Source: a virus
Lineage: Duplodnaviria; Caudoviricetes
Reading direction: 5' to 3' (one strand)
Virus record (IMG/VR): IMGVR_UViG_3300008450_000043
Span: 1 to 59,827 of that record
Length of the DNA: 59,827 nt
Positions 1-59,827 of the stretch are shown here, one piece after another (positions within the stretch are counted from its first letter, which is position 1; each line of letters opens with the position of its first letter). The translations under genes and the position numbers were made by a program. The notes beneath the pieces were generated by a model. That model saw nothing but the letters and a program-made list of their open reading frames with translations. It ran no database searches and was not told the origin of the DNA.

Positions 1-1197
1 GATTTGGTAGGAGTGCGGAGTGGTCATGTCTGTCACGTCCCCGGTAAGCATCACGGCGTCTCCAAGTTCCAGCACTTTGCGCCCCTCCACAGAGGCCCCA
101 ACGGTGCCGAAACGAAGCAAACAACGGTCGCCGCCAAACGTGAACGAAGCGTCAAGGCTTGCCACCAAAGTCTTGGCCGCGTCAGGAGCCCACTCAGCTT
201 TGAGTTGGCCGCCGAACTTTTCGATGTCAGCCTCAGAATAGACGGCATCCGACTCCCCGGAAGGACACCAGAAGCCTTTCATCATTTGGTAATAAGCAGG
301 GGACTTCTCACCCAGCAACTTGGCTTGCTCCAGCTTGGCTTTGGTCACCAAGAACGGATAAGTGTCCACGCCAGAGAGGATGTTGGGTGACCGCTCCCCA
401 TCGAAACGAATGAAGAACCCTCGCTTGGTCTTCCAGCGGTAGAACGACTCGTTGACCGACTGCCACCCATCCGCAGGCTCACAGAAAAGCCCAAAGGGGT
501 CGTAGTGGGAGTTGGGGTTGCCAATACCAATCATGCGAAACTCTTCGTTCTGAGCAAGGTTAGAATAGGCGGTGGTGAGCACGGACTCAGCAAGTTCAGG
601 AAGCTCATCAGCCACAAGACGCAAACGTGGGGCTTTATACCCGAGGAACTTGTTGGTGGCTTCCTTACCTTTCTTCTTGTCGCAAGCAATCAGGGACAAC
701 CCAAACTTGTCGGACTGGAGCCCATTGGCGTCGAAGCGAACAACCCCTTGAGAAGATACCAGCTTGCCGGGCATACCATGCACAGCTTGGAAGTAGTCTT
801 CCACAGTGGACCAGATACGGTTACGAGAGTCCTTCAGGGACGTAGAAGTGTAGATGACCTTGGTCGCATGCGGGGCGCACAGCCATTCCACAATGCCCCA
901 AACAGCAAAGAAGTCTGTCTTGCCGGAAGATGCACACCCGGCTACGCCGAGATACTTGTGGAGAGCGGCTACTTCATTCATCTCCTCAGCCCACGGGTGC
1001 CAGATAAACTTTTTGGAAGAGCCTTCGTGGTTCCATAACAAATCTACGACTCTGCGAAAATGATGCGGACGCCCGGGAGATAGTGGAGCCCCATCACGGT
1101 AGCAGACCAGCTCAACGTCAAGCTCAGAAGCGTCGGCCGGGAACTCCAGACCGTAAAAATTGATGTCTGGCTTTGGATTTTTCTTGACCGCTGGCAT
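1..1197 (-). CDS. terL: Terminase large subunit, 3'-truncated at window edge (not in ORF track)
   Basis: Manual translation from ATG at 1197: MPAVKKNPKP...; Walker A GCASSGKT, Walker B LRLVADELPEL, coupling motif IGIGNP, start of nuclease domain SLDASFTFGGDRC; frame open to base 1. Confidence 0.9.
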   Translation of the reverse strand, partial: MPAVKKNPKPDINFYGLEFPADASELDVELVCYRDGAPLSPGRPHHFRRVVDLLWNHEGSSKKFIWHPWAEEMNEVAALHKYLGVAGCASSGKTDFFAVWGIVEWLCAPHATKVIYTSTSLKDSRNRIWSTVEDYFQAVHGMPGKLVSSQGVVRFDANGLQSDKFGLSLIACDKKKGKEATNKFLGYKAPRLRLVADELPELAESVLTTAYSNLAQNEEFRMIGIGNPNSHYDPFGLFCEPADGWQSVNESFYRWKTKRGFFIRFDGERSPNILSGVDTYPFLVTKAKLEQAKLLGEKSPAYYQMMKGFWCPSGESDAVYSEADIEKFGGQLKAEWAPDAAKTLVASLDASFTFGGDRCLLRFGTVGASVEGRKVLELGDAVMLTGDVTDMTTPHSYQI

Positions 1198-1211
1198 ACT
1201 AAAGTTAGTTT
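1184..1211 (+). promoter_or_regulatory. Possible sigma70-type promoter for recombinase operon, overlapping the terL start
   Basis: TTGACC-N16-TAGTTT, 11 nt before ATG 1223. Confidence 0.35.
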
Positions 1212-1222
1212 TAACAACCTTT

Positions 1223-2095
1223 ATGGAAACAACACTACAAGCAACAAACACAGATGCCTCCCTCCGTTCGGTCGTCAACCAGTTCCTGACGGACTGCGAG
1301 ACCCGACAACTGAGCAAAGTTCATATCAAGACAGTGAAGTCTCGCATGAAACGCCCTGTGACGCTTTGGGGAGACCGCCATATCAACGATATTACCAAAG
1401 ATGATCTGGAGTCTTACCTCCGTGGCATTGACTCTTCCGAGACAGCGCTCAATCACTTACGCACCCTGTCTTCTGTGTTTGCTTTTGCCAAGAACGCAGA
1501 CCTACTGCCATGGGGCAGCCGAGATGTAACGCAACGCATTCGCCGCCCTAAGAAGACCCGCCGAGACCCTGAGTTCTTCACCCCAGAAGAGATGCGAGCT
1601 CTGCTACGTGCAGCCGCTGCTGGAGAAAGAGGGACGCACTATCAAGTGGCAATGCTGGTGTTGGGCGGGTTCGTGGGTCTTCGCACCGAAGAAGTGATGC
1701 GGATTCAGTGGGAAGACATCTTGCTGGACCACAAGATTGCTCGGTTACACGGGGACATCACCAAAACTTCCCGCCGTCGTATGGCTCGGTTACCAGATAA
1801 TGCGGTTGCGTGGCTACGCAAAGTTGAGCGTGCTTCGGGACCTGTGGTCACAGAAAGTGTCCGAGATGCCCTCTACCGTAGAGAAGACATTCAACACGCT
1901 GCTGGAGTTGTCTGGAAGAATAATGGGCTTCGCCATTCTTATGTGACCTACTCGATGGCACTGGAGCGTAACGCCTTCATGGTAGCTGAGCAGGTAGGCA
2001 ATTCTCCGGGAGTATTGCATGAGCACTACATGGGGCTTGTGCTGCCAACCGATGCTGAAGAGTGGTTTGGTATTACTCCAGACAACACGCTGTAA
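1223..2095 (+). CDS. Tyrosine recombinase (XerC/integrase family), 290 aa, no arm-binding domain
   Basis: GLRTEEV (catalytic R), TKT (K), NNGLRHS, GNSP...HEHY (catalytic Y); ATG 1223 preferred over TTG 1160, which overlaps terL. Confidence 0.92.
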   Translation: METTLQATNTDASLRSVVNQFLTDCETRQLSKVHIKTVKSRMKRPVTLWGDRHINDITKDDLESYLRGIDSSETALNHLRTLSSVFAFAKNADLLPWGSRDVTQRIRRPKKTRRDPEFFTPEEMRALLRAAAAGERGTHYQVAMLVLGGFVGLRTEEVMRIQWEDILLDHKIARLHGDITKTSRRRMARLPDNAVAWLRKVERASGPVVTESVRDALYRREDIQHAAGVVWKNNGLRHSYVTYSMALERNAFMVAEQVGNSPGVLHEHYMGLVLPTDAEEWFGITPDNTL

Positions 2096-2141
2096 ATTAA
2101 ACTCTTGCGCCGTCATTGCAGCGGGTTAAAAAGACTAACTT

Positions 2142-2603
2142 ATGTCAACTATCCTTGCTATTGACCCCGGGCTCTCAGGCGGAATTGCAATCGGTAGCCC
2201 ATCTAACGGGCTTCAGCATATCCACCCAATGCCTCCTACTGACACCGATATTGCGGACCTCCTCCGTCAGTGGCCCGGAGCTACTCTCATTATTGAGAAA
2301 CTTCCAGTCTTCTTCCCGGGGGCCAAGGGCGGGATGGCAAGCATGGCGAAGTTGCAGCGAAACGCTGGAGTTATCTATGGCATCTGTGCTGCATTGAACA
2401 TCCGAGTGATCGAAGTGAATCCCCATGACTGGCAAAAGCACTTCAAACTTGGCTCCCGTAGTAAATCAGCTGGAGGCTATACAGAATGGAAAAACAAGCT
2501 CAAAGCTGAGGCTCAACGCCGCTACCCAAACTTCAAAATCACGCACGCCGTAGCAGATGCCGTGTTGATTCTTGAGTGGGGACTCGAATCAAAAAAAGTA
2601 TAA
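2142..2603 (+). CDS. RuvC-like Holliday junction resolvase
   Basis: AIDPGLSGGIA, IIEK, P.DWQK, ADAVLI RNase H-fold motifs. Confidence 0.85.
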   Translation: MSTILAIDPGLSGGIAIGSPSNGLQHIHPMPPTDTDIADLLRQWPGATLIIEKLPVFFPGAKGGMASMAKLQRNAGVIYGICAALNIRVIEVNPHDWQKHFKLGSRSKSAGGYTEWKNKLKAEAQRRYPNFKITHAVADAVLILEWGLESKKV

Positions 2604-2620
2604 AGCTCAAACCTAAAAAC

Positions 2621-3124
2621 ATGCCAAGACCCCTCGCTCCGAAAGGCGGAAATGACCGCATCTATACTCCGCCTGATCTGGCGAAAGCAATCGTTGAACA
2701 CTTCAACCCATCTGGAATGCTTCTGGACCCCTGCCGGGGCAAAGGAGCTTTCTACGAAGCCTTGCTGCCCTACGCGACAAACGGTTTTGTAGAGTTTTAC
2801 GAGCTCGATGAGGGGGCTGACTTTCTGGACTCTAGGCAAGAGCCTGTCTGCTGGACTATCACCAACCCTCCTTGGTCAAAGTTTAGGGCCTTTCTCAAGA
2901 AGTCTATGGAGTGCTCAACCAATGTCGTGTTCCTCTGTCTTGTGAACGCCTTTTTCATGAAAGCTCGCCGCCAAGACATGGCCGATGAGAACTTTGGAAT
3001 CAAAGAAATCCTCTTTGTTCCTACTCCACCCAAGCCTTGGCCGCAGGCCGGGTTCGCTCTAGGGGCTGTCCATATTCAGAGAGGGGCCAAGGAAGACTCG
3101 ATCAAATTTTCCTACCTAAAATGA
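2621..3124 (+). CDS. DNA N6-adenine methyltransferase
   Basis: YTPP, LDPCRGKG (SAM-binding), TNPPW (motif IV); ATG at 2621. Confidence 0.85.
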   Translation: MPRPLAPKGGNDRIYTPPDLAKAIVEHFNPSGMLLDPCRGKGAFYEALLPYATNGFVEFYELDEGADFLDSRQEPVCWTITNPPWSKFRAFLKKSMECSTNVVFLCLVNAFFMKARRQDMADENFGIKEILFVPTPPKPWPQAGFALGAVHIQRGAKEDSIKFSYLK

Positions 3125-5673
3125 AGACTCTATTCCCACCTCAAGTTGAGCACGTCAAAAATCTTGAAGAGGCAGTCAAATCAAACATGGCTGCACTGGA
3201 CTCTTCCAAGACTGGCACAGGAAAAACCATCTGTTCGACAGAACTAGCGAAAGCTTTGGACATGGGAATCATGGTGATCTGCCCAAAACCAGCAATCCCC
3301 AACTGGGAGCGCGAAATTGCAGGGCAGAAGGCGAAAAAAGTAGGGGTGATCAACTACGAGAAGCTTCGTATGGGTAAGACGGAGTTTGGTCGTTGGGAGA
3401 AAGACAAGTTTGTCTGGACGACGCCACCAAAAACCCTGCTGGTCTTTGACGAAGTTCACGCATGCAAGGGCACCTATACCAAAAACGCCAAGATGCTGAT
3501 CGGGGCCAAGGGCAAACCTGTGGTCATGCTGTCAGCAACGGCTGCGGAAGACCCCACAGAGATGCGGGCCATCGGCTACCTCCTCAATCTGCACCGTCTG
3601 ACCGACTTTTTTGGCTGGTGTCTGCGGCACGGCTGCACTCAAAACTTCTGGGGGGCTCTGGAATTTCCTGATAAAGGGTCAGAAAAGAACCTACTAGCCC
3701 TTAATCGCATGATTTATCCACTAAAAGGGAGTCAACTATCCCGTGCAGAGATGTCCAAGTTCTTCACACGGTCCCATATTATCTGGGAACCAGTGGAATT
3801 TGCGGCTATGAAGGACATCACACGGGCCTACACAGAGGTAAAAGAGCAACTCGACAGTCTATTTGAGACCATCAAAGAGGAAAAAGAGGAGTTAGAAGGA
3901 TCTCCGGCAGAAGCACTGGTAGCCTTGACCCGAGCTCGCCAGAAAGTTGAGCTGCTGAAGCTACCAGAACTCGCAGACTTCATCGAGATGCGCCTCGTAG
4001 AGGGGCTAAGCATCCCCGTATTTTTGAATTTTAACGACTCGATTCGAGGGCTGGCGTCAATCCTTGATGAGCGAGGCATCCGCTACGGCGTTGTATGGGG
4101 CGAAGACACCAAGAACCGAGACAAGACGATTGAAGACTTCCAATGTGACAGGGTACACGTGCTGCTGTGTAACATTGCTGCGGGTGGAACTGCGGTGAAC
4201 CTACACCACACAGCAACTTCTAAACGTCCGCGGATGTCCCTGATCTCTCCAACCTTCAACGCCAAGATCATGGAGCAGGTATTTGGTCGAATTGACCGCG
4301 CCGGAGCCCTCAGTGAAACTACACAGTACGTGATGCTCGCTGCGGGGAGCGTTGAAGAAAAAGTGATGGCCGCTGTGCAAATTAAAATTGACAACATGCG
4401 GAGACTACATGACAAGTTAGCATTAACAACCTCTACCAAACCAGAAGATATGCCTAAAACCGAAGAAAAAATACCCGTCGAACTTACTATCCCAGAAGGT
4501 TCTTCTCTCCCCGGAGTTGCCCTGCCTGCGGTCGTAAAACCCAAGGCTGCTGAAACCGTGGCCGAACGCCCTCACGCTGAATACAGCCCATCCAAACTTG
4601 AGGACATTGCCATCTGCCCGGGCTACGTAAGTGGTAAATCCCACGCAGGTGCAATGACCGCAGCAGAATCCGGCACTCGATGCCACAACGCTGTGGAGAC
4701 ACGCAACCTAACAGGTCTCACTGAAGAAGAGGCTATGCTCGCAGAGATGGCCATCGGCTATGAAGACGAGGTTATTCCTAAAGACGCCCACGTGGAGCGG
4801 GAAATCCGTGTTGAAGTCTTTGAGCAGTTTGGCTACCTCGACACACTGGCTATCCTCAAAGATGGTGTGAATGCCCACATCATTGACCACAAGTTTGGCA
4901 AGATAGAAGTCCGCCCTGCATCCAAGAATCTGCAAGGCAAAGCCTACGTGATGGGGGTCTTCAATCGCCACCCGGAGTTGGAGACAATCACTGTCCACTT
5001 CTGCATGCCTCGCCTCGATACCATCAGCACGCACACCTTCACCCGTGAAGACCTGCCGAAGATCGAGAAGGAAATCCGTCTGGTGCTTGATCGTGCCACC
5101 AAAGCGAAAAGCCTCTTCGACGATGAGTCTGTGGTTTCTATGCTCAACCCGCTGTGTGAGAGCTGTGACTTCTGTGGCAACCGCACTCGCTGCCGTGCTC
5201 TCGCTAAACACGTCATCACTGTGGCGGGGAAGCTGGGCGTAAAGGAGCTGCCGAAGAATCCTGTCGTGACCCTTGAAGACGTGCGTGACCCGCAGGAAAC
5301 TGGCGTGCTACTTCGCATGGCAGCCATCGTAGAGAAGTGGGCCGAAGACATCAAGGCATGGGCACTTCAACAAGCTCTTGTGGACGACATTGTTCCAGAA
5401 GGTTTCACGTTGGTGGAAGCCAACTCACCACGCAAAGTTCCAAACCCTGTCCTCGCATTTGAGGCGCTCAAGGAGCGTCTGACAATGGAGGACATTCTGT
5501 CCTGCACCACTGGCTGCTCTGTCGGCAAGCTGGAAGAGCTGTGGGCCAAGGGTGCCGCACGCGGCAAGAAACAATCCGAGAAAGACCGGATGAACGAACT
5601 CCTTGCAGAAGGAGATGCCGTTACATCTGACGGAAAGTACCACAAACTGGTACCGGTCAAAACCAAAGCATAG
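3121..5673 (+). CDS. SF2 (SNF2-like) helicase fused to Cas4/DUF2800-like PD-(D/E)XK nuclease, 850 aa
   Basis: ATGA overlap at 3121; TGTGKT, DEVH, SATA, QVFGRIDRAG; C-terminal half HAEYSPS..CPG, GTRCH, GYLD, IDHKFG, Q...Y, CESCDFC...RC. Confidence 0.88.
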   Translation: MKTLFPPQVEHVKNLEEAVKSNMAALDSSKTGTGKTICSTELAKALDMGIMVICPKPAIPNWEREIAGQKAKKVGVINYEKLRMGKTEFGRWEKDKFVWTTPPKTLLVFDEVHACKGTYTKNAKMLIGAKGKPVVMLSATAAEDPTEMRAIGYLLNLHRLTDFFGWCLRHGCTQNFWGALEFPDKGSEKNLLALNRMIYPLKGSQLSRAEMSKFFTRSHIIWEPVEFAAMKDITRAYTEVKEQLDSLFETIKEEKEELEGSPAEALVALTRARQKVELLKLPELADFIEMRLVEGLSIPVFLNFNDSIRGLASILDERGIRYGVVWGEDTKNRDKTIEDFQCDRVHVLLCNIAAGGTAVNLHHTATSKRPRMSLISPTFNAKIMEQVFGRIDRAGALSETTQYVMLAAGSVEEKVMAAVQIKIDNMRRLHDKLALTTSTKPEDMPKTEEKIPVELTIPEGSSLPGVALPAVVKPKAAETVAERPHAEYSPSKLEDIAICPGYVSGKSHAGAMTAAESGTRCHNAVETRNLTGLTEEEAMLAEMAIGYEDEVIPKDAHVEREIRVEVFEQFGYLDTLAILKDGVNAHIIDHKFGKIEVRPASKNLQGKAYVMGVFNRHPELETITVHFCMPRLDTISTHTFTREDLPKIEKEIRLVLDRATKAKSLFDDESVVSMLNPLCESCDFCGNRTRCRALAKHVITVAGKLGVKELPKNPVVTLEDVRDPQETGVLLRMAAIVEKWAEDIKAWALQQALVDDIVPEGFTLVEANSPRKVPNPVLAFEALKERLTMEDILSCTTGCSVGKLEELWAKGAARGKKQSEKDRMNELLAEGDAVTSDGKYHKLVPVKTKA

Positions 5674-5700
5674 AGAACCCAACGAACCCAATAAACTAAC

Positions 5701-6471
5701 ATGACTCGTTCATTCAAACGCGGTGAAACCGCTGTCGTCGAAACCACTGAAGAAGCTCCTGCTCCAGCAGAAGCAGCTCCAGCCCCTGCCACCCTCGCAA
5801 CCACAGCCCAGTCCACGGCTGTCGTCACTCACCAAGCCGCCAACGATGACGTGCAGGGTGACATTGACTTCTCGGACATCAAGCTGCCACGGCTTAATCT
5901 GGTGCAACGCACTGGAGATTTGCCGGAACGCTTTGAGTTCGGGGCATTCGTCCTCAACAAGGAGTGCAACCTTGGTAAGGAACTGCGCTTCATCGCGCTG
6001 AACATCAAGAAGCAGTATCAGGAGAAGACTGAGTACGGCTCGGGTGCGCAAGGCCGCGTGTTCAACACACGTGAGGAAGTCAAGGCAGACGGCGGTGTCT
6101 TCGGATTCCGCGACGGAGAGTTCTCTGAACTCGCCCACATCCATCTTCTGGTCCAAATGCCAGAAGGTCTCGAAAAGAACCCAGACTCTGCATCCGTGAT
6201 TGACCTGTTCATTTACGAGATTGACGGCAAGCTCTGGGCTCCTGTCGTCTTCAGTGTGGGTCGCAGCTCCTACACCAGCTTTGCCAAACCGTTGCTGACC
6301 TCCCGTCAATTCCAGCTTCGGGATGGACTGTGGCGTGGTGGCTGGGAACTGACCAGCAAGATCAACAAAGGTGCCAAAGGCTCGTGGGCCACCCCGAACC
6401 CGAGGTTCCTTGGTAAGCTCAAGGAAGAAGACGCCGCTATCACGGCCAAAATCCGTAAAGGTGAGATTTGA
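5701..6471 (+). CDS. Putative ssDNA-binding/recombination protein
   Basis: Position between Cas4-like nuclease and PolA; DI.LPRL.LVQ motif seen in phage proteins in this context. Confidence 0.5.
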   Translation: MTRSFKRGETAVVETTEEAPAPAEAAPAPATLATTAQSTAVVTHQAANDDVQGDIDFSDIKLPRLNLVQRTGDLPERFEFGAFVLNKECNLGKELRFIALNIKKQYQEKTEYGSGAQGRVFNTREEVKADGGVFGFRDGEFSELAHIHLLVQMPEGLEKNPDSASVIDLFIYEIDGKLWAPVVFSVGRSSYTSFAKPLLTSRQFQLRDGLWRGGWELTSKINKGAKGSWATPNPRFLGKLKEEDAAITAKIRKGEI

Positions 6472-6510
6472 CAACTACGGCTTCCAAGCCGTTTAATCCA
6501 CCAACTCCGC

Positions 6511-6540
6511 AGCCGGGGGTTGTGAAAACAGCCCCCGGCT
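6511..6540 (+). terminator. GC-rich hairpin, probable terminator
   Basis: AGCCGGGGGTTGT-GAAA-ACAGCCCCCGGCT followed by CATTT. Confidence 0.6.
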
Positions 6541-6558
6541 CATTTCCTCAAAATTACC

Positions 6559-6786
6559 ATGCCTGCCACTATTAAGACTACCAAGAAAAAGCCCACAGCC
6601 TCTGAGAAGGCTGGAGGTGCTGAATCCGTCACGGCTCTCCTCAAGAGTCTCAAGCCTCACCCAGAAGGACCGGTCGAAGTATCCTTCAAACAAGTCCGTT
6701 CGATGCACGTCATTGCTCCACGGCATAGCATTTCCATCGCATCACGCAAACACGGGAGGAAGTATCTGGTATGGCGTCTCCAGTAG
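6559..6786 (+). CDS. Small basic hypothetical protein
   Basis: ATG ORF filling the gap before PolA. Confidence 0.6.
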   Translation: MPATIKTTKKKPTASEKAGGAESVTALLKSLKPHPEGPVEVSFKQVRSMHVIAPRHSISIASRKHGRKYLVWRLQ

Positions 6787-8564
6787 CCGCTATTGACTTC
6801 GAGACCTATTACAGCAAAGAGCTATCTGTCACGATTCAGGGAACATGGAATTACATCTTCCATAAGGACTTTGACGCTTACCTGCTGTCTGTCTCGACAA
6901 GCACTGGTCTGAGGTGGGTTGGCCACCCACATGACTTCGACTGGTCACAAATCTCTGGTCCTGAATGGGGCTGGCTTCACCACAACGCTTCCTTTGATGA
7001 GCTGATTCTGCATCGCTTACGCTCAGACGGCGCTATCCCAAACACGGCACGTCCCGGAGTCACACACTGCACAGCAGACCTCGTCTCCTACTTGGGTGCC
7101 CCACGCTCGCTGTCAAAGGCGGGGGAGTTCCTACTCAAGAGTCCTCCGCTCAAGAAGGATGTGCGTGCAGCCTTGCAGGGCAAACGCTGGGCGGACTGCT
7201 CGGAGGAGTTCAAGAAGGAGGCTATGGAGTATGCTCTCGCGGATGCCGACGCCTGCTTAGCTCTATGGACGAACTTTGGCTACAAGTGGCCGAAGAATGA
7301 ACGGGCCATATCGCGCCATACCCGCATGATGGCGTGGGAAGGAATCCCCGTAGATCGTGACAAACTGGAAGCGGCTATCCCTGACTTGGAGACTCAGAAC
7401 TTCGAGGCGCAAGCCTTGCTACCGTGGGTCGAGGAAGGAGAGAAACCTCTCTCGCCCAAGGCGCTGGCAGTGCAGTGCCGCTCCGTGGGAATCGTGCCAC
7501 CCTCAAGCCTTGCAGAAGACTCCGAGGATTGCCGCATCTGGGAAGATACGTACTCCGCAACCTATCCTTGGGTGTCCGCCATGCGAACTGTGCGCCGGAC
7601 CAACACACTTCTCAAGAAGTTGATGGCCATGCGTAACCGCCTCCGAACAGACAACGGCAACATGAACTTCGGTATGCTCTATTTTGGGGCCACGACAACG
7701 GGACGCTTCTCTGGCAGTGACGGTGTCAACGTGCAGAACCTCCCCGGCTCTCTCATGTTTGGCGTCAACGTGCGCGAGATGTTCCGGGCTCCCCCGGGAT
7801 TCAAGTTCGTCAACGCGGACCTCAGCCAGATTGAGCCTCGCTGCCTTGCATGGCTGACGGGCAACACAACCATGCTCTCAGCCTTGCGCTCTGGCATCGC
7901 CATCTATGAGGCCCACGCACGGGCATCCATGGGGTGGACAGGGGGCAAACTCAAGAATGAGGACAAGGAGCTCTACGCGCTAGCCAAGGCTCGTGTCTTG
8001 GCGCTGGGCTACGGTGCTGGAGCTGAGAAGTTCCAGATCATGGCCAAGAATATGTGCGGGCTAGAACTGACACCGCGGGAAGCCGAACGAGCCGTGGGAG
8101 ACTTCCGGGTATCCTCTCCTGAAATCTGCGGACATGGTGGTATCTGGCAATCTTTGGAGAAAGGGATGATTCAATCCGCCCGACGCAAGGAAGACTACTC
8201 GGTTGAGTTGCCTTCTGGCCGCATCCTCCGTTACTTCCGCCCCTCCAACATGAGTGGGCTGTCCGCAGAAACAGCCTTCAAAGGTGGGATGACCCGCCGC
8301 AAATGGTGGGGAGGAAGCCTGACGGAAAACCTGACGCAGGCAACAGCCCGAGACGTGTTTGCCAACATGGTCCTACGTGTGGAAGAAGCTGGCTACCCAG
8401 TGCTCTTCCATGTCCACGACGAACTGACGGCACTTGTGGCCGAGCATGAAGCCGAAGAAGCCTTGAAAACGATCTTGCACATCATGAGGACCCCTCCTGA
8501 CTTTATGCCGGACCTTCCGCTTGACGCCGAGGGAGGAATTTTTGACAGCTATCCACTCAAATGA
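6771..8564 (+). CDS. polA: Family A DNA polymerase with 3'-5' exonuclease (Leu762 type)
   Basis: DFET, HNASFD, YA.ADA; TTGRFS; motif A DLSQIEPR; motif B KARVLALGYG; motif C HVHDE. Confidence 0.95.
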   Translation: MASPVAAIDFETYYSKELSVTIQGTWNYIFHKDFDAYLLSVSTSTGLRWVGHPHDFDWSQISGPEWGWLHHNASFDELILHRLRSDGAIPNTARPGVTHCTADLVSYLGAPRSLSKAGEFLLKSPPLKKDVRAALQGKRWADCSEEFKKEAMEYALADADACLALWTNFGYKWPKNERAISRHTRMMAWEGIPVDRDKLEAAIPDLETQNFEAQALLPWVEEGEKPLSPKALAVQCRSVGIVPPSSLAEDSEDCRIWEDTYSATYPWVSAMRTVRRTNTLLKKLMAMRNRLRTDNGNMNFGMLYFGATTTGRFSGSDGVNVQNLPGSLMFGVNVREMFRAPPGFKFVNADLSQIEPRCLAWLTGNTTMLSALRSGIAIYEAHARASMGWTGGKLKNEDKELYALAKARVLALGYGAGAEKFQIMAKNMCGLELTPREAERAVGDFRVSSPEICGHGGIWQSLEKGMIQSARRKEDYSVELPSGRILRYFRPSNMSGLSAETAFKGGMTRRKWWGGSLTENLTQATARDVFANMVLRVEEAGYPVLFHVHDELTALVAEHEAEEALKTILHIMRTPPDFMPDLPLDAEGGIFDSYPLK

Positions 8565-10741
8565 ACTTTCCAACTATTAAGAATCTGATCTCCACGGCAG
8601 TCGTCCCGATGACGCTACCGCCGACGCCATTCCCGGCTCTCCCAACCTTCAGAGACAAGGAGGCTTACAGGCAATGGTGTGTGGAACCCACCACAGAACA
8701 CGTGTTCTACACGCTGTTTGAGGGGGTCAACCCATCTCAACGTCCGGGAGTTCACGAGAACCCTCCCTATATCATGCTAGGCTTTGCCGCAGACTACGAC
8801 GGGGCAGGCATTGAGCCGGAGAAGGTGGTAGAGAAGTGCAAAAAGAAATCCATCCGCATCCGCCCAACATGGGTGACCACCACTTTCTCAAACAAGGTGC
8901 GAGTCATCTGGGAGTTTGAAGAGCCCATCATGCTGCCGGAAGAGCCCAAGAATCAAAGCAAGCTCATTCGAGCGATCGCCAAAGAGCTGGAGGCTCCTAC
9001 TTTGGCTCCGGGGTTTGACGAAGCCAGCTACAAACCCACAGAGATGTGGGAGTTGGGACGTGCTTGGGAACGTGTGAGCTCAACTCCAGTTCCCAAAGAC
9101 ACGATCGCCAGCGCCTGCCTCTCGGTCCTTGGCCGTCTGATTCATGAATCAGAGAACGGAGACGTGGTGATTCCTCTCGACGTTGTTGCTGCGGAACTGG
9201 AGAAGAAGTTCCCAGCTTTCAAAGCCCGCTGGACAGCAGACTTTGCCGCAGGAGCACGTGGCCCGCTATTCTGGGTGGACGACGGCATTGACCGCGTGGG
9301 GTGCGTTGTGACCGAGGTCGGTATGCGTGCCTTCTCAACACGCTCTACCAAGGGCATGATGACATGGGCGGACCTACTGGGGAAGGAGTTCGTCAAAGAG
9401 TTCACCCAAAAGCGGCTGGCTGAAGCCGCAGGGGATGCCTACTACGACGCTTCCACCGGTGATTACTGCATCTACACAAACAAGGTCTGGCAAGCCTACA
9501 ACAAGGACAACTTTCTCATGCGACTCAAGGTAGGTGGAATCAGCCACCGACTGAAACCCGGCCAGACGGCAACCGACGCAGAGCAAGTCTTGATGCTGGT
9601 GCAAGAGACCCGCCGGGTAATGGGAGCTGCACCGTTCATGTTCAACAAGGAGCCAGTGGTCAAACACGGCGGCGGTCGTATGCTCAACACGGCATCGCAA
9701 GATGTGGTCATGCTACCCGCAGAGAAGGCCACTCCAGCAGACTTCCCTTGGCTGCATGAGTTCTTCAACAACATCTTCGACCCGGCTCCTGTGGCTGGAT
9801 GCCACGCACGGGACTACTTCTTTGCTTGGCTGCAACGCTTCTACCGTGCAGCCTTGGACGGTGTTCCCCGTCTTGGACAGATGATGCTGATTGCTGGTCC
9901 TCCGGGACAAGGCAAGAGCTTCATGAGCGTCAAGATGATGAGAACCATCTTTGGCCTAGCAGCCGATGCGGGCAACTACATGCTGGAGGGCAAGTCCTTC
10001 AACAAGGAGCTGGCCTCAGTGAACGTGTGGTTTGTGGACGACTCCAAAAGTGCCACCAACTTCTCGGACCACCGTCGCTTCTCAGAAATGCTCAAGAAGC
10101 ACGTGGCGTCACCCGAACTGGTCTATCACCCAAAGTTTGTGGATGCCATCACTTTGACATGGTTCGGCCGCATCTGCATGACCTGCAACGATGATAGTGA
10201 CTCCATTGCAATCGTGCCGCAACTCGACGGGTCTATCCTCGACAAGATCATGTTGTTGAAGTGTAGCAACTGGAAGGCAAAGTTTGGAACCTTGCAGGAA
10301 AACGACGAGATGCTGGAGAAGGAGCTTCCTTTCTTCCTGCGCTGGCTGCTCGACTGGAAACCGCCGATCGGCGTCATGAACCCTCTGTCACCTCGCTACG
10401 GAGTTCACAGTTACCACCACCCTGACCTTGTCCGCAGCGCCCGAGACAGCTCCCCTGACCACCGCTTTGTGGAAGTCTTGGAAGCTTGGCGTCCAGAAGC
10501 TCTACGCATGGTTCCGGCTGGTGGGTCAACTGAGTGGGTCGGCTCCACCACAGACCTGATCATGAGTATCAATTCTGAACCAACCCTTGCTTCTGTGATG
10601 CGGAGTTACACGCCAGTAGCGGTTGGACGCATCATGGGCAAGATCAAGGAGTACTACGCTCCGCTGGTGAAAGTCGGTATCACTGGAGGCTTGACCAAAT
10701 ACCATATTGACCTGAAACGTCCTCTGGATGCCAAGGATTGA
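8561..10741 (+). CDS. Primase/PrimPol-like domain plus SF3-type helicase
   Basis: N-terminal ADYD and TTFSNKVRVIWEF; Walker A GPPGQGKS, Walker B WFVDD, TCN; follows PolA with ATGA overlap. Confidence 0.8.
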   Translation: MNFPTIKNLISTAVVPMTLPPTPFPALPTFRDKEAYRQWCVEPTTEHVFYTLFEGVNPSQRPGVHENPPYIMLGFAADYDGAGIEPEKVVEKCKKKSIRIRPTWVTTTFSNKVRVIWEFEEPIMLPEEPKNQSKLIRAIAKELEAPTLAPGFDEASYKPTEMWELGRAWERVSSTPVPKDTIASACLSVLGRLIHESENGDVVIPLDVVAAELEKKFPAFKARWTADFAAGARGPLFWVDDGIDRVGCVVTEVGMRAFSTRSTKGMMTWADLLGKEFVKEFTQKRLAEAAGDAYYDASTGDYCIYTNKVWQAYNKDNFLMRLKVGGISHRLKPGQTATDAEQVLMLVQETRRVMGAAPFMFNKEPVVKHGGGRMLNTASQDVVMLPAEKATPADFPWLHEFFNNIFDPAPVAGCHARDYFFAWLQRFYRAALDGVPRLGQMMLIAGPPGQGKSFMSVKMMRTIFGLAADAGNYMLEGKSFNKELASVNVWFVDDSKSATNFSDHRRFSEMLKKHVASPELVYHPKFVDAITLTWFGRICMTCNDDSDSIAIVPQLDGSILDKIMLLKCSNWKAKFGTLQENDEMLEKELPFFLRWLLDWKPPIGVMNPLSPRYGVHSYHHPDLVRSARDSSPDHRFVEVLEAWRPEALRMVPAGGSTEWVGSTTDLIMSINSEPTLASVMRSYTPVAVGRIMGKIKEYYAPLVKVGITGGLTKYHIDLKRPLDAKD

Positions 10742-10923
10742 TCCCTTCTCCCAGCATGGACGAAGCTCAAGAACAACTCCGCAAAGAGATCATTGCTGCC
10801 ATGTGGCGGTATGGCATGGAGTCTGATCTAAGCTTCATTGAGATCATCCAAGCTGCTCACCAAGCGGTAGAGCAGCTCACGCAGACAGCTATCAGGGCGA
10901 ACAATGACTCGGAAGATCTTTGA
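10738..10923 (+). CDS. Small hypothetical protein
   Basis: ORF overlapping the helicase stop; start uncertain. Confidence 0.5.
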   Translation: MIPSPSMDEAQEQLRKEIIAAMWRYGMESDLSFIEIIQAAHQAVEQLTQTAIRANNDSEDL

Positions 10924-11488
10924 GATGGGCAAAGAGCGCATTGGCAGCACGCTGCCCGTGTAGCTCTCGCTCAAGCTCAAGGGCTTCGGTCAAGATAGCA
11001 GAAGCCCGGCTTGGGCTTACACGCCACCTCTGAGGGTCTTTGAGGTGCTCGACGAGCCACTGAATCCGTCGAGACCTCCACGCCCGCTCAAGTTCACGGT
11101 AGGCACCAAAAACGACGGACACCGGTTGGAACTGTCTCAACTCATTGAAGACAAAGTCGGCAGCCTCAGCAAACCCAGCACGGTCTTTTTTCCAAAAACA
11201 GTGGAGCCGCTTCCAGCAAAGCCCCCTTCGATCGGCACGAAAAGGAGTGTCGGAGGGCAACATGGCAAGCGCCCTCTTGACGACATCGTCAGCCTTCGAG
11301 GCAGCCCGGGCCAAAGACTCAGGGCTCCGGCGGTACTTATGGGCTTGCCCAGCTCGCTTAGCAGCTGCCGCGGCACGCAACTGGTTGACCCTCAAACGGG
11401 TTTCCTCAGACCGAGGTCGGTATGGCCCACGTTTCTTGACATGGGTTGCTGTGGATTGTAGATTCAGGGTAGCTTCAGCGTCGGTCAT
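10892..11488 (-). CDS. Basic hypothetical protein with NUMOD3-like segments
   Basis: ATG at 11488 (MTDAEA); RPRSEETR and RRSPESLAR resemble NUMOD3 DNA-binding repeats. Confidence 0.55.
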   Translation of the reverse strand: MTDAEATLNLQSTATHVKKRGPYRPRSEETRLRVNQLRAAAAAKRAGQAHKYRRSPESLARAASKADDVVKRALAMLPSDTPFRADRRGLCWKRLHCFWKKDRAGFAEAADFVFNELRQFQPVSVVFGAYRELERAWRSRRIQWLVEHLKDPQRWRVSPSRASAILTEALELERELHGQRAANALFAHLKDLPSHCSP

Positions 11489-11589
11489 AGAGGTGACAGG
11501 GGATGTTGGAGTTAGGGCGTCGAAGGTTGGACGGAGCCTTCGACGCCCGCACTTTTTACTAAACCAAGGGGCGGGAGGAGGCAAATCAA

Positions 11590-12045
11590 TTTTTAAGGGT
11601 GGTAAGGTCTATGTAAGTCCAAAAAGGTCCAAAAGTAGCCAAAAACAGGTGGGGATAAGGGTCAAAAAAGGGGGAGATACGGCTCCGAGGGGGGGATTTT
11701 TCGGGGTAAAAAAAGCTATCTCCACCTGTGGTTTTTCCTTGAGTATCAAAGGAAAACCCCTGTTTTCTGAAATCAATATGGGGGAGTTGGGGTCGTTTCA
11801 AAACGCTGGCTTTGGAGAGCTTTTTTGCAAGGTGGGGGAGACGCTATTTCCCTATATATTTTACTCTAAAGCTATCAAATAAAAACAACCCCACCTAACC
11901 CCCCTTAAAACCTTCTGACACTAGGGAAACCCGAAATCAATTTACTGAGCCGAATCCCCCACTTTGCCACCTTTTTGAGGTCTATCCCCCCCTATTTTGA
12001 AACCCATCCCCACCTCTTGCTTAGTCTCATCCCCACCTCTTGACT
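11590..12045. other. Putative replication origin / non-coding control region
   Basis: GGTGGGG-type motifs (11649, 11831) left and CCCCACC (11889, 12008, 12031) right of an AT-rich core at about 11851-11886; lies downstream of the primase-helicase. Confidence 0.5.
11733..11749. repeat. 17-bp repeat TTTTCCTTGAGTATCAA, copy 1
   Basis: Identical to 12881-12897; here embedded in a larger inverted repeat TTTTCCTTGA-GTA-TCAAAGGAAAA. Confidence 0.75.
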
Positions 12046-12077
12046 TTGCTGAGCTCGTAGCTCACCTTCAGGTCTCT

Positions 12078-12698
12078 ATGAACTCTACCTCCGTTAAAGA
12101 ACTTCTGACTGCTGCCTACTATAAACTCCGGGATACCTATCGAGCTAAAGGAATCCCCTTCTACCTAACCGTTGCCCAGTTCGGGCGCATCAGCTCTTAT
12201 TGCGTTGACCCCGCGCTCCCCAAGCAGCCTACCCTAGAAGAGTATCTTGCTACCCTGCCAGAAGGCTCCCCGTTTCCAGAAGTCGTTCTTTCTGCTGAGG
12301 CGACCCAAGCCACGAGCAAGACCTTGTTCTGGAAGTTTGTCTCTGAGACGGGTGCGCCCGCCCCAGAGCCAGAAGAGCCCCCGACTGAAGTAATCACTCT
12401 TCCGCCCAAGCCCCCGGCACCTTCGGTCGAAAAACCACAAACTACCCGGAACCCACGGCTTATGGCCTACTTTGCTACCCTGCGCCAGCGCATTGACGGG
12501 TCTGGTGTTCCATTCCGCATCTCTCTTGATGATCTTGGTAAAGTCCCTCACCGGCTGCGGGGCGAGTCTTTCCCCCTGCGTCAAGGTTTGCTGGAGATGC
12601 CCGCCCACTTTCCACCGATTGTAACGATGCTCAACCGCGCCCGAGGATTTGCCCTTGGCAATCTCGTCTGGGAAGCAAACGGCTACGTTGAGGCTTAG
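12078..12698 (+). CDS. Hypothetical protein with duplicated degenerate HNH-associated module
   Basis: KGIPFYLTVAQF and SGVPFRISLDDL repeats; C-terminal LNRARGFALGNLVW resembles the D..KGY..GNV.W motif without His. Confidence 0.6.
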   Translation: MNSTSVKELLTAAYYKLRDTYRAKGIPFYLTVAQFGRISSYCVDPALPKQPTLEEYLATLPEGSPFPEVVLSAEATQATSKTLFWKFVSETGAPAPEPEEPPTEVITLPPKPPAPSVEKPQTTRNPRLMAYFATLRQRIDGSGVPFRISLDDLGKVPHRLRGESFPLRQGLLEMPAHFPPIVTMLNRARGFALGNLVWEANGYVEA

Positions 12699-12795
12699 TC
12701 CTTCGTGCCCTTTCTCCTTCTTGCCCTGTGCTTTGACTCTAGGTATTTAACCTACTATGGCTACTTAATTTACCTACCAGGGTATAAAAGACCCA

Positions 12796-12870
12796 AAATT
12801 TTTTTCAGACCGTAACGCCCCTACCCGCGCGCCCGCCCGCGCCCCCCTGCCCCCCACCGGTGGTGGTCTG
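12796..12870. other. Candidate genome terminus / packaging-site region
   Basis: AAAATTTTTTT followed by a C-run/GC-rich tract, non-coding, just before the first early-type gene. Confidence 0.35.
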
Positions 12871-12880
12871 TTTTTGTAGA

Positions 12881-12897
12881 TTTTCCTTGAGTATCAA
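12881..12897. repeat. 17-bp repeat TTTTCCTTGAGTATCAA, copy 2
   Basis: Identical to 11733-11749. Confidence 0.75.
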
Positions 12898-13078
12898 CGA
12901 AAAAGTCGCCGTTTCCCTCGTGCCGTTGGCTCCTGAGGCCAACGGTTAGGCTAGGCTAACATTCTGAGGAGCGGGGAAAATTGGCCTAGTGAATTGCCTA
13001 GGGAATGAGGGCTGTACGAAGGAGAAAAAGGTGCTCCGACCAGTAATAGATGAAGGGTGACAGCATCGGCAAGACGCC

Positions 13079-13093
13079 GTTGCACCCTGTAAC
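13079..13093 (+). repeat. GTTGCA-N3/4-TGCAAC palindrome family member
   Basis: GTTGCA CCC TGTAAC upstream of first early gene. Confidence 0.7.
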
Positions 13094-13125
13094 AAAACAA
13101 CACTGCAACATAGAACCAAAACAAC

Positions 13126-13671
13126 ATGAAAACCAACAAGACCAACACCACCGCCGCCCTCACCGCCAATGCAATCACCGCCAAGGCTACCGCCAGCATC
13201 CTTGCGTCTCTCCTCGAAGATTCTGCCTCCACGATCAAAAAATCCACCCGCCTCCATGAGGTAGCGATTCCCGAGCGCATCACCGACGAGACGGTAAGAG
13301 CTGCAATCCTTGAAGCCGATGCACGCTTCGAAGGCTCTGTCCTCCTATCGGAGGGCATCCAGTCTCAACAAAATGCCGCCGTTCTCCAGTGGAAGAAAGC
13401 GGGCCTCACGAAGAAGGAGGCAAGCGAGCGCTGCAAGACACTATGTCTTGCCATGGGCAAGTCGGAGGAGAACGCTAGGTGCATCGCCTCCCGTGCGATG
13501 GCCTCAGCGGGTTATGAAAAAGACGTGAAGAAGGCGAAGGCCAGAAGCTCCAGAACAGAGAAGTCCAAGCGCACCATTGAACAAGCCTTGTTGGCGTATG
13601 CCATGAAGGCGCTCAAGTCGGAGAAAAAGGCGAAAGCTGCTCTCCTCGCCGCCGCCGCCCTCGTGAAATAA
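13126..13671 (+). CDS. Hypothetical early protein (Ala/Lys-rich)
   Basis: ATG after A/C-rich leader AACCAAAACAAC. Confidence 0.75.
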   Translation: MKTNKTNTTAALTANAITAKATASILASLLEDSASTIKKSTRLHEVAIPERITDETVRAAILEADARFEGSVLLSEGIQSQQNAAVLQWKKAGLTKKEASERCKTLCLAMGKSEENARCIASRAMASAGYEKDVKKAKARSSRTEKSKRTIEQALLAYAMKALKSEKKAKAALLAAAALVK

Positions 13672-13674
13672 CCC

Positions 13675-13790
13675 GTTGCATCTTGCAACACATCATCCCT
13701 GCCCCGTTGTAACCTTGCAACGGGGCAGGTTTGCTCTCCCTTCTGGTCATCGGCAATGATTGCCTTGTGGTCAGAATATGACAGCAAACC
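13675..13790 (+). promoter_or_regulatory. Composite intergenic element copy 1: palindrome + terminator-like hairpin + long GU-containing hairpin
   Basis: GTTGCA TCT TGCAAC (13675-89); hairpin 13698-13729; GGTTTGCT..TTCTGGTCAT C GGCAA TGA TTGCC TT GTGGTCAGAA..AGCAAACC (13728-13790). Confidence 0.7.
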
Positions 13791-13805
13791 AAGCAAACCA
13801 AACCA

Positions 13806-13958
13806 ATGAGAAAACTCAAGTTAACCCCAAGAGCCTACGACAGGCTCTTCAATGACAAGGACAAGGACCCCGCCGCAGTGTTGCAACCCCGCAACACTGC
13901 ATCACCAAAGCCCTCCATCAACAACCCGTTCAACCAACTCCAACTCATCAAGCCATGA
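13806..13958 (+). CDS. 50-aa hypothetical protein (not in ORF track)
   Basis: MRKLKLTPRAYDRLF...; A/C leader; ATGA overlap with next gene. Confidence 0.55.
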   Translation: MRKLKLTPRAYDRLFNDKDKDPAAVLQPRNTASPKPSINNPFNQLQLIKP

Positions 13959-14179
13959 ACAAAGCCCGCGCTCTCATCACCGCCGTAGTCAACCGTGCCA
14001 TCGCCAATGGCATGCCCATTGTCACGGAGATTGCCCCGCCACGTGCGGGAATATCCCGCTATCCGTCCGCCCGAGTCACTGACCGGGTAGAAGATATGAT
14101 GCCCCGAATCAGGGCCGCGAAGCAGGCCCGGCATCTCACGAAGCCGGGCAGGAGTGCCACGCACTTCGAGGAACCGTGA
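13955..14179 (+). CDS. Hypothetical protein
   Basis: ATGA-coupled ORF. Confidence 0.6.
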   Translation: MNKARALITAVVNRAIANGMPIVTEIAPPRAGISRYPSARVTDRVEDMMPRIRAAKQARHLTKPGRSATHFEEP

Positions 14180-14189
14180 ACCGTGAACC

Positions 14190-14299
14190 GTTGCAACCTT
14201 GCAACACTGCAACCCCGTAGCAGGCAAACCCTGCTACGGGGATTGCTTTTCGTTCTGGTCATCGGGCAATCCTGCCTTGTGATCAGAACTCGAAAGCAA
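14190..14299 (+). promoter_or_regulatory. Composite intergenic element copy 2
   Basis: GTTGCA ACCT TGCAAC (14190-205); hairpin CCCCGTAGCAGG-CAAAC-CCTGCTACGGGG (14213-41); TTGCTTTTCG TTCTGGTCAT C GGGCA ATCC TGCCT T GTGATCAGAA CT CGAAAGCAA (14243-99). Confidence 0.7.
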
Positions 14300-14317
14300 A
14301 CAAACCAGACAAACATC

Positions 14318-14503
14318 ATGAACATGCAACTCATCCTCAGCCCCGCCAAAGATGGCGCGGACATCAAAGCCGTCACCGTCGCCATGTGTGGCGGATTCCG
14401 CCTCGCCCCCGGCGAGGTTGCCGTTCCTGCCCCGGCAGGTCTCACACTCGACATGATTCGTGCCGCCTACCGGGCGCTGCGCATCCCTGTCTTTGTCCTG
14501 TGA
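14318..14503 (+). CDS. Hypothetical protein
   Basis: ATG after ACAAACATC leader. Confidence 0.6.
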   Translation: MNMQLILSPAKDGADIKAVTVAMCGGFRLAPGEVAVPAPAGLTLDMIRAAYRALRIPVFVL

Positions 14504-14571
14504 CCAATCTCCCGGTGTTGCAATCCGTAACACCGGACAAACCAAACCAAACCAGAACCAGACAAACCAAC

Positions 14572-15219
14572 ATGAATACAATCGAACAATGGAAACAAGC
14601 CGTCGCCGCTGGCGAAACTGAACAAAGCTTTGACGCATGGTCTCAGGACCAAGCATCGAAGTCCATGGAGTCTCTGCTCCCCGCCATCACCTACCCGGCG
14701 GCCGAACCACCGCGCATTCTCAAGCACCGCGACAACACCTTCGTGGTCTCCTACAAGCGGAAGTACCCGGAGCGAATGTCGTTCCGCGAAGCCGTGGCAA
14801 TCCTCAAGCAGTGGAAGGATGCCGGGGTTGTCGTCCCGGCTGAGAAGTGGCGGGGGCATGCCCTGTCCATTGCCCCCAGTGAGATCAACACGGAGAAGCC
14901 CCGCGAGTCCTCCACCATGCACGGCGAGGTGTGGGCCTCGGTCGTGCTGGCCGGGGGTCCCGGTTTCGATTCCCACCATCTCAAGTGGTGGGCAAAGGTT
15001 GACGGCAAGTACCTCAAGGTGGAGGTGGAGATCGCGCCCAAGTGGGAGTGGCTGCCCACCGTGGAGACGAAGTACGAGCAAGGCGAAGCCATCTCGTCCA
15101 AGGTGACGCCACGTAGTCTTGGCGAAGACTCCATGGTCAAGTGGTGGACGCCGCCCGGCGGCTATCGGTTGGAGTATTGCTGGGCGGACAGCCATAACTT
15201 TGAAGCGTTCGCATCATGA
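14572..15219 (+). CDS. Hypothetical protein, 215 aa
   Basis: ATG at 14572 after (AAACC)n leader; coding-like codon usage. Confidence 0.75.
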   Translation: MNTIEQWKQAVAAGETEQSFDAWSQDQASKSMESLLPAITYPAAEPPRILKHRDNTFVVSYKRKYPERMSFREAVAILKQWKDAGVVVPAEKWRGHALSIAPSEINTEKPRESSTMHGEVWASVVLAGGPGFDSHHLKWWAKVDGKYLKVEVEIAPKWEWLPTVETKYEQGEAISSKVTPRSLGEDSMVKWWTPPGGYRLEYCWADSHNFEAFAS

Positions 15220-15380
15220 AGCTCGCCCGGTTCCTCATCACCTACACGGTGGCGGGGCGGACATATCACATCACCATGCCGGGGCTCTCCGCCTCGCATG
15301 TGTGGCGTGAGTGGAACCGCCCCAAGTCAACGCTCGTTGATGTCGTCGAGTGCGATCGTCACGGCGTTGCCCTGACCTAG
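15216..15380 (+). CDS. 54-aa hypothetical protein (not in ORF track)
   Basis: MKLARFLITYTVAG...; ATGA overlap; palindrome follows the stop. Confidence 0.55.
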   Translation: MKLARFLITYTVAGRTYHITMPGLSASHVWREWNRPKSTLVDVVECDRHGVALT

Positions 15381-15463
15381 CAGGTCGTTGCAACACTGCA
15401 ACACGGATGCTGGCTCTCCGTCCAACAAACCAGCACACTTTCGTGAGGCTATCCCTCACCGTC

Positions 15464-15490
15464 CCGCATGACGGCAAACTGCCGAGACCA
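15464..15490 (+). repeat. 27-bp direct repeat copy 1 (CCGCATGACGGCAAACTGCCGAGACCA)
   Basis: Identical to 15703-15729; contains CGGCA-AAC-TGCCG hairpin. Confidence 0.85.
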
Positions 15491-15497
15491 CACACTT

Positions 15498-15710
15498 ATG
15501 ACCACCATGAAACGCACCTACAATACCCCGACCCCGTACGCTGGGTTGCCTCCGAGCAAGCCCGCCCTTGCTGGAAAAGAGTTGCTCCACAAACTGGAAG
15601 ACGATTACCAAGACTATCGCCACTCCTGCAACAACGGGTACTGCAAATCTGACCCCACCATCCATGCGGACTTTAAGCGCCGAATTGCTGATGCCGTCGG
15701 TTCCGCATGA
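15498..15710 (+). CDS. Hypothetical protein bracketed by 27-bp repeats
   Basis: ATG 15498; stop lies inside repeat copy 2. Confidence 0.6.
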   Translation: MTTMKRTYNTPTPYAGLPPSKPALAGKELLHKLEDDYQDYRHSCNNGYCKSDPTIHADFKRRIADAVGSA

Positions 15711-15729
15711 CGGCAAACTGCCGAGACCA
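15703..15729 (+). repeat. 27-bp direct repeat copy 2
   Basis: Identical to 15464-15490. Confidence 0.85.
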
Positions 15730-15759
15730 ACAAACCAAACAAACAAACAAACAAACATC

Positions 15760-15978
15760 ATGACTGCTAACCCTATCTCCTACAACTCCGACGGAACCTG
15801 CTCGTGGGTTCACCAACCCGGTGACCTATACGTTGTCACAGGCACCACGCGGGATGGCCGAAGGTTCCGCCAAGTCCACGCCACATGGGGCATGGCCCGT
15901 GGAATCAACCTTTGGAACGGCACCAAGTGGCTGTTCCGGGATGGCCGCCGGTTCCGCATCAGCCGAACGATCAACTAG
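15760..15978 (+). CDS. Hypothetical protein
   Basis: ATG after (CAAA)n leader. Confidence 0.65.
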   Translation: MTANPISYNSDGTCSWVHQPGDLYVVTGTTRDGRRFRQVHATWGMARGINLWNGTKWLFRDGRRFRISRTIN

Positions 15979-16000
15979 CTAGCAAGCTTTGACAAAGCCG

Positions 16001-16029
16001 TTGACAGGTTGTCATATCTAACCTATGAT
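16001..16029 (+). promoter_or_regulatory. Near-consensus sigma70 promoter
   Basis: TTGACA-N17-TATGAT; overlapped by inverted repeat GGTTGTCATA/TATGATGACC. Confidence 0.75.
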
Positions 16030-16150
16030 GACCTCTCACTGGCAAGAATTGCCGACCTACAAGAGGCCCGACGCCTCCTCTCGTAGGCTGCGACACCGCA
16101 ACAAGGCTGCCGCGAAACCAACAAACCAAACTGATAGAAACCAAACAAAC

Positions 16151-17665
16151 ATGAATACATCCACCAATCCCGCCACCGTCGAAACCATGAACAAGGACGA
16201 GCTCCGTCCGTTCATCCAAGGCCACATCAAGAAGCTGGCTGCTGCCAGCATCGGCAAGGAGTTCCCCACGACGGCGGCAATCACTGACATCTGCAAGTCA
16301 TTAGGGTATGATTCCGTGAGTGACATCACGGCGTATGCCCCGGTCTCTGCGATGCGCGAGGTTGCCACGAAGATCATGGGCCATCCGTTGTTCGACGGCG
16401 CGGTCCCTGCCCCTGCCCCTGCCCCTGCCGAGTTGCCCCCACCACCAGCTGAGATCAAGGTAGAAACCCTTGAGGGTGACGAGTTGGAAGACGCCTTGGC
16501 TGCTGCTGAGAAGCAGATGGCCAAGCTCCGTGAGGCTGCCGCCAAGCGTGCCACTGTGGGAGCTGTCCCGCCAGACTTGGTGGCCCGGCTTGACGAGATG
16601 GGAGCAGACATCGCCAAGCACAGCGGGCACATCACTGACCTTCACAAGACGGTTAGTGACCACGGCGCTGAGGTTGCCCGCCTCAAGCCAATCATTGACG
16701 CCATCACCGCGGCGTTGCCTTCTGCAACACCGCCACCTCCCCGCGTTGTTGCTGCCGTCGCTGCTGCCGTGTCACCCACCAAGGACCGGATGCTGGAGGC
16801 GGTGCGACCGTTCTTCACGCCGGGCATGGAGCAGACTTGTGCCATCCCTGCCGTCGTGTCTCCGCCTTCGTTCGGTAAGACGTTCATGGCAGACAGCATT
16901 GCCGGGCTGTACGAAGCCTCGTTCCTGCATCCCTTCAAGGATGACATTGACGAGATCAGCGCCCTTGTTGGCACCGTGACACCTCGTCCAGACGGCACGT
17001 TGCTGACGGCTGACGGCCCGTTGACGGCTGCCCTTCGGACAGCTGCCGCTGGCACCAAGACGCTGTTCATCGGTGATGAGGTGTTCAACGCCACCCGCAA
17101 GACGATGGAGTGGATGCTCTCCACCCTGTCACCGCGTGTCTATGACGGCAAGCGTTGCTATATCCTGCAAACCCGGCAGGTCGAAGAGGACGGCACGTTT
17201 GAGATTCTTCGCGCTCCCGTGGAGAACCTCCACATCCTGTTCATGGGTAACTTGCGGGCCTCTCCACCAGAAGCGTTTGCTTCACGCATTCAGCTCCTTC
17301 GGTTCGACTTCTCCAAGGAGTGGGCTGAGGAAGTTTGTCTAGCTCGCTTGGAGTATTTCTCCGGCGGCCTGTTCACTCCGGCAACCCCGGCAGTCAAGAC
17401 ATGGGCAGCAAAGTTTGCCCTACTCATGGAGGCCACTCGTGCCCGCTACTCCACCTTGGAGCTGGCTCGCCCGCTGTGCTTCCGTTTCCTGATTGCGGCC
17501 ATCCAGAATGTCTGCCGATGGGAGGCTAGCCCCACCGTCAAGCATCTGTCGGAGTACTTCCACAAGTATCTCCCGCAGCAGATTGCCGTCCAGAACGCGG
17601 CAACGCAGGACACCGACCCGACATCCTTTGCTCTCGCCAAGGACCTCGCCAAGCTCATGGACTAA
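16151..17665 (+). CDS. MoxR/CbbQ-like AAA+ ATPase with N-terminal coiled coil
   Basis: SPPSFGKT, LVG, DGPL, FIGDEVFN, MGN, AFASR; ATG 16151. Confidence 0.8.
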   Translation: MNTSTNPATVETMNKDELRPFIQGHIKKLAAASIGKEFPTTAAITDICKSLGYDSVSDITAYAPVSAMREVATKIMGHPLFDGAVPAPAPAPAELPPPPAEIKVETLEGDELEDALAAAEKQMAKLREAAAKRATVGAVPPDLVARLDEMGADIAKHSGHITDLHKTVSDHGAEVARLKPIIDAITAALPSATPPPPRVVAAVAAAVSPTKDRMLEAVRPFFTPGMEQTCAIPAVVSPPSFGKTFMADSIAGLYEASFLHPFKDDIDEISALVGTVTPRPDGTLLTADGPLTAALRTAAAGTKTLFIGDEVFNATRKTMEWMLSTLSPRVYDGKRCYILQTRQVEEDGTFEILRAPVENLHILFMGNLRASPPEAFASRIQLLRFDFSKEWAEEVCLARLEYFSGGLFTPATPAVKTWAAKFALLMEATRARYSTLELARPLCFRFLIAAIQNVCRWEASPTVKHLSEYFHKYLPQQIAVQNAATQDTDPTSFALAKDLAKLMD

Positions 17666-17703
17666 CCCCGTTGCAACCTTGTAACACCGAACCAAACAAT
17701 ACT

Positions 17704-18723
17704 ATGATCACACCAAACCAATTCTCAAAGGCAAAGTCTAGCGCTCTGCGCCGTAAGACTCTCGCTCCCACAGGCAAAATCCGCCAACGTGGAGGCCCCC
17801 TATGGTGGCTTTGTGCGGAGTCTCCCCTCCGCCCCGAACTTGGCAGACGGGTACCCTCTAACACGACTGTTGTCTCATCTACTGCTAAGAGTCTTCCAAC
17901 GGCTTGCTGGGAGTGGGATAAGGGGGGTCCCCGCCACCTCATCCGCATCGGAGACAGGCTAGATGAGGCTTTCTACCCGGAGACTAGTTCGACCGATGCC
18001 AAGAACATCGAGCTTGTGAAAAGCGTCATCGCTCACGAGGTCTGCCATGCAGCCTACACGAGCCTTGACAGGGCAGACATCAACCGCCGCCTTGCGGACT
18101 ACAAGCTGAAGTTCCGCTTCCATAACCTTGCGGAGGATTGCCGCATCGAGTGGAAGTATCTCAAGGAACGCGGCAAGGACCACCGCTTCGGCTGGCTCAA
18201 GCATAACGAACTGCCCGGCATGACGGCCCCGACTAACAATCCTTCTACTTATCTGTGGCAACTCAAGAGCCGTGAACCGGCGCTGTTCAAGACAATCGCT
18301 TCGGCGGCTGCCCCGCTCAAGTGGACAGGACTGGCGACATTCGTGACCGGAGTTCTTGCTGGGCATCGAGTGGACAAGGTCATCCAGAAGTTCTACCAGC
18401 GCTTTGTGGAGGCCCCCGATGAGCATGCCCTCATTCCCATCGAGAAGGAATGGGTGGACCTCTTCGGTCACGAAGTCGAGTCTGTCACGGGCGTCTCCGA
18501 CTTTGACGAGTCGGGTGGGCTTGCTGCTGCGGCTGCCGCCGCGGCAAGTGGTGGCGGAGCTGAGGGCGCATCTGCCCCGGTAAGTTCTGGCATCGGCAGT
18601 GCTGCTGCCATGGCAGAAACGGGGCCCAAGACGCAGGAGGATTTCTTGTACCCCGGTGACGTTCCCTTAGACATCCATGCCCGCATCGCTGGCTTGTCTC
18701 CTCTGTCTGCCTTCATGCACTAA
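17704..18723 (+). CDS. Zincin-like metallopeptidase (CobT N-terminal-like)
   Basis: IAHEVCH...NLAEDCRIE; ATG 17704; between AAA and vWA genes. Confidence 0.75.
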   Translation: MITPNQFSKAKSSALRRKTLAPTGKIRQRGGPLWWLCAESPLRPELGRRVPSNTTVVSSTAKSLPTACWEWDKGGPRHLIRIGDRLDEAFYPETSSTDAKNIELVKSVIAHEVCHAAYTSLDRADINRRLADYKLKFRFHNLAEDCRIEWKYLKERGKDHRFGWLKHNELPGMTAPTNNPSTYLWQLKSREPALFKTIASAAAPLKWTGLATFVTGVLAGHRVDKVIQKFYQRFVEAPDEHALIPIEKEWVDLFGHEVESVTGVSDFDESGGLAAAAAAAASGGGAEGASAPVSSGIGSAAAMAETGPKTQEDFLYPGDVPLDIHARIAGLSPLSAFMH

Positions 18724-18753
18724 CATCAACATCAACATCAACATCAACTTACT

Positions 18754-19503
18754 ATGAGCAAAACAACATTCCGTGGAGTTCGTTTCGATCAATCCCTTGC
18801 CCGGCGCGTGGCGTCTGGTTTCTCCCTCGTGTTCGAGAATGCTGAGCCTTCTCCCGCACAAGCCTCGTCTAGCGGGTCTCGTCTTCGCCTGTCGAAGGCA
18901 CTGACTCGCCAATGGGACACCGCGTTCCTCCACCTCAGTGGAGCATCCGGTGTTCGTAACATCGTCCTCGTCGTGGATATGTCTGGGTCTATGTCAGGCA
19001 TGTGGGAGACTGGTGGCAAGGAGTTCGTGTGGGGTCTGATTCTGCTGGCGCGTGAGGGCGTCATCAACCTGCGCGTGTTCCTGACTGGCAACAAGTTAGC
19101 CGAGATGCCTATCAGCATCCCGTTCATGACGTTCCTCCGACTCAATCCCTACCATGGCAAGGAGGGGTTCCGTGACACCTTGCAACACCGCGTCATTGCT
19201 CCCTTGTTGGAGCAAGCCGATTGCGTGCTGTGCTGGACGGACGGGCAACTCACTGACGGGTGCGTTGACGCGGCTGAGTGGCGGGCTCGTGGGGTCCACC
19301 TGATCGGGGCAACTCTTGCCCGCCCTAAATCAGAGGCCATGGTCCACGCCAAAGACGGCACTGCTAAGGTGATGCCCATCGTTGATGCGATGCGGACTCA
19401 CTTCCACTCTGGCTTCTCCAACCCTGATGCTGTCAATCTTGCCACGCAGATTGCCACCTACATTGCAACCACTGAACCCAAGGAGCTTCGTTCCCACTCA
19501 TGA
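18754..19503 (+). CDS. vWA-domain protein
   Basis: MIDAS VVDMSGSM and WTDG. Confidence 0.85.
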   Translation: MSKTTFRGVRFDQSLARRVASGFSLVFENAEPSPAQASSSGSRLRLSKALTRQWDTAFLHLSGASGVRNIVLVVDMSGSMSGMWETGGKEFVWGLILLAREGVINLRVFLTGNKLAEMPISIPFMTFLRLNPYHGKEGFRDTLQHRVIAPLLEQADCVLCWTDGQLTDGCVDAAEWRARGVHLIGATLARPKSEAMVHAKDGTAKVMPIVDAMRTHFHSGFSNPDAVNLATQIATYIATTEPKELRSHS

Positions 19504-19991
19504 GCCCCGCTGACGAAACCTCTCAGCAGTCCTCCCTCTCGGGGGAGGGCTATCGTCTCAATGTCTGGTTCCGTGAATCGTGGGACCAAGTCATGGAGCA
19601 ACTGCACTCTCGTGTGGATAGCCTTGTGCCCATGGAATTGTGGCGGACTAAAGTAAGCGGAGCAACCATGCCCCGTGAAGTGAATACAGTCCTGCTCAAA
19701 TACCCTGACGAGGCTACAATGTACGACTCCTACGCTGTTGCGCTCATCACCTGCCCCCCGGCAAGTGTTGCCACCGTGACTGTTTGGGCGCGTCAAACCG
19801 GTGGGCTGGCCCAAAACTCCTTCGTTGTCCCGATGCGCCCCGAGTGGACGTGCTACGGAAGCGAACCGTTCCCGCCCTTCGTCGGAGAAGATCACTCCTT
19901 CCGCACCAAGGACGGCGGGGTTTTCCTGTGGCAAACCATCCCCGAGTTCACTGCTTGGGCAACCCGAAAAGGCTATGCCAACCAACACTAA
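19500..19991 (+). CDS. Hypothetical protein
   Basis: ATGA-coupled ORF. Confidence 0.65.
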   Translation: MSPADETSQQSSLSGEGYRLNVWFRESWDQVMEQLHSRVDSLVPMELWRTKVSGATMPREVNTVLLKYPDEATMYDSYAVALITCPPASVATVTVWARQTGGLAQNSFVVPMRPEWTCYGSEPFPPFVGEDHSFRTKDGGVFLWQTIPEFTAWATRKGYANQH

Positions 19992-20442
19992 AATCTACCG
20001 TCTTGGAATCACTGTCACCTTGGCGGCTCCTCCTTTCCACACTGGGAAGATTGTAGCCAAAGCCGAGGTAGATGGGCGTCACCCTTCGGGTAGCTGCATC
20101 TCTGAACTTGTTGCTGTGCGGTGGAAGCATAACGGCAAGGCGGAGCTTGTGGACTGGCGAAGGTTAGTCACTCCAGCGCATGGCCCTTTGGGGATACGTG
20201 TCTATCAGCTTGAGCCGCGCCCCCGTTACGGAAGGATTGCGCTGCCCGGCGACAAGACCCCCGGCGTTGCTCGTCTCATGTCTGCCATCGCTCGACTCAA
20301 AGGTCGGGCGGTGGTTGTCTGGGATGACGGAACGCGCTCCATCGAGCGACTCAAAACACTCACCCACATCCCTCCGTGCTGGCCGGACGATGAGGAAGAC
20401 ACAAGCCAGTTGCAGTCTGCAACACCATCATCATCATCATGA
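19975..20442 (+). CDS. Hypothetical protein
   Basis: ATG 19975 (MPTNTK) overlapping upstream stop. Confidence 0.55.
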   Translation: MPTNTKIYRLGITVTLAAPPFHTGKIVAKAEVDGRHPSGSCISELVAVRWKHNGKAELVDWRRLVTPAHGPLGIRVYQLEPRPRYGRIALPGDKTPGVARLMSAIARLKGRAVVVWDDGTRSIERLKTLTHIPPCWPDDEEDTSQLQSATPSSSS

Positions 20443-20603
20443 AGATTCATCCAACAAACTCTGGCAACCTCATGGTTCGCCGCAATCCAAAAGCCCTACG
20501 CCTGCGCGAGACAGTCTCTGACCTCGTGCTACTATCCAACCGTGAAGCCGCGCACCTCTTGCGCCGTGCTCCCTACACAAACTTCAACCTCTACACACCA
20601 TGA
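20439..20603 (+). CDS. 54-aa hypothetical protein (not in ORF track)
   Basis: MKIHPTNSG...; ATGA overlaps at both ends. Confidence 0.55.
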   Translation: MKIHPTNSGNLMVRRNPKALRLRETVSDLVLLSNREAAHLLRRAPYTNFNLYTP

Positions 20604-20905
20604 GTGCGACACCTGAAACAACGGCGGCAATCGTTGCTGCAAACGGGGCTTGGACCTTCGACCTCAAGGAGAAGATGCAGAGGTTAGAGGAAGAGCGGGA
20701 CAGGCTGGCCGAACAACTAACCATAGTGGGGGCTGACCTCCTCCATAAGGACGTTGTTCTGCGCGAGATCAAGGTGCTTGCCGAGGGGCTACATAAGTAT
20801 GGCCCGAAGGGGACAAGCCAGCGAACAGCACGGGCAATCCTTGCTGCTCTGGCTCCTGTGCTCCCCGGCGTCGAGGCTCCACCATTCATGGACCCTACCA
20901 CTTGA
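20600..20905 (+). CDS. Hypothetical coiled-coil protein
   Basis: ATGA-coupled ORF. Confidence 0.65.
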   Translation: MSATPETTAAIVAANGAWTFDLKEKMQRLEEERDRLAEQLTIVGADLLHKDVVLREIKVLAEGLHKYGPKGTSQRTARAILAALAPVLPGVEAPPFMDPTT

Positions 20906-21182
20906 CGCGATCGGCCCAGTAGGCTGCCGACATCTTGCCTTTGGCAATGTTGTCGGCGTGCCTTGCCTTAAAAGCTTCACGGCGTTTGCGGTAGGCGGCG
21001 GATTCCCCCTCTTTTTTGGGGGAGCCGCTGACTCCCTGCTGGCCAAAGCGAATCGTCTTAATCTTGTCACCCGACTTAGCCACCACGACGTGGGACTTGG
21101 TTGGGTGGCTTGGCGTTTTCTTTGGTTTATTGTAGCCGCTTACTCCGGCGGCCTTGAGGCGAGGATCTGGTTTATTGGGCAT
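20895..21182 (-). CDS. Conserved small basic phage protein (IRFGQQG / FKARH / SAAYWA family)
   Basis: ATG 21182 (MPNKPD); motifs recognised from aquatic phage proteins; opposite strand to neighbours. Confidence 0.8.
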   Translation of the reverse strand: MPNKPDPRLKAAGVSGYNKPKKTPSHPTKSHVVVAKSGDKIKTIRFGQQGVSGSPKKEGESAAYRKRREAFKARHADNIAKGKMSAAYWADRVKW

Positions 21183-21336
21183 AGTGTGGGTGAGGGATGC
21201 CGAGACACGTAGTTCGGGCAGAGCTTTTTGCAAGGCCCGGAATTTTCTGCGCAAAAACTGTTGACGAAATTCACGACCGCTAACAACATGACACGTTGCT
21301 TTTTGCAACACCGCAACAATCAGACAAACAAACATC

Positions 21337-21693
21337 ATGCCTAGAACACTAACGATTACACCTGCTGCATCAGGGTTTCACATCTACCTTGGTAACGATT
21401 CTAGCAGTGGAGAACCACTGCTTCCTCTACTGGACGCCTGTGTAGCCACCCGCCACGAGGCCAAGGAACTTATCCTTGAGTACCTCGACGACCCCGAACA
21501 GCTTGCCCGGACCATCCTCCGCCGCTGTCCGTACCTCAAGGCGTTCGCTACTCCTACTCAACGGGCTGAGCTCATTCAAGAGGAGCTCGACTTTACCCGT
21601 CAAGTTATCAGTGAAGTTATCACTGAGGCGGAAGAGGCGATCAAACTTGAGGAAGAGAAAGCCAACCGCGGACGGCCACGTAAATCTCGATGA
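21337..21693 (+). CDS. Hypothetical protein with C-terminal AT-hook-like RGRPRK
   Basis: A/C leader; upstream TTGACG (21261) and palindrome 21295-21309. Confidence 0.7.
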   Translation: MPRTLTITPAASGFHIYLGNDSSSGEPLLPLLDACVATRHEAKELILEYLDDPEQLARTILRRCPYLKAFATPTQRAELIQEELDFTRQVISEVITEAEEAIKLEEEKANRGRPRKSR

Positions 21694-21908
21694 CTGTCAT
21701 GGAACGCCTGCTTTCCTTTGGAAAGCCCGGCTTCCGGTGGCTGGTCTATGAACACTGTGACACTGGCAATCGCCAGCTTCGGCATGCCGACCCCGACCAA
21801 CCAAACCCCGAGGTTGCCAAGGGATGGGTGCTTATCAAATCCGTGGTTCACAACCCTTCGTGGACCACTGCATCGAAAGTCTATGATCAAACTCAACTTC
21901 TCCACTAA
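21690..21908 (+). CDS. Hypothetical protein
   Basis: ATGA-coupled. Confidence 0.55.
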   Translation: MTVMERLLSFGKPGFRWLVYEHCDTGNRQLRHADPDQPNPEVAKGWVLIKSVVHNPSWTTASKVYDQTQLLH

Positions 21909-21911
21909 CCT

Positions 21912-22094
21912 ATGATTCTTACTATACCCCTCGCTGAATTTATTGCTGAACTCCAACGGCTTCATGCCCAGCAAGACAACCACCCGATGACTCAGCTGCG
22001 TGTCACTGCTGACGGCTACTCAAATGACCCCGAGCTCTTTGTCTCCTCAAACCTTCATGCTGGTGGAACCATCGTAGCAACTTGCTTCAAATGA
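21912..22094 (+). CDS. Hypothetical protein
   Basis: Tiling ORF. Confidence 0.55.
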   Translation: MILTIPLAEFIAELQRLHAQQDNHPMTQLRVTADGYSNDPELFVSSNLHAGGTIVATCFK

Positions 22095-22513
22095 CGCTCA
22101 CACCTGACCAGAAGCGTGTGGCTCAGCTGGTTCTCGACGGGCTATCATTCACGGAAATCGTCAAGGAACTTGGCGTGACTAAGATTGCCGTCGGGAACTG
22201 GCTTCGGGCTCTACGCAATAGGACGGACTGCCGCGACCGGTATGACTTGTTCATACACGCCGACAGACTTGGGCTGACCCGGCCCAACGATGACGTGTTT
22301 CTGATTAGCCGTACGCAGTTCAACCGACTGGACAGCGCACGTGGCAGTCTCACCCTGTGCAGAGCTGTTACAACCTGCAACACCGAAGCAGAGCTAGATG
22401 ATTTGCTTCGTGGTGCCCCACCTGAACACCGCTCAGATGCTGTCACTGCATGTGCCACGATGATGCGGAAACTCTTTCAAAGTACAAACCATGCCACCCC
22501 ACCTAACCACTGA
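22091..22513 (+). CDS. LuxR-type HTH protein
   Basis: LTPDQKRVAQLVLDGLSFTEIVKELGVT; ATG 22091. Confidence 0.7.
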   Translation: MTLTPDQKRVAQLVLDGLSFTEIVKELGVTKIAVGNWLRALRNRTDCRDRYDLFIHADRLGLTRPNDDVFLISRTQFNRLDSARGSLTLCRAVTTCNTEAELDDLLRGAPPEHRSDAVTACATMMRKLFQSTNHATPPNH

Positions 22514-22760
22514 TCTTATCCTCCGTATTTTCGGTTCCACTGAACCCGGAATCCGAGCACCCTCAACCTTCCCTTGCCTCGCTATCATCGTGGAGCAAGG
22601 AGCCGCCACACTTGACGATCTTGAGGAACGCCTTCGACTGGCGAGTCCCACCATCCGTGGCGCACTCACAGCCCTTGAACGAGCTGGATTTATCTCGGTG
22701 CAACGCGCTTCCAATGGTATCGGCGGCAAAGCCAAAAACATCTATCGAATCAAACCATGA
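22491..22760 (+). CDS. Winged-HTH (MarR-like) protein
   Basis: ATLDDL...LASPTIRGALTALERAGFI...YRI. Confidence 0.65.
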   Translation: MPPHLTTDLILRIFGSTEPGIRAPSTFPCLAIIVEQGAATLDDLEERLRLASPTIRGALTALERAGFISVQRASNGIGGKAKNIYRIKP

Positions 22761-23197
22761 ACGACAAAAACTACACTCTTGAGGAACTGGCGGACATTGG
22801 GGCAAAAGCAAGCTATGACCCGAAAGGTAACAACATAGTCATTTTCACCAAAGCCATTCTTGACGCCATTGGCTACGAGTTTCCCAAAGACGAGGAACGG
22901 GAGGCGTTTGATGCTTGGGCTAATGCTAACAATAAACTAGCTACCACTGCCCAATTTGAGGCGTGGAAAGCAGGCCGTGAGGAACTGCGAAAAGGATTCT
23001 GTTCCGCCCAATGCCGGGACACAAAAACGGAACCGCCATGGATTCCGTGGCATGGCACTCCGATTATCGGGCCGCAAACAAGATACGAGGTTGAGTTCCG
23101 AGGTGGCGAGAGGCGCATCTTGAGTCAAAGCGCTCTCCGCTGGATCGCACTCGACAACACAGCCGGGGACATTATTGCCTACCGCATTTTAGACTAA
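22757..23197 (+). CDS. Hypothetical protein (WIPW.G...DIIAYR module)
   Basis: ATGA-coupled; common phage module at C-terminus. Confidence 0.65.
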   Translation: MNDKNYTLEELADIGAKASYDPKGNNIVIFTKAILDAIGYEFPKDEEREAFDAWANANNKLATTAQFEAWKAGREELRKGFCSAQCRDTKTEPPWIPWHGTPIIGPQTRYEVEFRGGERRILSQSALRWIALDNTAGDIIAYRILD

Positions 23198-23210
23198 TTA
23201 GACTAATCTT

Positions 23211-23837
23211 ATGAACACAATGAATACACAACAGACCACCTCCGAGCCGTTGCCTGCATGCGCGGCAGAACCAGCGCGTGTGCTTCGGCTGACGCTGAAG
23301 TTTCCGCTTCCAGCATCCGGTATGACCATCGAACAATTTTGCACTAAGCACCACGCCTGCAAAGAGGGCAAAGAATGGGCTTTAGCCTTTTGCGCTTCGA
23401 TGAAAGAAGTGTGGGAAAAAGCCAACCCAGCTTGGCTTCTTTGGGTTGCCACGCGACCTTCGGTATTGACGGATAAAGAACTGCGGTTATTTGCGGTGTT
23501 CGCCGCTCGTCAAGTTCAACATTTAATGACTGATTCGCGAAGCATTGAAGCGATTGATGTTGCCGAAAAATATGCTCAAGACAAAGCAAGTGATGACGAG
23601 CTTGCAGCAGCACGGTCAGCAGCACGGTCAGCAGCATGGTCAGCAGCACGGTCAGCAACAACAGCAGCAGCATGGGCAGCAACAGCAGCAGCAGACGCAG
23701 CATACGCAGCAGCAAGGGCAGCAGCAGACGCAGTAGCCGCAGCAGCAGACGCAGCAGCATGGGCAGCAAGCAACCCGGCCATAAAAGAATCTCAAGCCGC
23801 ATGGCTTCGGGAAAACACCACACCTAATTTTCTATGA
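23211..23837 (+). CDS. Ala-rich repeat protein (AARSAAWSAA type)
   Basis: HHAC.EG..W, LRLFAV..AR, GCA-codon repeats; alternative start 23322. Confidence 0.7.
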   Translation: MNTMNTQQTTSEPLPACAAEPARVLRLTLKFPLPASGMTIEQFCTKHHACKEGKEWALAFCASMKEVWEKANPAWLLWVATRPSVLTDKELRLFAVFAARQVQHLMTDSRSIEAIDVAEKYAQDKASDDELAAARSAARSAAWSAARSATTAAAWAATAAADAAYAAARAAADAVAAAADAAAWAASNPAIKESQAAWLRENTTPNFL

Positions 23838-24055
23838 CAACACCAAACTCAATAGTCGAGCTTCTTCGGAAGCATCACAAAGAATCGCCTTCACAGATGG
23901 CGTTCATTAACGCAATCAAAAACAAATGCGGAGTGCATACATCCTCCGTTTATCGCTGGATCAACGGGGAAAAGTTTCCAAGTGGTCATCACATTCTTAC
24001 CCTCATTGAATACTTGAAGGAGACAGAGCAGCAAAGCCATGAAACTACTCGCTGA
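23834..24055 (+). CDS. Cro/XRE-like HTH protein
   Basis: CGVHTSSVYRWINGEKFP. Confidence 0.7.
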   Translation: MTTPNSIVELLRKHHKESPSQMAFINAIKNKCGVHTSSVYRWINGEKFPSGHHILTLIEYLKETEQQSHETTR

Positions 24056-24125
24056 TATTTTAATCGTTGTGTGGATCACCACCACGATCATCGCCGCCAT
24101 TCACTTACTTTTCAAAATCTTATGA
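24039..24125 (+). CDS. 28-aa single-TM peptide (not in ORF track)
   Basis: MKLLADILIVVWITTTIIAAIHLLFKIL; ATGA overlap with next gene. Confidence 0.5.
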   Translation: MKLLADILIVVWITTTIIAAIHLLFKIL

Positions 24126-24292
24126 GCCGTTACGGAAACTCAATGATCCCCAGTGATCGTCAATATGATGAATACTACGCAATTCGTTGCGAAGATTGCA
24201 ACGTGAAGCTCAACACCGAAGAACTCAAGCGAGGCGATCCATATCTCTGCGAGCTTTGCTTTGAACTCGAACAAGAAACCGAAGAAGAATAA
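24122..24292 (+). CDS. Small Zn-ribbon protein
   Basis: CEDC...CELC; ATG 24122. Confidence 0.6.
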   Translation: MSRYGNSMIPSDRQYDEYYAIRCEDCNVKLNTEELKRGDPYLCELCFELEQETEEE

Positions 24293-24307
24293 ACACAAAA
24301 AACCACC

Positions 24308-24589
24308 ATGAGCACACCACCACCTACACCTGAGACGGATTCAAAATCAGGTTATCCAGATGATAGCGGATGCTGGAAGTATAACGACTTGGGATTGTAT
24401 GTGGATGCCGACTTCGCACGCCGTCTTGAGCGCGAGCGCGACGAGGCGCGGGACCAGGTCCAAGCCATGCGCGAAGCCATCAGGGAAGTGTCTTTGCAAC
24501 TGACCTTTGCCGAAAAAGTGTCCGGTGCCAGCGTCCTTCACATTTATGTTTATGACGCCCTCACCAAACTCCAACCCTTCTTATCATGA
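24308..24589 (+). CDS. PTPETD/ERERD family protein, paralog 1
   Basis: PTPETD, ADFARRLERERDEAR, KLQPFL. Confidence 0.75.
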   Translation: MSTPPPTPETDSKSGYPDDSGCWKYNDLGLYVDADFARRLERERDEARDQVQAMREAIREVSLQLTFAEKVSGASVLHIYVYDALTKLQPFLS

Positions 24590-24891
24590 CCCCTACCCCA
24601 TCACGACCTACACCAGAGACGGATGCAAAAGCATCGCCCCATATCGGGTTCTATTCGTGTGCCACAGTCCCCGCCAACTTCGCACGCGCTTTGGAGCGCG
24701 AGCGCGACGAGGCGCGGGAGGAAAACGAAGCCATGCGCGAAGCTATCAGGGTGGCGCATGATTCGCTGAAAGCGATAGATAATCTCCATAATGATGACTT
24801 TCCAAGCGGAGGTGATTTTAGTGACACCGCTATCGACGCCTTGAACAAAGGCAACGTAGCCCTTATCAAACTCCAACCCTTCCTGCCATGA
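24586..24891 (+). CDS. PTPETD/ERERD family protein, paralog 2
   Basis: PTPETD, ANFARALERERDEAR, KLQPFL. Confidence 0.75.
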   Translation: MTPTPSRPTPETDAKASPHIGFYSCATVPANFARALERERDEAREENEAMREAIRVAHDSLKAIDNLHNDDFPSGGDFSDTAIDALNKGNVALIKLQPFLP

Positions 24892-25073
24892 AAACTAAAC
24901 AATGGATGGTAATTCATTCGTCCGGCAACCTTTACGCCGCTAGCAATGCCGGAACTCAAAAAGAGGCCAAGAAACGTCATTGTTCAGACACAGGCAATCC
25001 GTGGCCTGTTGCGCACAAAAACGGGGATCGCCTCGTAAAGGTAGCAATCTCAATTATCAAAGAACAGCTATGA
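24888..25073 (+). CDS. Hypothetical protein
   Basis: ATGA-coupled. Confidence 0.55.
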   Translation: MKTKQWMVIHSSGNLYAASNAGTQKEAKKRHCSDTGNPWPVAHKNGDRLVKVAISIIKEQL

Positions 25074-25462
25074 CCCCCACCCAACTCGACCACCTCAAAC
25101 TCATTGACGCACATCTTGAACGTCTCATCGGCATCGCCTCAAAGCGGACGCCGGGGGAGTGGGAATTAACTTACGAGGGGGGCAACGGTGGCGCGTCATT
25201 CCCCCGCATCATAGACCCCGGAGACTTCGCTGCGTCAGCCGCCGAAGTATCTATTGAGGACGCCTTCTTTATCGCTGCCTCCGCAGGCAACGCCGAGGCC
25301 GGATGGAGAGCAACACGGGTGGCTATTGCTGGATTGCTGACAATCGCTCAATACCAACTCGACGGCGTAATTGTTGCCGATGAGTCTTTCCTTGGGAGAA
25401 CGGCAAGGCATACGCTTGAATCCATCCTCGCCGCCTTCCCCCTCGAAACCCTCATTTCATGA
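25070..25462 (+). CDS. Hypothetical protein (TPG.W...DA.FIAA, Ead/Ea22-like)
   Basis: RTPGEW and DAFFIAA motifs; ATG 25070. Confidence 0.6.
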   Translation: MTPTQLDHLKLIDAHLERLIGIASKRTPGEWELTYEGGNGGASFPRIIDPGDFAASAAEVSIEDAFFIAASAGNAEAGWRATRVAIAGLLTIAQYQLDGVIVADESFLGRTARHTLESILAAFPLETLIS

Positions 25463-25728
25463 AACCCACCTCCATAACAGTCACCCGACGAAAGCTAGGT
25501 CGCTACCGAGCCCTTGGTATGGCTCACGGAAACGGCCAAATCGAGATTGATGCTCGCCTCAAAGGCCAGCCTCACCTTCGCATTTTAATCCATGAGTTCC
25601 TACACGAATGGGAGTGGGCTTTGCCGGAAGATGTTGTGGACAAATTGTCCACCGACCTAGCTAAATTTCTCCATAAAAACAACACCCGAATGATTGAACC
25701 AGACGCTTACCCCAACCAACAAACATGA
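25459..25728 (+). CDS. Small zincin-like metallopeptidase
   Basis: G.IEID.RL...LIHEFLH...E. Confidence 0.65.
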   Translation: MKPTSITVTRRKLGRYRALGMAHGNGQIEIDARLKGQPHLRILIHEFLHEWEWALPEDVVDKLSTDLAKFLHKNNTRMIEPDAYPNQQT

Positions 25729-25865
25729 ATACAACTCGAACACTAACCATGCGCCCCGCTGCTCAAATCAATGCTGCTCTAGCTTACTGCATCGAGAAAG
25801 GAGTGGACTTTACTAAGCCTCTCCCGCTCCTCGATCTACGCAACCTATCCAACCCAAAAGCATGA
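25725..25865 (+). CDS. 46-aa hypothetical protein (not in ORF track)
   Basis: ATGA overlaps at both ends. Confidence 0.45.
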   Translation: MNTTRTLTMRPAAQINAALAYCIEKGVDFTKPLPLLDLRNLSNPKA

Positions 25866-26332
25866 CCCCCGAATTTGCTCCTGTTCTATTCCTCGACGTT
25901 GACGGGGTGCTTAACACTCGCCCCGGTTCACTTGACCGGGATAAACTGAACCTCGTTTGGGACATCATTCGCCAGACTCAATGCCTCATCTGCCTGTCTT
26001 CCAGCTGGCGGACCTCGTCTCGAATGCTTGACCGCATCTCTAATGAGCTGCCTATCTGGCAGTCCACGCCAGAGATCAAGGGGTACGAGAGCCTTGACTG
26101 GAGCCCCGGCCAACACCGCAGCCACGAGATTCGACTGTTTCTGAACACCCACCGGAGCATCAATAAGCTTGCCATCCTCGACGATTACGACGAAGGATGG
26201 GGCTCGCTAACCAAAGCTGTGGTCGTTTGTGACCCCCAAAAAGGTTTAGGTCCTGACGAAGCTGCCTTTGTTAAGACTAAACTCAACGTGCCAACCCTTG
26301 TGACTCAATACCAAGCTACTGACTATGAATGA
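25862..26332 (+). CDS. HAD-superfamily phosphatase (Swiss-army-knife RNA-repair type)
   Basis: FLDVDGVLN, SSSWR, R..EI, ILDD. Confidence 0.85.
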   Translation: MTPEFAPVLFLDVDGVLNTRPGSLDRDKLNLVWDIIRQTQCLICLSSSWRTSSRMLDRISNELPIWQSTPEIKGYESLDWSPGQHRSHEIRLFLNTHRSINKLAILDDYDEGWGSLTKAVVVCDPQKGLGPDEAAFVKTKLNVPTLVTQYQATDYE

Positions 26333-26735
26333 AAACACTGACACAATCTCGACGCCCCCTCCATGCACAGGGGCGTTGCATTTCCCGAACAGGCCGGGCA
26401 ACCTATATGTTTTCCGCAGTGGGAAGCATACTCTTGTGACTCCCTGTGGCGCACAAATTCGCGTTACAAGTGAGGGGGTTCCTATCCCCCGAGTCCGCAT
26501 GTCTAAGAAGGATAGAAAGCGTGCCCGAAAAAGAGCCGACGAAGCACAGGCAAAGCTTGACGGACTCATGGCTGCTTCCCGCGGCCGTGAGTCGGAGGTT
26601 CGCCGTATCTTTGTTGATAAGCTCAATGAGTTTATCGCGTCCTATGGCCGCCAACCGAACGACCTTGAAAAGCAAGCCCTCACTGTCATCTCTATTGAAG
26701 AACTCCCTGAACCTGTTGCAACCCTGCAACACTGA
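26325..26735 (+). CDS. Hypothetical protein
   Basis: Tiling ORF. Confidence 0.6.
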   Translation: MNENTDTISTPPPCTGALHFPNRPGNLYVFRSGKHTLVTPCGAQIRVTSEGVPIPRVRMSKKDRKRARKRADEAQAKLDGLMAASRGRESEVRRIFVDKLNEFIASYGRQPNDLEKQALTVISIEELPEPVATLQH

Positions 26736-26747
26736 AACAAAGCTCCA

Positions 26748-27308
26748 ATGAATATAATCTACCCTGTTACCTTCCCTTTTGTGGCCTTTACCGGGCTCGC
26801 TACCTGTGGCAAAACCACCGCTGCCGAGGCCCTGTGCTCGACGAAACACCGGGTCTATCGCACGGCCTTTGCTGACCCTCTCAAGGCAATGGTCGCCATT
26901 CTTACACCCGAGACGGACAAGAACGCCAGACCCCCGGAGCTCTGTGGCAAGACTGTCCGTGAGGCTTATCAGTCTTTGGGCACCGATTGGGGGCGTAACA
27001 TGATCGGTGAAAACATCTGGCTAGTTGCTGCTCAACAACGATTTACCCGCAAGCTCAAAGCTATCAAGGATGGAGTCATGGGTGGCATTGTCGTGGATGA
27101 CTGCCGATTCGATAACGAAGCTAAGCTCGTGAAAGATCTCGGAGGAGTCGTTGTCCGCATCGTTCGCCCCGGGCTGTCTGCGATGGACCACGCCAGTGAA
27201 GCTGGAATCAGCGACGACCTTGTTGACCACATTATCTACAACAATGCGGGAGTCCCCCATCTTGTGGACAAAGTGCGTGATCTTGTATTCAACGGAACCA
27301 TTCCATGA
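26748..27308 (+). CDS. Deoxynucleoside monophosphate kinase
   Basis: GLATCGKTT, FADPLK, QSLGTDWGR, DDCRFDNE, HASE. Confidence 0.9.
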   Translation: MNIIYPVTFPFVAFTGLATCGKTTAAEALCSTKHRVYRTAFADPLKAMVAILTPETDKNARPPELCGKTVREAYQSLGTDWGRNMIGENIWLVAAQQRFTRKLKAIKDGVMGGIVVDDCRFDNEAKLVKDLGGVVVRIVRPGLSAMDHASEAGISDDLVDHIIYNNAGVPHLVDKVRDLVFNGTIP

Positions 27309-27886
27309 TTGTCTCCGACGAAAAGCTTGAAGAACTTCGCGTGATGCTAGAGGCAGGGCTCACCCCTGCTGAGGCTGAAAATTTGACTGGAGTCCCGGTC
27401 AAAGAAATCCGCGCCTTGAAAAAGAAGCACAACTGGAAAGCCTCAGCCCCGTCTGTGGCCGTCCGTGAGGCTGAGCTTCTTGACATGGCTCAAGCTGAAG
27501 CCGAGGTGCTGACCACCAAAGCCGCAGACAATGGACTAAAGGCGGCTGGCACAGAGTACACGAACCGTCTGTTCGGAGTTCTGTCTGCCAAGATGTTGAC
27601 ACTGAAGAAGCTTCCGCCTATCAAAAGCTGGAAGGACGTAAAGATCATTGACGACATCCTTCGCCGCGCTGCTGGACTTGACGATAACAACGGCAACGGC
27701 AGTGGCAAAGTCCTCATCAACCTTGGCGTCATTGCTGGGGGAAAAATCCCTGAAGCCGCCAAAATTCCCAACCAAACCAACCTAATCGAAACCACATACG
27801 ACCATGTCGAGACTCAAGACAATCATCCCCACGACGGGGGACCTGAACCTATTCTGCCAGCGCCTGCTGAAAGTGGAACACCCTGA
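27305..27886 (+). CDS. HTH protein, possible terminase small subunit
   Basis: N-terminal HTH ending KKKHNW, helical middle, INL tail. Confidence 0.45.
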   Translation: MIVSDEKLEELRVMLEAGLTPAEAENLTGVPVKEIRALKKKHNWKASAPSVAVREAELLDMAQAEAEVLTTKAADNGLKAAGTEYTNRLFGVLSAKMLTLKKLPPIKSWKDVKIIDDILRRAAGLDDNNGNGSGKVLINLGVIAGGKIPEAAKIPNQTNLIETTYDHVETQDNHPHDGGPEPILPAPAESGTP

Positions 27887-28307
27887 AGATGTCCTTGCCC
27901 TTGTGGCCGTGCTTGACGAGAGCACAGCCGAGATTGAGGCCCAAAGAACCATGCGCCAGAAAGATGGCACAGCTTCCCCGAGCTGGTTGCAATCCAGCGC
28001 GGCGGCCCTCAAGTCCTGCGGGCTCAAGCTGAAGGCAGCCAAGGAGCACTATGACCGACTCATCAGCGGCAAGCCCCCCGAAGTGTTTGCTCCCGTGGAA
28101 GTCTGGCTTGTTACACTCTGCAACAATGCAACAGGGGACATTACCACCAAGCTTTCGGACAAGCATCCGGCAGAGTTTCTGCTGGACCAGATGGAAGCTG
28201 CTGCCCCTGAAGACCGCGACAGCATTGTTCTCTTCAACAGCATCAAGGTTCACCCGGCTCAGGTAGGTCGAGCCAACCGTCTGTTTGCCGCTATCCCTAA
28301 GTTATGA
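27804..28307 (+). CDS. Hypothetical protein
   Basis: ATG after A/C leader; overlaps upstream gene by 83 nt. Confidence 0.6.
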   Translation: MSRLKTIIPTTGDLNLFCQRLLKVEHPEDVLALVAVLDESTAEIEAQRTMRQKDGTASPSWLQSSAAALKSCGLKLKAAKEHYDRLISGKPPEVFAPVEVWLVTLCNNATGDITTKLSDKHPAEFLLDQMEAAAPEDRDSIVLFNSIKVHPAQVGRANRLFAAIPKL

Positions 28308-28750
28308 TTCGCCTAACCTACTACTGCCCTCCCAAGATAGCAAAGTTCGCCAGCAAAGCTGCTGACGAATGGAACAACGCTATGTATGGGCTGGTGGCCC
28401 TACGCCCCGTAGAGGCGGGGGCTGCCAATATCCACATTGGGTGGGGGAAGATTGATAACGAGAAGTTTCCCAAGCGGATTGCTCAATGCCACCGTCATGC
28501 CGTGGATGCGTGGCGCATCACTCTTTCCGACAAGATACGCTGGGCCATCAGCCGTTGGAGTCGTTTCATTGGTCACGGGGAAGACGTGACTTCTACCTTG
28601 CTGCATGAGTTCGGCCATGTTTTTGCCTTGCCACATGCGGCCAACCCCACATTTGTCATGTCCGAAAAGATTCCCCGGGTAACCTCCATGAGCCCGGACG
28701 AGAAGACACTCTACCGAAAAAAGTTCATGGAGGGAAACCCCCTCGATTAA
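28304..28750 (+). CDS. Matrixin (M10-like metzincin) metalloprotease
   Basis: A..EWN, HEFGHVFALPH, Met-turn FVMS. Confidence 0.8.
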   Translation: MIRLTYYCPPKIAKFASKAADEWNNAMYGLVALRPVEAGAANIHIGWGKIDNEKFPKRIAQCHRHAVDAWRITLSDKIRWAISRWSRFIGHGEDVTSTLLHEFGHVFALPHAANPTFVMSEKIPRVTSMSPDEKTLYRKKFMEGNPLD

Positions 28751-28764
28751 CCCCTGATATTTTT

Positions 28765-28863
28765 ATGGACTCCGAAACTTTCTGGTTATCCTTCATGCTT
28801 GTCGCTCTCTATGTGATAAAGCTTCTCACCGAGATCGGAAAACATAATCTCAACCTACCATGA
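28765..28863 (+). CDS. 32-aa hydrophobic peptide (not in ORF track)
   Basis: MDSETFWLSFMLVALYVIKLL...; ATGA overlap. Confidence 0.4.
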   Translation: MDSETFWLSFMLVALYVIKLLTEIGKHNLNLP

Positions 28864-29201
28864 AAGATGCCTGCTATAAAAAAGTCAAAGCTGCCTACGC
28901 TATCTTCCCGTCGGCCCGTGCCTCTCAAGCCATTGCCAAGTGCCGCAAGGAAAGTGGCAACGTCCGCAAGGGTGAAGCTGGTTCCAGTCTCAAACGGTGG
29001 GAAAAGGAGAAGTGGCAAGACCAACGCACAGGCAAACCCTGCGGTGCTGGAGGCTCCAATGAGTATTGCCGCCCCACGAAGCGTGTGTCCTCCGAAACCC
29101 CCAAGACAGCAGGCGAGCTAGGCCGCAAAAAAGTGCAGGCCAAGATGCGCGAAAAGTCCCGTGTCGGGATGGGGGCGCGTGTGAGTCCTGCGAAGAAGTG
29201 A
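28860..29201 (+). CDS. Conserved basic phage protein (DUF5872-like)
   Basis: DACY.KVK...PSA.AS, LKRW.KEKW, CRP.KRVS..TPKT. Confidence 0.75.
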   Translation: MKDACYKKVKAAYAIFPSARASQAIAKCRKESGNVRKGEAGSSLKRWEKEKWQDQRTGKPCGAGGSNEYCRPTKRVSSETPKTAGELGRKKVQAKMREKSRVGMGARVSPAKK

Positions 29202-29214
29202 TCTTTGACATTTT

Positions 29215-29328
29215 GACTCAGCGGCGTGGACAGGGACACGCATCGGGGTGCCTCCCGAACTGGACTCATACACGCGGCAAAAGCCGTAAAACCCCAGATA
29301 GCTGGTGCAATTCCAGCCTGAGTCGCCA
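29215..29328 (+). ncRNA. Non-canonical tRNA-like RNA 1 (encoded CCA)
   Basis: Acceptor GACTCAG/CTGAGTC-G-CCA; D-arm GCGTG-GACAGGGA-CACGC; arm TCGGG-GTGCCT-CCCGA; large branched variable region; T-arm GCTGG-TGCAATT-CCAGC. Confidence 0.7.
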
Positions 29329-29332
29329 ATTC

Positions 29333-29434
29333 GAGCGCGTGGTTGCGGAAGCAACATCAGAGAGCGATAAGACACCTTCGCTTGTCTGATCACGAAGCCA
29401 ATCGGATGCAGGTTCAAATCCTGCCGCGCTCACC
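29333..29434 (+). ncRNA. Non-canonical tRNA-like RNA 2
   Basis: Acceptor GAGCGCG/CGCGCTC-A-CC; T-arm GCAGG-TTCAAAT-CCTGC; D-arm GTTGC-GGAA-GCAAC; elongated middle arm ATCAGA GAGCGA/TCGCTT G TCTGAT with 10-nt loop. Confidence 0.75.
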
Positions 29435-29436
29435 CT

Positions 29437-29465
29437 TTGACGTAGGGCTATACCTCTAGTATTGT
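29437..29465 (+). promoter_or_regulatory. Sigma70-type promoter for nuclease gene
   Basis: TTGACG-N17-TATTGT. Confidence 0.55.
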
Positions 29466-29483
29466 TTGAGACCCCAAACTTTC

Positions 29484-29912
29484 ATGGAGAGACGACACGC
29501 TAATGCTGGCTCGCCAGCCGAGATTCTAACTATGGCCAGAATCCTTGAGCGAGGGTGGACCGTCTCCCTGCCCTATGGTGGCAAGGCTGGCTACGACTTG
29601 CTGGCCGACACAGGGACTCAGTTGCTTCGCATCCAAGTCAAAACCATCTACTTGGCCAAATTCAAGAACAGGTCCCGTTGGATAATGTCCTTCCTCAAAC
29701 CAAGGAGCAAAGACCACGGGTGGCGCAAGTACACTAAGGCAGACTGCGATTATATTGTCGGCATGTGCCCAGAGAATAACCGTTGCTTTGTTTTTCCGAT
29801 TGAGGACTGTGCAAGCCGACGACAGGCAACCTTTGATTTTGGGGGCACCCCTCTCCGCAAATCGGTGGATGCTAAATGGGTCATGTCCTACGAAGACGCT
29901 TGGCCCGCCTGA
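29484..29912 (+). CDS. PD-(D/E)XK endonuclease (PDDEXK_5 / I-Ssp6803I-like)
   Basis: E, VSLP, YDLLAD, RIQVK, Y...CDY; ATG 29484. Confidence 0.85.
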   Translation: MERRHANAGSPAEILTMARILERGWTVSLPYGGKAGYDLLADTGTQLLRIQVKTIYLAKFKNRSRWIMSFLKPRSKDHGWRKYTKADCDYIVGMCPENNRCFVFPIEDCASRRQATFDFGGTPLRKSVDAKWVMSYEDAWPA

Positions 29913-30502
29913 GCTGCCTGCGGAACCCAACACCACTCAGGAAACTGCTGCCCCGGCTCTACGCGGGTGGCTGACGCTGGAAGCTGTGTCTTCAACGCTA
30001 ACCGGCAACCACATTGCTGGCAGTTGTGAAGCTTCGAGTGATGCTTAGACCGCCGTTGTGGCGAGACCAAAGCGTCCTGCGCTATCTCAGCAGCAAGCTC
30101 AGGAATGCAGGTTAGGCAGCCCCCTAGTGGCTGATTGCGGGGACAGGCGGCACAAGTGGCCGCTCGTCTCTCAACTTCTTCCATAGGAGCCAACTCCATC
30201 CCAGTCTTCAGCCATGCCGAGAAGGCTTTGCTGGCATTGGACAGCGTCTCCAGAGTCGTCCGACCCGTTGGGACTGTCTCACTGCCCCGGCAATAGGGCT
30301 TTAGCAGCCCCATCTGCATGCAAATATCGTGCTCAATTTCAGCCGGAGGTTGGACTTTGTGCCCATTCTCAGACTGGTAGTTGAGGATTTCTTGAATCAG
30401 TTTTCGGGCGGAGCTCCGACTGGAGAGGGTTCTCCCCGTTACAGGGGAGACCCATCGCCAAGCGCCACCGGGAGGGAGAGGTGCGTTGTGGTTAATCTTC
30501 AT
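29888..30502 (-). CDS. Cys-rich hypothetical protein
   Basis: CAAC, CLTC, CQQCGC, WCW; ATGA overlap with giant gene stop. Confidence 0.7.
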   Translation of the reverse strand: MKINHNAPLPPGGAWRWVSPVTGRTLSSRSSARKLIQEILNYQSENGHKVQPPAEIEHDICMQMGLLKPYCRGSETVPTGRTTLETLSNASKAFSAWLKTGMELAPMEEVERRAATCAACPRNQPLGGCLTCIPELAAEIAQDALVSPQRRSKHHSKLHNCQQCGCRLALKTQLPASATRVEPGQQFPEWCWVPQAAQAGQASS

Positions 30503-33500
30503 TGTTGCCAGTGAGGGAGAAGTTCTCCATCCAAAATGCGACGCTGCAACTTGGATTGCGCGTATTTCCGGGCGGCACTAGATATGCTGTCCAGAGCTTT
30601 TTGGGCGGCTTCTCGTTCTACTTGGCCACGCTCAGCGAACCGAACAAGGTTATTGATGACGTTGCCACTCTGCAACATAGCCGTCATCTGCTCTCCGTAG
30701 AGAATCAGAGCTTCACGGGCAACGTCGGAGTCAAAGCTTGACAGGATAGCCCCGTCTGGGTCGATGCCCGCGGCACGATCTTCAGGGTCCTTCCATGTTT
30801 TGAAGGCCATCTGACTTTCCGGCGGCGACAGGTAAAGGCCCGCGCTGACCAGAGGAGTGATGATCTCATCCGTATGAGGGGACTCCATGTCAGGCAACAA
30901 CCGCTTGGTGAACGGAGCAAACCAGAAGGAGGTGACTTCTTTGCCCCGTGCGTTGAGGATAGCCGGGCGGTCAAAGAGCAGGGAAGAGCCGGGCAGGACG
31001 CTTTGCAAGGCGTCTGACCAAGTCTTAGCCGTCTCGATCATCGGGGTTTCCCCGGTCTCGGAGAGCAAGCCCCGAGTCATATCTTCCACATCCCGCAGGA
31101 TACGGGGGTTGGTGACTCCGCCCACCCATGAGGAAGCCATCTTCATGAGCACCTTATCAAGGCTGGCCCCGCCTTCAGCCCGCCCGAAGAGCAGCTTGCT
31201 AGCATCTTCCAGTCCTTGGAGGGGCTGCTTGGCAAACATTGCCCGAGTCAGCTGAATCATGGAGTTCACGGCGAACTGGGAGGGGCGAACCCTCCGGCCT
31301 TTTTCTTGGGCGTTGATGACTGAATCCGACAGTGCAGCAATGCCACCCAGCAACAGGTTGATTCCGGGCAGGTCCTTCCAGTTCGCGTAGAACGAGCCGA
31401 TCTTCAGCACGTTGGGCTTCCAGAATGGGGCACGCAGACGGAGCTGGTTGCGCTTCTCAGCGTCGGCAGGGCCGTCACCATAGGCAGCAATGAAGGGTTC
31501 TTCATCGTCAGCCATAGCCCGGAACATCTCAAAGACTGCCATGGCCAAGCCAGCTGTCAGGAATGTGGACATGAACCCTTGAGACATGAGCTTGTAGAAC
31601 TCCTGTGAACCACGCTCCACTTGCTGGCGGCGGTAGGTTTCGCTGATCATGCTATCCGGCATCCATGAAGATGGGGACATGTTGTAGGCTCGGAGGAACG
31701 AGACGGGGAAGAACGACATCGCCAACGAGAAGTCGAGCATGTTCGCCAGTGAGCGAGCAAACGGGACCAGCAGAGAGGTTGCCCCTCGGGTCTTGCGTTC
31801 AAGGCTACCAAAGATGCCGTCCATGACCCATCCAGCGAAGCCCTTCGGCTGCGAGGATAGGTTGGCAACATTGGCAGAGATGCGGCCTTCTGTAATGATG
31901 TCAGCCCCGGCGCTCAGGTTCTTGGCAAGAGAGTCCCGGTATTGTTCGAGGAGTTCATTGCGGCGAGCCTCACGCATCAGGGCGGGGTTCTTGGACAGGG
32001 CAAAGCTTGACGCTTCTCCATCCAGCTGGTTCTCAATTTGCCGCATGACAGTCTCTTCTGGGCTGAATGCCTTGCTCAGAAGCTCACGCATCTGGTCAGC
32101 ATCGTAGCCCTGCTTGGTAGCCAAGTGAGCGATAGCCATACGTTGACGGGCCATGTTGGCAGGAACCCCAACAAGGGCATCAATGACCATCATGACACGG
32201 CCAAGCAAAGAGTAGGGCTTGGTGATCTTACCTACCAGTGGCAGGTCACGTTCCAGACGGGAGAGAGACTCGGTTTGCTCAGACTGGAATCGGGTAGAGC
32301 CAGTGAACAGCGCTCGTTTCATCTCCGTGATCGTCTCGGCACGGGTCGCGGGGTCAAGCAGCAGGGCCGATTTGAATATGGTGAATAGATTGCGGGCCAT
32401 CAGGCTGGCACGATTGCCTTTTGGAGCCGTCATAGCGTAGCCAACTGCATTGTTGGTCAGGTCCATGATGGATTGCAGCGAGCCGAAGACAAGGTTGACC
32501 TGCTGTGTGCCGAACCCGGAAAGGATTCCAGCCTTCCACATCGAGGTGGGGACTTCCACGAGGTAGGTCCAGAGTACCTCGGGGTGCTTTTGGAGCAGCC
32601 CCTTGAGGCTATTGGAGCTCACCAGTTGTTTCAAGATGAGGTCTGCAACCTTGCTACTGAGTTCCCGTCCAGCGTCGAGGCGCTGGATAGAGTCCTTCGG
32701 CATAGCATTGATAGCAGCCAAGTCGGCCTCCAGTTGCTCAACGACTTTGGTGTCGTAGGTTGGGAGCTCCAGTGACCGGGCTATTGCAGAGTAGAACTCC
32801 TCAGAACGGAAGGCTCCCATGCGGGCAAACTGTGCCAGCTCTTCCGAGCGGGACAGCTTGTCCACCACAGTAGCGGCAGACGCTGCGAGGTCAGAGCGCT
32901 TGTATCGCTCGATCAATTTCTGGATGTACTTGGCTTTCTCTTCTTCGTAGGCGATCTCGATGTACTTCGCCACTAGCTTAGCCTGTGTCTCGTCCAGCTC
33001 TCCAACTTCCACCAGCATCTTGGTCAGGCTAGCAACGCTGGCAAGTTGGTCAGAGACATGGGCTTTGACTTCCTCACGGAAACGGAAGGATTGACGGACA
33101 AGCTGAGCGGCGTCCTTCATGGGCAGCACTTCAGCACGAGCTCCTTCAAGCAGGGCAAGAGTGCGGGTAAGCTTATCCACCTGTTCCTGAGTTGGAGGCC
33201 CATTGAAGTTGGGGTCCCCTCCGGGAGCAAGCTGCCTGCGGATGTCTGCCATCGAGCTGTCAAAGGCTTGACGTAGGATGTCTGCATCTTCGGCGTTCTG
33301 CATGAAACGACTCCATACAGTGTTTGGAACCTTCTCATTGTCTGGGCTGCCGTCACTCAGCTTGGCGGAAACTTGACGAGAGACTTCAGCCTGAACGCGC
33401 TTAAACCAGTCGTCAAAAGCCCCTTTATCTGCGGGCGGGATACGGCCTTGCAGGCGCTTAGCAACTCGCTTGACCATGACTTCTGCCACAGCTTCAGCCA

Positions 33501-36500
33501 GTTCGTCTCGCGGGCGGCGGCGTTGGGCGTCAGCCAACTCGGCTTCGTCTTGCTCAGCCTCGGCAATATCCTTGTCAGACACGCCTTTCTTCTTGGCCTT
33601 GGCTTTGACTGAAGCCTTGCGGACATCTTCCCCAACCACGCCGTCAACGACACCACCGCTGATCTTGGCGGGGTCACCAAGTTCACGCTCAATCTCTTCC
33701 ACAACCTTATCCACTCCCATGGTTTTGAGAGTGGCCTTGGTGCCGCGGATAAAGGAGGTGCCATAGGTAGCAACAGCGCGGTGAGGGTCGAGGATTTTAT
33801 CCTGTGCGGTTTGAACGGAACGCAAGTTCGCGCCAAAAGCAGAGGCTTCTTTTGTGACTTCGACAAGGATTGCCGCCTCGGCAGCCCGGAAGTTACCCTT
33901 TACATCAGGGTCGGTAGCCTTGATTGCAGCCTGCGTAGTCATTTTAAGAACAATGTTCTTAGCGACGTGCCTGACTCTCTCGGGCTCACTAACGTCATCC
34001 CGAATCTTTGCCGTCAACGCCTTCATATCGTCGCCAGTCATCGGCCCACTGACCGTGTGCTTCTCAACCAAGTCCCCAGCACGTTTAATCAGCTCGGGCT
34101 CAGTCAAAGAGTCATAGTCCACTTCCATATCAGCCAACGCTTCCATGGCTTCGCGGACATCTTTGGCCGCGCCGTCGAACATTCCAGACTCCAAGTCCTT
34201 CTTCGTCCGTTGAGCGGTGCCAAAACGAGCATCCCCATAGGCAGTAGATGCCGCAGCCGTTGCAATGAGACGCTCAGCAATATCGGGGATGCCGCCTGTG
34301 ATTTGATCTACTGTCATGCCGTTGGCGGACAGGAACGAAGCAGTGTTGAGAGCTGCGCGTAGAGACACAGGGTCTGCGGAGGCATTCCAGCGAGCGGCCA
34401 CCCGGCGGAAGTAGGCCGTCAAGTAGGCGAGCACTCGGTTCAAGGAGCGAGGCTCGGTCTTGGTGATGGCCCGGACATCTTCCGTCGTGAACCCCGAGCG
34501 AACCCGCTGGCGGGTCCGGCGAAGGTACTCGTCGGCAAGGATTGCCATGGCTTTGGCCTGCTCAAGCGGCGTCATGTTGGGTCCGTCACCGGCGGCACGA
34601 GCCACTTCTTCTGGAGAAGCGTCGGGTCCAGCAATCGAACGAGCTAGATTTCGGCGTTCTGCTGGGTCCATACCCAGCCCAATACGGATGAGGTCCGTGT
34701 CAGAAAAACGACGGTGAATTTCGAGGTGATCAACCTCTTCCTCAAGCCCAGCACGAAGGCGGCGTTTGATGTCCGCTTCGGACATACCAGCAGTTCTCCA
34801 CTCAGTGACTACCTGAGCTAGATTGTTCACGTCAACGTGGATGACATTCGAGTCACGGTTGCCCGTCACCCAAAGTGTGAGTCCTGTGCCTTCTGGGGCA
34901 ACAGTTGCCTGAAGCGGGGTGTTGCTATCAACTTCCTCCAAGATGGAAGTGACCAAGCCCAAAGCCGCGGCACGTTGTGCGGGGAGAGCCGGAGGAGACC
35001 CAGCGGGTTTCAGAACAACAGAGGCGTTAGGGTTTGTGCCCGGAGAGGAAGTCTGAGGACCTGATACAGGCACTTCATCGTTCGTCACCTCTTCTACCGT
35101 CTGCTCCAGAGTCTTGTCATCGGGGTCTGAGACATCTTCATTAGTCTCGTTTTTAGCCGCGGCAATAGCGGGAGAGGTGGCCTTGATAACGGCAGCCGCA
35201 ACAGGAGTGCCCGACTCAGGCACGAAGAACAGCTTGTTGAGTAGGGCCGCAGTCTTGACTCCGTTGGAGGGGGACAAGGACATCAGTCGGAGCGACTCCA
35301 CCACTGCCGTGTGATACACCGAACCAAGGTTCACCTTGATCTTGGCAGCCGGGTTGAGGAAGTCCATCAGCAGCTGAGCGATGAAGCGGGAAACGCGGGA
35401 CAGAAGTCCTTTGAAACCAGTTCCGCCTGCCGCTTTTTGCTCGTTGAGCGCTCGGACAAAAGACGGGTTGGTGTAAAGACCCATGACAAACTCGCGGACA
35501 TTCTGGGTTTCTTTGGGGAACATATCCCCAAAAAGCTTCACCGCTTCCATACGCAGCTCTTCCAGAGCCACCAGTGTGGGATGAACACCCTCGCCGCGAC
35601 CAAGCGTTTCCAAGGCTTGACCAATACCGCCCTCAACCGCGCTACCCAAGGCACGATTGAGCGCTTCTTGCGTCATACGCTGGAGCATTGCTTGCTGCAC
35701 GTGCTTGGCAAAAGCCTCCATGATACGAGGACTATCCCCTTCAGGGAAGGCGTTGAGGTCCACAATCAACTGGTTGCCTTTCCATGCAACTGGAGTCGAG
35801 GTGTTGCCGTTTGCAACAGCGGAGACAACCACCTCAAAAGAGTAGGACTCCCGAACTTTTTCAAGAAGCTCGGCCAACATTGAAGCAATGGCACCATCTT
35901 TAACTTCCACGGCTGCCTGAGTTGGTGGCGCAAGAAGAGGGATGCGAGCTTGTTGGTAAGCCGTATCAGGGTCTATCCCGGCCTCAATAGCTGCGGTGTA
36001 CCGCGCCATATCGAGAGGCTCACGACGAACAGAAGGCTGGAAACTCTTCGCAGCTTCTGTCCGATTCTTGGCACGGTTGCTGAAGTAGCTCAGCAGGCGA
36101 GTCAACGACTGCGCCGACATCTGCATGGAGCTATCATTATCGTTCCTCCAATTAGTTGTATCTACTCCAAAGCGTTCCAGCTCTTCGCGGAACCGTTGAA
36201 GCGCCTCTACGGAGAACCGTGGGGCGGCAGGGTTCGCAGGCATGTCGAACATAGGACCCAACAGGGCTCTGAGGTTCTCACGAATAGAATCAAAAACCAG
36301 CCGCTCGGCCCCACGCTGAGCTCGGAGACGAGCTGCCTGAAGCGTTTTGGCGTTTTCAATCGTTTGGGTCAGCGTCTCTCGCTCTTGCTCAAGACGCTGC
36401 CTGTATTCTGGAGACAGGTCTGGCCGCCTCAAGTCTTCCTGAATTTGTGCTAAAGCCTCTTGGGCTGTGGGGAGACCTTCAACCGTGGGGGCCAAGAAGG

Positions 36501-39500
36501 GAGACTCAATACCTGAGAGGGTAGCAATCTGATAGCGCACAATATCGAGATGCTCCAGCATCCCCGTGCCACTCGTATTCTTGGCGATCGTCACCATCTC
36601 CTCAAGAGACATCTGGTTGATCTCCCCAGCGCTATAAAGCGGGTTGCCGCTTGGCTTTTGTGTAATTTCGAGAAGTGCCGTCACTGTCTCCTCATGTAGC
36701 CGGACAAGAATGCGGGCAAGGTTGGGGAACTTACGGGCTGTCTGTCCTGAGAATCCAAGACTGTTAACTTTGGGAAGCAGTCTTGATACCTGCTCCATTT
36801 CTACCTCAGTCAGTTCTGGGCCATAAGTTAAGGTGACTTCACCCGTTTGAGATGCAACAGTAAAGGCTGCTCCTCGGCGGTGAAGGTCCAAGATTTGACG
36901 GGCGGTAGCGAGCTCTTCATTACTGGCACCATTTCGACTAAGCACGCGGAGAGTGCGGTCAGGGTCACCGTCTAAGACACGCTCGCTAAGAGCGATGCCC
37001 AGCAGAGACTTCTCATCATTGGTGAGAGGTTCCTCTTCAGCGTCTAGCGCTTCGGGGGCCGCAACGCTACCTGCAAGCAATTCTCCCGTAGAACCGTCAA
37101 CGGGAGCATCCAATGACATCAGGACAGCGTCCCCGCCAAACGGGTCTGCTCGGCGGAGCATCCGGTAAAAGGACCTCACTACTCCCCGCGTTACGAGGTC
37201 AAGATTGATGCTTCCAACACCCTGCTTCTTGCGGAAGGTGTTAATGACTGTCTGCACCACAGCATTCTGCAACCGTCCTGACGCAATAATTCCCGCGAGG
37301 TCAGCATGGCGAGCAATCAGATCAGCCTCGTTTTCGCTCATGTACTCCACGGCTCGTTGATATTGAGCTGCTTCTTCTGCGGCGAATTGTTCCAACTCTG
37401 CCGGGTCTTTGATGTTTTCTGGGACTGGAACGACACTTTCAGGACGCTCTGCCCAGACAGTCGTAGCGAACTGCTTCTCCATTTTACGGACAATCTTGAG
37501 TAGTCGGAGCTGCTCTTGTTTAGCGTCGTCCAGATTTTTAAGCTGGTTGCCCTCACGCTGAAGCGACTGGACTCGACGAGTCACCGCATACAGTTGGTCC
37601 TTGGCTTCAGTCAAGGACATGCCGTACTCCTGCTCTAAAGCGGACAGCTGTTCAGCTATATCAGCTGAACGCTGGCCGATTGGGCGGCGGTCATTCCACA
37701 GTTGAGCATAAGCGTCTGGTCCATCCTCGATGGACACCTCTGCATCAGCCCCCAAGGCGGCAACTTTAACATTCTTCACGAGGCGAGTATTAGGGTCATA
37801 CTCAATATGAGGGTGAACTGCGTCCCCAACTTCAGGCGGGATGAATACAGAGTACCCTTTGGAAATCTGCATAGCCGTGACTTCCGGCACGTTAGTAAAG
37901 AACCCTTGCACGATTACACGCGGGGCTCCTTCAAGTTGTTGAATGATAAAAGTATCGCCGCTGCGCTGGACAACCTCAAAAGTTCCTCCGGGAACGATCA
38001 GGTTATCGCCCACTTTGCGAACTTGGGCAGAACGCACTTCCATCACAGCGCCCCCTACAAGGGCCGCGTGAGCCTTTGCCTCAGCAAGGTCAGTAGTGAC
38101 GTGCTGTGCAGGCATGACTTGGTTCGTTCCCTCTGTGCGAAGGGCATAATAATCCCCGGCCTTGTCGTTTCGGCGTGGGGCTTGCTCATTGTAAGACAGC
38201 ACACGATAAAGCTTGGTCCCTTCTGGGAGAGAATGAACAGGAGACTTTTCCAAGGCGCTGTTTAGGGGCACCGACCCCTTGCCAAGACCTGAAGTCACCA
38301 CCGAAAACCGACGAGACTTATTGTCAGCAAGAACTTGAGCGGCCTCACTACGGAGTTTTGCGGCAGCCTTCTTGTTCTTAGTAGCCGCTGCGGCCTGACG
38401 CAGGGCTTGTTCTTTCTCAAACTCGGCTTTGGTGGCGAACGGCCAGTAAGAAGCCTCTTCCAATTTAGCTTTGTCTTTAGAGCTAAGTTCTCCCTCAGCA
38501 CGAGCGGGCTGTGCGACCTCTTGAGGAATCAAGCGATTGATCGAGGGAAAAAGCCCCTCGCTGTAAAGTTTATCCCGGTCTTTTGCTTTCTCAATTTTGG
38601 AGGGGTCTCCCCGCACAAACTTGGTGGAGTCTCCTTCTACGCGACCCCCAGTCCACAAAGAGGTAGGAGTATCTTCCTCAGCTGGGAAGCGAGCCTGATA
38701 TTCCTCTTGGATGCGGCTCATCACAGCATTGGCAAAGGAAAGATGGCGCGAGATGTCAACGCTCAGATTGAGCGTGTCTAGTTCTTGCTTAGAGATTCCA
38801 AGCTTTGCCGCGGCGGCTTCGCGTTGCTTGCGAATTTTGTCCCGCAACCTAGCCTTATTGACTCGAATGACTGGGCGTCCATCTTCCCAACCCCATTGCA
38901 CAAGCCCGCGGTCAACAGTGTCTTTGACAAAGTTAGGAACCACATAGGCGTCAATTTTGCGGAGTGTTTCTGGGCGAGTATCACCTTCATACGTCCAGTC
39001 GGGAGGAGTCACATTCTCGTCCACTGGAACATCTGTGGCCTCCGTGGCAAGTTCCGCAGCCAAGTCCACTTCGGATAGAGGAGCGCTCACTGCATTAACC
39101 CTACTCAGGTTGGCGATGTCCTGAGTCAAAGTTTGCTTTGCCTGCTCAAACATCCGCCGCTCATTTGGTTTGATCTGTGGGTCTTCCAGCGCTTTCTGAA
39201 CTTGCAGCAACGACCGTTGCAAGTCTGCAACACGGGCGGCTGTTTCAGGGCTTGGGCGCGGACGAGGTGGAGGGGCCTGACGGGCGGCAAACATTGGCGG
39301 GCGCACAACTGCTGCCTGAGTACCCTCAAGCTGGGTAATCAGCTGCGCCATCTTCTGGGTGTTGAAGCCCCCAAGGAAATGCTCCAGAGCATTTGTGTAC
39401 TCTAGCAGAGCTGGGCGAGCCCCGACTAGACCACGGATAAACTTGAGCAGAGCCTTAATCCATTTGGAGAACCCTGTCTTTTGAGGGGCAGTCAGACTGA

Positions 39501-42500
39501 CTAAGTCACTGGTCAACTTCCCTTCTATGATAGCTTGCACCACTTCAGCCATTCTGACATCGTCAGACGTAATTGCGCCGAAGCCCGGGTAGATTTCCTC
39601 CATCACTTTAATGAGGCCCGCGTCTCTTACGACAGGAAGAGCGTCGGCATAAAGCTTGCGAGCTTCTGGGTCTGAGCGAAGCAACAACTCTTCAGCAAAG
39701 TGAACTCCTTCATGGAACAGTACATCTCGCACTGCCGGAGATCCTTCTTCAGCAAGCTCATCGGCAAAGAGCACAATAACCACACCATCCTGAGTCGGGA
39801 CTGTTGCTCCGTATTTGCCCGGAGGAAGAGTCTGCCCCACAAAAGCTTCAGCCTCGGCACGAGTGTTAAAAATGTTCACTGCTCCACCGCCAAGCACGGT
39901 TTCAATCAAGCTGAGTTTGCTCTTAGAAATCGGGCGGCCTTTCTGGGCCTTGACTAGTTTCTCAACCTTTTTGATTGGGTCTCCGGCTTTAGCCTTTGCG
40001 GCTTTGCGGGCCGGAGGAGCGACAACTTCTGTCAAAGTTTTCTGAGCTTCGGCTTCGGGGGCCGGAGACTTAGCGTCTTCGATTGCCTGTAAATCAGCCT
40101 CGACACTCATCAGCTCATCTGTAAGAGCCTCATACTCGCTATCAGAAACAGTGTTTTCGGGGTCAAGGCTGTTAAGCCGATTCCTCAGCTCAGCAGCTTT
40201 ATCTCTGAGCGCCTGCTCGGGAGACTTCGCAGGCGTAGGGGCTGTAACCCCCACGCCCGGAGTTGCAGCTGGAGTTACATTTTCCGCTTGGCCTTGGGCT
40301 TGGCCTTCGACTTGCCCGCTGACGAGAGGGCGATTGCCACCGCCTGTTTCTGCGGCTTGCCTTCCTTCATCATCTTGGACACGTTCTTGCTGACGGTTTT
40401 CTGGGATGTTCCTTTGTATAGAGGCATCGGGTGTTGTGGGTGTTGGTGTTTGTGTTGGTGTTTCTGCCGCAACCGGAGTGGCTGCGGAAGCTGGTGTCTG
40501 CGGGAGTTCAGGCGTAAAGACTTGCTTAGAGTTACTATCGTAGATTGCGACAATTCGGTTTGCCGGAACAAACCCGGGGTTCTCCGCAGTGACTGACCTC
40601 AGCCTACGATACTCATCAAGAGGGATGTCCATGATGAGGACTTTATCCCCAAATTTCTCGCGGCTCATAGGCCCCGCCACGCTTGTATTGAGGCGTTCAG
40701 CGAGGTCTTGATTGTTCCCAAAACTGTCTGTTGTTGCGTCAATAACTCCCTGTTTCGAGTAATCGAAGCGGCCAGACTGCAAGATAGCTCGGATAGATTG
40801 ACCAGAGGTGCCGTGGGTCAAACGAATCATCCCTTCTGGGATAGAGGGGAGAGCCTCCGCAGTGATATTAGCGGGGGGAGTTTCAGGCACTGGAGAGGTA
40901 GTCAGAGCTTCCTCCGAAAATTTAGGGGTAGCTGGAGTAACTGCTTCAGGAGCGGGAGCAGGAGCAGGAGCTGCCGCGAGCGGAAGAGGTTGGAGATTTT
41001 CACCAAAATCTCGCTCGGATAATGTGGCCGGGGTCTCTTCTCCAAAAAGCGCGGCAATGTCTTCTATCCGAACATCCGTGTAGGAGACCGGGATTGCCGG
41101 ATTGTTGGGGCGCTCTCGTGTAAGGGCTGCTTCACCGGGCAGAGCTTCTCCAAAACGGTAATAACGCACCCGCCCTTCAGGGACAGGGGGCTCTTCAAAA
41201 ACTTTGGGCTCGGGAGCAGGAGCAGGAGCTTCAACAGGAGCTTCAACAGGAGCTTCCTCCGCAGGAGGAGCCGCCGCGGCTGCCGGTTTCCTTAGCCCGC
41301 CCTGAATCAAGTTATTGGCAACTTCAGGGGTGAATTGAGCAATGTCCGCTTGAGTGTATCCAAGCTCAGCCAGCTGACGATTCATGTCTTTCGTCACAAA
41401 CAGGCCAACGCCACTCGCAGGAGGGGCTGCCGGAGCAGGGGCCTCAGCCGGACGAGTTGCCGCACGTGGGGCAGGGGCTGGAGGAGTTGCCTCAGCAACA
41501 GGCGTCGGGGCCGCTGCGGTTGGAGCCTCACCCGGACGAGTTGCTGCACGTGGGGCAGGGGCTGGAGGTGGCGCTTCAGCAGGCGCAGCAGTTTCAACAA
41601 CTGGGGGCTTCCGCAGTCCTGATTGAATCAAATCCGTTGCCGCTTGAGGGGTAAGCTGATTGATGTCGGCTTGCGTGTACCCAAGATCAGCAAGCTGTTG
41701 CCTCATGTCCCGCGTCACCATCATCGGGAAGCTGACCCCAGAAGTAGGAGGTGCTTCCTCAACAGGAGCAAGTCCAGCAGCAAGCCTTGCCGCAGCGGTC
41801 CGCTCAGCCAATTCACCAGCCTGCTTACGCAACTCAGCTGCGGTCTGCGGCGAGCCTGTTTCTTCAAGCCCTTTGCTGGCAGACAGAAGATCAGCCACGG
41901 GTTTGGCCCGCAAGGCAGCCTGCTTCTCCGCCGAGTAGTTGGCAGCCGCTTTGACCCCGCCAAAGAAACCACCCAAGAACCCACCCCACGCACCAGACTC
42001 AAACACGTCCGACGCAATGTCTCCAATAGACCGGTTCGGGTCGTACGTCATCTTGTCAACGAGCCCATTGACCAACGAGTCTGACGCTTCCTCAATCGCT
42101 TCGGGGACCACTTCTTTGCCAGCTGTCTTGAAAAGATAAACGGCAAAGTTGTCTTTGAGGGCCTTGGCTGTGCCACGGCTTACGCCGCGCAAAGTGCCTG
42201 AACCTGCAAGGGCAGCTTCACCTGTGTCTCCTCCCAGCTTGTTGCCAGCCCACGTCACAGCCATGGTGACGAACCCACGGCGCAAGGCTTGATAGGTAGC
42301 GGTGTCCACGGCGGTCTTCTCTGCTTGAGCCAGCTTGGCCTCATACTCAGGGTCCTCTTTATCGAGCGTGGAAGACAAATCTGAGAGGACTTGATCTCGA
42401 ATCTCAGGATAGGAGCTGCCAGCAGCCTGCAACCCTGAAGCAAGAACGACAGCTGCCTGACCTCCCGCAGAGTGGATAGCCTGCTCTCGGAGCAACATCT

Positions 42501-43860
42501 TAGCGACTGGAGCAACTTCAGCTTCAGCGAGCCCGAGGGTCTTGGCAATTTGCCCGGCAGTCTGCTTCTCGGCAAGCAAGGCCCGGATTCGGGGAAGTTG
42601 CAGCCCCACACGTGAGGCAGCGCCACTGGCAAGAGAAGACGCAGCTCGGCCTGTCAGGGCAAACCCTGCACGAGCAGCGGTGCGGGCCGCTGCACCAGAA
42701 ACAAGGGCTCCAGCACCCCGTCCAACAGGACCTAGTGCAACAAGCGGAGCCATCTGGAGAACTTGGCTGGACGCCTGAGAGGCAAGAGTTGCCCCACCAA
42801 TGTTCTTTGAAGCCTCCCCAAGCTCACCAAGTTGTTGAGTTGCAGCCGTCAAGCGGTTCTCGTCCATCTCATCTGCCAGCCCCGCTAGAGACTTCAGGCC
42901 ATAGTACTGCTGCACCAAAGAAGTTCCGGCCATGCGGGCACCAAGGAAGGTCTGCTTCATCGGGTTTTTCCACCAGTGGTCATTCTGCTTGCGCCACTTC
43001 TCCACAATGTCGGCTTCTGTGGCCTGTGGATTGCGGGAGAGTTCATAGTCCCGCATCTTGGTGAAGTCGTTGCCAATGCCAATAAGCCCCTCACCGTACG
43101 TGCTCTCCGTCTTGAGCATGTTGTCAGAAACCGAAGCAGCTACCTGATCACGAAGCTCCCCCAACTCAGCCATCGCTCGGATTTTGGCGTCACGGTCCAG
43201 AGAAGATTCTGCAACAGCTTTCTTGTACTTATCTCGGTCGAGAACTAGCGAGGGGGAAGCCACAAAACGTCCGTTGAAGATTGCGAAATCTTCCTCGTCT
43301 TGGAAAACTTTGCGCAACGTGTCGCGCTCTTTTTCTTCAGGGGCAGCAATAAGTCCTTCGACCACCCCCGGGAGTTGGGCGGTTGCCCCAGCGGCGGGCG
43401 AAGCTGCCGCCTGAGCTAAGTCGAGCCCTAGTGTGGCGAGTTGGGCGATTGCCCCAGCGGCGGGCGAAGCTGCCGCCTGAGCTAAGTCGAACCCTAGTGT
43501 GGTGGCGTCAGTAAGAGGTGCCAGAGGTTTGCGAGACAAACTGTCTTGAAGCAGCTTCTGACGGGACTCTTCTTCAGCGCGATACTGCTCCACAGAGCGA
43601 TCGGCGTCTTGTTGCCATGTAGGAGAGCCACTCAATTCAGCGGCTTTGCGGCGAGAGAATACTTGAAACCGGTCAAAATCCTCCCGCGTAAAGGCATTTT
43701 CATCCTTTAGCGAAGCATCCAGCAGCATGTTGCGCCAGTTGTTGAAAGCCGCAAGTTGAGTGGGTTTATCCGCAGCTACAAACTGAGGGTCACTTTCAAC
43801 TTCTCCCCAAGAAGGGATTTGACTAAGAGGCAACGTGGAAGAAGCAGGAGGATTGGGCAT
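30499..43860 (-). CDS. Giant (4453 aa) polyvalent / internal virion ejection protein
   Basis: 13.4-kb ORF at end of structural arm; HGT-type ART-like segment, LYR-type ART-like segment, HEGVH zincin, N.REF...NP motif, LPD38/gp16-like C-terminus. Confidence 0.85.
40275..40427 (-). CDS. Overprinted 50-aa basic protein inside the giant gene (alternative frame)
   Basis: [41 protein letters not shown]...; preceded by A/C-rich leader like other genes of this phage. Confidence 0.7.
43373..43502. repeat. 66-bp tandem duplication near 5' end of giant gene
   Basis: TLG(F/L)[13 protein letters not shown](I/T)AQL twice, near-identical DNA. Confidence 0.85.
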
Positions 43861-43902
43861 CCCGCATAATCACTCGACTCGTTGTTCTGTCAATTCTTGA
43901 CG

Positions 43903-44847
43903 TTAAGGTATTTTTGCTCCGGCTTTGGAACTTGCAGGGGTTCCGGCACCTTGAGGTCTGACCAGATCAAAGGCCCCTCTACTACGTACGTTAATCCTTT
44001 GATTAACGTCGTCTCTCCGCTGTTGAATCAGGGTTCTTTCCTCATCCGACAATGTGAGGTCCTTGAGTTGTTTATCAAGGTCATTCAGTAGAGATTGAGC
44101 TCGGTAGTACTCATCACGCTCAGCCCTCTTGGCCTTCGCTGCTCGAAGGGCCAAGTCAGCTTTCTGGCCGTAGTAAGTCTGACCCGGCTTGCCCGGCACT
44201 CCTTCCTTCAAGCTAGGCAGGTCACTAATACCTGCGTCAGCAAGGTCACGTTCAAGCTGCCATTGCTGCTCCTTCCAGCCCATTTCACCTGTAACGGCGT
44301 CACGCTCGGCGTCTGTCTTGGCCGCACCGTAATCCCGCTTGAACTGTTCAAAGAAGTCACGACGGCCCGTCTTCAGGGCAATCTGTCGAGCAAAAGCTTC
44401 ATCAGCCTTTCGTTGGGCTGCTGCTCGTTGTTCTTCCTCACGGCGTGTGTAGTACTCTTGCTGTTGCTGCATCCGGCGGGCGTACTGCGGCTCAACCAGC
44501 GCCTCTTGAGACACCCCAAGGAAAGAAGCCGCGGAGCGATTGTACAGGGCCTCGGGATTGCGAGAGACGATTTCCATCCGACGGCGAGCAAAGTCTGGGT
44601 CGTTGGGGTCCAGTTGAGCAATCTCTGACGCAACGGTTTGCAAGGCAGCCCGGGAAGCTTCGTCCCGAGCCTGTTCTGTCTTTGCCCTTTCCGCGTTGAG
44701 CTTGTCTTGCTCCATAGCGAAGAGAGTGCGTTGGCGGTCCAAGTCTTGCTTCTGCAAGGATAAAGCGTCCCCCACGAGCTTGGAGTACTCGGTGTAGTAG
44801 CCGGGGGCTAAAACCCGGCGGGCAGTGTCAGTAATCGGAGGGGGCAT
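43903..44847 (-). CDS. Putative internal virion protein
   Basis: Helical Q/R/A-rich; directly upstream of giant protein. Confidence 0.65.
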   Translation of the reverse strand: MPPPITDTARRVLAPGYYTEYSKLVGDALSLQKQDLDRQRTLFAMEQDKLNAERAKTEQARDEASRAALQTVASEIAQLDPNDPDFARRRMEIVSRNPEALYNRSAASFLGVSQEALVEPQYARRMQQQQEYYTRREEEQRAAAQRKADEAFARQIALKTGRRDFFEQFKRDYGAAKTDAERDAVTGEMGWKEQQWQLERDLADAGISDLPSLKEGVPGKPGQTYYGQKADLALRAAKAKRAERDEYYRAQSLLNDLDKQLKDLTLSDEERTLIQQRRDDVNQRINVRSRGAFDLVRPQGAGTPASSKAGAKIP

Positions 44848-44853
44848 GTTGGT

Positions 44854-47130
44854 TTATCCGCGGGCTTTGGCAGTTGACTTAGGCATCAGCATTTCTCGAC
44901 GCTTTTTCTTGAGCAACTCTTGAGTCTGTTCGGCTGGAATCACAGTACCATCTTTGGCGGGGACTACAATCTCAGGACCTTCTTCACCCACAACAAAAGG
45001 TTGGGCGGCTGAAGCAGCTCCCTTGATCAAGTCAGAAAGACCCTCCTGATAAATTTCACGAGTAAGCTTCCCCTTCCCGGGAATGAGTAAAGTTGCTGCG
45101 GCGGCAGGAATCCCTGCGGGAAGACTCCGGGATTCCCCAGCGTCGAGTACGGGGCTCAAAGCCCGCTGCCCCGGGATAAGCTGAGCCACTTTAGACACGA
45201 TTTGTCCCTCGGTACCGAGTATCTCTGGAGTTAAGTACTTGGCCTTCAATCGGGCTGTTTTGTTAAATTCATTGTCCGTGAAGGAAGCTACTGCCTTCTT
45301 TGCCGGGAGAGTCTCCTCCGCAATAAATGGGGCAACCTCATTTGGAGTCACTGAAAAAGCATCCCGAATTTGTTTGCCCATTTGAGTGTACCAAGGTTCC
45401 CCTTTATACCGCTCTGCAATAGGCACAAAAGCAGGCTCTCCTGCGGCTTTTCGACGGGCAAGAAGCTCTTCAGCGGCTTTGATTTCAGCCTCAGTCATCA
45501 TATTGGCTGCTCCCATTAGGCCTTGATAAAATCTGGCCCCGTTATCCACGAGTCCTAGTATCCCTCGGGCAACACTGTCCGGGATAAATGGTTTCTCCGC
45601 AGTCTTAGGAACCACGAGTTCAGGACCTTCTTCACCCACAAGATAAGGGCTCCCCGCTTTGACAGGGCCACCCATAGCGCGGGGCGTAACTCGTGGATTT
45701 TTTAATGTGGCTTCATAGGCAAGCTCTGCTTTACTTTTTTGTTCACTTCCTGCCAGCCAGTTGCGGGCTGGAGCTGCACCAGACTCAATACCCCGCATCA
45801 TAGTATTGCCAGCAGATTCAATAGCCCCAGTCACTGCACTGACTGCTGAGGGGGCCATCTCATTGACTCCTCGTGCAACCTGCACTATACCCTTAACACT
45901 AGGAGGGAGAAGAGTCTCAGGCTGCTTAGTAACAAGGTTTGTTGCCCCAGTCACTGCACTGGTAACAAGGTTTTTTGCCCCAATTCCTACCTTAGTAAGC
46001 CCCGGGAGTCGTTGATACCGCGCCTCATCTGCGGCTGTTTTAAGTTCAGCCGCGGTCGGAGGAGAAGGGGTAAAAGGGGCAGGTTTAAACTTTTCAAGGT
46101 CTTTGTCCAGCTGTTCTGGAGTTCTGAGTCCTGAGGTTAAACTCTTGCTCATCTGATTAGCCTCCCTTGGCTTACTAAGAATTGCCTCTGTATCGGCAAG
46201 AGTCTTCTTTCCCGCCTCCGTGTACAAAGACCCACCCTTGGCAATATAATCTCCGTAGGTCATTGGGTTTGTACGATAATCAGGATTGGTTATATCCGCG
46301 AGCATTATTTTAGGCTGTTCTGTCGGAGGAGCAGCTGGAGTCGTCGCAGAAGGAGCAGCAGCTGGAGTCGTAGGAGGAGCAGCAGCTGGAGTCGTCGCAG
46401 AAGGAGCAGCTGGAGTCGCCGCGGGGGGAGCAGCTGGAGTCGTCGCAGAAGGAGCAGCAGCAGCTGGAGTTTTAGGTTGGTCAGTTACCCACTTTTGACC
46501 TCCGCCGGGGGTAGCTACAAATCGGCCCGTCGAGGCAGCAGCCGGAGTCGCCGCGGGAGGAGCAGCTGGAGTCGTTGATACAGGCATTGCCGCCGGTCCT
46601 GTGGTTGACTGCGGACGATCAAGAGCCGTTGTTGAGGAAGGCCCTGTGGTTGGCTGCGGACGATCAACAGCATCTGTCACCCACTTTTGACCCCCGCCGG
46701 GAGTAGCTACAAATCGGCCTGTTGCGGCAGCAGCTCCAGCTCCAGCTCCAGCTCCTCCAGCTCCTCCAGCAGAGAAAGCCGCAGTCGTTCCAGTGGTGGG
46801 TTGCGGGCGGAAGAAGTTTTCACGCATCTGGCGCATCATTGCTGCATTCCGCTGCTGCTCGGCAATCAGCGCGTCTTGAGCAGCCAACCTCCCACCAGCA
46901 ATCGAGGTGATGTCTTCAGCGCGGCGGGTCGCCCCCACAGGAGCGCCCATAGCAGCCATCTCATCCTGCAATTTCAAGGACCGCTCAATGGATTGCCCTG
47001 CTCGGATGTCCCCGCGCATATAAGCACGACGAGCGCGATTCAGCGTGCTAAGACGAGCCCTATCCCCAGCCGCTTGGCGGTTCTGGGCATTAACATCGGA
47101 AGCGAGGGGATTTCTGGGAGCGAGAGCCAT
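44854..47130 (-). CDS. Putative internal virion protein with Pro/Ala/Thr repeats and two VGEEGPE motifs
   Basis: RAMGGPV...YLVGEEGPELVVP; FVVGEEGPEIVVP; duplicated TGRFVATPGGGQKWVTD. Confidence 0.7.
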   Translation of the reverse strand: MALAPRNPLASDVNAQNRQAAGDRARLSTLNRARRAYMRGDIRAGQSIERSLKLQDEMAAMGAPVGATRRAEDITSIAGGRLAAQDALIAEQQRNAAMMRQMRENFFRPQPTTGTTAAFSAGGAGGAGAGAGAAAATGRFVATPGGGQKWVTDAVDRPQPTTGPSSTTALDRPQSTTGPAAMPVSTTPAAPPAATPAAASTGRFVATPGGGQKWVTDQPKTPAAAAPSATTPAAPPAATPAAPSATTPAAAPPTTPAAAPSATTPAAPPTEQPKIMLADITNPDYRTNPMTYGDYIAKGGSLYTEAGKKTLADTEAILSKPREANQMSKSLTSGLRTPEQLDKDLEKFKPAPFTPSPPTAAELKTAADEARYQRLPGLTKVGIGAKNLVTSAVTGATNLVTKQPETLLPPSVKGIVQVARGVNEMAPSAVSAVTGAIESAGNTMMRGIESGAAPARNWLAGSEQKSKAELAYEATLKNPRVTPRAMGGPVKAGSPYLVGEEGPELVVPKTAEKPFIPDSVARGILGLVDNGARFYQGLMGAANMMTEAEIKAAEELLARRKAAGEPAFVPIAERYKGEPWYTQMGKQIRDAFSVTPNEVAPFIAEETLPAKKAVASFTDNEFNKTARLKAKYLTPEILGTEGQIVSKVAQLIPGQRALSPVLDAGESRSLPAGIPAAAATLLIPGKGKLTREIYQEGLSDLIKGAASAAQPFVVGEEGPEIVVPAKDGTVIPAEQTQELLKKKRREMLMPKSTAKARG

Positions 47131-47135
47131 AAGGG

Positions 47136-48080
47136 TTAAGTGAGGTTACGGACAGGGCGAACGCCTGAATGCCACCGGGCACTTGGCCGGGCGGCCCCAC
47201 GCTGCTTGCGCAGCTCATTGTTCAGCAAAGCGTAGGCTTGCCCAAAGTGCTGAGCAGAAGCCTGCAAATCAGAAGTGTCTTCAAGACGAAGAGCGATGAG
47301 CCCAAGTTTAATCGCTCCAATGTTTGACGGATAGACGAGATCGGTATCGTTCACCACTGGGATGAACTTCCGGCTACACAGAGCAATGACTGTCTGGTTC
47401 TCTTCGACAACGCCTGACTTGAACCGGCGATACGAGGGGTCAGTCTCCCCGGGCTCATAAACCGACAAAGTCTCATTGGCTGAGTTCTTCAGCGTCACAA
47501 ACCCCTTGGTGACAGGAAGCGAGATGCGGTCAAGCTTTGCCACAGCAACGGGAGTGGTGACTGGAGTAGTTCCATTAAAGACTAGCTCAAGACCTTCTGC
47601 ACCAGTGCTGGCGGTGAAAAGGCGCTTGCCAGTGCTATCCACGCCATAAAGGCGGGCCTTAAAGGATACCGAGGTGTCAAGGGCACTGGAAGAAACGATG
47701 GATAGGGTAAGCGGGGTGTCGCCAAGCTCAGTCTGAGTGCAAACATCAGGGGTCTCATAAACGGAACGAAGAGCCGCGTCGGGCTTTTGCTCGCCGGGGC
47801 CAGCCTCCAGAAACTCATGGGCCTGCGGATATACCGTGCGGGGGCTGCCATTTGAGAAGCGGACACCAAGGAGAGCCGCAGCCCGGCGGGGCAGAGTAAA
47901 GTGCCCGTTCACCACTGGAAGCTCGACGACAAAGTTTGACCGCTGCCATTCACCCGAGTCAATGAACCGCCGAAGCAGATGATTGAGCCACTCTTTATAC
48001 TTAGGGTCCGTGTCCGAATAAACGACCGTGTCATAGGTCGCGGCACGAGCTTCAGCTAGGGTAAGGAGGGGAGTGGACAC
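47136..48080 (-). CDS. Putative tail adaptor / tubular protein
   Basis: Position; helical N- and C-termini around a beta core; GTG start. Confidence 0.5.
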   Translation of the reverse strand: MSTPLLTLAEARAATYDTVVYSDTDPKYKEWLNHLLRRFIDSGEWQRSNFVVELPVVNGHFTLPRRAAALLGVRFSNGSPRTVYPQAHEFLEAGPGEQKPDAALRSVYETPDVCTQTELGDTPLTLSIVSSSALDTSVSFKARLYGVDSTGKRLFTASTGAEGLELVFNGTTPVTTPVAVAKLDRISLPVTKGFVTLKNSANETLSVYEPGETDPSYRRFKSGVVEENQTVIALCSRKFIPVVNDTDLVYPSNIGAIKLGLIALRLEDTSDLQASAQHFGQAYALLNNELRKQRGAARPSARWHSGVRPVRNLT

Positions 48081-48123
48081 AGCGGCCTAATTTACCCGCC
48101 GCTACGGGATTGCAAACATAAAG

Positions 48124-48948
48124 CTAGGGATTTACCGTATAGCCCATAGCAGGCTGAATGTTAGACTGCACAGTCAAATTGGTTGTGCCATAAAGCGGGC
48201 CAGTTTCAAAAAATCCTGTAAGAGAAGCATTCCAAGACCCCGAGTTGTAGTGAGTGTAATAACCAGCCTCAGAGACCCAGTCTCCAAAAGAGTCTTTGCC
48301 GTATTTTCCTGTGGAAGCTAGCCATCTCAAAGAAACCTCTTCTGGCTTTCCTTCAGGTTTTACTACAATAGGCACATAAAAAAGATGGACACCCGGCCAA
48401 TAAAAGTTGGCGGGGACTTCGGGGTAGTCAGGATAGCCTGCACAAGGGTTCGTAACTTTAGCCGCTTTCTCCTTTGGAATATCTGAGAGCATCTTAATCT
48501 CAGCGGAGACGATACTAGAAGCTTGAGGAAAAGACTGAGGGCTCCCCAGAACAGGAGGCGTAACGTCAAAATTTCTACCAAAGCATCGCGTAATTGCACT
48601 TACAGAGACTTTAATTTCAAGAAAGAAAAACACTCGGCTTTCGGGAAGAGTAAATACGGGGGGAGGAGACGAATAACATGACTTCCCTAGTGCAGTAATC
48701 GTGTGGTCATACGGAAAAAACTGAAGTGTCTCCCCCAGTTGCTTCCAGTAAGGTGTGAATCGGTCCACGATTTCAGTGATTACTTCTTCCTGAAACTGAA
48801 CTGCCTGATCTCCAACGATTAAATATGGATAACCTGAAATAACAAGCGTTGACGGGTCTCCAGCTACAAAGCGAAATTGAGCTGCTGTGGACTCAACCAT
48901 ATCACGGACTTGGTTTAAGATTTGATCGGCAGCATCTTCACTGTTCAT
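48124..48948 (-). CDS. Hypothetical structural (tail) protein, AT-richer than neighbours
   Basis: ORF; position in tail region. Confidence 0.6.
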   Translation of the reverse strand: MNSEDAADQILNQVRDMVESTAAQFRFVAGDPSTLVISGYPYLIVGDQAVQFQEEVITEIVDRFTPYWKQLGETLQFFPYDHTITALGKSCYSSPPPVFTLPESRVFFFLEIKVSVSAITRCFGRNFDVTPPVLGSPQSFPQASSIVSAEIKMLSDIPKEKAAKVTNPCAGYPDYPEVPANFYWPGVHLFYVPIVVKPEGKPEEVSLRWLASTGKYGKDSFGDWVSEAGYYTHYNSGSWNASLTGFFETGPLYGTTNLTVQSNIQPAMGYTVNP

Positions 48949-48953
48949 TGTAT

Positions 48954-49688
48954 TTAGGGAGTGGCGAAAACATACTCAATTTCGAGCGGAAAATTTTTGG
49001 GCGCTGAGATATAATGTGGGCCAGCCCCATCGTCCATTGGGTCAGTTAAACTAGATACAAAGTCGTTTGGCCTAAAGGTAACTTGCTCGTCTCGGTCATA
49101 AGTTCCAAGATGTGTGCAACAATATCCCGTGGCAGTCTTCGGAGATACATCCATCACTGCTCCTGTATCCCGGTTAATTTTCACAAGGACCTTAATTGGA
49201 CGGTACGGAGGGGGTTCATTCAGGCGTACTTGAACAATCTCTGCTTGGATAAGCACCCCTTGAGCATCTACAAATTTCCCTTCTAGGTTATCCAGAGTAG
49301 CAGAGAGTTTAACCTCATAGACCCCTTGTAAATAAACAGCGCCGCCAGAGCCATATTTAGACAGCGAAGGTCGGGCCACAGAAAAAAGCGAGCGACCTCC
49401 AATAGTTGGAGCTACCCAGCCGGTCTCGGACCCGAATAGAATAGGAACCCGGTCAGGAACTACAAAAGGAACCACTTCAATGCGGTCAGAAAGTAAGATC
49501 TGCCCAGCGATGAGCTTTGACTTTTTTTTAACTTTTACCTCTGAAGTTAAATAGGGCTCAACTGAAATAGTTCTGCCAAGGAGCTCAACTCCATTCCCCG
49601 GTTGTATAGACTCCATAGCCTTGGATGACTCCCGAGCAATAACCTCGGAAGCAAACTCCATGATTCGTTGTTGGGCTTCGGGGGTCAT
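48954..49688 (-). CDS. Hypothetical structural (tail) protein
   Basis: ORF; IQPGNGVEL.G.TISV motif common in tail fibres. Confidence 0.6.
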   Translation of the reverse strand: MTPEAQQRIMEFASEVIARESSKAMESIQPGNGVELLGRTISVEPYLTSEVKVKKKSKLIAGQILLSDRIEVVPFVVPDRVPILFGSETGWVAPTIGGRSLFSVARPSLSKYGSGGAVYLQGVYEVKLSATLDNLEGKFVDAQGVLIQAEIVQVRLNEPPPYRPIKVLVKINRDTGAVMDVSPKTATGYCCTHLGTYDRDEQVTFRPNDFVSSLTDPMDDGAGPHYISAPKNFPLEIEYVFATP

Positions 49689-49861
49689 CGAATCGTGGAA
49701 AGAGAGTTACGATGTGCTAGAAGAGTGCCATCGGAAACCAGCCGGATTTGAGAGAAAGCGAAAACTACCATGACCTCAATGAGGTGGCGTAGAGCAGCCT
49801 CCTGTGCGTCCTCTCCTTGCTCACCAGAGAGTAGGTCATGTGGTGACGGTGATGGTGACAT
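49685..49861 (-). CDS. 58-aa protein resembling the N-terminus of the 48124-48948 product
   Basis: ATG 49861; EDAQEAALRHLIEVMV..SQIRLVSDGTL vs EDAADQILNQVRDMV..AQFRFVAGDPSTL; ATGA overlap downstream. Confidence 0.5.
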   Translation of the reverse strand: MSPSPSPHDLLSGEQGEDAQEAALRHLIEVMVVFAFSQIRLVSDGTLLAHRNSLSTIR

Positions 49862-52373
49862 TGACTGCGGTGCGCGTTCCAGCGTTGTTTGTTGCAGAGA
49901 CTGCAACCACCCAAACACCTCCCGTATTAAGAGTCCCTGCCGGGCTTCCCTCAAAGGTGCCTGTGCTCGTATTGAAGCTGACGCCCAGCTGGGCCAAGTA
50001 GTCGCCTCCAGAAGTTGCAGTAGTTGAGACGGTGCCTTCGTAGGTCCACGAAGTTGGGGCATTCGCTGCGACCACCGGGAAATTAACGGTTCCAGAATTG
50101 TGGTCGTGGGAATATGTCTGCCCCGCAGTAATAGTGGGCTTGGCAGTGTAAAGAATGGTGAGAGTATCTGAATCTGTGCCTGCGGCATTGGTTGCCGAGA
50201 TAGTGACCGATACAGTGGTGCTAGAAGTTCCCGTGGGAACGCCAGAAATAATGCCGGTCGTAGTATCAATGCTAAGTCCAGCGGGCAACCCAGTTGCAGC
50301 GTAACTCGATGCTGTGTTAGCGACTACAATGGCGTAGCTGAAAGAGTTGCCTTCAAAAGAAGTGGTAACATCTCCAGAAACCACAGGGGCAACCACAAAG
50401 GTGAGGGTCAATATAGCCGCGGTAGATGTTCCAGCCGCATTAGTCGCTGTGACATTAACCGTGTAATTCGTATTCGATGTAATGCCATTGACGGTGCCGG
50501 AGATCAGGCCAGTCGTTGTGTTGATGCTGAGCCCGGTAGGCAGCCCAGTAGCGGCAAAGCTTGTCGGGCTGTTGTCCGCGTAAAGCTGGTAAGAGAAAGC
50601 AACACTCTTACCGCCAGTAGCTGCCAGCGTAGTCGTGCGGGTGGCCAAGGTAGCGTCAGTGCAGATATGGGGCTTCGCTGTATAGGCGAGCACAAGATTG
50701 GCGGTGCCCGTCCCTGCGGGGTTAGATGCAGAAATTTCCACAGTAAGGTTGCCACCATCTTCACCTGTCGGGGTGCCAGAAATAGCTCCAGTCGTAGCGT
50801 TGACTGTAAGCCCCGTAGGGAGGCCAGCTGCGGCAAAAGACGTAGCAGGCCCCGTGGCAGTAATCGTGTAGCCCGCAAATACGGAGCCTTGTTGCGCTGT
50901 GGCAGAGAGACCAGATGTTACCACAGGTATCGCATACTGAGTCGTGAGTGTGGCAATGTTTGAAGTAGTAGAACCAACTACCACTTTGAAATCATAAGAT
51001 GTCAGAGAACTCAATCCTGTGACAGTATAGGCACTCCCGGTCAACCCGCTAGCAACTAGGGTCCATGTGCCAGATGATGTCGTCTTCACATAGACAGACG
51101 CAGTCGTCGTCAACCCAGTTACCCACTGCAAATTAGCAGAAGTCGAAGTGACTCCAGTCACGGAAAGCAGGACTGTCCCAGACAATGAGTACTTGTAGGG
51201 ATTGTAGATTTTACGCATCCGGGTCAAGTACCCACCCATATAGGGCTGCGTTTGTTGGTCAGTGATAACAAAGTTAGGCCAATCAACATAGTTGGTGGCT
51301 CGGACATACTGCCGGTAGTAATAATACTTGTAGTCTGGATGGTTGGTCCCAGATGTTTCAGAAAGTTCAAATCCTGCATGTAAGGTGGGCTCAACGTCCA
51401 AGTTATACAGCTTACCTCGCCACTGAATAGCCTCGGGCACGGGAACTCCTAATGTGACAATAGCCGCAGGAGGATTTTTAGTCCAAGTCTCAACGACTTC
51501 AGAAACACAGGGGCCACTATACCGATAGCGCAGCATATTGGGGGTAACAATCGGCTCATAACCTCCCGCTCGAAGTGGAACAGACACGATACTATATGGC
51601 TCCCATGAGCTCAGAACAGCAGGCCAAGCATACTGAACAATCTCAGGAAATGACCGAGACGCTGTCCCTGAGACAGCCTGCCCCGCAAGACCCGAAGCTT
51701 GCTTGATGGTCTGCATAGACCACAGCGAGTTAATTGGTGTGACTTCGGTGATAGTGCCCGTGTCCGGGTCAAAAGCCCCGGGAGTTCCAGCGGGAACTTT
51801 TTCCCGAGTCACTGGGCGAAGCTGGCCCGTCTCAGAGTCAAACTCTTCACCCTCCAAAGGAACAAGCTTTTCTCGTGTGACCGTGACGATGACAAAAAGG
51901 CTATCGAGCTCAGCGTCCCCTGAGCGAGATTGCTCTACTGAGGTAATATAGTAGTCGTCGGCAGGGTCAGGCTGCCCAACAAACGGGGGCTCAAATAGAC
52001 CTTCAGGGAAAGGGTACTCAGCCTCAAAGTTAGCCGGGATAGGGTCATATTCCTCGCGGAGAATAACAAATGACTGCCGAATAACTGGCCAGTCAGGCTG
52101 GTTATTGGACTCCCAGTTATAGAGGTTTTGCTGTTCTCGGGTCTTGAGATAAATCCACTGCGCCCAACCCAGCTCAGGGTCAGGCATCACACGAGCAAGA
52201 AAGTGAGCTGGATACTTGGCAGTATCAGGATGGGGGTCGCCGTAGCTGAACTGGGAATTTGACGGCTTCCGCATATCTCGGCGCTCCCGAAGAATAACAT
52301 CCTCCAACCCCCGTGGCGTTGGGTATTCAAGAATAGGGACCCGTTCAGGGATGGAAGGATTACCGCGAATCAT
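49836..52373 (-). CDS. Virion protein with FN3 and about four putative-Ig (He_PIG) domains
   Basis: ATG 52373; YTVTGL..TSY.FKV; repeated GLP.GL.I...TG.ISG.PT and ATN.AGT. Confidence 0.85.
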   Translation of the reverse strand: MIRGNPSIPERVPILEYPTPRGLEDVILRERRDMRKPSNSQFSYGDPHPDTAKYPAHFLARVMPDPELGWAQWIYLKTREQQNLYNWESNNQPDWPVIRQSFVILREEYDPIPANFEAEYPFPEGLFEPPFVGQPDPADDYYITSVEQSRSGDAELDSLFVIVTVTREKLVPLEGEEFDSETGQLRPVTREKVPAGTPGAFDPDTGTITEVTPINSLWSMQTIKQASGLAGQAVSGTASRSFPEIVQYAWPAVLSSWEPYSIVSVPLRAGGYEPIVTPNMLRYRYSGPCVSEVVETWTKNPPAAIVTLGVPVPEAIQWRGKLYNLDVEPTLHAGFELSETSGTNHPDYKYYYYRQYVRATNYVDWPNFVITDQQTQPYMGGYLTRMRKIYNPYKYSLSGTVLLSVTGVTSTSANLQWVTGLTTTASVYVKTTSSGTWTLVASGLTGSAYTVTGLSSLTSYDFKVVVGSTTSNIATLTTQYAIPVVTSGLSATAQQGSVFAGYTITATGPATSFAAAGLPTGLTVNATTGAISGTPTGEDGGNLTVEISASNPAGTGTANLVLAYTAKPHICTDATLATRTTTLAATGGKSVAFSYQLYADNSPTSFAATGLPTGLSINTTTGLISGTVNGITSNTNYTVNVTATNAAGTSTAAILTLTFVVAPVVSGDVTTSFEGNSFSYAIVVANTASSYAATGLPAGLSIDTTTGIISGVPTGTSSTTVSVTISATNAAGTDSDTLTILYTAKPTITAGQTYSHDHNSGTVNFPVVAANAPTSWTYEGTVSTTATSGGDYLAQLGVSFNTSTGTFEGSPAGTLNTGGVWVVAVSATNNAGTRTAVNVTITVTT

Positions 52374-52412
52374 GAGCGTTGGGAGGAAGAATGCCCGCCA
52401 ACCCAAGGCACG

Positions 52413-52958
52413 TCAAAGCAAAACGTAAGGAATACGCTTTTGACCGTGACGGTCCATTTCAGAGTAGGCTAGTGTCTGGAAGGGCAGCCACTGAGGGGGA
52501 TAGATCGTCTGGCAACCCAAACTCGAAGTCGAGCTCAAGCTACCTTTATGGATGTTAATAGCGATTCCAAAGCTAATACCGGAAGCCCCGTCTCGCATCA
52601 CGGGAAGCTTTTCCTCTGGGTTGTCGGGGCGAAAGGCTGGATAGCCGCCCCCGGGGCGAGAGATTCCATGCTTGCCCTTGCGGTACCAGTGGACACCGGG
52701 GACAAGAGTAGCGATTCCTTCTCGAAAAACTGACGGGTCACAGTTGGCATTGACAGTCAAATAGGCCGTTGGGGAGACTAAGGCAATAGCGTCGTCGTAA
52801 ATGCCACGGTCGTTTTTACCGGGTTCACCCATTGTGTCGAGGTAGTAGCCCCGAATACCCACCAAAAATACAGGCACCACAGGCTTCAAGCTGCCAACCT
52901 TCTTGAGAAGATCGGGCAGCTTGATTTGTGGGGTGGAGGCTGGGATAATTGAGCTCAC
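52413..52958 (-). CDS. Putative endolysin with YkuD/L,D-transpeptidase-like catalytic motif
   Basis: VGIRGYY, YDDA, INIHKG...TSSLGCQT; next to membrane-protein genes. Confidence 0.65.
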   Translation of the reverse strand: MSSIIPASTPQIKLPDLLKKVGSLKPVVPVFLVGIRGYYLDTMGEPGKNDRGIYDDAIALVSPTAYLTVNANCDPSVFREGIATLVPGVHWYRKGKHGISRPGGGYPAFRPDNPEEKLPVMRDGASGISFGIAINIHKGSLSSTSSLGCQTIYPPQWLPFQTLAYSEMDRHGQKRIPYVLL

Positions 52959-53488
52959 AGGACTGGATTCTTACCGGGAGTAAATCTGCTCCCAGTCAAC
53001 TTGAGATAGCGTTCTTGGGCCTTGCTGATTGCCGTCGTCCAAACAGCAACTTCAGCGGCCCGGGTAAGTTGGGACGGGAGGTCTGTTGCAGGATGCAACA
53101 GAGCAGCGCGGCGGGAGGCTTCGGCTTTCAGAATAGCTTGTTCAAGCAAAGCGGGCTCCATGGCGTGGGCCGTTGCTTTAAGCACTTCCTCAGAGGTATG
53201 CACTACAACTTGCCCCGTGGGGGACTTTACCCACGACTGAATCTGAGCACAGGAAGTCAGTAGGAAAAAAGAAAGAATCACAAGCTGCGTCGGCGGCTTG
53301 GTGACACCCAAAAAGATAGCTTTGAAGATGCCAATCACGCCCCCATTTTCCTTGAGAGACTGGAAAGCACGCCCACTAAACATTAACAAGAGCATGACAA
53401 GCGGGGTGTAAGATGCCCATGCAGGCGGGACAACTTGCCGAACGGCCTCTTGAAAGCCCGGGTCATTGATAAGAAGGTCAGAGTTCAT
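52955..53488 (-). CDS. Membrane/lipoprotein lysis protein (holin- or spanin-like)
   Basis: Hydrophobic segments plus internal lipobox-like FLLTSC; ATGA-coupled to lysin. Confidence 0.5.
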   Translation of the reverse strand: MNSDLLINDPGFQEAVRQVVPPAWASYTPLVMLLLMFSGRAFQSLKENGGVIGIFKAIFLGVTKPPTQLVILSFFLLTSCAQIQSWVKSPTGQVVVHTSEEVLKATAHAMEPALLEQAILKAEASRRAALLHPATDLPSQLTRAAEVAVWTTAISKAQERYLKLTGSRFTPGKNPVL

Positions 53489-53532
53489 AGTAATTGAAGA
53501 TCAGAGAGGGCCACAAAGAAGCAAGGAGGATT

Positions 53533-53967
53533 TTATTTTTTACGGCTCAATATACTAAGGGAGTGCCCGTATGCCTCAACTGTCGCATCTAAGTTGATTC
53601 CCCGCATAACTCCAGCCTCGCGGTCCATATTGCCAACACTCAGTATTCTCCTGCCATTTTTTAGAGTGAATATATGATAAAATCCCTTTCCACTTGTCAC
53701 GGCTTCATTAGTAGCTGTCCGTAGTCTCCCCACATCTTCAGGGACAACAGCGTTCTCAAAATCCGCATAACGACACCCAAAAACCTCCGGGTTGATTGCA
53801 TAAAGTGCAAACATCTGTTTAGACCACCACAGCTCATCAGTGTCTGGATACCACTCCCAAACTCCAGCTCCGTTGGCTTCCAAGGCTTGTTGAAGACGGA
53901 GCCTCTCTCGACGAAGAGTAGTCTCAATCTCTACTATCCGAGTGGTGATGGCATCGGCGGAGTTCAT
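53533..53967 (-). CDS. Stand-alone PAS (PAS_3-like) domain protein
   Basis: ATG 53967 coupled to upstream TGA; RL..ALEA...GVWEW...TDELWWS.QMFALY, V.PED, GRRI..VG, GINLD. Confidence 0.8.
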   Translation of the reverse strand: MNSADAITTRIVEIETTLRRERLRLQQALEANGAGVWEWYPDTDELWWSKQMFALYAINPEVFGCRYADFENAVVPEDVGRLRTATNEAVTSGKGFYHIFTLKNGRRILSVGNMDREAGVMRGINLDATVEAYGHSLSILSRKK

Positions 53968-54233
53968 TTTGAGTGGGAGAGAAACCAAGCTAGAAAAGCT
54001 TGGACCGCCTGCAAAGATGCAACGGCCCCAAAACCGCCGACGATCATCCACTTATAGCTCTCCAACTTGTTGATTCGATCTGACAACTTTTCTACCTCGC
54101 TTAGTGGGGCAAGCAAACTTACACGGGCTGCTAGGTGGTCAATACTCTGAGCGAGCTTAGCTAAGTCCGTATGCAGGCGGCTGTCGCGTTCCCGACGCAG
54201 CCTGTCCAGTTCATCTTCGAGACTTTCTCCCAT
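53964..54233 (-). CDS. Holin-like protein (coiled coil plus C-terminal TM, XhlA-like)
   Basis: RI.KLE..KW followed by hydrophobic helix. Confidence 0.6.
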   Translation of the reverse strand: MGESLEDELDRLRRERDSRLHTDLAKLAQSIDHLAARVSLLAPLSEVEKLSDRINKLESYKWMIVGGFGAVASLQAVQAFLAWFLSHSK

Positions 54234-54378
54234 GGTAGTTTTGGTAGGTTAAGCCCCGCAGCTTTTTGCTGCGGCACATTTGCTGGGTGAAGGGTGAAGA
54301 GTGAGCGTTTTCATTAAGGATGAAAGCGCCCAACTAATCGAAGAAAGTCCCTAAAAATCAAGCCACTTTTGGCGGCAA

Positions 54379-54945
54379 TCAACGGAACTTCGGGCCGATA
54401 AACCAAGTCACCAAAGAGTAGCGAACGCCCAACTTTACGGGAGTCACGCGATGGCGGTTGAACGACGGGAAGAAGATCACGTCGCCTTGGTTGACAAACT
54501 GCCCTTCTGCGAGCGGGTCACTGGCAAACTCCAACTTACCGCCTGTGTAGTCATCGGGTTTCGATAACTGAATGACCATGCTCATCTTGCGATCAAACGG
54601 GGTCGCTTTGAGCCAGTTCAAATCTTCGTGCCATCCATAGCCGCCAGAGTTGTCTGCGTTGTACTCGGTGAATTGAACTTCGTGGAAGCCCCTTACATCG
54701 AAGCCAAAAGCATTCGCATTGGCTTGGAGTGCCAGCTTCTCGATACGGTCGTAGAACCAGCTCAAGGTCGGGTCGGAACGGCTGAGCCATCGAACAGTGG
54801 AGCGTCGCAAATGGTCGTCCACTACTGATTTTCCGCCGTGCCCAACCGTCGCTTGAACTGGCCTATGCGTAAGCCCGTATTTGACGAGAGTCGAACATTC
54901 TTCTTCGGAGAGTGCTTTACCAAAAAGTTGCCACCATGAGGTCAT
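54379..54945 (-). CDS. 2OG-Fe(II) oxygenase (prolyl-hydroxylase/PKHD-like)
   Basis: RRS.V.W, WHED, RK.S, Y.GG.L, FPS...HRV.PV..G.RYSLV.W. Confidence 0.92.
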
Positions 54946-55709
54946 ACAAAGGCTTGATTCCAGAATTGTTTTGCTGCTCGCATCTGTTCTTCCGTCTTGG
55001 AAGGCAGACGCCAGTCTGGATAAGCCGCTTGGATGCCGAATACAAGGTCAAACTTTCCGCAAGCACTTCTAAAGCGTGCAGTCTCCTCACTGATAGCGGC
55101 GGAGTATTTCTTCTCCAGACCATCACCAGCAGGAACGATGTCGAGGAACCAAGGACGCGCACCTTCGGTCACGGCAAAGGCATAGATACCTTCGGACGTG
55201 GACACAACGGAGTCTTTGGGGCCGGGGTCACCTGTTGGGCCTGTGGGGCCTGTGGGTCCAGTAGGACCGTCGGGACCTGTTGGGCCGGGAGGACCAGTAG
55301 GACCGGGAGGGCCACCGGGGTCGCCAGTAGGTCCAGTGGGGCCTACGGGTCCAGTAGGGCCGTCGGAACCCGGAGGACCCGCTGGTCCGGGGAGACCGGG
55401 AAGGCCGTCGGGACCTGTCGGGCCAGAAGGGCCGGGAGGTCCGGGAGGGCCACCGGGGTCGCCAGTTGGTCCCGTAGGTCCAGTTGGTCCGGGGTCTCCT
55501 GTGGGTCCTGTGGGTCCGGTTGGCCCAGTAGGGCCATCGGAACCTGTTGGGCCGGGGGGTCCGGGAGAGCCAGTAGGTCCGGGAGGGCCACCGGGGTCGC
55601 CGGGGGTTCCTGCTGGCCCAGTGGGTCCAGTAGGCCCGGTAGGGCCCGTTGGTCCGGGGGAACCCCCGCCACCTAATTCAAGAGTTCCTGTGAATGGGTT
55701 GAAAGTCAT
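54942..55709 (-). CDS. Collagen-like protein
   Basis: About 50 Gly-X-Y triplets (GPT, GPP, GDP) with three GG interruptions. Confidence 0.92.
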
Positions 55710-55930
55710 GACTTGGTGATGGAAGTGACGTTATCGCCCGTGTAACCAAAAGTAAGAGTCGCAACAGTTGTTCCGCCAGAGCCTCCCTTTTTGTACACCA
55801 TCTGAGTCACTTTACCGTCAGTCCAACTCAGACTGCAATAATCTGCCCCAAAGGGGAGTGAGGCCGCAGGTATCTGAGACACCTTAGCTTCGGCTTCAAC
55901 GACAATTCCATGGGCGTCATGTATAAGCAT
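55706..55930 (-). CDS. Small structural protein
   Basis: YKKGG.GGT.VATLTF.Y motif; ATGA overlap. Confidence 0.65.
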
Positions 55931-55932
55931 AA

Positions 55933-56229
55933 TCAGGCGACAGATTTGAGCTTTTCTTCAACTGCGGCGAGGAAACTTTGACGGCTGGGGGCCATGACCA
56001 TACCATTTTCATCGGGGCCAACCTTTTCACTTTCGCCCTCTTCTTCACCTTCTTCTTCGCCCTCTTCTTCACCTTCTTCGCTTTCTTGAGCGACGGGGAC
56101 GCCTTCAATGGCTTCGATGATGAGCATGCCGTTTTCCAGCTTGCAGTTGGCGACGAGGTCAAATGTGGACCCTTCCTGAGCGTCTTCAGGGAGTTCCAAA
56201 CCTTCAGGGACTGAGATAGAGATTTTCAT
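55933..56229 (-). CDS. Small acidic protein
   Basis: EEGEEEG repeats; follows capsid gene. Confidence 0.7.
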   Translation of the reverse strand: MKISISVPEGLELPEDAQEGSTFDLVANCKLENGMLIIEAIEGVPVAQESEEGEEEGEEEGEEEGESEKVGPDENGMVMAPSRQSFLAAVEEKLKSVA

Positions 56230-56242
56230 GTTCAGGAGGGAA

Positions 56243-56270
56243 GAGCCCGGGGCGGTGAAGCCCCGGGCTC
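56243..56270 (-). terminator. Hairpin downstream of major capsid gene
   Basis: Perfect 11-bp stem GAGCCCGGGGC/GCCCCGGGCTC with 6-nt loop. Confidence 0.65.
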
Positions 56271-56285
56271 AAGGTTTGGGTTTGA

Positions 56286-57497
56286 TTAGGCTTCGATCAG
56301 CTCACCGTCACAATCCGTGACGCTAAGGACCGGGCCGCAGCGGCGGAAGCGAACAACCGTGGCCACATCCGGCTGGAGGGGCTTGGTAGCGCACTGGAAC
56401 ACACCGCGGAAGCGACCGATGGTGCCGTCCGGGTTGTCGGTTTCGTGCAGGATGTTGCTCCAGCGGAACTCGCCCATGTAGGAAACTGGGTCGAACTTGA
56501 TGCCAGCACCGGGGTTGGTGAGTGGCTTCGGCACTTGGAACTCGCAAGCCTCACGGCAGAAGACGACAGCGTCTTCATACAGAGCGGTCTCGTATGCGGG
56601 GTTCAACACCCAGCGGTTGCCAGAGGTAGCCGCTTCCTCAACGAAGGGAAGGACCTCGACCCAGTCACCGTCAGCGATGTTGTGGCGCTTGGGGAACATA
56701 TCCATGAGGTGGTACCAGCCCTTGTAGGAGCGCTCCACACCGAGGGGAGCCAGAAGCTCATTGACCCGGCTGGAATAGCGGAAGTCTTCGCGGATGTTCT
56801 GCACACCAAGGCCGAACAGAAGCTGCTCCTGTGCTTCAGGGGAGCACATGACAGCATAAACTGGACGACCATTTTCCATACCCCAAGGCTCCACACCTTC
56901 ACGCAGGTTACGCAGATAGATCTTATCAAGCACAGCCTGATTGATCTTACCGATCTTGGTGACATCCGCTGGGATGGTGAACTCATCTGGGTCGCCTTCG
57001 ACCGAGGACATACCAGCCACGATGGTGAGCTTGTGCTCAGCGAGCTCGGTGTACTTGTCACGGTAGTGGTTTTCCCAAGCCCACTGGGTGTTGTACTTGA
57101 GGATGTTGAACATCGCAGTGAGCTGGTCTTTGCGCTTGGCGGCAAATCGCAGGTCATTGACGCAGATTTTTGGCGACTGAAGCGCTGCTCCTTGAAGGCC
57201 GTAGGAGCGGACTGTCTTGCCAAAAGAGATGTTGCCGGGAGAAGGCACGCAGCTCGTGGTGGTGCCTGCGGCTTGGTTGGAGATAGCACTCCATGTCAGG
57301 CCACTGGAAGGCAATGCGCGGTCCCAAGTAAGGACGTTGATTGAGTCACCCATTTCTTCAGGGAACTGAGAGCGGGGGGCGAGCTTAATCCAAGCGCTGG
57401 CGTTGATGACTTTTTGATGGATGTCATCCGAGATGCGACCGGCTTCGGCCACAAGGATAGAGTTGACGTTGTCGAGACTGAAATCACCGAGAGACAT
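56286..57497 (-). CDS. Major capsid protein (putative)
   Basis: 403 aa, strongly biased codons, after portal and scaffold, followed by hairpin. Confidence 0.75.
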   Translation of the reverse strand: MSLGDFSLDNVNSILVAEAGRISDDIHQKVINASAWIKLAPRSQFPEEMGDSINVLTWDRALPSSGLTWSAISNQAAGTTTSCVPSPGNISFGKTVRSYGLQGAALQSPKICVNDLRFAAKRKDQLTAMFNILKYNTQWAWENHYRDKYTELAEHKLTIVAGMSSVEGDPDEFTIPADVTKIGKINQAVLDKIYLRNLREGVEPWGMENGRPVYAVMCSPEAQEQLLFGLGVQNIREDFRYSSRVNELLAPLGVERSYKGWYHLMDMFPKRHNIADGDWVEVLPFVEEAATSGNRWVLNPAYETALYEDAVVFCREACEFQVPKPLTNPGAGIKFDPVSYMGEFRWSNILHETDNPDGTIGRFRGVFQCATKPLQPDVATVVRFRRCGPVLSVTDCDGELIEA

Positions 57498-57628
57498 AGT
57501 GAGAATTGAGAAAAAGGTTACACGTGAGGCGCTGCTTTAGCAGAACCGAGGATTCCCACGAGCCAATGGGGGAGCGTGCTCAATAAACTAACTACATCGG
57601 TTTTTAGAAGGCCGACAACCTCAACGCA

Positions 57629-57657
57629 ATTCCACCATACAATGGCTATAACGTCAA
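57629..57657 (-). promoter_or_regulatory. Possible promoter for capsid gene
   Basis: Minus-strand TTGACG-N17-TGGAAT. Confidence 0.35.
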
Positions 57658-58814
57658 GCGGCTTTTCCAGAAAAACGAGACTCAATCGCGTCAAGGAAGC
57701 TCCCCGGCTTGGCTGCGGGGGCTGCTGTCAATGGAGACCCACCTCCGTCACCATGGTTCCCTCCGGGGGATGCTCCAGTCAGAGCGGCAATCTGCCCTTT
57801 GAGATTCTCAATCTCAGTTAGGGCTTCACGATGAGCCGCCACAACTTTGGGGAGTGCCGCCCCTGCAAACGCAGAGTAAGCCACCAGAGTAGGGTCTGTG
57901 CCCTGAAGGTCAGCCGTAGCGGCGATGCGCCGAACTTCAGCAGCAATGGTAGCGTCTTTCAGGATGGGGGTGCGGTCTTCCAGAAGTTTCCATGTCTGGT
58001 CTTCTGCAACCTTCCGCTGGGCTAGTCGAGCAACTTCGGCAGCCCGGGAAGCCGCTGTACGGTCTGCCTCAATCTTTTTGAGGGTTTCGCTGGCATTGGT
58101 TTCCATCTGGGTCTTGACAGCAAAGACGTGGTCAAAGTCTTCCGCGGCCTTGTAGAGACGCAGGCGGTCAGGCTCAAGCATCGGCTCGGCAAGAGCCGCC
58201 AGTTTTTTGACACGAATTTTGGGATCATTTTCCACCACAGCGTCAAACAGCTTATCCGAGTCAAGCTCATAGGTAGATCCCAGCGTTGAGACCATATTCC
58301 GAAGGGCGTTGACGGGAGCCACGACAGCATCTTGATACTCCTGAGTAGCTTCCAGTCGAGAAACTGAAAGCTCCCCCTCATACTTGGAAAGGCGCTCTTT
58401 GGCAGAGGCCAGCTCTTGTTCCAAGGTCGAAAGTTCAGCTGGCTTGGCCGTAGCACGGAGTTCCTCCAGCTCTTTTTGGGCAGCTGTATGGGCAGCCTTG
58501 GCTTCTTTAAGCTGCTTGCGAAGCGTGCCCCAAGCAACTTTACCTTTGTCAGTCAACCCAGTGGGAGTTGGGTCGTCTTCTCCGGCAGCGGGGTCTGCCG
58601 CAGCAGCGGCGGCAGGAGCGGGGTCAGAAGGGTCTGGGGTTTCAGCAGGGGCAGGATCGGCTGCCGCAGGTTCAGGAGCTTGACCAAAGAGGGCGTCGAG
58701 CCGTCCAAGCATAGGGACAGACTCACTGCTGCTCAACGAAGGGGCGGCAGGGGCTTCAGTGGCGGGGGCGGTAGAGGCAGGGGCTTCGGTAGCGGGGGCG
58801 GCGGTAGGGTCCAT
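57654..58814 (-). CDS. Capsid scaffolding protein (putative)
   Basis: Pro/Ala/acidic N-terminus, long coiled coil, directly upstream of MCP. Confidence 0.7.
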   Translation of the reverse strand: MDPTAAPATEAPASTAPATEAPAAPSLSSSESVPMLGRLDALFGQAPEPAAADPAPAETPDPSDPAPAAAAAADPAAGEDDPTPTGLTDKGKVAWGTLRKQLKEAKAAHTAAQKELEELRATAKPAELSTLEQELASAKERLSKYEGELSVSRLEATQEYQDAVVAPVNALRNMVSTLGSTYELDSDKLFDAVVENDPKIRVKKLAALAEPMLEPDRLRLYKAAEDFDHVFAVKTQMETNASETLKKIEADRTAASRAAEVARLAQRKVAEDQTWKLLEDRTPILKDATIAAEVRRIAATADLQGTDPTLVAYSAFAGAALPKVVAAHREALTEIENLKGQIAALTGASPGGNHGDGGGSPLTAAPAAKPGSFLDAIESRFSGKAA

Positions 58815-58837
58815 AGGGTATCAGGTAGGTTAGTAGG

Positions 58838-59203
58838 TTACTTTTTAGCGCGAGGTTTTCTAGTGCTCGAAGGCTTAGACTTTTCAATAGGGGCGGGGCT
58901 AAAATCAGTTTTGGTCACCCAGTCCCACGAAGGCGTCTGGTTGATCTCACGCGCACGCTCCAGTTTGGCAAGATGATCTGGATTGAGGTTCACCAAATTC
59001 CTCATAGCAACCAAGCAAGCTTGGAAACCAGCATTGAACTGGTGGTCGTTTGCCAGCTGCGTGGGGGTTGTTTCGGGTGTTGCACGCTGCAACACCGTCA
59101 TTTGGCGGAGAACTGTCAAGGCGTCAGTTCCGCATGAGGAGTTAAGGAACTCCTGAAGAGTGGCGGCATGGGTCGGATGCCGTGTCCATTTGATGATGTC
59201 CAT
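58838..59203 (-). CDS. Hypothetical head-assembly protein
   Basis: Between portal and scaffold. Confidence 0.6.
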   Translation of the reverse strand: MDIIKWTRHPTHAATLQEFLNSSCGTDALTVLRQMTVLQRATPETTPTQLANDHQFNAGFQACLVAMRNLVNLNPDHLAKLERAREINQTPSWDWVTKTDFSPAPIEKSKPSSTRKPRAKK

Positions 59204-59209
59204 TTGATG

Positions 59210-59827
59210 TTAGGGAAGGATTCCGAGGCGGGCCTGCTTGGCCCGGGCATCGGCATCCACAAGCATGCGCTTTTGGTTAGCTTCTGCAACCTGCAAACGC
59301 ATTTTCAACTCATGTTTTTCCTGCTCCATTTTCAGCTGGAGGTTGTGCTCCGCAAGCTTTTTCTCCATTTCAGGAGAGAGTCCCGTCGGTTGGTTGGCTT
59401 CTGCAACCCCCTGTTCGGCTTGCAGCTTCTGAAGCTTCCGCAGTTTTTCCTGTCCGTTGTAGATGAACTCACCATACTGCTGGAGCTGTTGGCGGAAACC
59501 AGCAACAGCCTGTGTGATTGCTGGGTCAGCGCCTCCCATGACAACATGTTGGGTCGCGTGAGCGTGGACACGGAACATGGGTTCCACTACCTGCACAATA
59601 TCTACTGCGCCGGACTCGATCTGGTTGGCGGTTTGAGCAAGCCATTCCATGTGCCTCCGCAGATGCGGGATATGAGCCTCGTTGGAGAGTGCGTCCACTG
59701 GCGTGCCAGCCACAAGTGCAGCGTTTTCGAGCACAGCCAGCTTATCGTCAACCGTGGTGCGGCTCTCGCTATTCGGAGCTACGTAGCGGTCCACAAGGTC
59801 GTAGCCGACAAGGTTTGCCACGCGGTC
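59210..59827 (-). CDS. Portal protein C-terminus, 5'-truncated
   Basis: Frame open to window edge (DRVANL...); EN...G, H..HL..H and Q-rich coiled tail; gene order. Confidence 0.65.
   Translation of the reverse strand, partial: DRVANLVGYDLVDRYVAPNSESRTTVDDKLAVLENAALVAGTPVDALSNEAHIPHLRRHMEWLAQTANQIESGAVDIVQVVEPMFRVHAHATQHVVMGGADPAITQAVAGFRQQLQQYGEFIYNGQEKLRKLQKLQAEQGVAEANQPTGLSPEMEKKLAEHNLQLKMEQEKHELKMRLQVAEANQKRMLVDADARAKQARLGILP

Follow-up and report, generated by a model that had tools for sequence, protein, structure and literature searches.

A probable small gene of a widespread phage family nested out of frame in a giant virion-block gene

The small gene and the giant gene around it

The window (the whole stretch of 59,827 bases analysed here) carries on its minus strand, in a late block, a giant open reading frame of 4453 amino acids (30499..43860). 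A small gene (40275..40427, minus strand) with 50 codons and a TAA stop lies wholly within this 43860-30499 frame, on the same strand and in a different frame. It begins with the ATG at 40427, ends with the TAA at 40275-40277, and is read in the +1 frame of the giant ORF, the codon 1145 (GAT) of which occupies 40428-40426; the giant residues 1145-1195 span the small gene. Translation of the window from ATG 40427 gives exactly the 50-residue, alternative-frame, same-strand peptide of the original prediction. The product is basic (pI 10.8, with 14 lysines and arginines and one acidic residue), and AlphaFold2 predicts a two-helix hairpin (helices 9-21 and 26-37; pLDDT 83.4) with a Lys-rich tail. 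In the promoter and terminator scan, we could not find any sigma-70-like promoter near the small gene, nor a convincing terminator. Contigs from RNA libraries cover 40396-40690, but their strand is not recorded and they may derive from DNA, so that they do not show transcription.

Fifteen ORFs of at least 30 amino acids are found around the small gene, and an open alternative frame of 50 codons is by itself unremarkable. The small ORF stands beyond chance because of its homology, and not because its frame is open.

The giant protein showed no significant match to Pfam (best E-value = 0.0059, a match below the cut-off) and none to PHROG, and a HExxH motif is visible in it. A tail-protein PHROG match was recognized in the same minus-strand block, in which capsid, portal and terminase genes were not identified. 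Upstream of the small gene, a domain of about residues 1003-1139 (40444..40854, minus strand) has many stand-alone relatives of about 170 amino acids; most of its 68 matches are proteins of 130-290 amino acids, aligned on query residues of about 54-190. One protein checked for this domain, P0004, belongs to no PHROG or Pfam family. Directly after the small-gene stop comes a Pro/Thr/Ala-rich linker of the giant protein (40222..40274, minus strand, approximate limits). A relative of 4259 amino acids (P0003) is 60-68% identical on both sides of the overlap and continuous across it; reasoning from the protein alone, the small frame is compatible with its sequence. No match to the giant-frame segment was found in GenBank phages by tblastn, and no DNA similarity of 39000-42000 to GenBank phages was found. 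Close relatives of the flanks of the giant protein were not confirmed in viral contigs, nor was the P0003 piece in metagenome contigs.

The family of the small protein

The small protein had been recognized as a member of a normally stand-alone phage family, and the HMM search bears this out: it matches phrog_2423 along its full length (E-value = 9e-19, 68.2 bits), residues 1-48 being aligned to positions 1-48 of the 52-position profile. In an alignment of 50 family sequences, the window protein agrees with all 11 invariant columns and with the 8 nearly invariant ones, and the conserved residues of the family (M1, L3, N15, P25-Q-K-Q-A29 and A31-I-A33) are all present. Of the pattern matches, tblastn confirmed 573 of 600 in viral contigs and, in metagenome contigs, 413 of 598. 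Cultured phages with a stand-alone member include Pseudomonas phage O4 (gene 21) and Burkholderia phage BCSR129. Its usual form is a stand-alone late gene for 42-60 amino acids; the window copy is of the same length class, but is nested inside a 4453-codon ORF. The record contains a single copy of phrog_2423, and so do the genomes G001 and G002.

The small domain also exists in longer proteins. It lies in frame at the C-terminal end of P0149, P0157 and L039, and as an N-terminal in-frame fusion in L100. The window protein matched no Pfam family at an E-value of up to 1, and so neither DUF6496 (PF20106) nor ArfA (PF03889). The longer relative P0153 matched DUF6496 (25.6 against a cut-off of 24, model positions 34-58), and the DUF6496 cluster stands at rank 25 in the Atlas listing; these alignments suggest a distant link only between phrog_2423 and DUF6496. 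No fold match with an E-value below 1 was found for the small protein, either by a PDB profile search or by Foldseek with the AlphaFold2 model. In the main texts of the literature searched, nothing was found on phrog_2423 or its motifs, nor on genes nested within polyvalent proteins.

Recurrence of the nesting

The same nesting, in the same relative frame, was found in nine other unique phage contigs, and the ten unique nested loci are thus the window, L087, L089, L090, L092, L093, L096, L098, L099 and L170. The ATG, the open small frame and the stop are intact in all ten, and the giant frame is open across the small gene in every one of them. Stops in the small frame of relatives had been named as the observation that would speak against the gene; none exists in the ten loci, and homologues number in the hundreds. 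By comparison, the -1 frame is interrupted within the coding sequence in all but 2 of the 51 unique short genes that stand alone. The giant genes that carry nested copies are mostly unrelated to each other: the giant proteins of G001, G002, L098 and L099 have no detectable similarity outside the overlap, and the flanks of the small coding sequence are unalignable between the nested loci.

Two features of the sample bear on these counts. Shared ancestry inflates some of them across the nested loci, and L090-L098 were found via a pattern built from a giant-frame motif, so that conservation of this motif in them is partly circular; five of the nested loci were found without the motif. In a DNA tree based on a short alignment, seven of the ten nested small genes lie close together, giving four changes of state, of which the starred branches force only two. 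Because these seven copies cluster, the recurrence may represent one or two origins rather than many.

Selection on both reading frames

Substitutions between the nested loci are concentrated at the third codon positions of the small frame; those between the window and L096 number 2, 2 and 13 at the first, second and third positions of small codons, respectively. Over 34 codons, the nested loci differ by 8.5 amino acids in the small frame versus 16.2 in the giant one; in all 36 pairs, as well as in all five of the non-overlapping pairs, fewer changes fall in the small frame. This signature of purifying selection agrees with the earlier proposal of a functional nested gene. An overlapping-gene dN/dS of the OLGenie type has little power here, because in this pair of frames nearly every small-synonymous site is giant-nonsynonymous and there are only 10 short sequences.

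A doubly constrained core was found at small codons 25-34 (40324..40356, minus strand, coordinates derived by hand from script offsets), across which the giant frame reads AE[TA]GGGNRP. The third-position diversity of these codons is 0.23 in the ten nested copies and 0.25 in the five found without the motif, whereas it is 0.63 in a comparison set of 134 unique non-nested phrog_2423 copies; none of 10,000 random sets of five was as low. The motif GGG[ND]R[PV] is present in 7 of the 10 nested copies and in 0 of the 134 non-nested ones. The synonymous sites of codons 25-34 are thus nearly frozen only when the gene is nested, an unexpected result, although the window copy shares its length class and invariant residues with the rest of the family. 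Since the frozen synonymous sites spell AE[TA]GGGNRP, the overlapped giant segment is under selection as well. The disordered linker of the original prediction is not a passive one here: its peptide is conserved through the synonymous sites of the small gene, and in nested copies only. Judged from the aligned sequences, both readings of the overlap are kept by selection.

The constraint on codons 25-34 might instead act on the nucleic acid, as an RNA hairpin or as the DNA of a recombination joint, and not on the AE[TA]GGGNRP peptide. Phages of 40-65% GC share a run of about 24 nt almost unchanged, which can form a small hairpin, and the surrounding giant genes are mosaic, with similarity breaking near the cassette. 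Within run X16, moreover, a contig of 400 bases (40244-40643) shows no difference from the window, and a second contig diverges right after the small gene, with 21 differing positions and a 6-base insertion within 40090-40273. However, the predicted hairpin is weak (-10.75 kcal/mol) and gains no covariation support in the consensus RNA fold, in which the pairs never vary; there is no Rfam match; and most of the changes that do exist alter the giant peptide conservatively (T/A, N/D and G/R). Selection on the first codon positions of the giant frame is a simple explanation of the pattern, and we consider a constraint on the nucleic acid rather unlikely.

The leader and the start of the small gene

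The probable translation initiation region of the small gene is a leader at 40428..40466 (minus strand), which is A/C-rich, G-depleted and unstructured and which encodes a Thr/Pro/Gln linker in the giant frame. The sequence directly before the start reads ...ACACCAACACAAACACCAACACCCACAACACCCG-ATG. Only 12 of 13,333 windows of 30 nt on the giant sense strand have at most one G, and all of these lie at 40426-40466. The giant gene has 198 ATGs over all its frames, and only that of the small gene follows 30 nt with at most two Gs. The predicted minimum free energy (MFE) of positions -40 to +20 is -1.5 kcal/mol, whereas the mean over the giant gene is -14.85 (sd 4.23), and a fraction of only 0.0002 of its 4434 windows is equally weak in structure. 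Nowhere else in the giant mRNA is the G content so low and the structure so weak as in the 39 nt upstream of the small ATG.

The leader had been likened to the leaders without a Shine-Dalgarno (SD) sequence in this phage, and had been said to encode a TPTQTPTP linker in the giant frame; G content, MFE and translation all agree with this. The 27 putative gene starts of the window phage that lack an SD have medians of 4 Gs per 30 nt, against a genome mean of 8.2, and of -6.1 for the MFE, against a background of -14.25. At five of the ten nested loci, the G content of the leader is in the lowest 0.03-1.1%. An AGGAG 5-16 nt upstream of the small ATG was found in L087, where 3 of 193 internal ATGs have one, and in L098 (1 of 17), and no strong leader signal was recognized in L089, L099 and L170. 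The leader could be a by-product of the linker, because a Thr/Pro/Gln composition alone yields a G-poor stretch. In short, the computed features suggest that the embedded gene has its own start signal inside the host gene.

The small frame might also be expressed by a +1 (or -2) ribosomal frameshift, giving a giant fragment of 1144 residues that ends in the small domain. The small frame of the window is in fact open for 48 codons upstream of the ATG, and P0149, P0157 and L039 do have the small domain in frame at the C-terminal end. The open stretch, however, is only 7 codons long in G002, 9 in L090 and 4 in L098; the ATG is kept in all ten nested loci, and Met1 is invariant in phrog_2423; the leaders resemble initiation regions; and no known slippery motif was seen in the leader by eye, as distinct from a formal search. 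Such a frameshift is therefore improbable.

Two further explanations, both scarcely credible, concern the reality of the overlap itself. That the small ORF is a functionless relic or chance ORF, swallowed in a gene fusion, could be argued from the frequency of alternative-frame ORFs of this size in a 55% GC genome, and from nine stand-alone loci in which the stop of a long gene upstream, also in the -1 frame, lies only 3-6 codons inside the small gene, because fusion would then need the loss of only one stop; this reading is contradicted by the full-length family match with every invariant residue, the ten intact nested copies, the excess of third-position substitutions with half the amino-acid changes of the giant frame, and the status of the gene as the sole family copy in the genome. 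That an error of assembly or sequencing created the 4453-codon ORF by joining two genes around a stand-alone small gene is conceivable for a metagenome-derived virus record the giant protein of which has no family match, but the 2-kb stretch is present in 16 runs at a word share of 0.98-1.00 (some of which may be source samples), a Logan contig of 10,822 bases spans 39400-41252 without a difference from the window, P0003 is continuous across the same place, and the giant frame is continuous in nine other contigs.

The preferred reading is a genuine gene nested in the giant one. Taken together, the comparisons make it very probable that the small gene is separately translated, +1 out of frame, from within a linker between domains of a giant gene of the virion block, and that the overlap is a conserved dual-coding cassette.

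Proposed origin and expression

The original prediction described the small gene as overprinted in the giant gene, but the direction seems to be the reverse: the small family is old and widespread, and it is the giant frame that runs over the small gene. The small gene would then be the ancestral partner, and a neighbouring large late gene would have come to read through it in the -1 frame; in an alternative history, the cassette would have moved between mosaic giant genes. In a search for a split ancestor, the flanking ORFs of stand-alone loci showed no homology to the giant proteins.

For expression, we propose that ribosomes start at ATG 40427 on the late mRNA of the giant gene, where the G-free, unstructured 39 nt, like the SD-less leaders of the window phage, would be the landing site. 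The same bases would spell the Thr/Pro/Gln linker, and both proteins would thus draw on one stretch. Where the phage with a nested copy uses SD sequences, an AAGGAG box, as in L087 and L098, would take the place of the G-poor leader.

Comparison with known embedded genes and giant proteins

In the spanin genes of phage lambda, Rz1 is embedded in Rz (as is 18.7 in 18.5 of T7): a longer gene of the same strand contains the whole of a short one, which is read in the +1 frame from a start signal of its own, and both are late genes. There, the two proteins work together in one machine, and the inner gene is peculiar to its locus. The arrangement in the window is similar: a small late gene is enclosed whole by a longer one on its strand, read in the +1 frame and with a putative start of its own. 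It differs in that the embedded family exists as a gene of its own in hundreds of phages and that the longer gene is giant and multi-domain.

Out-of-frame embedded genes are thus known in phages and, to our knowledge, the known cases are locus-specific pairs. Here, giant multi-domain genes of several uncultivated phage lineages have taken in a widespread free-standing family, with both frames under selection, and this offers a natural, replicated case for studying two proteins that share one sequence. On the computed features, a protein linker may double as an SD-independent ribosome landing site. Gene callers miss such genes, and the only phrog_2423 copy of this genome is invisible to standard annotation.

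The polyvalent proteins of phages and conjugative elements (Iyer et al. 2017, PMC5512222) are giant, multi-domain and encoded among virion genes. In the text of that paper, the word 'overlapping' is absent, and 'nested' and 'embedded' are used of other things. Four giants that bear the cassette (P0036, P0162, P0163 and P0068) have ResIII/Sno helicase and ART-PolyVal domains, unlike the window giant, which has no Pfam match above the cut-off.

Possible functions of the small protein

In Acinetobacter phage AP22, the family profile aligns with residues 1-41 of gp28 (hhalign 97.4%, E-value = 9.5e-12), a protein annotated as 'head maturation protease', and the domain starts at the same Met-Pro-Leu as the small protein. 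There it is fused in frame to a head protein of 441 amino acids (by the annotation of the record itself), whereas in the window it is a separate product of 50 amino acids. The upstream neighbours of stand-alone genes include head morphogenesis or minor head genes (3 of 25), portal genes (2 of 25) and also major head proteins, in a mixed set that contains endolysins and tail fibre assembly genes too. The original prediction had suggested a possible DNA-condensing core protein. The in-frame fusions (gp28 and L100) and the head-gene neighbours favour a role in the capsid interior, where the basic helical-hairpin protein might act, in or at the head, with packaged proteins; this is the weakest step of the proposal. 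A very common small phage protein would thereby be tied to head proteins and giant packaged proteins, which may give a first functional handle on it.

An unlikely extension, more speculative than the steps above, is that the overlap is a unit travelling between giant virion genes. During head assembly, the giant protein would be split or targeted through AE[TA]GGGNRP as a processing or recognition site; the small protein would be its head partner, and a nearly identical core of 24-30 nt the recombination joint. If so, a single stretch of 150 nt would be at once gene, signal-bearing linker, landing site for ribosomes and recombination joint.

Fusions with an ArfA domain, found in 34 of 89 longer homologues, hint instead at the ribosome rather than the capsid, and a pelagiphage gene annotated as ArfA is mentioned in a passage of PMC12753301. 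The ArfA-type segment of fused relatives, KKGKGSYxRK, scores 26.9-34.4 bits against a cut-off of 25.5. Three-module phage proteins (P0072, P0085 and P0132) start with the same small domain as the window protein, which is without the other two modules, and continue with an ArfA domain and a basic phrog_17747 module.

Nested gene in the window

A minus-strand ORF of 50 codons, from an ATG at 40427 to a TAA at 40275-40277, encodes exactly the 50-residue peptide that the original prediction had placed inside the giant gene (sequence and translation), and the whole of it is enclosed by a 4453-codon ORF on the same strand (the giant ORF, 43860-30499). The small frame lies one base downstream of the giant frame, and giant codon 1145 (GAT, Asp) contributes the first two bases of the small ATG. 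The A/C-rich bases before this ATG, rightly described as also coding in the giant frame, read there as 12 residues, and a Pro/Thr/Ala-rich stretch occurs again in that frame past the small stop. The coordinates of the overlapped core (40324-40356), the downstream linker and the upstream domain were derived by hand from script offsets.

By ORF listing, a 50-codon open alternative frame is ordinary in this region. However, the small peptide matches the phrog_2423 profile over its full length (E-value = 9e-19) and retains all 11 invariant and 8 nearly invariant positions of a 50-sequence family alignment; judged from sequence, the homology of the small gene, unlike the mere open frame, exceeds chance. 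A Pfam search with the small protein gave no match. Pattern scans for further copies were confirmed by tblastn in at least 573 of 600 listed matches from viral contigs and at least 413 of 598 from metagenome contigs, and the 59,827-base window (record completeness estimated at 91%) contains one copy.

A 2-kb stretch was recovered at a word share of 0.98–1.00 in 16 runs labeled as freshwater or fungus metagenomes, which represent 13 coded studies (P1-P13) and some of which may be source samples. A contig of 10,822 bases spans 39400-41252 with no difference from the window. In one run, coded X16, a 400-base contig across the small gene matches the window exactly, and a coexisting contig variant has a 6-base insertion and 21 substituted positions between 40090 and 40273, directly after the small stop; this hints, at the level of contigs, that the giant linker varies next to a cassette (the overlapped stretch serving both frames) that is conserved.

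Stand-alone members of the family

The family had been taken to be normally stand-alone, and the GenBank phage copies are indeed stand-alone late ORFs of about 47–58 aa: the gene follows large proteins and an endolysin in Pseudomonas phage O4 and a 'minor capsid protein' in Burkholderia phage BCSR129, Vibrio phage BD1 has another such late copy, and in Prochlorococcus phage MED4-184 the gene is present without annotation. The non-nested comparison set comprised 134 unique copies. Among the short stand-alone genes of viral contigs, 51 were unique, and two of these have the -1 frame, which corresponds to that of the giant, open throughout. At nine stand-alone loci (L045, L058, L063, L066, L070, L028, L113, L137 and L165), a long upstream gene in the -1 frame (181–703 codons) terminates 3–6 codons into the small gene, and therefore a single lost stop could begin read-through; this overlap is a possible precursor state of nesting. 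The flanking genes of such loci showed no homology to the giant proteins. At six other stand-alone loci of about 50–55% GC (L124, L129, L130, L164, L050 and L042), a -1 frame of ~115–240 codons is open across the small gene, which may reflect chance or small-scale nesting.

Recurrence of the nesting

A search with the small protein alone revealed four further contigs with the gene nested on the same strand and in the same relative frame, in enclosing ORFs of 3636 aa (G001; small gene at residue ~1377), 1271–1284 aa (G002), 2264 codons (L099, identical to L173) and 1614 codons (L170). Searched by profile with residues 950–1650 of the giant, the whole library yielded one true relative of the window giant, P0003 (4259 aa), which compared as protein is 60–68% identical on either side of the overlap, and five giants (P0036, P0040, P0056, P0068 and P0070) matching at the overlapped segment only. 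When an alignment of the overlapped giant segments (A1) was used as the query, 11 further viral loci were found, ten of which are nested and represent five distinct small genes (L090/91, L092, L093-95, L096/97 and L098) and L099 again; the remaining locus, L100, is an in-frame fusion. Stops in this frame among relatives had been named as a check on the original prediction; the ATG, open frame and stop are intact in all 10 unique nested DNA loci, a count over related sequences and not of independent events. All of the nested cases are from uncultivated phage contigs.

The giants of L090 (the same as P0068), L092, L095 and L096 (close to P0056) form one mosaic network with P0036, P0040 and P0070, to which a second group, the window giant and P0003, is faintly linked; the giants of G001, G002, L098 and L099 showed no detectable similarity to others outside the overlap. 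In a poorly resolved tree built from the DNA of 144 unique small genes (114 columns), the nested state required four changes; when the labels were shuffled, the mean was 9.8 and none of 500 shuffles was as low. Well-supported branches force two changes. A single origin or a few, with the nested state then persisting for long or passing from giant to giant, accounts for this better than numerous separate events would.

In the N-terminal part of the window giant, a domain of about 40–55 aa is present twice (minus strand, 41599-41766 and 41287-41403; residues about 699–754 and 820–858), and one copy has 89% identity to a segment of the otherwise unrelated L092 giant, an apparent sign of module exchange. 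The domain just before the cassette (minus strand, 40444-40854) matched no Pfam or PHROG family; it has dozens of stand-alone relatives of ~170 aa and occurs also in giants P0010, P0014, P0021, P0024, P0042 and P0064.

Sequence constraint in the two overlapping frames

Over the first 34 codons, compared pairwise without gaps in nine nested loci, residue differences average 8.5 in the small frame and 16.2 in the giant frame, and each of the 36 pairs has fewer in the small frame (in five non-overlapping pairs: 2 vs 7, 3 vs 12, 7 vs 21, 11 vs 17 and 12 vs 25). Nucleotide differences pile up on third positions of the small frame: for small codon positions 1, 2 and 3 they are 0.245, 0.170 and 0.412 per position, respectively (2, 2 and 13 differences between the window and L096), the least variable site being the giant frame's own wobble position. 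In a five-locus DNA alignment, conservation forms an island that sets in with the ATG and weakens beyond roughly 120 nt, between unalignable flanks. These features argue that purifying selection maintains the small gene within the giants; since substitutions have occurred at many synonymous sites, recent transfer alone does not account for its conservation.

Nested genes have nearly fixed third positions at small codons 28–33 (CAG GCG GTG GCA ATC GCC), in contigs of 40 to 65% GC, whereas the 134 non-nested genes use all bases freely there. Third-position diversity in nested and non-nested genes is 0.58 and 0.63 for codons 2–13, 0.49 and 0.64 for codons 14–24, and 0.23 and 0.63 for codons 25–34. 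Because five nested loci had been found by a pattern based on the giant motif, the test was repeated on the other five (the window, L087, L089, L099 and L170), giving 0.65, 0.63 and 0.25; for codons 25–34, none of 10,000 random sets of five non-nested genes was as low (minimum, 0.31), and the kinship of these five at the protein level is no closer than that of random sets (12.7 vs 10.9 differences per 38). The frozen positions are the first positions of giant codons reading AE[TA]GGGNRP, and seven of the 10 nested copies, but none of the 134 non-nested ones, contain GGG[ND]R[PV]. With a pI of 4.4, the overlapped part of the giant is acidic; the small protein is basic (pI 10.8). By these comparisons the giant frame, unexpectedly, appears to be selected too. 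The constraint on codons 25–34 acts on either the giant peptide or the nucleic acid itself; for the latter, a small hairpin can be drawn over the frozen core, but it is without covariation support, and an Rfam search over the core gave no match.

Putative internal initiation

The putative gene starts of the window phage have no Shine-Dalgarno boxes, and their leaders are A/C-rich, G-poor and weakly structured: the 30 nt upstream of 27 such starts contain a median of 4 G (genome mean, 8.2), and for these starts the median MFE is -6.1 (background -14.25, sd 4.88). An extreme case is found at 18724-18753, where a tandem CATCAA repeat (catcaacatcaacatcaacatcaac...) forms the leader of an ORF that begins at 18754. 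The leader of the small gene resembles these, as the original prediction had stated. Across all 13.4 kb of the giant gene, a 30-nt window contains one G or none in just 12 of 13,333 cases, all of them directly 5' of the small ATG, which alone among 198 ATGs in any frame has two or fewer G upstream; its -40 to +20 region folds at -1.5 kcal/mol, with 0.0002 of 4434 giant-mRNA windows as weak. A comparably extreme lack of G is seen before the nested ATG in L090, L092, L095 and L096 (0.0003–0.011 of windows), and L087 and L098 have an AAGGAG box at the right distance, as do few of their internal ATGs (3 of 193 and 1 of 17, respectively). The leaders of L089, L099 and L170 were not striking. As no sigma-70-type promoter or good terminator was found in a scan near the small gene, these leaders make internal initiation the best-supported mechanism: ribosomes would initiate at the small ATG on the mRNA of the giant gene. 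The Thr/Pro/Gln linker 5' of this ATG recurs in most cassette-bearing giants, so that protein linker and ribosome landing site appear to share the same bases.

Comparison with known embedded genes

Out-of-frame embedded genes are known in phages, for example Rz1 in Rz, the nearest known kind for this arrangement. Unlike Rz1, the gene embedded here belongs to a widespread free-standing family, its host gene is giant and multi-domain, the nesting recurs across otherwise unrelated giants, selection is apparently visible on both frames at the same codons, and the leader doubles as a protein linker. None of the GenBank phages searched carries the giant-frame segment, and the literature searched contained no description of such a nested arrangement.

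Putative functions of the two products

The small protein is predicted (pLDDT 83.4) to form two helices (residues 9–21 and 26–37), after which comes a Lys-rich tail; searches of the PDB by sequence and by fold gave no match. In Acinetobacter phage AP22 (L181), residues 1–41 of gp28 (441 aa, 4001-5326; 'head maturation protease' in the record's annotation) are a divergent small domain (hhalign 97.4%, E-value = 9.5e-12), and in L100 the domain is fused to the N-terminus of a 535-aa protein. The 25 upstream neighbors of stand-alone genes that were compared include three head-morphogenesis or minor-head (MuF-like) proteins, two portals and one or two major head proteins, and likewise endolysins and tail-fibre assembly proteins. 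Cassette-bearing giants contain ResIII/Sno-type helicase and ART-PolyVal domains, which are characteristic of polyvalent proteins, a group predicted to be packaged and injected (Iyer et al., PMC5512222, available text, which makes no mention of overlapping genes). From the fusions and neighbors, we tentatively suggest a basic protein of the head interior acting with packaged proteins or DNA, with which the DNA-condensing role originally proposed is compatible.

An ArfA domain directly follows the small domain in 34 of 89 longer homologs (precomputed Pfam), and in three it was confirmed (26.9–34.4 bits; cut-off 25.5), a third basic module then following. Five phage proteins of 136–155 aa (P0072, P0085, P0092, P0122 and P0132) combine three basic modules, namely the small domain, an ArfA-type segment that exceeds the Pfam cut-off and a phrog_17747-type module; tblastn with P0085 matched 64 Acinetobacter phage records, with residues 1–87 at about 34–36% identity among the matches listed. 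To our knowledge, phage-borne ribosome-rescue-like proteins are little studied. Early and late expression is reported for a pelagiphage gene annotated as ArfA (PMC12753301, available text). The ArfA fusions point to a ribosome- or RNA-directed role of the small protein as a less likely alternative.

In P0149, P0157 and L039, the small domain is at the C-terminal end and retains an internal Met-Pro-Leu; instead of true fusions, these could represent nested starts in the same frame. The window giant matched no Pfam or PHROG family; it contains an HExxH motif and lies in a strand block with a tail-protein match.

Follow-up and report, generated by a model that had tools for sequence, protein, structure and literature searches.

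The window, by which we mean the whole stretch of 59,827 nucleotides that was analysed, is an entire contig of an uncultured phage (IMG/VR record IMGVR_UViG_3300008450_000043) and roughly 91% complete. Four ORFs described in an initial annotation are all present where it had put them, on the minus strand. In the direction of transcription, they encode an 89-aa tail-anchored membrane protein (53964..54233, recognised from the ORF and its hydropathy, and the gene which had been called holin-like), a 144-aa stand-alone PAS_3-type protein (53533..53967), a 177-aa membrane protein, which may be a holin or some other membrane component of lysis (52955..53488, again from the ORF and hydropathy), and a putative endolysin of 181 aa (52413..52958, from the ORF, a fold match and invariant residues), whose family is poorly described and has a YkuD-like fold.

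The ATGA overlap that had been reported between the stop codon of the 89-aa gene and the start codon of the PAS gene can be read directly in the sequence (...TCA AAA TGA / ATG AAC TCC...). The longest ORF of the PAS gene begins at a GTG codon at position 54051, and the ATG is the start in all relatives. The PAS gene is separated by 44 nt from the gene for the 177-aa protein, which is in turn joined to the 181-aa gene by a GTGA overlap, the start codon of the latter being GTG. No terminator-like site was seen in our scan between the PAS gene and these two genes.

Upstream of the 89-aa gene lies an intergenic region of 145 nt (54234..54378, minus strand), with a terminator-like hairpin at 54376-54362, just past the gene for a 2OG-Fe(II) oxygenase (54379-54945, minus strand). 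The latter forms a block (54379..55709) with the gene for a collagen-like protein (54942-55709, minus strand). The intergenic region may be the start of a transcription unit comprising the 89-aa, PAS, membrane protein, and lysin genes. The hairpin argues weakly for such a start, because the promoter and terminator scan found 5 terminator-like sites in the region against 5.4 expected, and its counts in general are at chance level. A search of the window for tRNA genes found none. Regarding the host, the sole lead is that two of the five multi-PAS clusters which we looked up have named members, all of them Chlorobiaceae.

The PAS protein and its membrane partner

The 144-aa protein consists of a genuine domain of the PAS_3 type preceded by an N-terminal helix. 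The proposal of a PAS domain without output domain is borne out by phmmer, by profile matches in the PDB, by an AF2 model, and by Foldseek. The Pfam family PAS_3 (PF08447) matches the window protein with 20.6 bits, just under the gathering threshold of 25.6, and its stand-alone relatives P0002, P0009, and P0030 with 24.9, 27.7 (above the cut-off), and 20.6 bits, respectively. The phmmer search returned 13,595 proteins at E ≤ 1e-3, with multi-PAS_3 sensor kinases ranking at the top, and all five long matches that we scanned (E from 1e-38 to 1e-110) contain multiple PAS_3 repeats. The family profile matched three PAS structures in the PDB, namely 3mr0, FixL (8js5), and 3nja, and in NCBIfam the PAS region of a diguanylate cyclase was matched at 1.7e-13.

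The AF2 model (pLDDT 86.5) shows a helix at residues 3-31 and a PAS core at residues 34-127, with strands at 34-40, 45-48, 96-102, 107-115, and 120-127 and helices in between, so that the five-stranded antiparallel sheet and the flanking helices of the PAS fold are both present. This model matches 137 PDB chains at E ≤ 1e-3, PAS/LOV domains being the best. A further (output) domain was not found in the 144 residues, of which 133-144 are disordered. The pocket region is conserved among relatives that are 47-87% identical, as it would be in any folded PAS domain. We identified no ligand or cofactor motif in the protein; in particular, inspection by eye showed neither a LOV-type Cys motif nor a His in the F-alpha helix.

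The nearest relatives are thus PAS_3 repeats of large sensor kinases, and the helix at the N-terminus of the phage protein is similar to the helices that link PAS domains in those kinases. Both observations are consistent with a decoy function, in which the 89-aa protein would hold a single PAS repeat at the membrane, where it would heterodimerise through its N-terminal helix and beta-sheet with host PAS sensors (histidine kinases, cyclases) and blunt the stress or redox response of the host. The PAS core, of which the window and L021 carry two natural alleles, has also been exchanged between otherwise identical phages, which might suit a part that has to match the host. Nevertheless, identity to host PAS repeats reaches at most about 39% per repeat, which gives no indication that any particular kinase was recently captured or is being mimicked, and a scan of 185,579 species genomes revealed neither a close stand-alone copy nor a donor. 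A decoy would also leave unexplained the strict coupling to a membrane protein and the position before a lysin in two lineages, and we regard it as unlikely, even if the neighbourhood of the pair in one other phage (L020, with PhoH and a sigma factor) is of the host-takeover type.

The scan of cellular genomes for stand-alone PAS proteins returned five loci. At four of them (L051-L054) the matches span just 40-79 residues, and the fifth (L050) was rejected as it is a PAS repeat within a hybrid kinase of 1,849 aa. Another candidate stand-alone relative, L045, was rejected as well, being a bacterial multi-PAS protein.

The 89-aa protein has, at its N-terminus, a charged domain of about 60 aa that is a coiled coil, and one C-terminal membrane segment. 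The hydrophobic segment covers residues 63-86, is rich in Gly, Ala, and Gln, and is followed by a tail of four residues. Over the 19 residues from 63 to 81 it has a Kyte-Doolittle value of 1.6, which is a hydropathy estimate alone, and it is conserved in relatives, with Gly66, Gly67, Ser73, and Gln75 invariant in the family. Relatives are found at 80% and 45% identity, each adjoining a PAS gene. Longer proteins in which a membrane anchor is fused to a PAS domain were not found, in what was a weak test.

The term holin-like fits the small size and the single C-terminal hydrophobic segment of this protein, but it is not backed by a family assignment, as no holin family is matched in Pfam or PHROG (E ≤ 0.1) or in NCBIfam. 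The only Pfam/PHROG matches are weak and of the coiled-coil type (DUF7201, 0.026; 'hol-like chemotaxis', 0.083). Holins usually carry a charged C-terminal tail; a charged hydrophilic tail is absent here, three or four residues following the membrane segment in the family (SHSK, NPKP, HK). We also rejected membership of the XhlA family (PF10779), since its HMM gave no match in the window at E ≤ 10 and hhalign of the 89-aa family gave a probability of 0.1 for the XhlA-like protein of Enterococcus phage 9181.

The downstream membrane protein and lysin

The 177-aa protein has hydrophobic segments at about residues 19-37 and 58-87 and a helical C-terminal half. The lipobox that had been attributed to it exists as the motif L-T-S-C at residues 77-80, and its Cys is kept in the closest relative of the window phage, L002 (LCSC). 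Nevertheless, about 76 residues including another hydrophobic segment precede the motif, unlike a normal N-terminal signal peptide. In L002, the homologue is 56% identical and lies directly upstream of the lysin. Searches of Pfam, PHROG, NCBIfam, and PADLOC gave no family match for the 177-aa protein, and its look-alikes in the Atlas gave nothing usable.

The 181-aa protein had been described as a YkuD-like lysin. This holds at the level of a weak fold match, which consistently points to L,D-transpeptidases, and it is not accompanied by a sequence match: no Pfam family matched at E ≤ 0.1, and no PDB sequence matched the profile of the 13-sequence family at E ≤ 1. A model of the protein (pLDDT 82) has its best PDB match at E 0.02 with a TM-score of 0.40. 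None of the structure matches reaches E ≤ 1e-3, and the 12 top-ranked chains are all L,D-transpeptidases or relatives, including DpaA and Pgp2, which belong to this family. Three residues, His137, Gly148, and Cys149, are invariant in the 13 sequences, down to 34% identity. This H...G-C arrangement is like the catalytic pair of the YkuD family, and by analogy with that family motif these residues would be catalytic.

Further indications come from viral databases and gene context. The protein matches phrog_3000, listed in PHROG as of unknown function, and one of its BFVD matches bears the name 'Lysin'. Small membrane or lipobox ORFs adjoin the family in 11 of 15 related loci, a count that was obtained with a crude hydropathy test on raw ORFs and that includes several near-duplicate loci. 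Among GenBank phages, Bdellovibrio phage phi1422 is the only one with a member of the family, a hypothetical protein encoded at the genome end, past the tail fibre gene and two small ORFs. Because relatives adjoin small membrane proteins in other phages, the 181-aa protein is probably an endolysin, and its family, one of probable endolysins with a YkuD-like fold, has been little described. The lytic nature ascribed to the genes downstream of the PAS gene is thus plausible, in view of the fold match, the conserved His and Gly-Cys, and the neighbouring membrane ORFs.

Occurrence of the pair in other phages

The new observation here is that the 89-aa and PAS genes make up a fixed module of two genes, found in three phage lineages, including that of the window, and joined in each by the same ATGA overlap. 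At each of the five loci with a PAS relative that stands alone (L017-L021), a homolog of the 89-aa gene directly precedes the PAS gene and overlaps it by 4 nt, which was read in the sequence for the window, L019, and L020 and deduced from coordinates for L017, L018, and L021. The contigs bearing the pair were found by alignment-based PAS scans (4 loci), the single-sequence PAS scan, with overly specific patterns, having given none, and a search with the 89-aa family recovered the same four viral contigs only, plus four small protein clusters. The pair is rare, with 4 further contigs among 2.9 million in IMG/VR. No PAS relative was detected by tblastn in 50,697 GenBank phage records, and the single GenBank phage match to the 89-aa protein is at chance level (E 0.04).

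In two of the three lineages a lysin lies downstream of the 89-aa gene, with the PAS gene and one or two more genes intervening, and the pair is located less than 1.3 kb upstream of wall hydrolases that are not homologous to each other, YkuD-like in one case and Amidase_2 in the other. The second of these lineages (L017-L019), whose major capsid protein (MCP) is 29% identical to that of the window, shows the order pair, coupled 147-aa protein, Peptidase_C92-like protein, and Amidase_2, the last about 1.2 kb downstream of the pair and the only one of its record. The flanking accessory genes include those for a repeat protein and an FkbM methyltransferase, among others. The two lysin-bearing lineages are not fully independent, because their overall gene order is common to both, with the pair following scaffold and MCP. 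The record of the third lineage (L020) is a fragment that is about 16% complete. Its pair has PhoH on one side and Zn-ribbon, sigma-factor, and ERCC4 genes on the other, and no lysin is found in the 10 kb of this locus.

In the 12-kb locus of L019, no plausible membrane protein other than the 89-aa homolog is encoded near the amidase, which itself has neither a signal nor a SAR segment. This would suit an arrangement in which the 89-aa protein is the sole holin of the amidase lineage, with the PAS protein as a binding scaffold, i.e. a folding or assembly partner that senses nothing. The four invariant residues of the membrane segment fit helix packing or a polar face, and the lack of a cofactor motif recognisable by eye agrees with a scaffold; the conserved PAS pocket, on the other side, counts little against one, since any folded PAS would show it. 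Other holins were sought in just these 12 kb of a 38-65 kb genome, however, and the window has a second membrane protein coupled to its lysin, while its relative lyses without the pair. We therefore judge this arrangement very unlikely.

That relative, L002, is the closest one known to us from this analysis (MCP 74% identical). It keeps the membrane protein, the lysin, and the tail fibre and lacks the pair, and the module is therefore accessory. The block absent from L002 comprises four genes, encoding the collagen-like protein, the oxygenase, the 89-aa protein, and the PAS protein, and it sits in the window in a variable spot between capsid and lysis genes. The nearness of the pair to the lysin could thus reflect a shared insertion hot spot. 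Of the 15 loci outside the window with the same lysin family, none has the pair. Conserved synteny, which had been proposed as a check, is found in that the pair is maintained in three lineages and stands before hydrolases in two, but L020, the 15 lysin loci, and L002 do not follow this pattern.

These observations are also what one would expect if the pair were an unrelated accessory ('moron') module, serving for example in superinfection exclusion or in some different membrane function, that landed in a hot spot between structural and lysis genes, its nearness to lysins having no functional meaning. The absence from the closest relative, the other accessory genes that flank the pair in both lysin-bearing lineages, the differing context in L020, and the rarity of the pair in IMG/VR and GenBank all agree with it. 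Nevertheless, in two lineages the junctions from the pair to the lysis genes that follow it are short or overlapping, and L019 shows no other membrane protein near a lysin that needs one. In addition, the PADLOC defence-system models do not match the 89-aa, PAS, 177-aa, or 181-aa proteins, nor the 147-aa protein of L019. On balance we consider an unrelated module rather doubtful. Co-folding of the PAS protein (residues 1-132) with the 89-aa protein, with a score of 0.00 and a mark of 0.32 in a run without controls, says nothing either way about binding of the two.

A possible role in lysis timing

The place of the pair before lysins hints at signal-controlled timing of host lysis. The interpretation that we favour, although we put it somewhat below an even chance, is that the PAS protein is a cytoplasmic regulator of a holin-like or XhlA-like membrane protein and tunes the timing of lysis. 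The basic lysis pair would consist of the two proteins that L002 keeps without the module, the 177-aa membrane protein and the 181-aa lysin, and the 89-aa and PAS genes would be an accessory two-gene module heading a late lysis operon. The coiled coil of the 89-aa protein would face the cytoplasm, where the soluble PAS protein could dock on it. Binding of a small-molecule or redox signal by the PAS core might then delay or permit the share of the 89-aa protein in hole formation. The module would thus tune when a cytoplasmic lysin, YkuD-like here and Amidase_2 elsewhere, gets to the wall, a role akin to that of a cytoplasmic antiholin acting on an accessory membrane protein of the holin-like or XhlA-like type. 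A more specific idea, which we advance with considerable doubt, is that of a novel type of cytoplasmic antiholin: the PAS protein would bind the coiled coil of the 89-aa protein and free it only upon a metabolite, redox, or oxygen/light-linked signal.

The timing of lysis is central to the fitness of phages. To our knowledge, its known inputs are few: the concentration of the holin, the energisation of the membrane, and superinfection signals (T4-type lysis inhibition). A ligand-binding sensor fold that is translationally coupled to a membrane protein, with both genes heading a lysis operon, would offer a direct route from host physiology to the lysis clock, and such a coupling would be a compact, transplantable switch as well. 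If the antiholin idea is true, the phage would time lysis to the physiology of its host, and exchangeable PAS alleles would retune the signal. Even if the link to lysis fails, a bare PAS repeat with a membrane anchor is a tractable model of the reuse of host sensor parts by viruses. We found no description of a PAS protein in a lysis cassette in the literature searched, mostly at the level of abstracts.

Several known systems resemble parts of this locus. The PAS_3 repeats of multi-PAS kinases and diguanylate cyclases (3mr0, FixL 8js5, 3nja) are clearly homologous to the phage protein, with the same fold and a preceding helix. In contrast to them, the phage protein is a single repeat that lacks a kinase, cyclase, or DNA-binding output, its gene is coupled to that of a small membrane protein, and the region of its H-beta/I-beta loop is shorter than the canonical one. 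Short PAS/LOV proteins (PpSB1-LOV, SBW25-LOV), which are among the structural matches, also consist of a PAS core and a flanking helix without effector. Unlike in these, the flanking helix to be compared in the phage protein is N-terminal and a partner is suggested by the gene coupling; the phage protein also lacks, by eye, the flavin-binding cysteine motif of LOV domains. The YkuD-fold enzymes (L,D-transpeptidases, DpaA, Csd6, Pgp2) are the best structural matches of the 181-aa protein, all of this fold, whereas the 181-aa protein has no Pfam or PDB sequence match, superimposes with a low TM-score, and is a stand-alone, cytoplasmic protein in phage lysis-cassette positions.

On the membrane side, XhlA of Bacillus PBSX and the XhlA-like proteins of Enterococcus phages (PF10779) combine, like the 89-aa protein, an N-terminal coiled coil with a membrane segment at the far C-terminus, and an Atlas feature search with the 89-aa protein placed an XhlA cluster among its near neighbours (score 0.91), which we treat as a lead only. 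XhlA types are accessory 'holin-like' members of lysis cassettes, needed together with the holin XhlB and the endolysin, and XhlA is encoded at the head of the cassette beside the holin and endolysin genes (PMC5589764, PMC10630273). The 89-aa protein differs in that homology to XhlA is not detectable, and XhlA cassettes are not known to have a PAS partner and belong to Gram-positive hosts.

As to regulation, T4 RIII is presented as a cytoplasmic antiholin (PMC8385771), and the logic proposed here is the same as that outlined for RIII and the T4 holin T, in which a soluble protein modulates a membrane lysis protein and thereby sets the time of lysis (PMC8385771, PMC11413866). The putative regulator at this locus differs in having a sensor fold, and homology between the two is not expected. 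The nearest described case in the literature searched is the PAS-HTH receptor VqmA-Phage of vibriophage VP882, a PAS protein that is the sensor of a small molecule and also controls the switch to lysis (PMC8284805). VqmA-Phage is a transcription factor with a DNA-binding domain that acts on the lysogeny-lysis decision, whereas the 144-aa protein is a helix and a PAS core free of DNA-binding output, encoded in what would be a late lysis operon.

A PAS domain without an output domain

The PAS gene (53533-53967, minus strand) encodes a protein of 144 aa whose fold and homology both place it in the PAS superfamily (PAS_3 type), with a Pfam PAS_3 score that is borderline, at 20.6 bits just below the threshold of 25.6. 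An exhaustive phmmer search returned 13,595 proteins at E<=1e-3, including 1,376 at E<=1e-10; all but three of the best 150 of these 13,595 matches are 362-2,837 aa long and are matched in several stretches. Domain scans of eight of the best 150 showed multiple PAS_3 repeats in each of the five long ones, two of which also carry HisKA/HATPase domains. A profile built from six sequences of the stand-alone family matches three solved PAS domains (3mr0, FixL 8js5, and 3nja), and NCBIfam gives a match to a diguanylate-cyclase PAS region (1.7e-13). The AF2 model (pLDDT 86.5, pTM 0.74) opens with a long N-terminal helix (3-31), continues into a PAS core of five strands (34-127), and ends in a disordered tail; with it, Foldseek retrieved 137 PDB chains at E<=1e-3, of which PAS and LOV domains were the best. 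All of these results establish a real PAS domain lacking an output domain, in agreement with the initial annotation. FixL binds haem through a helix histidine. By eye, against the known motifs, we saw no LOV-type cysteine motif in the PAS protein, nor a histidine in the helix equivalent to the haem-binding helix of FixL.

A scan of 185,579 species genomes gave no stand-alone copy of this PAS protein; at the species-genome locus that we inspected, the PAS repeat lies inside a 1,849-aa kinase. Likewise, no PAS relative was detectable among GenBank phages (50,697 records). Two of the five multi-PAS kinase clusters looked up, those of the proteins P0018 and P0022, have named members, all of them green sulfur bacteria (Prosthecochloris, Pelodictyon), which is only a lead to the host.

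Genome context and the probable lysis genes

The window is a whole IMG/VR virus record of 59,827 bp, with an estimated completeness of ~91%, and no tRNA was found in it. Its plus-strand half carries integrase, helicase-exonuclease, family A DNA polymerase, and primase genes, and its minus-strand half the structural genes, among them a single ORF of 4,453 aa (30499-43860, minus). The tyrosine integrase (1160-2095; Phage_integrase, 3.6e-08) suggests a temperate lifestyle; despite it, no prophage with the PAS module turned up in the species genomes. Read from 57,497 downwards, the minus strand encodes the major capsid protein (MCP, 56286-57497), an acidic 98-aa protein, a 74-aa protein, a collagen-like protein (54942-55709; Pfam Collagen, 6.8e-20), a 2OG-Fe(II) oxygenase of the PF13640 type (54379-54945), the 89-aa, PAS, 177-aa, and 181-aa proteins, and an 856-aa tail-fibre-like protein with He_PIG and fn3 domains. 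The collagen-like and oxygenase genes (54379-55709, minus) overlap by 4 nt and are both missing from the closest relative phage, L002; the phage may encode a collagen fibre together with its own prolyl-hydroxylase-like enzyme.

The four ORFs of interest lie exactly where they had been annotated, and the ATGA reported as common to the stop of the 89-aa gene (53964-54233, minus) and the start of the PAS gene is indeed there. The 177-aa (52955-53488, minus) and 181-aa (52413-52958, minus) genes similarly share a GTGA. A gap of 44 nt separates the PAS and 177-aa genes, 145 nt of intergenic sequence precede the 89-aa gene, and no obvious Shine-Dalgarno sequence was seen by eye ahead of the four genes. 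A terminator-like hairpin is present behind the oxygenase gene and absent from the four-gene run, which is weak evidence on the four-gene unit because the scan counts are at chance level.

The 181-aa protein, initially annotated as a YkuD-like lysin, has neither a Pfam nor a PDB sequence match, and PHROG 3000, which has no assigned function, is the one family that it matches. In the PDB its model (pLDDT 82) has no match at E<=1e-3, but all 12 top-ranked chains come from L,D-transpeptidases or related proteins (best E 0.02, TM 0.40), and His137 and Gly148-Cys149 are invariant in 13 sequences with identities down to 34%. In BFVD the model has five viral matches at E<=1e-3, one of them named 'Lysin'. 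Relatives are encoded at fifteen viral loci. By a crude test on raw ORFs that includes the near-duplicates L006/L007, L011/L014, and L015/L016, 11 of these loci have, at most 900 bp upstream, the end of an ORF on the same strand that encodes a strongly hydrophobic segment. Among these are ORFs of 40-55 aa, and two with a lipobox-like 'LSSC'; L005 has no such ORF, L010 has one only downstream, and the sole candidate in L015/L016 overlaps a tail-fibre-like gene. The relative in Bdellovibrio phage phi1422, gp76, closes the genome, preceded by the tail fibre and two small ORFs. The 181-aa protein has neither a signal nor a SAR segment, and its most economical reading is a cytoplasmic endolysin from a YkuD-like family that is little described, a compact set of probable endolysins that lacks a Pfam model and has a weak YkuD-like fold.

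The 177-aa protein has two hydrophobic segments and a helical C-terminal half, as expected of the membrane protein initially described, but the L-T-S-C of its supposed lipobox is at an atypical place. It matches no Pfam, PHROG, NCBIfam, or defence-system model, and it is kept in L002, where it also abuts the lysin. We regard it as the better candidate for the basic holin.

The 89-aa protein was described as holin-like, which fits its small size and single hydrophobic segment, but no holin family matches it in Pfam, PHROG, or NCBIfam, which gave only weak coiled-coil matches. A highly charged N-terminal part of ~60 residues precedes a moderately hydrophobic, Gly/Ala/Gln-rich segment (residues 63-86), beyond which only four residues remain, so that the partner of the PAS protein is a membrane protein of the tail-anchored type. 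An Atlas feature search listed an XhlA cluster among its neighbours, as a lead only. Two reports describe XhlA as an accessory 'holin-like' membrane protein required along with the holin XhlB and the endolysin XlyA (PMC5589764, PMC10630273). The 89-aa protein shares its layout with the XhlA-like protein of Enterococcus phage 9181, in which a coiled coil precedes a membrane segment at the extreme C-terminus. Nevertheless, the XhlA HMM gave no match in the window up to E<=10 and hhalign against the XhlA-like protein gave a probability of 0.1; the resemblance is therefore architectural and does not amount to family membership. A stretch 'L-R-R-E-R' occurs in the N-terminal helices of both partners, in 'DRLRRERDSRL' of the 89-aa protein (54170-54200, minus) and 'TTLRRERLRL' of the PAS protein (53880-53925, minus). 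It is invariant in the PAS family and absent from the 89-aa homolog of contig L020, and could be chance or a pairing surface.

A fixed pair in three phage lineages

Alignment-based scans with the stand-alone PAS family identified four further IMG/VR contigs (L017-L020), in addition to one near-identical metagenome contig, L021. In all five, an 89-aa homolog lies directly upstream of the PAS relative with a 4-nt overlap, a strict translational coupling. Scans with the 89-aa family led back to contigs L017-L020 and also gave four small protein clusters, and no longer fused form was found. The two genes are a fixed pair, present in three lineages, the first being the window and L021.

Proteins of the window and L021 are 97-100% identical from the scaffold gene through the 89-aa gene. 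Nevertheless, in the DNA comparison (window 53608-54093, L021 5735-6435), the PAS gene accounts for 76 of the 83 mismatches across the kilobase compared, nearly all of them within codons 31-120, and has 37 synonymous and 19 non-synonymous codon differences. The pattern suggests that recombination has exchanged the PAS core for a diverged allele, under purifying selection, and it shows the PAS gene to be functional and exchangeable. The L021 contig ends just beyond this gene.

In the second lineage (L017-L019), the 89-aa protein is 80%, the PAS protein about 50%, and the MCP 29% identical to those of the window. Scaffold protein, MCP, and a 707-aa repeat protein precede the pair. Downstream of it, a coupled gene (6501-6944 in L019) encodes a soluble protein of 147 aa, and next come a Peptidase_C92-like protein (6902-7453 in L019; 24.6 bits, below threshold) and an Amidase_2 (E 1e-30), the sole one in a 65-kb record with terminal repeats. 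In L019, the PAS stop overlaps the start of the 147-aa gene, whose product has no family match. Given the YkuD-like lysin of the window and this Amidase_2, two of the three lineages have the pair at the head of the lysis genes, with a wall hydrolase less than 1.3 kb downstream, and the two hydrolases are not homologous. In the 12 kb of L019 that were covered, no plausible membrane protein other than the 89-aa homolog was seen, as would be expected if it were the sole holin, accompanied by a non-sensing partner. We consider this improbable, given the 177-aa candidate in the window.

Conserved synteny, the check proposed initially, thus holds for the pair in all three lineages, but a position ahead of hydrolases is not seen in the third, L020 (89-aa 45% and PAS 47% identical to the window; record only ~16% complete). 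There the pair has PhoH on one side and Zn-ribbon, sigma-factor, and ERCC4-nuclease genes on the other, and no lysin was recognised in the 10 kb of sequence around it. The pair is also missing from all 15 other loci with a YkuD-like lysin. Even in L002 (MCP 74%, lysin 75%, and tail fibre 60% identical), a 379-aa signal-peptide protein replaces the block of collagen, oxygenase, 89-aa, and PAS genes, and the membrane protein and lysin are retained; the module is therefore accessory, in a variable spot. These contexts would also suit an accessory module unrelated to lysis, a rather unlikely alternative in view of the two lineages with wall hydrolases.

Possible function and known systems

The lysis timing proposed initially is partly supported: the bare PAS domain and, in two lineages, its conserved pairing ahead of wall hydrolases stand; the absence of a holin family match, the L020 context, and the 15 lysin loci without the pair weigh against it. 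We tentatively read the pair as a lysis regulator, in which the PAS protein would sense something, the two proteins would bind each other, and together they would modulate hole formation. The kinase domains among the multi-PAS relatives, along with the membrane segment of the 89-aa protein, would fit a tethered decoy of host PAS kinases, which we find unlikely beside the placement ahead of hydrolases. Gating of lysis, if true at the bench, would be of high interest.

Full-text literature searches, judged at abstract level, found no phage lysis cassette described as containing a PAS protein, and the pair is outside every described holin, antiholin, or XhlA family. As a lysis regulator, it would work like T4 RIII, a cytoplasmic antiholin (PMC8385771), acting instead on an XhlA-like accessory protein. 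The likeness to VqmA-Phage (PMC8284805) is limited to a phage PAS sensor tied to lysis. Stand-alone PAS proteins and accessory membrane proteins of lysis cassettes are both known kinds, and the pair is a variant of these rather than an established new mechanism.
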